From: the human T2T-CHM13v2.0 reference genome, Homo sapiens
DNA length: 64,000 bases
Assembly (NCBI RefSeq): GCF_009914755.1
Contig: NC_060928.1
Reading direction: 5' to 3' (one strand)
The notes under the pieces were generated by a model, which worked only from the letters and a program-made list of their open reading frames with translations, was not told where the DNA came from and ran no database searches. Positions 1 through 64,000 of this stretch are shown here, piece after piece; position 1 is the stretch's first letter; each line of letters starts with the position of its first letter. A program made the translations under genes and the position numbers.

Positions 1-330
1 TATTATTGTATCTTGGGTAATTCATTGTGCTCATCGTTAAGGTTGCAAAGATGAAAAAGAGCAAGAAGCCTAGAGTTCAGCAAGAGATATATACCAGCAA
101 GTCATATCACTGAAATATATACAAAGTTCAATAGGATGACATGAAGGGACTGTCTGTCTGTAATGCAGTGAAGGGCATAAGAAATCTCATGGAGGAGGTG
201 ATCCTTCAGCTTAGTTTTGAAGATTGAGTAGTAATTTGGCAAGGTTAGTAAAACTAAAGGGTACACAGGTTTTTTTCTTTATAGTCACATATTTTGTGTA
301 TGTGGAAAGCTATGTTGGGGGCTGGAACAT

Positions 331-810
331 TGTGGTAAGCTGAATAATGGGACTCCCATATTATCCAGGCCCTAATCCCTAGCACCTGAGTATTACCTTC
401 TTCAGGAAAAGGGTCTTTGCAGGTGTGATTAAAGATTTTGAGATAAATTATCCTGGATTATCTGAATGGGACCTAAATGTGATCACAAGTGTCTAGATAA
501 AAAGGAAACAAGGAAATGTATCTATATAAAAGGAGAAAGGGATGTGATGATGGAAACAGAGATTAGAGGATATGCTTTGAAGGTGGAGAATCAGCCACAA
601 GTTTAGGAATACAGGCAGTCCCTACAAGCTGAAAAAGATGAGGCAATGGGTTCCACTCTCAAATCTCCAGAAGGAATCAGCCCTCCACCACCTTGATTTT
701 AGTCCAGTCTATCTGATTCTGACCTCCAGAACTGTAAGTTAATAAATTTGTGTTGTTTTATACTAATAATTTGTGGTTATTTGTTATAGCAACAACAAGA
801 AACTAATACA
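331..810 (+). mobile_element. MaLR solo LTR (MLT1, MLT1D-like)
   Basis: Starts TGTGGTAAGCTGAATAATGG and has MLT1 motifs (ccctaatccct, gattatcctggattat, ctgacctccagaactgtaag, aataaatttgtgttgtttta). Ends with the typical gaaactaataca. Confidence 0.8.
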
Positions 811-1509
811 AGCATAAACTCTTACCCTGAAATGCCTCACTTGAATCACATACTCTTGATATTACTCCCATGGGTTATCTTAAATTCACTCAAGAGCATT
901 GCAAATTTGATTGGTTTTATTCAGACGCACACCTCATATATTGTGATCTACATGCATTAAGGTCATTTTTCCCTATTTCTTGTCCAAACTGCAACCTAAG
1001 TTGAAGTTTTAATTGTCCATCACCATGCTCCAGGGAAGACCACATGGCCCAAGGGCACTTTCTTTGGAAAATCACTGAACTTATAAAAATAATATAACAG
1101 ATGATTTCTAAGATCTCAGTGTGTCCTATACTTAGATTTCAATTTCAAAAATATAACTTCAGCATCAACTCATAAAAATAAAATAGTGAATGAGAAATAG
1201 GAAGACAGTGAGGAATAAACTAGACAATCGTATACAGGAAAGGTTTATCCTATACAGTGAGAATAGAGATAAAGACATACCTCAAAGATGTTTTGGATTC
1301 AGAATCAGTTATCTCTGACTGGATAGTTGGGATTTTGGAGTCAAAGATAACTCTGAAATTTACAGCTTGGTCAACTGCATCATGTGGTAACTGAGCCAGG
1401 AAATTTGCATTTCAAAGAGGTGAATCGTTTTCAATATATTTAGTTTTAGATATTCATGGGACAACTGTGTAAGTATTGATATTTAAAAATAAAAATAGGT
1501 TTGTTCACT

Positions 1510-5000
<3,491 letters not shown>

Positions 5001-5059
5001 TTGTTTGTTTTATTTTTATTTTTTAGAGACAGGGTTTAACTATGTTGGCCAGGCTGTAG

Positions 5060-5765
5060 TGGGAATGTAAACTAGTACAACCACTAGTGAAAACAGTATA
5101 GAGATTACTCAAAAAGCTAAAAATAGAACCACAATTAAATCCAGCAATCCCACTAGTGGTTATCCATCCAAAGAAAAACAAATTAATATATTAAAGAATA
5201 CTGGCACTCATATGTTTATTGCAGCACTATTCACAATAGGAAAGATGTGGAATCACATCTTTCACATTAAACCTGTGTTTCAATTATAAGTTCCCAGAAA
5301 GAGATGAATCAATAAAGAAAATTTACGTGTACATATTAGAATACTCTTCAGTCATAAGAAAGAATGAAATTATGTCATCTGTGGCAACATAAATGTAACT
5401 GAAGATCATTATTTTAAGTGAAATAAACCAGGCGCAAAAAGACAAATACCACATTTTCTCACTTATTTGTGAGCGCTAAAAAATCTGATCACATGGAGGC
5501 AGAAAGTGGAAAGATGGAGAAAAGAGACTGGGAAGGGTGAGTTAGGGGAAGGAGGGAAGAAGATAAGTAGGTTAAAAGGTACAAACATGCAGTAAGATGG
5601 AATAAATTCAATGTTTGATAACAGAGTAGGGTGATGGTAGTTTAACAAAAATATATTGTATTCAGGAGATAGGCACTCTAAATATGCTGATTTGATCACT
5701 AGACATTATATATTTTAACAAAATTTGACATGTATCCCATACGTTTGTACAAATAATAAATAAAT
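5060..5765 (+). mobile_element. L1MA-type 3' end (ORF2 tail and 3'UTR)
   Basis: gggaatgtaaactagtacaaccact..., ccagcaatcccacta, gcagcactattcacaatag and aagtgaaataaaccaggc, ending in A-rich aaataataaataaa. Confidence 0.85.
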
Positions 5766-5806
5766 GCATAGATACACAGAAAGATTAAATGAGTTAATGC
5801 ATGTCA

Positions 5807-6200
<394 letters not shown>

Positions 6201-8241
6201 TAAAGATGGTATGTAATAGAGAGGCTGATGTGCCAATATAGATTTGGGAGGTTAAGTGAAGCCACTACCTCGGTATACTTTGGGAAGAACGTGCAGAAGA
6301 AGAAAATAGTCCCAATTCCAGAATAATAAGAAATGAAAAGTGGAAAACTCAGGATATAAAAGAAGATCTAGTAAGAGAGACTGAAAAACAATCTAAAGGA
6401 GAAGAGCAAAAACAAAGGTAATGTTAAATTCAAGGGAAGAATTCCAGAGATCTGTCCACTCTTGCATATCAGAAAGGGAGATATAATAAAGGATTGGTGA
6501 TTGCGAAGCAGTGCTGGAATTCTAGATGAGATAAGAATTCATAAATCTGCAGATTTTTCCCCAGATTCACTGTAAGTTTTATGTTCTTACAATAATATAG
6601 AAGTACATTAAACCTGTGTTTCAATTATCATGAGGCTAAAAAAAAAACCTGGCTTAACTCTGATTTAAAAAAATTGCCATTTGGATTCATACTGTTATTT
6701 AGATTAGTGAAATCTTCCATCTTCATCTTATAAATTATATGCTATTATGGTTTCTGGTTATAGCATAGGGATTTTTACTCCATGGAAAATAAAATCAGTA
6801 GAGCTACATTACAAACAAGTATACCAGTTGATCTTTGAAATGTGAAGTTTCTGATACAATCATGAAGAAAAGGATATTTAAGTAGGAAACTGTAATCTAC
6901 CTTTGTGTTCCTTTTAACTTTTGTCACAGTGTCACTGTGGTCATGACTCCCAAGTGGCAAGATTATTAATCTCTACTTGATAAAAACATGTTGCCAGAGT
7001 CAAATTTGTATGAAACCAAGGGAGATTCTAAAATTCATATTTCTCTACTTCATGTTTCATAGATAAAAAGATTTGTGTTGATCACTAGGCTAGAAAAACA
7101 ACTGTTTTCTCCTAATTCTGTTTACATGTAAAGTTTACTTTCAAGTGGGCTTGCTTTTGAGCTAAAATAGTCTTTTCTATTATACTAACCATAAGTCACT
7201 TTAGCTTGAGCTGTTATAAAATATTAAATCAATTTTAATTATTCTCCCCTAAGGGTATAAGACTAAGATATTTCTTTTCACATTTTAAACACATTCATCA
7301 TATTAAGCTTGATATATTAATGTATAACGAACTTGGAGCTTGTTTCCAATATTGGATCAATGGGCTGGAAATAGACAAACTTTCCCTTCCTCCCCAGTGA
7401 TCTGGGCAGCAGCAACCTTGGTCTCAGCTAGAGATATATGGTGATTCTCTTGGAGATTTTACTAATTTTTCCATCAAGGACTTTTTGATGTGCAAACCAT
7501 TGGTTACATGACTTTTATAAGTGTCTCCTTCCTTAAAATATTCAAGTATATACTTTATTGATTTAGAAAATATTGATGATCCCAAAAGAGTGGGTAGTGA
7601 ATGAAAAACAATATTCTTGACTTCCAGGAATGTTTAATAGAAATTGTTGGCTTCCTTCCCTGACTTAATTCCTGCTAAGATGCCGCACTGAGATTTGTCT
7701 GTCTATGCCTATGATGGGAATGATTGGACACTGGTTTACTGGTTTGCTGTGAAGGCAGATCCCATAGGTTTTCATAGGTTTTTTTTTTTTAAATTTTTAC
7801 CTATATAAGATCATTTAGAAAATAATATAACACAATGATTAACACCTCATGATTGATGTCAAACAGATCTCTCCAAATCCAGAATTTGCCACTCATTATG
7901 ATTTTTTTAACCTTCTAAGTCTAACGCATGGCATGTCTGAGGACAAATAAAAAATAAAGGCTATTAGTCCTCTATTTTGGTTCTACTTTCATAGCACATA
8001 ATATAGCATTCTGATATGCCACGTCATTTAATGCCGACCTTAGAAAGGATTATAGCAGTTAGAAATGAGAAAAATCGAGTAAGAAATGTGCTGACATCTT
8101 TCATTTCATATCATCTGCTGATGTCGACAGATAATTGAGCACTCTCTATGTGCCAGGAAAAGCTGTAGGTAGTGATATCAAGCTTAGTATTTCCATAAAT
8201 GAAGTTAACATTGAAGATGAACACTTGAAATTGAAGTTCCT

Positions 8242-8576
8242 AGGCTGGGCATGGTGTGCATTCCTGTAATCCTAGTGCTTTGGGAGGCGGAGGCAGGCAG
8301 ATTGCTTGAGCTCAGGAGTTTGAGACCAGACTGGGTAACATGCCAAAACCCCACCTCTACAAAAAAATAGGAAAAAATTAGTCAGGCAGGGTGGCTTGTG
8401 ACCGTAGTCCCAGCTACTTGGAGGGGGACTGAGGTGGGAGAATCCCTTGAGCCCAGGAGGTTGAGGCTGCAGTGAGCCGACATTACACTACTAAGCTCCA
8501 GCCAGAGTAACAAAGTGAGACCCTGTTCCCCTCCCCACATTTGCCCCGCAACCCCACCCTCCCCCCACAAAAAAAT
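8242..8576 (+). mobile_element. AluJ with a C-rich modified tail
   Basis: AluJ diagnostics (gattgcttgagctcaggag, gagcccaggaggttgaggctgcagtgag). The tail region is replaced by C-runs at 8521-8568. Confidence 0.9.
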
Positions 8577-11500
8577 TAAAATCCCTTAATGTACTAGTAC
8601 ATCATGTCCTACCATTGTTATCACTTACAAAGGAAATTGGCAATCTGCCCTTGTGAATAGGGAAGGTGATATTTAACACTTATAATGAGCTACATATTTT
8701 CATATACAATATCTCAATTAATTTAGTCATTAAAAATTGGCATATGATTTTTTACTCAGTCTTAGATTCAATAACAGGAAATCATAAAAGTTTATGAATG
8801 TATTCAAAATTGGATACATAAATGAATAATATAGAGGGAGTTTCTCCAAGTATAATATTTCAAGTTGCATGCATTAAAAATTAACATAACCAAGCTTAAA
8901 ATATAAATTGTTTACAATCAATTCTATATGAAGAAAATATTTGCAGTTGGTTCATAACTGTTAGAAAATGCCATCAAAGAATTGGATATTAGAAGTATAA
9001 GGTGTTTTGAGGGGAGAGATATAATTCTCAAATCTCTTTTCTTCCCTCTTTTAGATTTCTTTTAAAATAATTAAGACCAAAATATTTCCAGACTACTTGT
9101 CAGATTTCCAAATGAAGTCTCAAGTCTCAAAATAACCAACAAAGCTCTGGTACTTGTAAAATACAAGTAAATACAAATCCATCATAAGTCGGTCTAACAA
9201 AATTATGTTCCCAATTTTGGTTATCTAAACAATTAATTAATGAATTAATTTTTCTAGGCATATAATAGTGTATTTATTGGTTTATGTTTCAAGAGACAAA
9301 TGTCTAATTTCAATCCTGCCATTCACTCCAGCTTGGCAACTTTGAAAATTCTTGTCACTGCGGCTCCTGCTTCCCTATTAATAAAATACTAATGACAATG
9401 TTCTGCCTTCCTTAGAGAATAAGTTTGTAAAATATAGTAGAAATTATTTTGAATGTTAAAATTATATATAATAATCTTAATATTATTTTAATATATCTTA
9501 ATAATTTGAATTAAGCCATTTGGATTCATAGCTTTTATTTAGATTGGTGAAATCTTCCATTTGCATCATATATATATATATATATATATATTCAAATTTG
9601 GGGTATTCGTATAGTCTAAATTTGCTGAATTTCAAGTTTTGTGAACGTTTTCTTAAATTGGAAAACTATTGTGGATAATGGAAAGTTTTTACTGAAGTAG
9701 TAATGCCATTTTAATATTCAGTGATGGTATTGAAAGACTGAGCATCGTCTATCACAGTTCCTTGTTCAATAAAAGGGTGAGTATCCGTTCTTTATTTTTT
9801 ACTACTCTTTTAAAAAGTCCTACTCCCAAGTTGAATTTTTTTTGTAAGGCTAAAGAAAAAAATCCTAATGGAAAAGTAAAATCGCAACTTCTTGGCCTGA
9901 GACCACGTAACACTGTTTTTCAGATGGGAAAAGAGGAAGAGTGAAAAATGCGATGAACCCTTAATACTATAAGCTCCTCTAACTGAGATGCGGTGGTAAT
10001 TGCTTTTTATTTTTTTGTAACATCTCCTGGAAATGGTAATGCTTTCAAGTGAGGATCAAAGAGAATGACCTACATAAGAAATAGATTGCAACATGTAGTT
10101 ACATTTTTCATCCTTTGTAATATGCTTTTTGCATCCATACTTCTAATGTGAAATACAGCATAATGCTCATCATTTTTCAAAATGAGTTGCCACTAAGGTC
10201 AGATGGGATACTTGGAAACTATAAAAAAGGTGATTTGGACCAAGGTGTTAATGCCAATAGGTGAATCAGTCTTCGCAGACCATCCTTGTGCATTTAAAGA
10301 AAATAACACCAAAGATTCAGAAACACACACACATATATTATCTGTTTCCGATGTGGTGTATTTATGCAAGTATATATCATCAGAAATGGGCAATTCATCT
10401 CTATTTTATTACCCAAAATATTCATCAAAAAGCAAACGGTGTAATAGTAAGACAGGTAATAAAATGATACAGCTTTTAAGGCTCATAAACACATTTAATT
10501 CAGTTTTTTCCCAGCCATAAATTTGGCCAATCAAGAGGTGTCCTTCAACATATGTTAACCACGTATTTTACCAAGAATTTTTCACAAGAAAAGATATCTT
10601 TTGCCAACCAATCACAGGGCTAAAGTCATGCCATTATTGTTCTAGTCCGAAATAATGTGCAAATTATTATCTAACAATGCATCAGATATTTTCAATGATG
10701 AAAGTTACCCAAAGAGGCAAGAGTTAAAAGTTGTGTGGAAAGTTTCAGTGTCTAGAAATTGGCAGAGAAAGAATCCAGTGGTACCAGGAAAAAGGCAAAT
10801 GACTTAATTCACAAACTTTCTCAAGGGCTGTCCTTTTCCAGTTCTCCTTCCACCAACAAATGTAAAACATCCTATCCTGACACTATGCTGTTTCTTGAGA
10901 AAAGATGGAAATCATTCTCCGATATCATTTATAATTATCCTTGACAGCAGAAGAGGGTGAAAAAAGAATTTATTAGTGACCCAGATAGAGTGAGTACATT
11001 GAAAATAGTCACATTTGTTTTGATGGAAAATGATTCTTATCTTACAAAGATATCTGAAGAGGTGTTCTATGGCTATAGCATCACCATTCCTTTAAAAAAT
11101 AAAATTACTTTCTGCATGAAGTCTAGAGGTAGCCTTTGAGGGTCATTTCAGGGAGGCCTGAATGAACTGATGGATGTCCGCCAGTATGCACTTAACAATT
11201 TGGGGACAAACATAAAGGGCTGTAAGGATACACAACAAAATAGAAATGGATTAGCCAATATGTCTCCAATAAAAGAAAGTGCTTCTGTAAAGCGATAGCT
11301 GCATTTTATTGTATATTACAGATTTATTTGCTCCATACAGAGTTTGCTATATATTTTCTGAATATCTGTTTATTGGATCTTATTTGTCCCATAATCATGG
11401 TAACATTTGATATGTATTTCTGTTAAAAGAAACATTGTTTCTAAGATATCAAGCTCTAAATGACAAATCACTTAATTTAATGAAACGCCTTTTTGATAAG

Positions 11501-14480
11501 AGAACATTTAAATAAAACATTTTGTATATAAAATGTTGAAACAAAACTACTTTAAGTTGCAACTAATCTTAAATGTTTTGACCATCTTATAGAACAAATA
11601 TCCTGAATTGAAGTCTTTCAGGGTTTATTAAAACATCTTTCGAATATTCTACTATTCCAAAGTCTGTTTAGGCTTGCACCTTCATGAAAGAGATACTTTT
11701 GGAAATGAACAAATGAAACCAGACTAAATGCAGGAGGTGATAAAAGCACACAAATTGTCCAAACTAAAAATGCTTAAGCAAATGTGACAATAGGCTTCAC
11801 AATCATAAAAATTATCTACTAAGGAATTTGAAAATTTTGCATGCAGATAATACACAGTGCAAAAGTTCCTTGATTTATTTATCCAATTTAAAAACATGGT
11901 ATTATCAAAAAATGAAATAAAATACAGGGATGTTCAATAAACATGGATTAACTAAATTAACTTTTAAATATTTTAAGATTTGTGAATTCTATATTATAAA
12001 AACTCTATGAAGATTTCCACATATAATGTATTGTATATATTCATGCTTACTTTAGTTATAACACTATAAGAAGTTTTACTTGATAAAACCAGTTCAAAGA
12101 TAAATATTAAAAAGTGATATAATTTCTAGGTATACCTTTTGTATTCATAGGACACTTGTTTATTATTTTGGAGGTTTTTAATATGAAGGATTTTTAGTTG
12201 GTACCTAAAACTAATTGAAAGTTTTAAGTTATAATAAATGTACAGAGTTTGTTTCAATTTCTGATGCTTCATGCTTTCATTTTAGCAGACAGTAGAAATG
12301 TTTTTTCATGTGCCATGTTTGCCAAGAAAAAGCACAATATTCTTCATGCAGATCTTAAAATATTGGCTTAGAAACTAAAAATCTAATTTCTGTGGGAAAA
12401 AAAAAAAGTGGAACAAGAAATATTCATCCAGTTAGATAACTATTTGGAAAGCACTGCAGAGATGAATAAATTACCCCTGAGAATTAGGTTCAAGATTTTG
12501 GGAAAGATCTTGTGTTTGGTGATTCACATTTATTCCCTTCTTTTAAGAGATAGCTCTGAAAGGAAGAAATCTCAGTATCCTTCTCTTGAAGTAATAAATA
12601 TTTTCACATGCACAGAAATGAAGGTAGTGTTTTCTTGCAAGAGCCTATTTGATTTCTGGATTGTGTATCTAGATTCTATACCAGAATACCAGAGCTAGCT
12701 AGACTGAATTTTATATATTGTGAAATTAGCATCCTCGGTTTACAGAAAGAAAACTGAGTCTCAGAGAGATATATTGCATCCTTGATGACTCCAATTTGTA
12801 CAGGTTACAACCCCCAAACAAACATTGCACTGTAGAGAACTGATAGTCAGTTTTACCATTTAAAAATGTTTTGTACAGGAAGTCTAGTGCTTTTTTTGAA
12901 GCTCTTACAGTGCTTCCTTACACTGATCTCTTACAGTGATCCTAAGTGTTTAACATGGTTTTAGTTTTACATCTCAACTCTCCTCCCTGATCTATCCATC
13001 TAGACAATGGTCAGAATTAAAATGTTTGTGGATGATGAATGATATCAAATATTTAATAAGCTATTCTAAATCATCGGACTGTAATTACATAAAAGGTTGT
13101 TATAATGAAAGCAAGTGGCTTATGTGGCCAATAGAACCCTGGTATAAAATATTATAGTCTCATAATTCAAAATATGCTTTTGATTGTTATTTGATGTAAC
13201 ATAAGAGTTCAAGAATAAAAATCGACTTGTCTATTATTTATTCCGCAGTTTTAGGCTCATAAAATTCTGTAAAAGAGATTTGCCTTCTACAAAGCCAGCA
13301 CGACTCTGTGTGGTACTAGTCACTTGGAAAATTTAAGCTCACATTTTTAATACATATATCAGCAGTCTCTTTAGCAGTGAGATTTCATAGTTTCTTTTCA
13401 AAAATTATGTGTACATATGTATATATTTATATTTATTTTAGGCAGGCAGATGTACATTTTATTCTGTGACCAGAGCTGGAATCTGAGCAAAGCTGTTCTT
13501 TTCCATGATGTCTAGAGACAAAGGTTAAGATTTTTACTTCTAAGTAGCAAATAGTTTATCGAGTATGCGTTAAGTTTATTTCTCTCTTTATTTACTTGTG
13601 AGTTAGGCTGGTTATTTATTTGCTTAAGAAATCCTTAGATTTGTATGGAAGAACACAGTCATAACATTTTTAGCATTCTCCTTATTCAACACTTTATGTC
13701 CAAAATCTGAAAATCTACAGTTGTCACCAATCAGGCCAAGCTATCGTTGGTTAGTGGAAACTTGCTGACTGACACTGCAGAATAGTTGAAGGAAAGCCCT
13801 GAGTAGCAGCCCCTCAATTAGTCAAGGGTCAGGTGGTGAACAGTTCAGCATCAATGCTGATAGAAATGGTGCATAAATGCTAACATTGTTACAAAGAACA
13901 TGACTTGGTAGTATCATTGTAAAATTGCATTTATATTCAGTAGCACATTGTATATGCATGTATAAACTATTTTCATTATTTTTGGAGGAATTATATTTGA
14001 GAACAGTATATTGAGACTTGAAAAACATCTAATTTATTTTCCTTATTTTTTTGTTACATGTGTCCCAGTATAAAAATTACTAATCATTAAATGTTAATAT
14101 TAATTTAATATAATTGGTAATTTATGTGCATGCTTTTAACTTTTGTGTCGTGGTAATCAAAGCAAAAAGCACTTTCTTTTTCTTTTGTCTTTGTATGTGG
14201 AAGGAGAAAAAAAAGCACTGTAATCTGTATTATGTAGATAGGAGAGAAAGTCACTAACATATTACGTTTCTGATTCGTCACCATACAGAATGTTCGGGCC
14301 CATTGAAAATAAAAGAAACTCTTAGTGTCTGCTTCTTTTAATCTTTAATATAAAGTACTATAATATAAAATAACAATAAAGCACTAAATGCCATATTCAT
14401 TCATTTTCCATGAAAAATTAGATATTATAGACAAGCATTCATATTCTAATTTTTTCTTAAGTAACAATGACAATCTCTAA

Positions 14481-14700
<220 letters not shown>

Positions 14701-14832
14701 TTCTTTCTATTGTTTAAAGTAAGAGAACAAAGTAATAGAGTCAATAACTATTCTTTCTTTTACTGGTTGGCTTTGCCCAACTTTTTGGATCATTAGTTTT
14801 CATAATGCAATGTCAGTTTATCTTTTGTTTCT

Positions 14833-15978
14833 TATATATATATATATTTATATATATATTTATATATATATTTATATATATATTTATATATATATTTATA
14901 TATATATTTATATATATATTTATATATATATTTATATATATATTTATATATATATTTATATATATATATTTATATATATATTTATATATATATTTATATA
15001 TATATTTATATATATTTATATATATATTTATATATATATTTATATATATATTTATATATATTTATATATATATTTATATATATATTTATATATATTTATA
15101 TATATATTTATATATATATTTATATATATTTATATATATATTTATATATATATTTATATATATTTATATATATTTATATATATTTATATATATTTATATA
15201 TATTTATATATATTTATATATATATTTATATATATATTTATATATATTTATATATATATTTATATATATATTTATATATATTTATATATATATTTATATA
15301 TATTTATATATATTTATATATATATTTATATATATTTATATATATTTATATATATATTTCTGTATATATTTATATATATATTTATATATATGTATATATA
15401 TTTATATATATTTATATATATATTTATATATATATTTTTATATATGTTTATATATATTTTTATATATATTTATATATATATTTCTATATATATTTCTATA
15501 TATATTTATATATTTATATATATTTATATATATATTTATATATTTATATATATTTATATATATATTTATATATTTATATATATTTATATATATTTATATA
15601 TATGTTTATATATATTTATATATATTTATATATATGTTTATATATATTTATGTATATTTATATATATGTTTATATATATTTATGTATATTTATATATATT
15701 TATATATATTTATGTATATTTATGTATATTTATATATATTTATATATATATTTATGTATATTTATATATATATTTATATATATTTATGTATATTTATATA
15801 TATTTATATATATTTATATATATTTATATATATATTTATGTATATTTATATATATATTTATATATATTTATATATATTTATATATATTTATATATATATT
15901 TATATATATTTATATATTTATATATATTTATATATATATTTATATATTTATATATATTTATATATAAATATATATAAA

Positions 15979-15994
<16 letters not shown>
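14833..15994. repeat. ~1.16 kb complex (TA)n / (TATATTTA)n low-complexity array
   Basis: Almost pure A/T: TA runs punctuated by TTT, with G- and C-containing variants only in the right half (from ~15360). Confidence 0.99.
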
Positions 15995-16009
<15 letters not shown>

Positions 16010-16289
16010 GAGAAGGAGTCTCACTCTTTTGCCCAGGCTGGTGTGCAGTGGCGTGATCTTGGCTCACTGCAAGCTTGGCCTCCTGGGTTCACGCCATTCT
16101 CCTACCACAGCCTCCTGAGTAGCTGGGACTACAGGCACCGCCACCACGCTCAGCTAACTTTTTGTATTTTTAGTAGAGACAGGGTTTCACTGTGTTAGCC
16201 AGGATGGTCTCGATCTGCTGACCTCGTGATCCGCCCGCCTCGGCCTCCCAAAGTGCTGGGATTATAGGTGTGAGCCACCGCGCCCGACC
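15995..16289 (-). mobile_element. AluY
   Basis: AluY diagnostics (gcaagct, gggttcacgccattctcc, ttagccaggatggtctcgatct, cctcgtgatccgcccgcc). TSD ttatcttttgtt at 14818-14829 / 16290-16301 encloses both the Alu and the TA array. Confidence 0.95.
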
Positions 16290-17056
16290 TTATCTTTTGT
16301 TATTTTTAAAAATAGAACTCTATTTAATCAAATCATGTTTCTTTAATTTTATTTTGAAATATTTTCTTTATAAACTAGTCACAGGAAAGTGTGTGTGTGT
16401 ATATAAATAATTTTTATACTTATTTAAAGTACATTAGAATACAGATAGTTTTGTGTATATGTATATATACACACACACACACACCCCTCCATTGTTAATA
16501 GAAATGGAAATAACAATGAAAATCATCTTGATTATTCTAATTTTATATATAAAGTAAGTCTCAGAGAGATTTTGAAGCACTGTTAGGTATACAACTAGAA
16601 TCCCAGTTTCCAAATGTCTGCTTTCCTAGCAAAGGATTGTGAAGTTTCTAAAGTCATGTAATTAAAATAGCTGTCAGTTAACCAAAATAAATAGAATTTT
16701 GCAAGAATTTAAAGTATATTCCTGAGTATTAGAAAATGGTCAGCCTGTGTGACTCTCCATTGAATAATTCTGATAAGTTGTTTTAGGTTGGGTAGCAAAG
16801 AATAAATAATATTTGATTCTTTTAGAAAAGGTTTATTATTAAGCCTCTAATACTGCAGCACCTTGTAAAATGCATCCCGAACTGCTAAGCCCACCATCTA
16901 TTCATCTAAGATCCTGTGGGCACTTAACTTAAAATTGTAGAGATTATGCCTAATAACCTACTTGTATGCTCAGCTTACGTGCTATAGATTATAGGGGTTC
17001 TGTGGGTAGTTCTCTAGAAGTGTTATCTATGGCTGCCTTTTATCTGAATGTATTAT

Positions 17057-18800
17057 TGAGAGGTGACAGCGTGCTGGCAGTCCTCAGAGTCCTCGCTTGC
17101 TCTGGGCACCTCCCCTGCCTGGGCTCCCACTTTGGCGGCATTTGAGGAGCCCTTCAGTCCCCCACTGCACTGTGGGAGCCCCTTTCTGGGCAGGCCAGAG
17201 CCCACTCCCTCAGCTTGCAGGGAGGTGTGGAGGGAGAGGCGCGAGCGGCAACCGGGGCTGCGTGCGGCGCTTGCGGGCCAGCTGGAGTTCCGGGTGGGCA
17301 TGGGCTTGGCGGGCCCCGCACTCGGAGCAGCAGGCCAGCCCTCCTGGCCCCGGGCAATGAGGGACTTAGCACCCGGGCCAGCGGCTGCGGAGGGTGTACT
17401 GGGTCCCCCAGCAGTGCCGGCCCACCGGTGCTGCGCTCGATTTCTCACTGAGCCTTAGCTACCTTCCCACGGGGCAGGGCTCGGGACCTGCAGCCCGCCA
17501 TGCCTGAGCCTCCCACCCCCTCCGTGGGCTCCTGTGCGGCCAAGCCTCCCCGACGAGCACCGCCCCCTGCTCCAGGGCGCCCAGTCCCATCGACCACCCA
17601 AGGGCTGAGAAGTGCGAGCACACGGCTCGGGACTGGCAGGCAGCTCCACCTGCAGCCCCGCTGCCGGATCCACTAGGTGAAGCCAGCTGGGCTCCTGAGT
17701 CTGGTGGGGACCTGGAGCGTCTTTATATCTAGCTCAGGGATTGTAACTACACCAATCAGCACCCTGTGTTTAGCTCAAGGTTTGTGAGTGCACCAATCGA
17801 CACTCTGTATCTAGCTGCTCTGGTGGGGCCTTGGAGAACCTTTATGACTAGCTCAGGGATTGTAAATACACCAATTGACACTCTGTATCTAGCTCAAGGT
17901 TTGTAAACACGCCAGTCAGCACCCTGTGTTTACCTCAAGGTTTTGTGAGTGCACCAATCCACACTCTGTGTCTAGCTGCTCTGGTGAGGACGTGGAGAAC
18001 CTTTATGTCTAGCTCAGGGATTGTAAATACACCAATCGGCACTCTGTATCTAGCTCAAGGTTTGTAAACACACCAATCGGCACCCTGTGTTTAGCTCAAG
18101 GTTTGTAAACACACCAATCAGCACCCTGTGTTTAGCTCAAGGTTTGTGAATGCACCAATCAACACTCTGTATCTAGCTGCTCTGGTGGGGCCTTGGAGAA
18201 CCTGTGTGTCGAAACTCTGTATCTAACTAATCTGATGGGGATGTGGAGAACCTTTGTATCTAGCTCAGGGATTGTAAACGCACCAATCAGCGCCCTGACA
18301 AAACAGGCCACTCCCGGCTCTACCAATCAGCAGGATGTGGGTGGGGCCAGATAAGAGAATAAGAGCAGGCTGCCCCAGCCAGCATTGGCAACTTGCTTGG
18401 GTCGCCTTTCACACTGTGGAAGCTTTGTTCTTTCGCTCTTTGCAATAAATCTTGCTACTGCTCACTCTTTGGGTCCACGCTGCTTTTATGAGCTGTAACA
18501 GTCACTGCGAAGATCTGCAGCTTCACTCCTGAGCCCAGTGAGACCACGAGCCCACCAGGAGGAATGAACAACTCCAGACGTGCTGCCTTAAGAGCTGTAA
18601 CACACCGCGAAGGTCTGCAGCTTCACTCCTGAGCCAGCGAGACCACGAACCCACCAGAAGGAAGAAACTCCGGACACATCTGAACATCAGAAGGAACAAA
18701 CTCCAGACGTGCCACCTTAAGAGCTGTAACACTCACCGCGAGGGTCCACGGCTTCGTTCTTGAAGTCAGTGAGACCAAGAACCTACCAATTCCGGACATA
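17057..18800 (+). mobile_element. LTR12C (ERV9) solo LTR
   Basis: Starts TGAGAGGTGACAGCGTGCTGGCAG, has a CpG-rich U3 and tandem CACCAATC/ctagctcaagg repeats, and ends ccaattccggacata. 4-bp TSD ttat (17053-56 / 18801-04). Confidence 0.97.
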
Positions 18801-20552
18801 TTATGTCTAGCTGTATTGTGCAGAAGTCCATAAAGTACTAGATAACTACTTTACTTCTAAGATATATATACCCCACGGTGTGTTCACCAACTGGAATTTC
18901 TCCAGGTTCTATTTTGACACAAAATGTCCTTTACCACTTGGGTCTGGCCTCTGAATTGTGGCTGTCTTAGCAGTCCAGAAACTATAGTAATTTGGTGAAC
19001 AAATCATGTGCAAGAGAAGTTTAAGATGGCATTGAATTAAAATAAAATTAATATTAGTATAAAGGTAGTTGAGGGAAGTGGAGCTATAAAAATCCTTTAT
19101 ATTTTTCACTTTAACAACCTATTTTCAAGGATGGAAAGCCAAGATGATAAACTGGTCTTTAAAACCTGGAGAGTTATTACTGGTGTCAGGCTGGAAACAA
19201 CATTTATTGACTGCCCATGAAAATATCAACCTGGTACCATTCCTGATAAAAGGGTCTAGGGCACAGAATTGGTAGGTCCTAGAGGCAAAGTGTGCTAATC
19301 TGCTTTGCTAATTAAATTCTGAGATTTTAACAGATTAAAAATGGCAGGATTTCCTAGTGTATTGCAAAATGACAATACATGCACACACAGAGTATTGGAG
19401 AGTAAGGGTAACATATTTTTATAGATACTTAAAGTTCATTGGAATACGGGTAAGCTTGTATATATTTGTACTATATTTAATGTTAACATATAAATTAAAT
19501 ACTATTAAAATAATTCAAAGGGCCAAAAATATACTTTTCCACAAGTCTCTGAGATAAATATTCTGCTAACCTAAAATTGGCTGGAACTTAAATACTTGGG
19601 GGCAGATAGAAAAAAATATAGTCAAAGGATTTCAGGATGCAGTTTCATGGAACTTTTACTAAATATGTTTTCTGAAGTTGTTTCCTTTACAAATAGTTCT
19701 TGCAATGCTGTACAGCAATGATTGTTGAAAAATTCTTCCTTATTTTGAGTTGAAAGAGTATCCTTTGTCTTTCATTACCCTTGGAATAGCACAAAATGGC
19801 TTTTTTGTTCCTTCTACCATTTTGTAATTACCAATTTTCAAGTTTGATATCTACTGGTTCTTCCAGGAAAGGTGAGTAAAAGGGGAAGAAAAGCAATTTG
19901 CAGTTATTTAAGAAGTAATGCCTGAAATAATGGACACTTAGTTTGTAATTCTGAGTTTACAACTCAGTGGGAGGTCACTAAACTTTAAAATGACCATGTT
20001 AACTTAGTAAACAGATCTTATTTATTTAAAATTGCCACTCTACTACATATTAACATTGTATCCTTGATCAGGCAATTTAACTGCAGTCTCTCTTTCCTTA
20101 TCTGTGAAATGAGGTTTACCAACATTCATCATAGATATTTTGTGATGTCAGATGAAATGATGGATGTAAATTTATAGCAGAGAAACTTACAAAATATGTT
20201 TCATTTAAGTTAACAATAAGCTATCATTTTGGTTAATTGTACTTTTTTTGTTTTTGAGATAAGTTAGACATCTTTTTTTTTTTTTTTGGGGGGGGTTTAA
20301 TTTTTTTTTTTTTTTTTTTTTTACTTTTTAATTTTCTTTTTTTTTTTATTATACTCTAAGTTTTAGGGTACATGTGCACATTGTGCAGGTTAGTTACATA
20401 TGTATACATGTGCCATGCTGGTGCGCTGCACCCACTAACGTGTCATCTAGCATTAGGTATATCTCCCAATGCTATCCCTCCCCCCTCCCCCAACCCCACC
20501 ACAGTCCCCAGAGTGTGATATTCCCCTTCCTGTGTCCATGTGATCTCATTGT

Positions 20553-23321
<2,769 letters not shown>

Positions 23322-23324
23322 TTA

Positions 23325-24390
<1,066 letters not shown>

Positions 24391-24449
24391 TGAAATTAAT
24401 GTTACTGTTTGAAAGGTAACATCTATGTGAAGAGAATTATGTTTAGGTT

Positions 24450-25308
24450 TATAGGAAAACTGCTTCTCTGCTCATAACACTTTTGACATCAAATATGTGG
24501 GTTTTCCACACCAAGCAATTCTCCAGGTCTCTGGAGATATCATACGTGGGTGTCCTACAATCCAATTCGATTCTGACTCTAACTACCCAGCGTTAGCACA
24601 GACCCAACAGAGAAAGGGCTCAGTCCCACAAGACTGCCCTTGCTTCAGGCATCAGTTGAAAGTAGCGAGTCCCCAGGTTACCCACACTTCTGTCTGACAT
24701 GACTACAAATTGTGGCTTTCCACAGCCCCTTCTTCAGGTTCCATAATTTACTGTAACAGCTCACAGAACTCAAGGAAACATTTTGCTTAACATTACCAGT
24801 TTATTACGAAAGATTCTATGAAGGATACTGTGAAGCCAGATGGAGAGATACATAAAGCCAGGTCTGGACTGGGTCATGAGTACAGTAGCTTATTCTCTGT
24901 AGAGTTGGATGTGCCACCTTCTTAGCACATAGATGCATTAGCCATCATGAAAACTCTGTAAACTACATCATTCAGAGAGTTTATGAAGGTTCCATTACAT
25001 AGGCATGATTGATTAAACTGAGCCATAGGTGATCAGCTCCTCTCCCCTTCCCAGAGGTCAGAGGTGCAGCTGAAAGTTCCAACCCTCCCATTGTATGGCA
25101 ACCACCCTTCATCCTGAGGCTATCTAGACATACATCAAGAGTCACTCTATTAGCATAAACTCAGATATAATTGAAAAGGATTTATTATGGACAACAAAAG
25201 ACACTCCTCACACCTATCACTCAAGAAATTTCAAGGATTTTAAATGTTGTGTGCCAGGACCCAGAGATGAAGACCAACTATATACTTCCTATTAGATCAC
25301 AATATCAC
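24450..25308. mobile_element. MER21-family LTR
   Basis: ttctgac, ggctcagtcccacaagactgccc, cacagaactcaaggaaaca and ctgaaagttccaaccctc motifs; ends cacaatatcaca. Confidence 0.7.
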
Positions 25309-25417
25309 AAGGTTGTTATGTGACAAATGAAGGAAATTCGCATAAAAATGCCTTTGTTAATTCAGAGGACCTTCAGATAGACTAAGTCACTTCTATGAAT
25401 CAATCCAGATTCTAATA

Positions 25418-25772
25418 CACATAATACTGACTTACGATGATTTAACTTACAATTTTTTGACTTTATGACGGTGTGAAAGTGTTAAGTGTTCAGTAGAATG
25501 TATACTTTGAGTACTCATATAACCCTTTGTTTTTCACTTTCAGTATATTATTACATAATATATTCAATACTTTATTGTACAATAGGCTTGGTGTTAGATG
25601 ATTTTGCCCAACTGTAGGCTAATGTGAGTGGTCTAAGCACATTTAAGTCAGGCTAAGGCAAGGTATAATGTTCTGTAGGTTAGGTGTATTTAATGAATTT
25701 CTGACTTAAGATATTTTCAACTTACAATGGGCTTATCAGACGCAACCCTATTGTAAGTTAAGGTTCATCTGT
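25418..25772 (-). mobile_element. MER47/Tigger5-type DNA transposon relic
   Basis: Reverse complement begins tacagatgaaccttaacttacaatagggtt...cccattgtaagttgaaaatatc, resembling MER47A. Confidence 0.7.
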
Positions 25773-25859
25773 ACTGGTTGAACAGTGCTTGTCTGGTACC
25801 ATATCTGGAACTTACGCTTATTTATTAGGTACTGTGTAATGTAATCCACACACACAAAG

Positions 25860-26372
<513 letters not shown>

Positions 26373-27036
26373 ATACATATACAAATACATATACATGTAC
26401 ATATACATATACACACATTCCTTAATCTTCCTAAGAAGATGTTATAAGGTAAGGACTCACTCTACTAAAGCACAGAGGATTTCAGTAACTTCTTCAAAGT
26501 TATTACACAGTTATTTTATGTGAAGTGAGATCTCACCTAACTTTAAAACCCATGTATTCCAGCTGCTATGGCTGTATTACAAAGCACCTTAGAACTTTAG
26601 TGGCTTAAAACAATGCTCAAATTTATTTTGCTCACAAGTCTGCAGCTGGGGCGTGATCAAGTAAAATGTTGCTGCTTTCCATTTTTCTGCCTTCAGGTGA
26701 CATTCACTCCCAATGGTTGACTGAGTCAGGGTATAAGGCTATCCTGGTCTCAAGAGGAGTAACTCTGCAGTGTGGTTTATGCTCCAGAACCCTCCCTCTG
26801 TGCAGGCCAAGCCTGGGGTATAGCTCAGGACACATCTTTGTTTGTTTCCTCCCTCTTTCCTATTAGACTTCATTTCCTGATAGATTTGTTCAAGAGTTCT
26901 CCTTCAGTTAATCACATGCTCCGATTCGCTGTCTTGGGCTCTCTGTCTAGGAAATCCAATCCAAGACATGGGTTTAAATTGCATGTAAAAGATCAAGAAA
27001 ATGAAATTATTAAAATAGATAAAGCAATAAACAACT

Positions 27037-27336
27037 TTTCTCACTGGTAGCTTTTTCCAGGTATTGTATTAGTTCTTCCCTAATGTTAATTAACTTGGCT
27101 CTAGAGATACATTTTTTTTTTTTGGATTTTCCAAGGTTTTATTAGAACATGTTCTTCACAATGCTTGCATTGCTTTTGTTGTGATCTGTGTACAAAAATC
27201 CAGGTGCTTGATTATCTCTTGCACAATTTGTCCATGTAAATTAATTTTTCTTCTAGCCTCTTTTTTCACACGTGAAGCACAGGACACACTTTTTAAGAAA
27301 AAAAACGTCCTTGCCTCTCTCAGCATCAACAACAAT
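27037..27336 (-). pseudogene. CYCS: Highly diverged intronless cytochrome c pseudogene (CYCS-derived retrocopy)
   Basis: The minus-strand translation across frameshifts reads DAERGKDVFFLKKCVLCFTCEKRG*K / NLHG / QAPGFLYTDHNKSN / LENPKK / CISRAKLI / REELIQYLEKATSE. This is colinear with cytochrome c GDVEKGKKIF..KCSQCHTVEKGGK..NLHG..QAPG(F/Y)SYT(D/A)ANKNK..LENPKKYIPGTKMI..RADLIAYLKKATNE. No intron at the CYCS codon-56 position. Confidence 0.9.
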
Positions 27337-28469
27337 TGGTATCAGAGACCCACCCCAAGCATGTATTTAGACAGCTTTCTGTGGACTCTGCACCTTTATA
27401 TGTGAAGTAGAGGCTGAATTTACATTATTTCACAATGTCAAATAATACTGGATGATTCAAATAGAGTTTGAAAATAAATTGAAAAATTTAGAAAATTAAG
27501 TTTACGAAACATGTAATGTGTATTTGTAGAATCCAGAAGATATTTCCCAGAATGAAGAGGCAAGAGAAAGAACAAAGCGGAGACTCAATATAGATGTATG
27601 TAATAGCATATAATTTCATTTGTCTTTTACTCTGAGGAAATATTTAAGTAGATAAAGGTTTCCTAACTCCTTGCATGTTCTCTGTCATTCTAATGTTTAT
27701 ATTCACCAGGGCCAGGAAGCCAGTCACTTCTCCCACCCACAGAGCATCTCACAATTCACAGCAAGACACTCTGAGAAGGCACCAGCACACAGAACCCCCT
27801 ATTAAAAATCCAGCATCACTGATTCAAAGTGCCTATTCTTTTCTAAGAGCCGGAAAAAATTATTTTGTGTAAAATGTATTTTAAACTTCACTTTTCTTAA
27901 GAGAGTCAAGGCAAAGGAAGAAACTAATGATAAATAACATCCATAAAGACTGAATGACAGTATTTTAAAGCTTTAGTTTAGACTTATATTCTGAAACAGT
28001 AATTTTTTAACTCACAAAATGAATTTCATCAGTGACAGTATTTCACATCTCCCAGTTACATTTGTACTTTGAAAGAATATTTTTTTAACCTATAAAGTGG
28101 CCGAACTTCGGAACTTTATTGAGCCAAAAATCTTTTTATGAGTAAGTCCTACTTAAAAAAGAACAGAAAGAGTTATGGGAAAATATGGGGATAAAGTCAC
28201 AGATGTACAAACCTTTTTTGCTATTTTAAAAGAACCAAAATAAATAAAAATAATTCAAAGAGGAAAAAATAGCAAAAATTAAGCCTAATGTTAAAAGCGT
28301 AGTTTGGAAGAAGAAATTTTGGCAATTAATGAAAAGTCCATTTATCCACCCATCCAAAAATAATCTGGTGAGTGGACAAGATTCCAGTAACTAGAAACGG
28401 GAGGACTGGGAGTGGGTATAGGCAAGCCAGAATAAAAAGGTCTAGCATGCTTTCTAGGCCAGTCAGGTG

Positions 28470-28678
28470 GCGTGTGGTGGGATTTGTTCCATAGGGGATA
28501 TTCAGCAAATCTGGAGATGTATTTGATAGTCATACTGGGGACAGGGAGGGCACTAGTTATGTGTAGTAGAGATCAAGGATGCTATTAAATCCTACAATAC
28601 ACAGGAAGGTTCCCCTCCTCCAGCAACAAAGAGTCATCTGATCCACAATGTCAATAGTGTGAAGGTTGAGAAAACCTG
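28470..28678. mobile_element. MER20 (hAT-Charlie) relic
   Basis: aatctggagatgtatttg, agagatcaaggatgctattaaatcctacaatacacagg and aatgtcaatagtg..ggttgagaaaacctg. Confidence 0.75.
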
Positions 28679-28759
28679 TTTTAGGCTAAACTCTTTGTCC
28701 CACCAAAAAAGAAAAAAAACATATTATGAAGAAACATTACTGTATTCAGAAAAATAAAG

Positions 28760-30370
28760 ATCATACAAATGCTTGCTTTCTTTTCTGAATTCAGCCATTT
28801 ACCAAATTAGATTTGAACTCTGGGTTCAGAATCAGAACCATGTGATTCAAATATGAGATCATCACAAGTGGACCAAATTATTTCAGAAATAGACATCGAT
28901 CGTATTATACATTTGACCCATTTCTATTCCTGTTATCATGACATTGCTGTGCTTCATTGGGTCACTGCTTGCTCCATTGCTTCTGTGGTAGGGAAAATTT
29001 TTCTAGGTCAGCCAATTGTATACCTTTAGTAGCCTCAGAGGGGACCCCTTCAAAGATGATGGTGTAATTATACCAATACATTTCCTCCCAGGTCAAATTT
29101 ATCTCTGAGTTTTTCCCTGTTGTTTCTATCTCCTTTATGGTGGAGTGTGTACGTTTTTAAGAATTTCCCAGAATAACATTGGGTGGAAATTTCCCTAATT
29201 TATTTCCTAATTTCTTATTAGTGGTGGTCTTAGTAGAACTGGGTGGGGAAACTTATTCAGAGAACATCTAGACTTCTCCATATGATTAAGTATATTTGTA
29301 TATATTAAACAAATTAAATATATTTTTGTAAGAATTCCCTTGGCTGTAATATCCAAGAGCTCTGGTTGATTCTGTGGGAAGCCAGTGTTGCAATTGTAGA
29401 GAATTTTTTCCTTGAGAGTTATGTAAAACTTGCAGTTGGTATTTTCAGGTTAGAGAACAGTTCCCAAGATGGTTGTAGTCCCTGATTTTTGAGACATGCT
29501 TTGGCCCAGGTAATATTATGTTGTATACATCATGTTCCTTATATATATCTATTGATAAGTGATCAGGAATGAGGCCCATGGTCAGGTACGCTTGGTCTGT
29601 TAGTGCAATTTCTTTCCACCTCAATAAATGAGTCTTGCACTGGAGTGGGGGAGATCAATATAACTAATAGGAAAACGGCCAATATTTGTAAAGGCTTACA
29701 TTGTTGGCAGACTTCACATTTATAATCATCCCAGGGATTGGAATGAGGTATAGTTTTGTCTATCTCTGTAATCCCAGAGGGTATGTTGGTATTGCCTCTG
29801 GATTTTTAGTTTAATTGCACCAATCATGAGCTTCATGGTTGTAACATTGGGTACACATTATTGCTGGGCACTCTTCAAATGAGACTCAGTAGGTAGTGGC
29901 TCTTTTTGTTTGAAGGCACTAGTTAATTAGAGTGAGTTTTGTGTGATTTGGAGTAAAAGTTGGCCCAAAGATAGTTTAGAAGACATTTAGGAGTCTCATG
30001 CTGAATTTTCTACAGTTTATAGCCTGCTACTTACTGTCTCAAATGTTATTTAATTTTGGTTCACCTTGATGTTAATTTTAATGGGCTCTTTGTTTGACTT
30101 AATTTGTTGTATGTCTGTCACATTCTCCATTATGGAACTTAGAAAACATTTTTCATTAGCTTCTTTAAAAAGTGTTTTTAGGTAAGAGTAGTTTATTCCA
30201 AATATTTGGTTCATTTCTTCTCTGATCTTCTGTAGCAATCTTGTCCCCTTCCCATGGACCCTATGCTAAGTACTGTTTATTTTTCCATTTCTATTTCCTA
30301 TGTGCTTTTAGAACAGTAATCTCATTGGATTCTCTGAAACACTTAGAGTAGCAAGTCCTTAACCACATTC
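28760..30370 (-). pseudogene. env: Candidate endogenous foamy-virus-like env (SU region) fossil, decayed by stops and frameshifts
   Basis: Ordered peptide matches to remembered prototype foamy virus Env: LLQKIREEM, QCYNHEAH..KNPEAIP, PIPG, WKEIALTDQAYLTMGLIPDHL, NITWAKAC, LFWEI, TWE, FPY..W-x10-CHD, RCLF, FGKMA. Many NxS/T sequons are present. Aligned by eye only. Confidence 0.6.
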
Positions 30371-32654
30371 ATTAAAGTTAACGGATAACAGGATTAATCA
30401 TGTGCTTAAAAGTAAAAGAAAAAAAACCAACAAGATTACATGAAATAATTACATGATTATATAATAAACCTTTTGTGTAAAATAATAGAAATAAAATTAA
30501 TAATTATTTTGCTCAGTCTATGTAGTTATTTGAGAAGAACAAGTACACGTAAATAATATTTAACAAGCAAGGATATATTAAAATTTGTGACAAAATGCTA
30601 AGAAAACAGGAAATTAAACTAGCAAATTTCAAAAACTGGAATAAGGCAGGCTTCTTTTGTGGGGAAAAAAATAAAATAACTTAGAGGGCAAAATAGTAAA
30701 GAGAAAGCCAGAACAGTGGGACTCAAGCTGCAACATCCTGTAGAAAACCTTGCCTTATTAAGCTAATTGGTTTCTGTTTGCCTCTTCACTTGTCCCCAGG
30801 TGCTTTCTTGCTCTGCTCCACAGGTGGTCCCAGTTGTTCCTGGCGGGTGTGAGTGCTCTACTCAGTGTGTAGTGAGTACTCAGTAAAAGCTAACTTCCTA
30901 ACTGCCTGGAGCTGAATTGACTTCCACAACAATGCCATAGAATTGCTAAAAAGGGAATACAGCCAGGTGGCTCACCTCCTCTTCCCTCTATTATCTGAGA
31001 TCTTTTATTGGTTTATACAGTGTGAGTGTGGCCAATTGAAATTATCAAAAGCAAAGGAGGAATGCGCCAGTTCTTATTAAGAAAATTAAAAACAAAGCAT
31101 CTTTCTCATTCTGCCTTTACATCTATTTATATTATGTTATACACTATCTCCACTGCAAACATAAATTTTCAAATAATAATAATATAAAGGTTGGATGACT
31201 GTCTATTTTACTATCAATTGTAAGTATATTTTTTTTTAATTTGGCATTCTGTTAAATTTCATGATTTAAAAAAAATGTTGTTTGGAGAATTCATTGGTAT
31301 GCTCAAAAGATAATCTCCACAGAATTCATCTTGTGAATAGAATTATTTTCAAAGAAGACTACTTCCTGATGCTACACTATAAAAAGATTTGGGTATTACA
31401 CAATGTATATTGGCTCTTGTACATGGACTTCAGGGTATAGAATTGATATTATGCAAAAATTTGATTTTTGAGAATGAGCGCTTACAAATAAATAGATTTA
31501 TATTTCACTTTTTCTAGATATCTAATACTACGTATAAATTATCTTTTTAGGATCCTGAAAAACAACTTTAATCGGGGTTATACTGTGTTAAGGTAAGTGC
31601 CCATGAGTTTACTTCATGTAGTTCAAATATAGTATTTTTACTCTCAGTCAAAAAACATTCTTTAATCATGAATATCTTTTATTTTAATCTTTTATTTTTA
31701 TTGTGGCTATAGATTATAAAATAACTTATGATAGAAATTTTATGCAGTGAATTTTTAGGTCTCCTAGCTACCTTATTTGATGTTCCAAAAATGTATTCTA
31801 TATTCGAGTACTGCAAACACCATCTAGATAGAAGTCTTCTTAGAATAGAAACAGATTGTTTGACATTTGGTTGTTCTTTATTTCGATAAAAGTGGTGCAT
31901 GGAGAAAAGTTTAGCTTTAAAAAAAATTGGCAAGTGAGTTTAGAAAAAAGTTGATTTGGCTCAAGGGTTTGGTCAAATTTAAGTATTAGACAAAAAAGCT
32001 GGGATTGATAATAGAAATAGCAAGAGGTTATTTTCTTCATTTCACCAGTGTTTATAAAAAGATCAGTTTTCACACCGGTACTTGCTGAACAAAAATTAAT
32101 AACTTCACACATTCCATTTACTCCAGGAAGGAACCACAGAAGCCCAGTGTTTCTGAAAGTGGGGTTCTACCAGCTCTGTACTATTTAATAATAAGATAGT
32201 ATATAAATTTGAGTGCAAATTCAACTTTTGGGTATCCCAAAGAAACTAGAGCTAATAGCTAAATAAATAAATGTTTCAATACCTTAGATGATTTTAACAA
32301 AATTTATTCAGCTGGTTGAAAAAATTGCTGGGCACATTGTAGCTAAGGTTTCCAAAATGTAATTGGGAATGTCAAAACGAATCATAACAAAATGTACAAC
32401 TGTGCAGATTTATGCTTTGTACCAGACATTCCTAATGCATGGAATAGTTACAGAGAAAAAGACTTCAGTGTCAGTTATGAAATTGTAAGTGGAGGAAAAT
32501 TCATTTCTTTATTCCTTTATGATAGCACATTCTAATGGCTTTAGCTATATGAGAGCATTTTTAACATAAAGGCCATGATTTATATGAACCATGCATGAGT
32601 CTGGAATGAAAAAAGGTAATTTTCAATATGCTAATGCTATGCTGTACTGCCTAG

Positions 32655-32952
32655 AACACAACGATCCAATAGAAATATAATGTAAGCCTTACATTGGAAT
32701 GTAAAATTTTCTAGCAGCCACATTTAAGAGTAAAGAAAAATCGGTGAAATTAATTACAATGTCATATTTTATTTAATCTGTCATATCCCAAAATATTATT
32801 TTTTCAACATATAATGAATATAAAATAATTATTGAGATATTTTACACTTTTTTGTACTTCTAAATCTAGTGTATATATTCCACTTACAGTACATCTCAGT
32901 TTGGACTAGCCACATTCAGGTGCTTTATAGCCACATCTTGGATAATATGGGC
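32655..32952. mobile_element. MER33/MER3-type hAT relic
   Basis: ccaatagaaatataatg, aaaattttctagcagccacatt, ggtgaaattaatt and tttggactagccacatt...gccacat. Confidence 0.75.
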
Positions 32953-33034
32953 TTAGAAAAATACCTATATTACCTCTTGAATTGAATTTAGTAGAATAAT
33001 TATCTTCATAAAATCATGTGTATCTATTAGATTC

Positions 33035-33449
33035 TTAAAAGACAAAAGTACAACAAACCTAGTTTTGCAGATCTTAATTGGCTTGTATCTGCAATTCCAG
33101 AATCGGACAGCAGTCAGGACCAAAAATCATTCAGAATGTTCCACCTCACAAGTGCAGGTTTTATTTATAGCCAGGGACAAGGAAGTGACATACAAAAAGC
33201 AGAAGTGAGGTACAGCCAGATTAATCGGTTAAAGCTCAGCATTTGCCTTAATTGAATGTGGTTTGAACAGCCTGCTGGCTGCCATGGACTGAAGCTAGGC
33301 TGCAGTGATTGGCTGAGACTCAGCTATTTGTTATAAAGGCAAATTCCAAAGATAAGTTTTCAGCTTTTTTATATACCAGCTTAGGTTGCAGTTTATTTAG
33401 GAGGACTTGTACTGAAGCTTCTAAAGCTCAGACTTAGTTCAATTTAACA
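33035..33449. mobile_element. ERV1-class solo LTR (MER57/MER72/MER93 group)
   Basis: aaaagacaaaagtacaacaaa..gatcttaattggc..agaatcgg, gtgattggctgagactcagctatttgtta; ends ttcaatttaaca. Subfamily uncertain. Confidence 0.6.
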
Positions 33450-36379
33450 ACAACAATTATTAAAATTAGAAATTTAGTCATATAGCTGGGATATATCTCT
33501 GTGATACTTAGGTATTGATTCTTCAGAATCAACATTTTTCAAATGAAAATGCCTTATTTGTTTACAAAAGATGAGAATTGAAATGTATAATTTCTGAGTA
33601 TCATTTTTATATCAACGAATTAATATTATAAAAAACTTTTCTCTCCAGTGTAAATTAGTTGTCTCAATATATTTTTAATGCATAAAATGGATATATGGTC
33701 AAACATTTTTATGGGAGACTATGCCTATGATTGAAATTTTATGAATCTACGTGTGTCTCCTCTGTTTTACCAACACTGAAGCTCTGTAGCATCCATGCTC
33801 CAGGAGCACTAAACAGTTAGTTTATTTATTTGCTCCTTTTCTGTCACATTATCTTATCTTACTGAATGACACTCTAATCCCTTAACTTGTCTGTCACCCC
33901 ACACCATGAGATAATGAGCTGACCTCTCTCTGAATATGTAGTCTAAGTCAGATATAACACTGAATATTTGCTAGTGGGAAAAGTGGATAATGGGCATGTT
34001 CAAGAGATAGGCAATATACTTGGACAGGGACAAAGTAAATGTGGGTGGTCAAATACTCTCTCCCTCAGGGAAGTGCCCAGCAGGAGGGAGAAATCCTGAG
34101 TACTTGTTTAGATCACCTTAATGACCATTAATCAACGGGTTTGGCTAAAAACAAACAAACACACACCCCAATCCTAAATAGTTATCCTTGGTATAAGGAA
34201 AGGGAACTTGAGACAGCTGATAGCACATTCTTCATCACATGGTTAAGGTTCACAGGTCAAATTTATTAAGTTAATTTGATTGACAATGATTAAGTTCTTA
34301 AATTCAAAAGTTTAGAATCACCATAAACCCACGATACTATTATTTCATGTAAACATGCTCATTTTGTCCCAATAGTGCAGATGTCTGCTGTTAACCATTT
34401 TAATTGCTGTTATATTTTAAGTGTTTGTACATTATTTGAAAGTGTAAGTATGCTATTATTTTATGGTTTATTAAGCACAAAGCACACACATTCAGTCATA
34501 GTTGTAATGCATGGGTCAAGAATCAATACCCTCATTTTGAAAGTGATAATTATTCTTCCCTGTTATCTATTCCAAAGCAGAATGAAATGAAAATTAGTGT
34601 CAGCCCTTGAAAAGCAAGCATTATGGCTTGAAAAAGTAACAGTTAATGCTATACCTAAATAAGAAAAATGTATGGTAGTGCCATATTAAAATGTGCATTG
34701 AAGGAATGTATTAACTGTCCATTTCAAGTCATAACTAATAAAATTAAAATATAAAACATAAAGGTAATTTTATTATGAAGCAACACTATTTATTTGTCCC
34801 ACAAATTTACTAGTATCTTTGATATGTGTTTATTAACAAATTGCATATAGTGAAACTACCATATGAGAAAAGAATTAACATCAACTAATAGGTATCACAA
34901 ATGCATTAATGGTATATACACTCATAAAAATCGAGGCTAACTTATCTATCATAAGAATAAAATATTTGCAGTTTAGCTTCTAAATAGAAAAAATCTCAGA
35001 GAAATTGTTTGAAATATATCATAATGTTTTAAACCTGTGTCTGTCTCATGTCCCAATTTCACCAGGGTCCTCAGAGCTGCATGAGTCTTACCTGTAAAGA
35101 GGACCCAGAGGCTCACAACATGAAATGACTCTGGGATGTGTAAAAAGCATTGATCTACAAGAGACATTGAAATCATTTAGTATAAAACCTTCACTTTATG
35201 GATAAAGAACAGTAGGTAATTTTTGCCAAATTACATGCCTTTACACTCACAAGGTCTACATTCATTTTTTTCTGTTAAAGAATAATTTCACATTTCCTTT
35301 GGGAAATTTGTCCCTCTGTTATCAATACGCGTGTTTCTTGGTGGCTAAACTACCCAGCTAAAGAAAAGGAATATAATTAATTGCCTTAAGTCATTTCTCT
35401 GGCCACAGTGGTTTAACTAAGCAGAGGCATATTTTGTAACAGTGATAGCCAGAATCAGGTCTGTTGTCTTACTTTCCGTTAAAAGGAAAATTCTCTCTTT
35501 TTCTACTGGGCTTCAGGTTATGAATATGTAAGACCTGAAGTTCTTGTGGTCATAATGCAAATATGCAGGGGAGAACTAGTTTGAGAAGGAGGACAGTATT
35601 GAATTGCTGATGCTGCAGGTATTCATTAGTCCAACCACTGCTCCATGAGGCCGCCCTGCCCCCGGTGTGTTTGGCTCCAGTCCCATATACTGACTTTCTA
35701 ATAAGGAGAGGAAATCCATTTTGTTTTTGACTTATTAGAGTTTGAATTTGGCTTTTTGTCACTTTCAGTTTCAAGAGTCTTAGTTGATTAAGTATGTTAA
35801 AAATTACAAATATTTCCAAGGTCGAGGTCTTAAAATGGCCCCAAACTTAATTGTATGTTGGGGCTCAGTGTAGGAACCAGAATCTTGTTTCCTAGCTTTC
35901 AGTTTACTGTTTGTGCCCCTATAAAATGTTGTATTCCTCAATTATCTTGGAAGCTTCTGGACAATGGAATGTTGGCTACATAGGGAGTTTTGCCATGGCA
36001 CCTGGGTGTCAGGGTTTAATTCAGTTCATCTATTGATCGTACCTTTACTAAAAGGAGAAGATATCCATGGAATCCCAAAATGATATCTAAAAAGTAGATT
36101 TTTGAGGATCTTCTGGAATTAAAAGTACCTTTTAATATGAAGGGAACAATAGTAGACTAAGAAATAAAAGACAAATTCAGAAACTTTATGAATGTGTAGT
36201 AAGAGAAAAAATTTTAATCTTTATAAACTATTGAGATTTGGAGGTTTTTATTATTACATCATATTTTAGCTTAAACCGACGACTCAGAAAATGAAATGTC
36301 CAAAACTGAATCCCTCTATCTTCTCTGAAAAATTTTTACAACGTATCTCGGCTGTATGTCACGTTATTTAATATGGAGT

Positions 36380-36852
36380 CTGTGTCATGGCTAAAAACCT
36401 ATCTGTGATGTTTCAGGCAATTACAAAGTCTCTACCAGATAGGACTTAATGCAAGAAAGCTGCCCTCCCCATACCACGTGAGGCACAGAGAGTGCTCTGT
36501 TGTCTCTAAAGAGAGTTGCAGTTATGAACTCTAGATTCCTTGGCTGCCCATGCTCTTACACCTTCATTCCTAGGCTAAGTGCCCTCATTTGGAGATCTTT
36601 TTGTCTGGGAATTTTTTGGAGCCTACATCAACAGTAAGATGATCCTTAAGTCTGTGCTGATTTACCTGACCCTTGCCTGCAGCCATTCTATGGAAGAAGA
36701 ATGAAACATTGAAGGACCAACACATTCTCCTATTTAGCTTCTTTCTTTGCTATTGAGTAAAGACTTGATTTTTGCTTTCATTTTGGTTTCTTGTCTTAAT
36801 TACCCTGACACCAGGCAGCTCAGTTCTCTCCAGCTCAGTTCTGCTCAAAACA
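36380..36852. mobile_element. Old solo LTR (family not resolved)
   Basis: TG...CA bounded ~470 bp GC-richer block with a poly(A)-signal-like agtaaag and a terminal ctctccagctcag..aca. Confidence 0.45.
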
Positions 36853-36869
36853 GCCATCAAGTTATTATT

Positions 36870-37682
36870 TTACTTTATTTTTCTTATGCTCACATCCAAT
36901 CGATCGGAGAATAATATTAGAATACATTCATAAGGTGATTGTGATCATTTTCATCACTTCTGCTGCTGTCACCGTGGACCCTGGCAATATCATCTCTCAC
37001 CTGGATGGGTGTAACTGTAGCCCTACTGTTCTCCTTATTCCTACTGTTGTCTAACTATGATCTATTCTCAAAATAGCAGCCAGAGTGATCCTGTGAAAAT
37101 TTCAGCTCATGTTACTTCTTAGATCAAAACTCTGCAGTGACTTCTCAGTTTTCTAAAAGTAAAAGCTAACATCCTTACAATGACTGATGAAGCCTTAAAT
37201 GGTCAGCAGTGTGTCCCCTGCCATCTCCCTGACCTTGTCTTTTACTTCTGTTCCCCTGCTTCAACATCTGCCCTTCGAGACAACTGCCTTGCTAATTTCC
37301 TCACCTCTTTCAGATCTTTATGCAGATGGCACTTCTCAATGAGCCCTAATCCAGTCACTGTATTTAAAATTCCAACATAGCTATCCCAATCCCTTACACC
37401 TGGTCCTCCTTATAATGCTCTCTTTCTTTTATATTTTTCAATGTATCATTTTCAATTACTCTCTATATTTTAATTATTGGTTATGTTTATTTTCTCTTTT
37501 TGCCACCCAGGATGGAGGTTGCAGTGAGCCAAGATCACTACCCAAGACGGTAAGCTTCATGCAGGTAGAAATTTTGTTTTCTTCCCTATGTTGTGTTTTC
37601 TTCACTAATGAAGCTCAATTCCTAGAACAGATATTAGCATAGAATAGGTACTTGATAAATATTTTTAAATAAATGAATTCAT
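36870..37682 (+). mobile_element. L2 3' portion
   Basis: catctctcacctgga, agcagccagagtgatc, aaaactctgcagtgacttctc and cctagaacag..ataggtacttgataaatatttt..aaatgaat. Confidence 0.75.
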
Positions 37683-38286
37683 TAAAATTTTATCTGCAAA
37701 CGAAACATTATGAGGCCGCTCTGGATGATGATTTGGAAGCCTGTAGTTATCACTGTGTTCTAGATACTTCCTGTGTTTCCAATATCCCCCAGATGACCAC
37801 ATGCTATGCCAGCATGTGACTCCTTGAATTAAAGAATCATGTCATTCTCAAGGCATTTTCCTATCACCTTCTCTTTCACACCCATTCACTAGATTAAAGG
37901 TCAGCAGTTCTTCATTCTTTTCTTGAAGGCCATGCTAGATTGCAGAGCAACTTGCTAAGCCACTAACAACTAAGGCTTATAAGGCATAACATACCACCTG
38001 TAATAGGTCGTGTTTAATTTTCACAGCTCCTTCATTGTCTAACTCAAAGGAACCTTTGTGAAGCAATTTTGGTCAGTAGCACAGGGACAGATGGGTCACA
38101 TTTTGAAGACCTAAGGCTTTTTAGGCACGCCTCCAGTCATAACTTACTAGCAAGTTACACATAAGAAAAGGTATGGATAAGCAAGTAGCATGGATGATTA
38201 AAATTTTTCTTTTTTCATATTAGAGGAACATACTTAGTATTTTGGATTACTCTTTAGTGAACCATTTCACATAACCCAGTGGGCAA

Positions 38287-38288
38287 TT

Positions 38289-38331
<43 letters not shown>

Positions 38332-38622
38332 TTTTTTTGAGATGGAGTTTTGCTCTTTCGCCCAGACTGGAGTGCAATGGTGCGAGCTTGGCTCACTGCA
38401 AGCTCCGTCTCCTGGGTTCACGCCATTCTCTTGCCTCAGCCTTCCAAGTAGCTGGGACTACAGGCACCCACCACCACGCCCGGCTAATTTTTTTGTAATT
38501 TTTTAGTAGAGATGGGGTTTCACCATGTTAGCCAGGATGGTCTCGATCTCCTGACCTCGTGATCCGCCCGCCTCGGCCTCCCAAAGTGCTGGGATTACAG
38601 GCATGAGCCACCGCACTCGGCC
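38287..38622 (-). mobile_element. AluY with a (TTTA)n tail
   Basis: AluY diagnostics (gcaagctcc, ttcacgccattctc, ttagccaggatggtctcgatctcctgacctcgtgatccg). Confidence 0.95.
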
Positions 38623-38891
38623 ACACAATGGGCATCTTAATATTAAATATATGAATGCCAGGGAAATGTATCCATGTATGTGAGACTTAAATATTTTATT
38701 CATATCTATGTACATATGCACAAATATATGCACATATATGTTATAAAAAATAAAAGGATATCTATTCTATTTATTTTAATTATCAAGTAATATAAATTTA
38801 ATGAAAAGTTAGTTTGGCCAAATGGAAAGATGGAGGAAACTGAGATAAAATTAATTCCGTATTTCCCCTTCCAATTAAAAATAATATTTTA

Positions 38892-39266
<375 letters not shown>

Positions 39267-41059
39267 TTAATAACCATGGTTTAAACTAGTATATTTTAAA
39301 ATTTGGCAACTTGGAAAGCATTATGGTTGATCTTGAAATTATGAAGATTTGTAGAATGTCTTGAGCAGCAAATTAGATGCATGTAAAATGTCTGGAGTAT
39401 CTTGTCCACTGTATTGGGATCTATGGTAAATAAAGAGATTACAAATTCAGTCCAATGTTTCCTCCAAAAAGAAAAGAGATTAGTTTACTCAGACTCTTTA
39501 CTTTATCCCATATCTAAGTATTTATACAGATGTTAAACATTAGGTTTTTCATTATGTTGATTGATTCCAGTCATCTTAAGAATATTTCTCTCCTTAGACG
39601 TCAGCACAATGGGTTTTTTGAAAGCTGTTGTTTTGAGTGATGATCATTAAAGAAAGGAATATGACATTTCTAGGAGAATTTTAGCATTTATGTAAAATAT
39701 AACAGTAGCTTATGGAGGTGGAGAGAAATGTATAATAACTTCAAGCATATGAAATCCTTAGAAGAAGTTCTTGAATATGTGATCATGGGAAAAAAACCTA
39801 GATAAAGACAGATCTTTTCAGGGTATTTTATATATTTAAGGAAAAAAAAAGACTTTTTTTTTTTAATGCTGCTATAGTCCTCAGGATGCAGTGAAGGTCA
39901 CTGCAGTAAAAAATGTCTCTGTTGATTTAGATAAATGTGGCCTCATTCCAATATATTCTGGTTTTTCTTTTATCCAATTGAAAACCTACTGGAGGTTTTT
40001 ACTGTGGCTGTCAGACAGAGCACAAATATTTCATAAACCATACTGGGCTTATTAAGTTGGCAGCAATTTTAGCCTTCAGGGCAGTTTACTTCACGATTTT
40101 AAAATGCTTTTCCCCCTCCCTTCTTTATTATGGGACACAAAAGATGTTCCTGTTTTGAAAGCCTAATGTTAGTGATATTTCCTAATTCATACACTGGTTG
40201 GTACTAGTACACAAATTTGAGGTTTTAGACCATATTGCAGGAATGAAGGTGGATATGGGAGATGTGATATAGATAAATAGTTTATATTTAAAGGTCCCTC
40301 AAACAAATTGTTCCTTTAAAAATTGTTCCTTTAAAAATTTGGCGATTCTGATATTTAATTTATGCATATGTTGTCTGTCAAAATAAGATAAATAAGAAAA
40401 AATCAGGTATAAAAATAATGTAACAAAATTACTTTGGAACTTAAAAATCTTTTTTTTAGGGTTATTGTAAGCCTGACGCTGTTAGATAATCTTAAAATCT
40501 ATTCAATCTTTAATATTTATAAGAACCCTATAATTGGGAGGTGAGTATTGTTACCATTTTACAAACCAGGAAAATTAGGTGACTTCCTTAGAGTTTCAAC
40601 TCTAGTGAATATAGGAAGTGGGATTTAAACATAGATACAATGGTTATGGAGTCTACACCTTTAACCACTGTATCACTATTAATGTGGATAAAATGTAAAT
40701 AAAGAAGTAAAATAAAATTAATAATAAATGGCAGAAAGTTGGAGGTAAAGGTCTTAAAGTAAAAAGATGCACTGATCATTAGAAACTAGATTAAAAATAA
40801 AATGTATAAAGTATTATAGAAATTGCAAAACAAGTTTGGAATAATAAAAAGTGACAGCTCATAAGCATTAAAATTTTATTTGAATAAGATCACTAAAAGG
40901 AAATAAACTCTGTTAAGAGAATAAAACTTGTTAAAAGAAAGAAAGCTTAGTGAAGGATCAACATGAAATATAAGTCTTAACACACTGATCCAATTCAGAA
41001 ACAACAACAAAAAAATCACCTTATTAGTCAGGATTTCAACTCTCTGCCTGGTTCTTTCA

Positions 41060-41815
41060 TTCACTCTGCATGCATGGATTCCTTAATTATATTTCCAACG
41101 ATGTTTTTCACGCCATAGGCACTGGGGATTCAGGGATAAACAAAACAGACCACAGCTCCTACCCTCACTGAGCTTACGTTATCTTTGAAGGAGGCAGATA
41201 ATAAACACATTTATAACTAAAACAAAGTGTTATTAGATGCATGCTGCAGGGAGAAATAAAGCAGCAGAGGAGGGGAGTGCTGGGACATTGCAGATTTAAG
41301 TGAGGTGATTAGGGTAGATCTCCCCAAGTAGTTAGTACTTGAAAGATCTGGAGAAGCCATTCGATTATCAGGGAGAAGGCTATTGCAATCAGAAAGAACT
41401 AGAGATGCAGTTTTCCTGAGCCTGGAGTGTGCCTAAAGTTCTTCAAAGAAACCAGAGACGGCCAGGTGCAGTGGCTCACGCCTGTAATCCTAGCACTTTG
41501 GCAGGCCGAGGCAGGCGGAACACGAGGTCAGGAGTTCGAGACCAGCCTGGCCAACACAGTGAAACCCTGTCTCTATTAAAAATACAAAAAGTAGCTGGGC
41601 GTGGTGGCGGGCGCCTGTAATCCAGCTACTCAGGAGGCTGAGGCAGGAAAACTACTTGAACCCGGGAGGCGGAAGTTGCAGTGAGCTGAGATGGCGCCAC
41701 TGCTCTCCAGGCCGGGTGACAGAACTAGCAGAACTAGACTCCGTCTCAAAAAAATAAATAAATAAAAAATAAAAGAAAGCAGAGACACAGATGAAGCTGG
41801 AGGACAATATGGGAA
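41060..41815 (-). mobile_element. L2 fragment interrupted by an Alu
   Basis: ggcactggggattcagggataaacaaaacagac..cctaccctcactgagcttac..., continuing after the Alu (gaagctggag). Confidence 0.65.
41460..41772 (+). mobile_element. AluS (Sg-like)
   Basis: cacgaggtcaggagttcgagaccagcctggcc; near-TSD aaagaaaccagagac / aaagaaagcagagac. Confidence 0.93.
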
Positions 41816-41824
41816 GTAAAGTAA

Positions 41825-43655
41825 GTTAGGCACAAAGAGACAATGTGGAATCTAAAAGTCCAATACATTGAAGCAGAATAGAATGGTGGTTACCAGAGGC
41901 TGAGGAGGTGAGAGCAGTTGAATGGGTAAAGGGAGAGACTTGGTCAATGGGTACAAAGTTACAATTACAAAGGTGTAATAAATCTGGTGTTCCATTGCAC
42001 AGCAAAGTGACATAGTTAATAAGAATGTATTACATATTTTAAGATAGCTAAAAGAATTTTCAATGTTCTCTCCCCAGAGAAATGGTATATATTTGAGGTG
42101 ATGGATATGCAAATTAGCCTAATTTGATCATTGCACGATGTATACGTGAGTCAAAACATCATGTGTCCGGAATTGGTGGGTTCTTGGTCTCACTGACTCC
42201 AAGAATGAAGCCGCGGACTCTCGCGGTGAGTGTTACAGCTCTTAAGGTGGCACATCTGGAGTTTGTTCCTTCTGAGGTTCGGATGTGTTCGGAGTTTCTT
42301 CCTTCTGGTGGGTTCGTGGTCTCGCTGGCTCAGGAGTGAAGCTGCGGACCTTCGCGGTGAGTGTTACAGCTCTTAAGGCGGCGCCTCGGGAGTTGTTCGT
42401 TCTTTCCAGTGGGCTTGTGGTCTCGCTGGCTTCAGGAGTGAAGCTGCAGACCTTCGCAATGAGTGTTACAGCTCATAAAAGCAGCGTGTACCCAAAGAAT
42501 GAGGAGTAGCAAGATTTATTGCAAAGAGCGAAAGAACAAAGATTCCACACTGTGGAAGAGGACCCCAGCGGGTTGCCACTGCTGGCTCCGGCAGCCTGCT
42601 TTTATTCTCTATCTTGCCTCACCCACATCCTGCTGATTGGTAGAGCCCAGTGGTGTGTTTTGACAGGGCACTGATTGGTGCATTTACAATCCCTGAGCTA
42701 GACACAAAGGTTCTCCAAGTCCCCACTAGATTAACTAGATAGAGAGTGTCAACATAAATGTTCTCCAAGGCCCCACCAGAGCAGCTAGATACAGAGTGTC
42801 TTGGTGTATTCACAAACCCTGAGCTAGACACAGGGTGCTGATTGGTGTGTTTACAAACCTTGAGCTAGATACAGAGTGCCGATTGGTGTATTTACAATCC
42901 CTGAGCTAGACATAAAGGTTCTCCAAGTCTTCACCAGACTCAGGAGCCCAGCCGGCTTCACCCAGTGGATCCGGCAGTGGGGCTGCAGGTGGAGCTGCCT
43001 GCCAGTCCCCCGCCATGCACTCACACTCCTCAGCCCTTGGGTGATCGATGGGACTGGGTGCCGTGGAGCAGGGGGCGGTGCTTGTCGGGGAGGCTGGGGC
43101 TGCACAGAAGTCCATGGAGGCGGAGGAAGGCTCAGCCATGGCGGGCTGCAGTCCCGAGGCCTGCCCCGTGGGAAGGCAGCTAAGCAGTAAGAAATCGAGC
43201 TCAGCGCCGGCGGGCTGGCACTGCTGGGGGACCCAGTACACCCTCTGCAGCTGCTGGTCCGGGTGCTAAGCCCCTCATTGCCCGGGGCCGGCAGGGCCGG
43301 CCGGCTGCTCAGAGTGCGGGGCCCGCCAAGCTCACGCCCACCCGGAACTCCAGCTGGCTCGCAAGCGCCGCGCGCAGCCCCGGTTCCCGCTCGCGCCTCT
43401 CCCTCCACACCTCCCTGCAAGCTGAGGGAGTGGGCTCTGGCCTTGGCCAGCCCAGAAAGGGTCTCCCACAGTGCAGCGGTGGGCTGAAGGCCTCCTCAAG
43501 TGCCGCCAAAGTGGGAGCCCAGGCAGAGGAGGCGCCGAGAGCGAGCGAGGGCTGTGAGGACTGCCAGCACGCTGTCACCTCTCAATCACATGGCACCCCA
43601 GAAACACATACAATTATCATTTGTCAATTTAAAACAATGAATATATTAAATATAT
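41825..43655 (+). mobile_element. L1MA-type 3'UTR split by LTR12C
   Basis: gtggaatctaaaa..agaatggtggttaccagaggctg..ggtcaatgggtacaaagttaca..tcaaaacatca | atcacatggcacccca..caattatcatttgtcaatttaaaa. Confidence 0.8.
42162..43584 (-). mobile_element. LTR12C (ERV9) solo LTR
   Basis: The + strand reads tgtgtccggaattggtgg...gctgtcacctctca. 4-bp TSD atca (42158-61 / 43585-88). It has fewer CCAAT repeats than the 17 kb copy and an intact AATAAAAG TATA-like box. Confidence 0.97.
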
Positions 43656-43719
43656 AAATAATTTACAATAACTTGGAAAAAAAAAGCTCAGAGGCCAATA
43701 CGTCTAAAGCAGCAGAGGC

Positions 43720-44477
43720 TGTGTGGCTGCTGTAATAAATGGCTGCAAATGGGGTGACTTAAAACAACATAAATGAATTTCTTACATTTCTGGAGGTTCC
43801 AATTCTGAAATCAAGGTGTTAGGTCAAACTCCCTCTAGAGCAAGGGGTTCCCCTTTCCCCGCACCAAGACTAGTATCAGTCCCTGGCCTGTGAGGAACCC
43901 AGCTTCACAGCAGGAGGTGAGTGGCGGGCTGACCGGCATTATTGCCTGAGCTAACCTGTGGGATCAGTGGCAGCAGCAGATTCCCATAGAAAGGCAAACC
44001 GTATTGTGAACTCCACATACAAGGGATCTAGGTTGTGTGCTCCTTATGAATATCTAACTAATACCTGCTGATCTGAGGTTCTGAGGTGGAACAATTTCAT
44101 CCTGAAACCATCTCCCCCCAACCCCAGGGAAAAATTGTCTTCCACAAAACCAGCCCCTGGTAGCAAAAAGGTTGGGGACCTCTGCTCTGTAGACCACAGG
44201 AGAGATTCCATTCCTTGCCTCTTCTAGATTATGTTGTCTGTAGGTGTTCCTTGGTTTGCAGCTACATCACTCTGATCTCTGCCTGTCTTCACATCACCTT
44301 TTTCTCTGTATGTCTCTCTCAAAACTCCCTCTGCCTTTCTTTTATTAGGATACATAGGATTGCAGTTTTTACTCAGATAATCCAGGATCAGCAGATCCTC
44401 TTGTGACCTTTAAAACTCATGCGTTCCAGAGATTTGAGGTGGATATCTTTTGGGGAGCTATTTTCCAGTTTACCACA
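43720..44477 (-). mobile_element. MLT1 solo LTR with a nested MER1B
   Basis: ggctgctgtaataaat..gacttaaaacaacataaat..tctgaaatcaaggtgt; ends taccaca; 5-bp TSD gaggc (43715-19 / 44478-82). Confidence 0.8.
43841..44184. mobile_element. MER1B (hAT-Charlie)
   Basis: caaggggttccc..acagcaggaggtgagtggcggg..gggatctaggttgtgtgctccttatga..aaaaaggttggggacctctg; degenerate 8-bp TSD ctctagag / ctctgtag. Confidence 0.85.
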
Positions 44478-45754
44478 GAGGCCAATTTGGCTAAAGGCAG
44501 AGTGAATGAGGAAAGATCAGGGAAGGTTGGGAAGAGGGGCCAGGGTTGTAGACAAGATTACATGGGCTTTTACTCTGGGTAAGTTGGAGCCACTGGATGA
44601 CTTTGAGAAGAGGACTGACATCATTTGACCTTTTAAAGGAACACTCTTGGGGCTGTGGAGAGAAAAGGTCAAGAACGAGCGTAGAAGCTGGTTACCCAGT
44701 TTGGAGTTCTATTGTATTAATCTGTGCTGCATTCTAGGTGGCTGGGAAGTGGTAGAAATAGTGAGAATAGTTGCATTCCAGATATTATTTAAAGGAAGTG
44801 CTGATTTCTCAAGGACTCTGGCTGTACTTTTAAGCCGGGGAACCATTTTGCTGGAGATCTTTAAAAGTGTTGGTTCCTTGGAAAATATCCTCAACATTGG
44901 AGAGTAGCAAGATTAGGGAGTCTGTGGTCTTTTCCCAGTGGCGACAGTAACCCAAGCTCATATTTACTAATACATATGAAGACTCTTGACTCAAACTTGG
45001 TAGCTGACTTCCCACTGGAGAATCCACTAGGAAGTACGAAATCTCCCATGTCTATAGATTAAGGTAGTAAATGGGCATTCAGCATTGAGTGAACCAAACA
45101 AATTCAGAATTCCAAACCATTTGTGGAAAAAAAAATAACTAAAAACCCAATGATCTTAAGGAATAGGGCTGGATAGGACATTAGCAATAAGAACAGAGCA
45201 TCCTAAGAGTCTTGCTTTAGCTTAGAACACTGCCAGAGCAAAGAAAATAAATGCTGCAGAGCAAAACTGCAAACTGCAAACTGGTGGTATGCTAGTGGAA
45301 TGGATTTGTTCCCACAGATTTGTTATGTTTATACAGCAAAATGTTTGAATTTGAATTTGTTGTCAACATTTAGAAATTGGGCATTTTCATATAAAAATCA
45401 AAGTTCTCATGTAAAAATCTGTATTTCCAGTTTGAGAAATGAAAATATCGAGCAATAGTTGCCCACTCTCTTATATAAACCTAATATATTGGGGCCCTGT
45501 AAAAGTGCCCCCCATGTAGAAACCTCCAAGTTCTCTTTCTTTCCTCCTTATTTTCCTTAATGAATTTATCTTGAGCTTCCTGCACCCCTGTTCCAATCTG
45601 GCTGCTTACTAAGACCCACTGCATAACTGGCATCTGGGGCTGTTCCTTCTTCATCCTGAGAATTCTACTCACCTCTCACTCTTATTATGTGCCTCATTTC
45701 TAGGATCCCAAAACATATTTCCCAGCTTATTTTCTCATTTGGTGGAGCATATTT

Positions 45755-46422
45755 ACAGTATTTGGAGAACCAACTACAAAGTTTGGAAAGAGTACATTCC
45801 ACACAAAACCACCCTCACTTTTGACACCAATTGTAAGTTTGGAAAGTTTCCAAAACAGTTTTTATAATTTGCTAGAAGGACTTGCAAAACTTACTGAAAG
45901 CCATTTTACTCATGTCTATCATTTATTACAGGGAAGGAATACAAATCAATATCAGCCAAAGCAAAAAGCACATAGGGCAGAGTTTGGGGAAATACCAAAT
46001 GCAGAACTTTCTTGTCTAATCCTTGTGGAGTCAGGATGCATTACTTTCCACACTGATCTATGACAACATGCACGGAGAATTGCCAGCAAGAGATGCTCAC
46101 CAGAGCCTTGTTGTTGAGCTTCTTTTTTGGTTTCATTACATAGGTATGATTGATGAATTAATTGCACACATAGTTGATTTCAGTCTCTAGATTGACTACT
46201 ATCTTATGGCCCAAAACCCTCAACATAAATTATCTTGCTTTCCTTGGATGGCCAGCCACACCTTAAATCACACTGTTAGACTGTGCTGCATGTTCCAAGG
46301 CCCGTAGACAGACAAAGACATTTCTATCAGGCATAAAATCCCAAGATTTAAGACATTACTTTCCAAAAGCTTAGGGCAAAAACCAGAAAAATCTCTTGGG
46401 GAAAGGCTTGATTCTTTACTAC
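45755..46422. mobile_element. MER21C-like LTR
   Basis: accaccctcacttttgacaccaattgtaagtttgg, ataatttgctagaaggact, ttcattacataggtatgattgat; ends attctttactaca. Confidence 0.65.
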
Positions 46423-46852
46423 ATACTATTCTACAGTAACTGCTTAAGAATGGTACTTGGGAGTAAAGAAAATATAGAAAATCATTAAAATGTGTAATGA
46501 TTGCTTATTTGGCAAGATAAAGAATTCCACTCTCTCCCTCCACCCAGTCCAAACCAACATACATTTTTCACTCAGAAGATACTACTTTAGCTTTTAATGA
46601 TGTTTTAAGAATTCTGATAATGTTCTGAGTCTTGATCAATTATAAATGACTTGCTTTTGCACTCAGATGCTTTTAAAATTTTCTCTACATCCCAGTATTT
46701 TGAAATTTAATGATTATGAGCCTTCAGGTCTTTTTAATCCATTCATTTTATTAGGATTTAGTTGGAATAAAAAAAAACTTAGAGCTTTGTGTTCTTAAGT
46801 TCTGAAATACTTACTTGTATTACTTCCTTTATTACTGTGTCTTTTTCATATT

Positions 46853-47158
46853 CTTTTTTTGTTTTGTTTTGTTTTTGAGAGGGAGTCTCACTCTGTCGCC
46901 CAGGCTGGAGTGTGGAGGCATGATCTTGACTCACTGAAACCTTCATCTCCCGGGTTCAAGCGATTCTCCTGCCTCAGTCTCCTGAGTAGTTAGTATTACA
47001 GGCGCGTGCCACCATGCCCAACTAATTTTTGTATGTTTAGTAGAGACAGAGTTTCATCATGTTGGCCATGCTGGCCTCAAACTCCTGGCTTCAAGTGATT
47101 CGCCAGCCTCGACCTCCCAAAGTGCTGGGATTACAGGTGTGAGCCACTGCGCCTGGAC
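46853..47158 (-). mobile_element. AluS
   Basis: Full Alu; TSD tttttcatattctttt on both sides. Confidence 0.93.
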
Positions 47159-47889
47159 TTTTTCATATTCTTTTTTTGGAATTCCTATTCAGGATATGAA
47201 TTTCTTGAGTTGATCATCTAATGTTAGTTTTTTTTCCTTATATTTTTATGTCATTTTTTGTGGGGGTTTTGGAGAAGATTTTTTATTCAGTTCCTCCATA
47301 GAGAGCTTTTAAAAATACATTTCTATCATAGTTTTGTTTCAAGAGTATTTTATTTGCTTTCTGAACATTCCTTTTATAGCATCCTGATTTTGTTTTAGTG
47401 TCTCAACATCTAAGTTGTTAAATCTAGAACTCTTCAAGTTTTTTCTTTTCTTTTGCTCTTTGCATAACTTTTAAGTTTGGTTTGTGTGTGTGTGTTTTGG
47501 TCTTAATGATTTATGTAAGTGGCTTTCCTCAGGGCATTTTTTACGGTTTATTTATATTTACTATTGAAACACTAAATTGGTTTTTGAAAGATCTATGTGA
47601 ATAGGTAGTGTTTGTTGACTGATTGGTCTCCCTGCAAAGGTAAGCAGAGAGGAATCTGGCTTTTTTATTAGGAAAACTTTACCTGTCAGTTTCTCATGGG
47701 CTTTTCTCTTGGGCAGATCACGCATAAAAGGGGACGAGTCCAAATTCCTACCACCTGTGTAGGCCTGTCTCTTCACTCCCCAGAGGTTCTGGGGAGGGCC
47801 ATATAATGTGAGGGCTCACAATTTAGCACTACATTTTAATATTCTCTGGATGAAAATATTTACCACTACCTTCAATAATACTGAGCATT

Positions 47890-48185
47890 GGCCAGGCACG
47901 GTGGCACACGTCTGTAATCCCAACACTTTGGGACACCGAGGTAGGTGGATTGCCTGAGGTCAGGAGTTTGAGACCAGCCTGGACAACATGGCAAAACCCT
48001 GTTTCTACTAAAAATACAAAAATTAGCCAGGCGTGGTGGCACGTGCCTGTAGTCCCAGCTACTCGGGAGGCTAAGGCAGTAAAATAGCTTGAACAGGGTG
48101 GCAGAGGTTGCAGTGAGCCGAGATCACACCACTGCACTCCAGCCTGGGTGACAGAGAGAGATGCTGTCTCAAAAATAATAATAAT
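47890..48185 (+). mobile_element. AluSx-like
   Basis: Full Alu with an (AAT)n tail; near-TSD aataatactgagcat / aataatactgagaat. Confidence 0.93.
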
Positions 48186-50667
48186 AATACTGAGAATCTT
48201 TAAGATCAGAAATTGTGTGATTCACTATTTCCAGGGAGTAAACTCTAGTCTTTCATCAAAGTAGAAAGTGAGTAAGTGCTTGTTTATCTGTCTTGAGGGG
48301 AGACATCTGAAGATGTAACTGCTTGCCATACAAACTTTCCAACAATCTTTCCTATAATCAGTTCCAGACACACTTCCTGCCTTGTGAGATATCTGACTTT
48401 TCCAAACCCTGAGCCTTCCTTCTATTCTGCACAGTGAATCAGCCTACTTTAATTCTGTCTCTTTGTGGTTTTCAGTTTTGCTCACGTAACTAGTCTAGTT
48501 GTCTATTAACTTTTTAACTTACAAGATGTAGTTAACAGCTCTTGTTTGTTCTGTCTTGTTGTTTTTTCCCTTGTGGATTTGCAATAGTTTTTTTAACCTC
48601 TTCACTGTCATTTTTGGGGAGGTTTTAGCAGATTCTAGAGGCACCTGTGTATTTAGCATTCCATGCAAGACCAGAAATTTAAATTGACTATTAACCAATG
48701 GAATAGTAACTCTCAATTAAAATATGATCATTGTATTACCACCTCTGAGTTTATTTATTCTATTTAAGGAATGGATTAATAAATCACTTTCTACCTGCAA
48801 ACATCAATATGAAATAATTTGTGCAGCTACTGCTGGTTTATTCTGGATAATCTGAGGGCGTGTATTTTAGAGGTACTTAAACACATACTTATTTTAGAAT
48901 GTTTCACACATATATCACTTATACACATCCACTTACACATATACTCATTCAATTACCGTTACAAATCACATTTATTGAGTGTCTCTGACTACTTGGATCT
49001 TGGACTATGCACTGTGAATGCAGAGATTGATAAGGTGCAATTTTTGTCTTCAAGGATATCACAATTTAGCAGGGTTCCTACATGTGTAGAAATAATTTGG
49101 ACACTAGAACTCAGGTATCAAACAAACTTTACACTTTAGAACACTGCAGAGAATCAGAAAGCAATAAAAAGCTTTTATAAACTAAAACAGTTCCCATGTT
49201 GTTCATAAATTAAAGCCTAAATAATGTGTTCATAGGCGTTCTATGCCCTCACGTGGATTGCATAGCCCCACATTGTAGATTCAGTTCTAGCAAGTTTAAT
49301 TGTACGATTTCCCAGAATGCATAATATTTAAAGTAGCAAGTAACAAATGTAGACTATAGCTAAAAGGCAAGGAAGCTGGCACTAGTATGAAATGATGCCT
49401 AGCTCTGAGGCAATATACAAATAGTACCCACGACAAGCAGTGTTAGTGTAGTTAAAGGCTGGGTATAAGTCCTGGTTCTGCTAGCTACTTATAAAGTAGC
49501 CTCGAATGAGTCACATTAACTCTGTAAGCTTCAGTTGCTTTGTCTGCAAAACTAGGAAAATAGTCACACTGACAGTCTAGAGTTCTTGAAAGAATTGAAT
49601 AAAAGAATACATGTAAAACAATAAGCACAATTTGTATTAAGTATTAATACAAAAATTACCCTCGGTATTTAAAACTCAATGAATTTTATGCAAGAGATTG
49701 TTTACATGGTGATAGAATAGTTGAGAAGCCAAACAGAAAAAGAGACATTGAAGCAACCCAGGGGTCAGCCACAGCAGAAAGTGCCTATTAGAGATGCAAA
49801 GCAACTGTAACTCAGGAGCCTGAGTTGCCCAGAGAGAGGCAGGATAGAAGAACACAGGCACTGTGGGAGAAAGAGATATGCTCTAGTTTCTCTTTTCTTC
49901 CACCACCCAGTCCCTCACCAGTGCCTCCCATAGATTGAATCCCGCTGAAGCCCACTGATCTCAGAACCTGGGACATTCAGACTCAACATCATCCACTCCA
50001 TACTACAGAGCAGAGCAGAACAGGAGCCAGTGAGGAATGATTTGTGGGCAAACCCACCCAGGACCAGAACAGGCACTCACAACACAGCCATGTTACCCAC
50101 CCTAAACAGAGGACTACTGAAACTACTAAATATTCAGACTCAAGACGTACCAAAAAAAATCAGCACTTAAAACAATAAATTTAAACTTATGCAGGAATCT
50201 TTGCAAACTGAAGTTGAACACTCCATTAAAGTTTCTGTAAAGTTTGTGAGAGGTGTGTGTGTGTGTGTGTGTTCGGAGAGACAGAGAGAAGAACAAGTGA
50301 GTACCTCCCAGGGTCTCCTCAGGCCACACTGAAAGTCTCTTTTCTATTCGGCTATAGCACATCATACTCATTACTATGGCCAAAACATTGCACTGTTTTT
50401 TCACACATGTAATACTTGTACTATATATGGGGTACAGATATTTAGATAAATATTTAGATATTTAAGATATTTAGATAAATGTGTGTCATGTGTAATGATC
50501 AAATCAGAGTAATTAGCACATGCATCACCTCAAGTCTTTATATCTTTGTTTTGCAACATTCAAAATTCTCTACTTTAGCTATTTAAAGATATATAATAAA
50601 TTATTAACTATGGTCACCCTACAGTGCTATAGATCACTAGAACTTCTATTTCTTCTATATAATTTTC

Positions 50668-56810
<6,143 letters not shown>

Positions 56811-57569
56811 TATAATTTTCTATCTTTTAACTAACCTCTCCCTATGCTCCCTTCTCTCCCACCCTTTCCAGTCTCTAATAACCACAATTTTTTTTTGCAT
56901 TCATCCTATAAATGCTTGTTGAGCATTTATTGTGTTCCAGAAGCTAAGATTGGCCCTGTGATTCACAACGAGGAACTGGGCATGGCCCAGTTCCTAGGGA
57001 ACCCAAGTTTTGTATTAAACTCATGTTTTTGAGTCTTTTTCTCTATCCTTGCCTTTCCCTAGGATTAAGCTTGTATCATTGGGAGCTAGAATCATTTGTT
57101 TTTCATTATGTTACAATATTTTCTGACATGGTATCTGTGACATAGCAGATATTTAATACATTTTTATTGAACTGAATTGAGAAAATAAAAATTACTAGAC
57201 TCTCTCTGGACTTTTTTGTTCAAAGCTGCTGGAGACTGAAATGTGATAGGTTGACAGAATGTCAGTTATTGGAAAGTAGGAAAAACAAATTTGAAAGCAG
57301 AGTAACTAGTTTTCTTCAACATTACTAATTATTTTAATAGAATTCCTTAACAGGAGATTCTGCAATTAGTTCATAATTTGCCATGAAAATATAAATGGAT
57401 TTTTCTTCTATTAAGATTAAATATTAATCTAAACTTTGTTTTTTCAGTGCCTTTTTCCTGTTAATTTTAAGTTATTTCTTCTTCAATATGACAATGCAAA
57501 CAAATCAGATTATCAATTAACAAAACATATCCTGTGTTTAGAGAAATCATCTTCAAGTGTAAACTAGCA

Positions 57570-57695
57570 GATGTGGGTTCTGGGCTTGAGCCTGCTCTGG
57601 GTGACATCTGTCACCACACTGATTGCCAGGTTGGACTTAGTGCCTTCCTCACTAATTCTTGCATCTTTCCCTGAAGCTGATTACCTGAAAAGAAA
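57570..57695 (+). pseudogene. RN7SK: 7SK snRNA pseudogene fragment (5' part, internally deleted)
   Basis: gtgacatctgtcaccacactgattgccaggttggactt matches 7SK GCGACATCTGTCACCCCATTGATCGCCAGGGTTGATTC; the downstream ccctgaagctg matches CCCGAAGCTG. Confidence 0.8.
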
Positions 57696-57974
57696 CTTTT
57701 TTTGAGACAGAGTTTCGCTCTTGTTGCCCAGGCTGGCGTGCAATGGTGTGATCTCGGCTCACTAGACCTCTACCTCCCAGGTTCAAGTGATTCTCCTGCC
57801 TCGGTTTCCCCAGTAGCTGGGATTACAGGCATGACAGGTTAATTTTGTATTTTTAGTGGAGACAGGGTTTCTGCATGTTGGTCAGGCTGGTCTCAAACTC
57901 CCGACCTCAGGTGATCCGCCCACTTTGGCATCCGAAAGTGCTAGGATTACAGGCGTGAGCCACCATGCCAGGCC
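57696..57974 (-). mobile_element. AluSp-like with a small internal deletion
   Basis: gtttcgctcttgttgcccagg, gcaatgg, ttggtcaggctggtc and cccgacctcaggtgatcc; near-TSD aaaagaac / aaaagaat. Confidence 0.9.
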
Positions 57975-60900
57975 AAAAGAATCTATATTAATGAAAAATA
58001 TTTTTCTATGAATGAGAGATGAAATTATGACACTATGTTTTTTTCACAGCAATCTGTTTATTCTCTTTGTAAAGATGATCCTACCTACATTATTTTCTGT
58101 ATACAAAAAAATAAAATACAAAAATAGTTACTCAAATTTTGAACACGTTTGAAATCAAATTTGAACCAGGTTGCTTTAATTGCTCTGTTTGAGGGTTGGT
58201 GGACATGTATGAGCTTTGTATATTTCTCCCCTGTGTTGTCAAATACAAACCAAACTATTCAGGACACATTGCACCTCCCACTTCCTTCCATGACTGCAAT
58301 TGAGAAGAACAGATGAAAGCTGTCTATGAGGCGTGTATGCCTTTCTGTGTTTCCTCTGCTCTTTGTTTCCAGTGTTTCTCTTCAAACAGCTCACAGTCCA
58401 TAGTCAGCACAGAGGTCGCATGCACAGTGGGGGTTGACTTCAAGTTCCTTTTACCTTTTGCAACTATATTGCTGACTGTGCATTTTTAAAAAGGTCTTAA
58501 ATTGGTAACTGACAAAGTTATATATAAAATAGTAAGACTTTGATGTTCTTGTTTTCTTCCTTCTAAAGTATGCAGTGGCAGTGAAAGATTGGGTAGACTG
58601 AGTAACCTTCCCAAGGGTAACTTTTATTAGGAACCAAATGAGTCCTGCCTTCCACAGATGTTTTTTTCAAGGCTGTATTTGTGCAGGTAACTCCAGAGGC
58701 AAGCTTTCTGTAAATAAACTTTCCTTTGTGACCACATATTCATAATTCTTGCCAAATGAAGCCAATGAAAGGTGATTTTAAAGATCAGCCAATCTTTGCT
58801 ATGAAATTATTTTCTTTAATTATATCAAATAAATATAAAATGCTCTGGTCAGTAATTGATGACCAGAAGTATTTTATATTTACTGATAGTGGGAAAATGT
58901 CTATCTTATATATTTATCCGTGGGAAGTTAAAGCTTATTATTATGTTAAAAAATCAAAGTTACCCTAATCATAACCATAACATGAATTAGGCATTATGGA
59001 AATTTGATAATTAAAATTTATCAAAAGTTTGGTATTTGTGGAATCTTTGAGGGATATTTCATGCCCCCAAATATGTCCTGCAGGCTGATTTCTGCCCTAG
59101 CCTTATATCCATAGGTCATTTAAAGAAAAAAGATCAGGTTCCCAATTCAGATTTCTAATCCCTCGTGTCTTTCAGGCAGTGTTGTCAGATCATTAGGACC
59201 TAAAAGAAGAGTATTTTAAAATTCCCATTTGAGTCCCCTGCAACATTAATTCCCAGGTCATTTCAGTAATGCATACTTGGAAATTATTTAATAGTTATGC
59301 TAAATTATCCCATATGTATTGGGTACCTACAATGCACACTGCATGTCAATGTCAACCCAACCCACAATATACTCACTGGACAAATATCAAGGGTAATCAA
59401 AACTTTCTAGGATCTTGCTGAAATCAAAAGTTCATATTTCAGATGAAATTAACAATGACTAGGCAGACTCCTATGTATTCTTAAGACAGTAAATAGCTGT
59501 GATTAAATATACAACTTCCTTTTGCATTCACCCTGAGCATTCATCATAAAGTCGTGCATGTGTGTGGTAGCAGCAGCTGCATGCACTCAAAGTATACTTT
59601 ATATGCCCTTTGAGCCTTTCCTCATTCCCATATCCCCATCCCACAAGTGAATTTGATATATTTTAGTGAGCTTATATTTCAAACATGTTTTTTACACTTA
59701 GTGTAGTTTTCATATGATACAGTAAAAACAGTGGTAAACATTCTGAAACATTACTGTAAATGTACATTATTATCATGAACCAATGTGTTTAGTACTTCTT
59801 CTAACTTTATATCAAATTTTGAAAGCATATCATCTATGCAAATTTGACGCATTACTTCCTCATCTGACATTATATGATGTTATAGAATATAATCAACATT
59901 AAAATTTAAATTTAATTATTTTAAATGCATTTAATATATATGTATGTGTATATCTATATCTATAGACATGGCCATCTTAAGCAATATTTCCGAAAATTAT
60001 CTAAATTTTCTTCAGGATCAAGTATCGACATTGAATAAACAAAATGTCTAATTATTTACAATGGATTCTTATTTTAAAGTACATTATTTGTTGAGGGGTT
60101 ATTGACAAAGTGGGATATGTTCATACAGGTGAAAGGACAAATGTAACAACTTTGGATATTTTCATTGTAAAGTGAAAGCCTAATTTCTAGGTTCTCACTT
60201 TATAAAGGAGAACTGAGAAATTAATACCACATACATATTGCAATATGTATGTATGTATGTATGTATATATCCATATTATTTTATGATTTTACTCTGTGGA
60301 AACTGTAAAAGAAAATCTAAAATTGTAGAGTGCAGGCCATCCCATAATAAAAATTATTTTTTAAAAATTATCAAATGTTGTGAAATAGCCTGTGACAGTA
60401 ATTCTGCATTAGTGACTTTTCTGTGCAGCTATATATAAAGTAATACAGACATCTAGTATGTGTTCAAGTCCTCATGTGGGAATCCATTTCCATAGTTAAC
60501 CTAGCTTATCAACTGTATTTTATAATATTAATTTTTTTAGTTTCCTACAGTCCCATTGAGACTCATTGAAATTGAACACATTTTGTCACCATATTTTTCT
60601 TCAGATTAGGTTCTGTTTTAATGTTCTCACTGAAAACTACAAAGTGAACTTTGCTTGTAATTTGTGGGAATAATGCCAGACAATTGGGCACAAACAGTAG
60701 TAGAAGAAAAACACCCTATATTCAACAAATACTATTTTAGGATAGAGGATTAAGGAAAACTTTGAGCCCAGTTGAAATTTCAGGGCAGATTAAAATGGCA
60801 ATAAGTGTATATAATAACCCAGCTGGAATCTGTTCAGGATATCAGGGCCAAGTGCTCTTTTAATTATTTAGTTAATGGATCTGTCCATGCCAAAATAGCC

Positions 60901-61024
60901 ACCCTACACTGAGGCTGGCAGCCTGTTTTTCAGAAGTATGCCTTCACTGATGCACTCTAAAACCACAAGAAGTTAATTGCTTATCTGCTTCCATTTTTGT
61001 GCCAGTTTCACTTATGAAGTTAGG

Positions 61025-62105
61025 TGTTGTGGGAAGTCAGGGACCCCAAATGGAGGGACCGGCTGAAGCCATGGCAGAAGAACGTGGATTGTGAAGATTT
61101 CATGAACAATTTATTGGTTCCCCAAATTAATACTTTTATAATTTCTTATGCCTGTCTTTACTGCAATCTCTAAACATAAATTGTGAAGATTTCATGGACA
61201 CTTATCACTTCCCCAATCAATACCCTTGTGATTTCCTAGGCCTGTCTTTACTTTAATCTCTTAATTCTGCCATCTCGTAAGCCGAGGAGGATGTATGTCG
61301 CCTCAGGACCATGTGATAATTGCGTTAACTGCGCAAATTGTAGAGCATGTGTGTTTAAACAATATGAAATCTGGGCACCTTGAAAAAAGAACAGGATAAC
61401 AGCAATTGTTCAGGGAATAAGAGAGATAAACCTAAACTCTGACTGCCAGTGAGCCGGGCAGAACAGAGCCATATTTCTCTTCTTTCAAAAGCAAATGGGA
61501 GAAATATCACTGAATTCTTTTTCTCAGCAAGGAACATCCCTGGGAAAGAGAATACATGCCTGGGGGTAGGTCTATAGACGGTCCCCAGGGTGTGGCCATG
61601 TTTTATGATCTGTAGACTGTAGGGGTGAAATAGACCCCAGTCTCCCATAGCCCTCCCAGGCTTATTAGGAAGAAGAAATTCCCGCCTAATAAATTTTGTC
61701 AGACCAGTTGCTCTCAAAACCCTGTCTCCTGATAAGATGTTATCAATGACAATCGTGCCCGAAACTTCATTAGCAATTTTAATTTCGCCGCCCTGGTCCT
61801 GTGGTCTTGTGATCTCGCCCTGCCTCCATTTACCTTGTGATATTCTATTACCTTATGAAGTATGTGATGTCTGTGACCCACACTCTATTCGTATACTCCC
61901 TCCCCTTTTGAAACTCCTTAATAAAAACTTACTGGTTTTACGGCTTATGGGGCATCACGGAACCTACTGATACGTGATGTCTCCCCCAGACACCCAGCTT
62001 TAAAATTTCTCTCTTTTGTATTCTGTCCCTTTATTTCTCAAACCCGCCTACACTTAGGGAAAAGAGAAAAGAACCTACGTGACTATCGGGGCAGGTTCCC
62101 CGATA
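61025..62105 (+). mobile_element. MER11 (HML-8, MER11C/B-like) solo LTR
   Basis: Starts TGTTGTGGGAAGTCAGGGACCCC and ends ggcaggttccccgata; 6-bp TSD gttagg (61019-24 / 62106-11); AATAAA at ~61920. Confidence 0.95.
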
Positions 62106-63131
62106 GTTAGGTCCATGTGTAGGTTATTTTGGGATTTGAGGAATTTGTTTAACCATAGATAAACCAGTTTTGTTTCATTGAAATGGCTTGTTCATACAGA
62201 TCCTGGAATATGGAATCTTCCATTTTAAAGGCATGTCTGGCTTTAAAATTTAAATAATAGCTCCATCTTACCTAAAGGAGTCCTGAACAAATGATGCATG
62301 TTATCATTATTATTTACGAATCCATCCACTGACATGTCATGATAATGTTAACTCTTCATAACTTTTCTACCTCAGAAAGTGATTTAGGTCAGTTTATGAG
62401 TCAGTCACCCAGATGTTTCCAGATATGTTTACATCTAATTTCCAGTCTATTTTCTGAGTTGCTCACATTTTATTTTTATGCCTTGATATCCTTGAACTAA
62501 CAAATTCTTGAACTTAGGTATTTCTTCTTGTAAAATAGACTTACATGAATTATGAAATACTTTCACTTTCCTATAAGTCACTAATGCCCCAAAACATTAA
62601 ACAGACTCATATAAATTTTACTTAAGCCCTGCAGCACAAACAAATGTGTGTCAAGTATAGACTCCTTGAGGGAGCTACGGGAAGTATAAGGTAGTTTGTT
62701 TCAATTTCTCCTTATTATTGCCCTGGCACTGATGTGACTGATGCAGACAAGTGTTCAATTCTTCACTTGCATTTCTCCTTCCCTTTAGCATTGCCTCCTC
62801 TCTTTTCTACAATCTGTCTCTAGCTTTCACTATAGACTCAGGACAATATTTCTACATTTATTAAAACAAGTTTGCCATTCTTAAAACATAAATACTAAGT
62901 TATATAACTAATTAGAAATCTTACTGCTAACACAAGTAGGAAAGCTAAAATCTGATAGTACTACAGGTTGCTCTATTATGGGCTTAATTATTTAATTCAA
63001 TTATAAGTTAATTCAATTATAAGAGGTTTCTTTTCAGGATTAAAATATCTACTCCATACATATTTTCTCTTAATTGACTTTAAATATGATATAACTTATA
63101 AATATCTATACAGATTACAGAAAATAATTGA

Positions 63132-63461
<330 letters not shown>

Positions 63462-64000
63462 TGAGAAGTTGTTAAGTGTTTGAAAGTGGGGTGACTAAAG
63501 AAGTGAGGATCTAAACTCAAATTATATAAAGGGATTTTCAAGATCTGTTTTTCTGTGAGATAAAAATGCTTAGTATTTTTACCTACTTTACCTCTCATAA
63601 TGTTCAAAATGACCCTTTGAATGAGAAAGTAAAATTTTAAAAATTCGAGGAAAATGTTACTCAGATGACATTACACATATTAATAAATGTCAGAAGTAGA
63701 ATTTAATACCAGGGATGTTGGGCTAACAGTCCTTTCCATTTTCAGGATGTCATTATAATTCCATAAAAGAAGATCCTAGCTATTTTGATTTGGTCTGGAA
63801 AGTGAACTAGAATCAGTGATTGTACACTATGAAGACAAATTTTGATTCCATATGCAAAACTATGCAATAAAGAGGTGTGGTGACAATAAAATAAGAGATA
63901 AGGTCAAGAATCTTGATTTAAAAAAAAAAAAGAAAACAACTCTAAGGTACTAAGTCAGCTGACATATATACTTCCCAAAGAAATTCCTGAAGCACTTTCC

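What the first reader, a model, noticed from the sequence alone, without database searches (positions are those of the whole stretch)
28760..30370. Candidate endogenous foamy-virus-like envelope gene fossil in a human-like genome
Seen in sequence: a non-repeat-looking, strand-asymmetric 1.6 kb tract. Its minus-strand peptides, joined across frameshifts, run in this order (prototype foamy virus Env, recalled from memory, in brackets). LLQKIREEM at 30238 [LLTEMVNEEM]. QCYNHEAHDWCN*TKNPEAIP at 29849 [KCYQEFANCYLVKYKEPKPWP, ungapped]. PIPG..SLYKYW at 29741 [PLPG..SIWDYY]. WKEIALTDQAYLTMGLIPDHL at 29618 [WTTKSKYGQARLGSFYIPSSL, ungapped, W/Q/A/L/I/P/L identical]. NITWAKAC..NQGLQPSW at 29517 [NVSHVLFCSDQLYSKW, sequon and Cys in register]. 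LIRN*EIN*G..LFWEI, with LFWEI at 29176 [LPKDWSSQG..LFREI]. WE at 29090, 71 nt after LFWEI [24 codons to WEGDC]. YN..*..FPY..W-x10-CHD at 28993-28935 [YN..W..HPY..W-x10-CRD]. RCLF at 28898 [RCLY]. DS..FGKMA at ~28805 [DS..FGYLA]. Several stops sit where W or Q is expected (TGG/CAG>TAG), and NxS/T sequons are frequent. Established: endogenous foamy viruses are rare in mammals (sloth, aye-aye, Cape golden mole), and the human class III HERV-L lacks env. I know of no described human foamy env fossil, but I cannot exclude a prior annotation. Inference: an ancient, divergent spuma-like env integration with a ~90-aa longer segment between EEM and QCY. No gag, pol or LTR is recognisable nearby.
Basis: partly seen in the sequence, partly recalled or inferred. 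Interest (0 to 1): 0.92.

Follow-up and report, generated by a model that had tools for sequence, protein, structure and literature searches.

The report
Decayed gammaretrovirus-like env fragment, not foamy
The tract is a dead 1.2 kb piece of the envelope gene of a very old gammaretrovirus-like endogenous retrovirus that has other decayed copies in the human genome, so it is an ordinary genomic fossil and not a foamy-virus relic.

Summary
The foamy assignment fails. Window 28783-30009 (core 28828-30008) is a dispersed repeat. It matches, colinearly and at 64-70% identity, five other independent loci on chrX and chr1. Those loci share about 10 kb of colinear homology, and one has an LTR-like direct repeat pair. 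Upstream of the window-homologous part they carry a reverse transcriptase. It matches Moloney MLV RT at E 3e-16, 4e-13 and 9e-8 across three frames, against E 0.005 for a foamy-type PR-RT. Downstream they carry a gamma-type TM motif, LAA.G.VCAL(I)NTSCC, whose only PDB matches are syncytin-2 TM. The Pfam Foamy_virus_ENV model hits neither the window nor the better copies. The window holds only this isolated SU-region fragment. No pol, TM or LTR of the family lies anywhere in the 64 kb, and open frames do not exceed chance. Divergence of K2P 0.31-0.39 suggests an age of roughly 70-90 million years. This is an ordinary class I ERV internal fragment. Its Dfam/Repbase name could not be checked here.

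The parts
28783..30009 (-). Isolated, 5'- and 3'-truncated fragment of the env (surface-subunit region) of an old class I (gammaretrovirus-like) ERV. The core supported by most copies is 28828-30008.
   Evidence: blastn against seven 10-kb paralog loci gives colinear matches at 64-70% identity (up to 81% for two short pieces of L015), E down to 4e-90. Three copies start matching at 30007-30009. Whole-genome DNA search. tblastx and tblastn protein-level matches. K2P 0.31-0.39.
30010..30370 (.). It is unique DNA with no paralog found, and it overlaps the RefSeq 'enhancer' feature 30209-30757 given in the hub note.
   Evidence: No match to any family copy. A genome DNA search with 30010-31500 returned only itself: 2 candidates, 1 match.
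28483..28701 (.). Unrelated high-copy interspersed repeat lying just 3' of the ERV fragment (family not named).
   Evidence: A genome DNA search with 27400-28800 found 159 first-look candidates. 40 were scored and 39 non-self matches at 69-90% identity all fall on query 100-318.

Best explanation
Window 28783-30009 (minus strand) is a dead internal fragment of an ancient class I (gammaretrovirus-like) endogenous retrovirus. It derives from the part of env that encoded the surface (receptor-binding) subunit. The provirus entered the germ line on the order of 70-90 million years ago. At this locus everything except about 1.2 kb of env has since been lost, and what remains has decayed neutrally into stops and frameshifts. 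It has no coding capacity now. It lies in an intron of the lncRNA LOC105377418, antisense to it. No function is shown or needed to explain it. Shown here: the homology to the proviral copies, the MLV-like RT and gamma-type TM motif of those copies, and the isolation and decay of the window copy. Inferred: that the homologous stretch is SU (from its position between pol and TM), and the age.
For: (1) It is a dispersed repeat. A genome DNA search with 28700-30450 gave 15 non-self pieces on chrX (47.44, 56.87, 57.22, 72.79-72.80, 74.85 Mb) and chr1 (187.53 Mb), colinear over query 444-1604, E down to 4e-61. blastn on the fetched loci confirms this.
(2) The copies are proviruses. They share colinear homology over about 10 kb. 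In the chrX:57.2 Mb copy a direct repeat 7227-7603 / 17842-18225 (70% identity, 10.6 kb apart) brackets the element.
(3) RT is gamma-like. Three frames of L019 align colinearly to MMLV RT residues 46-109, 110-176 and 174-258, with E 9e-8, 3e-16 and 4e-13. The foamy-type PR-RT 7kse reaches only E 0.005 and HERV-K RT 7sr6 only E 0.31. Pfam RVT_1 matches at E 1.4e-6 and 6.8e-4.
(4) Order along L019: RT about 1100-1735, the window-homologous stretch 4713-6012, then TM-like stretches at 6990-7055 and about 7320.
(5) TM is gamma-type. L017 reads LAAEGEVCALINTSCC and the chr1 copy reads LAAKGGVCAL-NTSCCMWV. The only 2 of 177,635 PDB sequences matched at E<=10 are syncytin-2 / HERV-FRD TM, aligned on that motif, E 0.41 and 0.49. 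The same stretch is hit by 7 of 30 class I env loci of this genome in tblastx.
(6) No foamy signal. Pfam Foamy_virus_ENV gave no hit at E<=10 in the 3 window frames or in the L017 SU/TM frames, none at E<=0.1 in the three L019 pol-env frames, and no hit at this locus in the whole-genome scan.
(7) The only further relatives among 1.84 billion proteins are 4 short ORF fragments (99-182 aa), one of which runs into an Alu.
Against: Pfam TLV_coat does not hit the window or the copies. Pfam rve and any Gag model also fail. The SU region has no detectable similarity to the SU of 30 other class I env loci. The call that the stretch is 'env SU' therefore rests on position and on weak TM matches that are individually non-significant (E 0.4). 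The TM motif is clear in 2 copies (L017, L020) and degenerate in L018/L019. The stretch from the integrase core to the fusion-peptide region is about 2.6-2.8 kb after removing insertions. That is longer than I recall for MLV (about 2.0 kb), so something other than SU could also lie there. The family's Dfam/Repbase name was not established, and the age uses a recalled neutral rate.
Confidence: 0.93

Rival explanations
1. One reading: a fossil of a spumaretrovirus-like (foamy, class III) env gene.
For: The pre-TM env region of the family is long, and foamy Env is also long (recalled).
Against: The same element family carries an MLV-like RT: E 3e-16 against E 0.005 for the foamy-type PR-RT. It also carries a gamma-type CX6CC TM motif, which foamy Env lacks (recalled). 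PF03408 finds nothing. The strongest recalled match (WKEIALTDQAYL...) lies in a frame that the paralogs show is not the ancestral one. A screen of env ORFs in 247 primate genomes reports a spumaretroviral env ORF only in a tarsier and, before that, a defective ERV only in the aye-aye (PMC13461226, passages seen).
Confidence: 0.02
2. A recombinant element: a class I pol backbone that captured an unrelated or novel env surface domain. On this view the window fragment is not a gamma-type SU.
For: The SU region shows no similarity to other class I SU or to any Pfam model. The pre-TM region is about 0.6-0.8 kb longer than in MLV (MLV figure recalled). Env swapping between retroviral classes is documented, for example a class III ERV with a class I env in frogs (PMC8278194, title and abstract in a search listing).
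Against: SU domains are generally too variable to align between ERV families, so the lack of similarity is expected. The adjoining TM is gamma-type. No positive match to anything else was found.
Confidence: 0.04
3. Not retroviral coding sequence at all: a non-coding repeat, LINE fragment or cellular pseudogene.
For: There are no open frames beyond chance and no Pfam hit in the window.
Against: The fragment is colinear with LTR-flanked, RT-bearing elements, between pol and TM. Protein-level conservation is seen in one specific frame across copies.
Confidence: 0.01

Closest known systems
Class I (ERV1, gammaretrovirus-like) human endogenous retrovirus internal sequences, with gamma-type Env (as in MLV, syncytin-2/HERV-FRD)
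   Same: MLV-like RT. LTR-like direct repeats around a roughly 10 kb element. TM with the LAA.GG.C(x5-6)CC region aligned to syncytin-2. A-rich sense strand.
   Different: It is far more decayed than the env loci that Pfam TLV_coat recovers in this genome. None of the 80 listed matches is a copy of this family. The SU region has no detectable similarity to theirs. The pre-TM region is apparently longer. The precise Dfam/Repbase family name was not determined, because no repeat library was on hand.
Endogenous foamy viruses (SloEFV, PSFVaye, ChrEFV; Pfam Foamy_virus_ENV PF03408)
   Same: An ancient env-derived fossil in a mammalian genome, with a long env.
   Different: No PF03408 match. The pol is not spuma-like. 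The TM has a gamma-type motif.
HEMO / ERVMER34-1 (ancient class I-derived env on human chr4, recalled; named in PMC13461226 as an env ORF unclassifiable by blastp)
   Same: An old env-derived sequence that standard similarity searches classify poorly.
   Different: HEMO keeps an open frame (recalled), and this fragment has none. No relation between the two was tested, because I had no HEMO sequence from a tool.

Membership tests
Spumaretrovirinae Env (Pfam Foamy_virus_ENV, PF03408) | Significant match to the PF03408 profile | tested here: not met
   0 families at E<=10 for the three X-read-through window frames and for the L017 SU and TM frames. None at E<=0.1 for the three L019 frames. The genome-wide six-frame scan gave one sub-threshold hit on chr11 (E 0.117) and none in the window, though it used a strict first look.
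Spumaretrovirinae Env (Pfam Foamy_virus_ENV, PF03408) | Linked pol groups with spumaviruses / class III | tested here: not met
   The family's RT matches MMLV RT at E 3e-16. The foamy-type PR-RT chain 7kse ('Peptidase A9/RT/RNase H') matches at E 0.005. No formal phylogeny was built.
Spumaretrovirinae Env (Pfam Foamy_virus_ENV, PF03408) | Colinear frameshift-aware similarity to a foamy Env sequence beyond shuffled controls | not testable with these tools
   No tool supplied a foamy Env sequence, and sequence from memory is not admissible. PDB phmmer of the three window frames gave no Env hit at E<=10. Whether the PDB copy holds foamy Env chains is recalled, not checked.
Class I (gamma-like) ERV with gamma-type Env | RT most similar to gammaretroviral RT | tested here: met
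   colinear alignment to MMLV RT residues 46-258 over three frames. All top hits are MMLV/XMRV-type RT chains.
Class I (gamma-like) ERV with gamma-type Env | TM with immunosuppressive-domain-like stretch and CX6CC | tested here: met
   L017 has C-ALINTS-CC and L020 has C-ALNTS-CC (one residue shorter). The motif is degenerate in L018/L019. It aligns to syncytin-2 TM, E 0.41, which is weak on its own.
Class I (gamma-like) ERV with gamma-type Env | Match to Pfam TLV_coat (PF00429) | tested here: not met
   No hit in the window frames, the L019 frames or the L017 SU/TM frames at E<=10. This is attributed to decay, and the model itself covers SU poorly.
Class I (gamma-like) ERV with gamma-type Env | LTR-gag-pol-env-LTR organisation | tested here: inconclusive
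   An LTR-like direct repeat pair was found in one copy, and the RT-...-TM order is shown. No Pfam Gag or rve hit was found. Integrase was seen only by eye in translations and through weak tblastx hits to regions upstream of other class I env genes. The primer-binding site was not resolved.
Class I (gamma-like) ERV with gamma-type Env | The window tract is homologous to the env region of such elements | tested here: met
A named Dfam/Repbase ERV1 '-int' family | Match to the curated family model | not testable with these tools
   No repeat library was available.

The most novel reading that the evidence does not exclude
This old class I ERV family may carry an unusually long surface domain that cannot be classified by sequence. 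The distance from the integrase core to the fusion peptide is about 2.6-2.8 kb. It could represent an env lineage not yet described, and this chr4 fragment may be unannotated in standard repeat tracks.
Probability: 0.1. Interest if true: 0.25.

Novelty: already known. Interest (0 to 1): 0.06.

Why it matters
It matters little. A human foamy-like env fossil would have been a notable find, but the evidence puts this tract in the large, well-known class of decayed class I ERV internal fragments. The useful outcome is methodological. Paralog searches within the same genome settled the matter quickly.

Tried and rejected
- Pfam scans of the window frames found nothing.
- A Pfam scan of 61 stop-free ORFs of two copies gave only three chance-level hits, E 0.019-0.048.
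- Pfam scans of the integrase region and the gag region found nothing.
- PDB phmmer of the three window frames gave only two chance-level hits, E 0.8-1.0.
- A TLV_coat scan of the genome recovered 80 matches from 78 scored candidates (of 2107 first-look candidates), but none belongs to this family. tblastn and tblastx of the family's SU against 30 of those loci showed no SU similarity.
- The search of 1.84 billion protein representatives gave 4 short fragments only.
- Attempts to delimit the LTR ends and read a primer-binding site were inconclusive, so no tRNA-based HERV name is offered.
- The protein-atlas look-up was not possible for a read-through protein.
- Not attempted: structure prediction of the decayed SU. 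About a quarter to a third of sites have changed and X stands at every stop, so I judged it would give no usable model.
- L1/LINE origin was considered because of the A-rich strand. It was rejected because the paralogs are RT-bearing elements, one of them bracketed by LTR-like repeats, and the RT is MLV-like.

Full report
**The observation**

I read window 28600-30500 on the minus strand and translated it in three frames. The strand asymmetry is real: the plus strand has negative AT skew over about 28800-30400, and the minus strand of 28783-30009 has A 440, T 332, C 256, G 199.

The three frames of 28600-30500 carry 33, 38 and 46 stops in 633 codons. In 28783-30009 the longest stop-free run is 80 aa, and 26.5% of 1000 first-order Markov simulations reach that length. 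Total stops are 70 against 80 +/- 7 simulated. Nothing here is open beyond chance.

**Direct tests of the foamy reading**

- The three frames, with X at each stop, gave no Pfam family at E<=10.
- They gave no retroviral hit among PDB sequences.
- A six-frame scan of the whole genome with Pfam Foamy_virus_ENV (PF03408) gave one sub-threshold hit on chr11 (E 0.117) and none at this locus. That scan used a strict first look and can miss weak matches.
- I could not run a frameshift-aware comparison with a real foamy Env, because no tool supplied one.

**What the tract is**

A DNA search of the genome with 28700-30450 found 15 non-self pieces at 65-81% identity. They lie on chrX (47.44, 56.87, 57.22, 72.786/72.798 and 74.855 Mb) and chr1 (187.53 Mb), colinear with query 444-1604.

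I fetched 10-kb loci around them and ran blastn. Homology in the window runs from 30007-30009 to 28783-28887. The upper bound is the same in three copies, and the lower bound depends on the copy.

The loci at chrX:72.786 and 72.798 Mb carry complementary parts, so I read them as one provirus split by an insertion. The loci at chrX:56.87 and 57.22 Mb are 93% identical duplicates. That leaves five independent copies besides the window's.

The copies share colinear homology over about 10 kb, interrupted by Alus and other insertions. In the chrX:57.2 Mb copy a direct repeat (7227-7603 and 17842-18225 of the joined 20 kb, 70% identity) brackets the element like a pair of LTRs.

**Which kind of retrovirus**

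Read-through translations of the chrX:57.2 Mb copy match Pfam RVT_1 in two frames, E 1.4e-6 and 6.8e-4. In three frames they align colinearly to Moloney MLV reverse transcriptase:

- residues 46-109, E 9e-8
- residues 110-176, E 3e-16
- residues 174-258, E 4e-13

In one search the chain 7kse ('Peptidase A9/Reverse transcriptase/RNase H') reached E 0.005. I take it to be a foamy-virus PR-RT, because peptidase family A9 is spumapepsin (recalled). HERV-K RT (7sr6) reached E 0.31. The pol is therefore gammaretrovirus-like, class I.

In the chrX:57.2 Mb locus (L019), RT lies at about nt 1100-1735 and the window-homologous stretch at 4713-6012. Downstream, at 6990-7055, 6 of 30 class I env loci of this genome (fetched) give weak tblastx hits that map to about the SU/TM junction of their envs.

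In the chrX:47.4 Mb locus (L017), nt 6922-7017 reads LAAEGEVCALINTSCC. The chr1 copy reads LAAKGGVCAL-NTSCCMWV. This stretch is hit by 7 of 30 class I env loci. Its only PDB matches at E<=10, 2 of 177,635 sequences, are syncytin-2 / HERV-FRD TM, aligned on the immunosuppressive-domain and CX6CC region, E 0.41 and 0.49.

Each of these TM matches is weak alone. Together, and in the right order, they indicate a gamma-type TM. The window-homologous stretch, lying between pol and TM, is by standard retroviral gene order the SU part of env. That last step is inference.

The window frame with QCYNHEAHDWCN, PIPGMIIN and SLYKYW aligns to the chrX:47.4 Mb copy with 49 of 124 identities, E 1e-17. The stop after DWCN stands where that copy has Q.

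NITWAKACLKNQGLQPSW is matched by the same copy and by two short ORF fragments from the protein library.

The 'best' foamy match, WKEIALTDQAYLTMGLIPDHL, lies in a frame that the paralogs do not support. They read RNCTNQV there, which corresponds to the window's ERNCTNRPS in another frame. LLQKIREEM at 30238 lies outside the element altogether.

**How much of the provirus is in the window**

Only this piece is present. blastn of the whole 64 kb against Alu-free segments of three copies found family homology at 28828-30008 alone. The other hits are unrelated repeats that had inserted into those copies. tblastx of 26300-36000 added nothing credible.

Window 30010-31500 has no paralog in the genome. 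Window 28483-28701 is a different, high-copy repeat.

**Age**

K2P distance between the window fragment and six copies is 0.31-0.39 over 671-1114 aligned sites. A seventh comparison, with L015, gives 0.18 over only 270 sites. The LTR-like pair is 70% identical.

Half of 0.35 at a recalled neutral rate of about 2.2e-9 per site per year gives roughly 80 million years. This is a rough figure, because copies may already have differed when they integrated.

**Negative and limiting results**

- Pfam TLV_coat, rve and Gag models do not hit the copies.
- The SU has no similarity to the SU of other class I env loci.
- A search of 1.84 billion protein representatives with the chrX SU translation found 4 proteins of 99-182 aa at E 7e-9 to 1e-3. 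One continues into an Alu, so they look like ORF calls on other copies of the same family.
- LTR ends and the primer-binding site were not resolved.
- The family's curated name is not established.

**Literature**

A 2026 screen of env ORFs in 247 primate genomes reports a spumaretroviral env ORF only in a tarsier. [quoted passage not shown] I ran one literature search and read nothing else. I make no claim that this family is or is not in print.

**Verdict**

This is an ordinary, long-dead fragment of a class I ERV env gene. Interest is low.

Noticed in passing
G000 chrX: 47.44, 56.87/57.22, 72.79-72.80, 74.855 Mb; chr1: 187.53 Mb (L014-L020): Four of the five other independent copies found for this env region lie on chrX. 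This may reflect better survival of long ERVs on X, or it may reflect which candidates the search scored. Only 8 first-look candidates were found.
   Followed up: no
L018 (chrX:56.871-56.881 Mb) and L019 (chrX:57.221-57.231 Mb): Two copies in opposite orientation are 93% identical over more than 7 kb, far closer than any other pair. They look like the arms of a later inverted segmental duplication rather than separate integrations.
   Followed up: no
L019 3665-6990; L017 2868-6560: After subtracting recognisable insertions, the distance from the integrase core (seen by eye) to the fusion-peptide-like stretch is about 2.6-2.8 kb. I recall about 2.0 kb for MLV. The family may have had an unusually long SU or an extra region between pol and env.
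   Followed up: partly
G000:C11:2717901-2718086 (L001): This was the only genome-wide candidate for Pfam Foamy_virus_ENV: E 0.117, 20.7 bits against a cut-off of 27, profile positions 34-95, inside a 118-aa open frame. It is most likely chance.
   Followed up: no
window 28483-28701: A high-copy interspersed repeat (159 first-look candidates, 69-90% identity) lies just 3' of the ERV fragment. Its family was not named.
   Followed up: partly
window 20305-24352 and 50662-55366: Two stretches are 93-94% identical to a repeat beside the chrX:74.85 Mb copy (L014 1-3990). They coincide with the long masked blocks in the hub note. I presume they are young L1 copies.
   Followed up: no
window 61021-62091: This stretch is 84% identical to an insertion inside the chr1 provirus copy (L020 3396-4438), so it is another, younger repeat family.
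   Followed up: no
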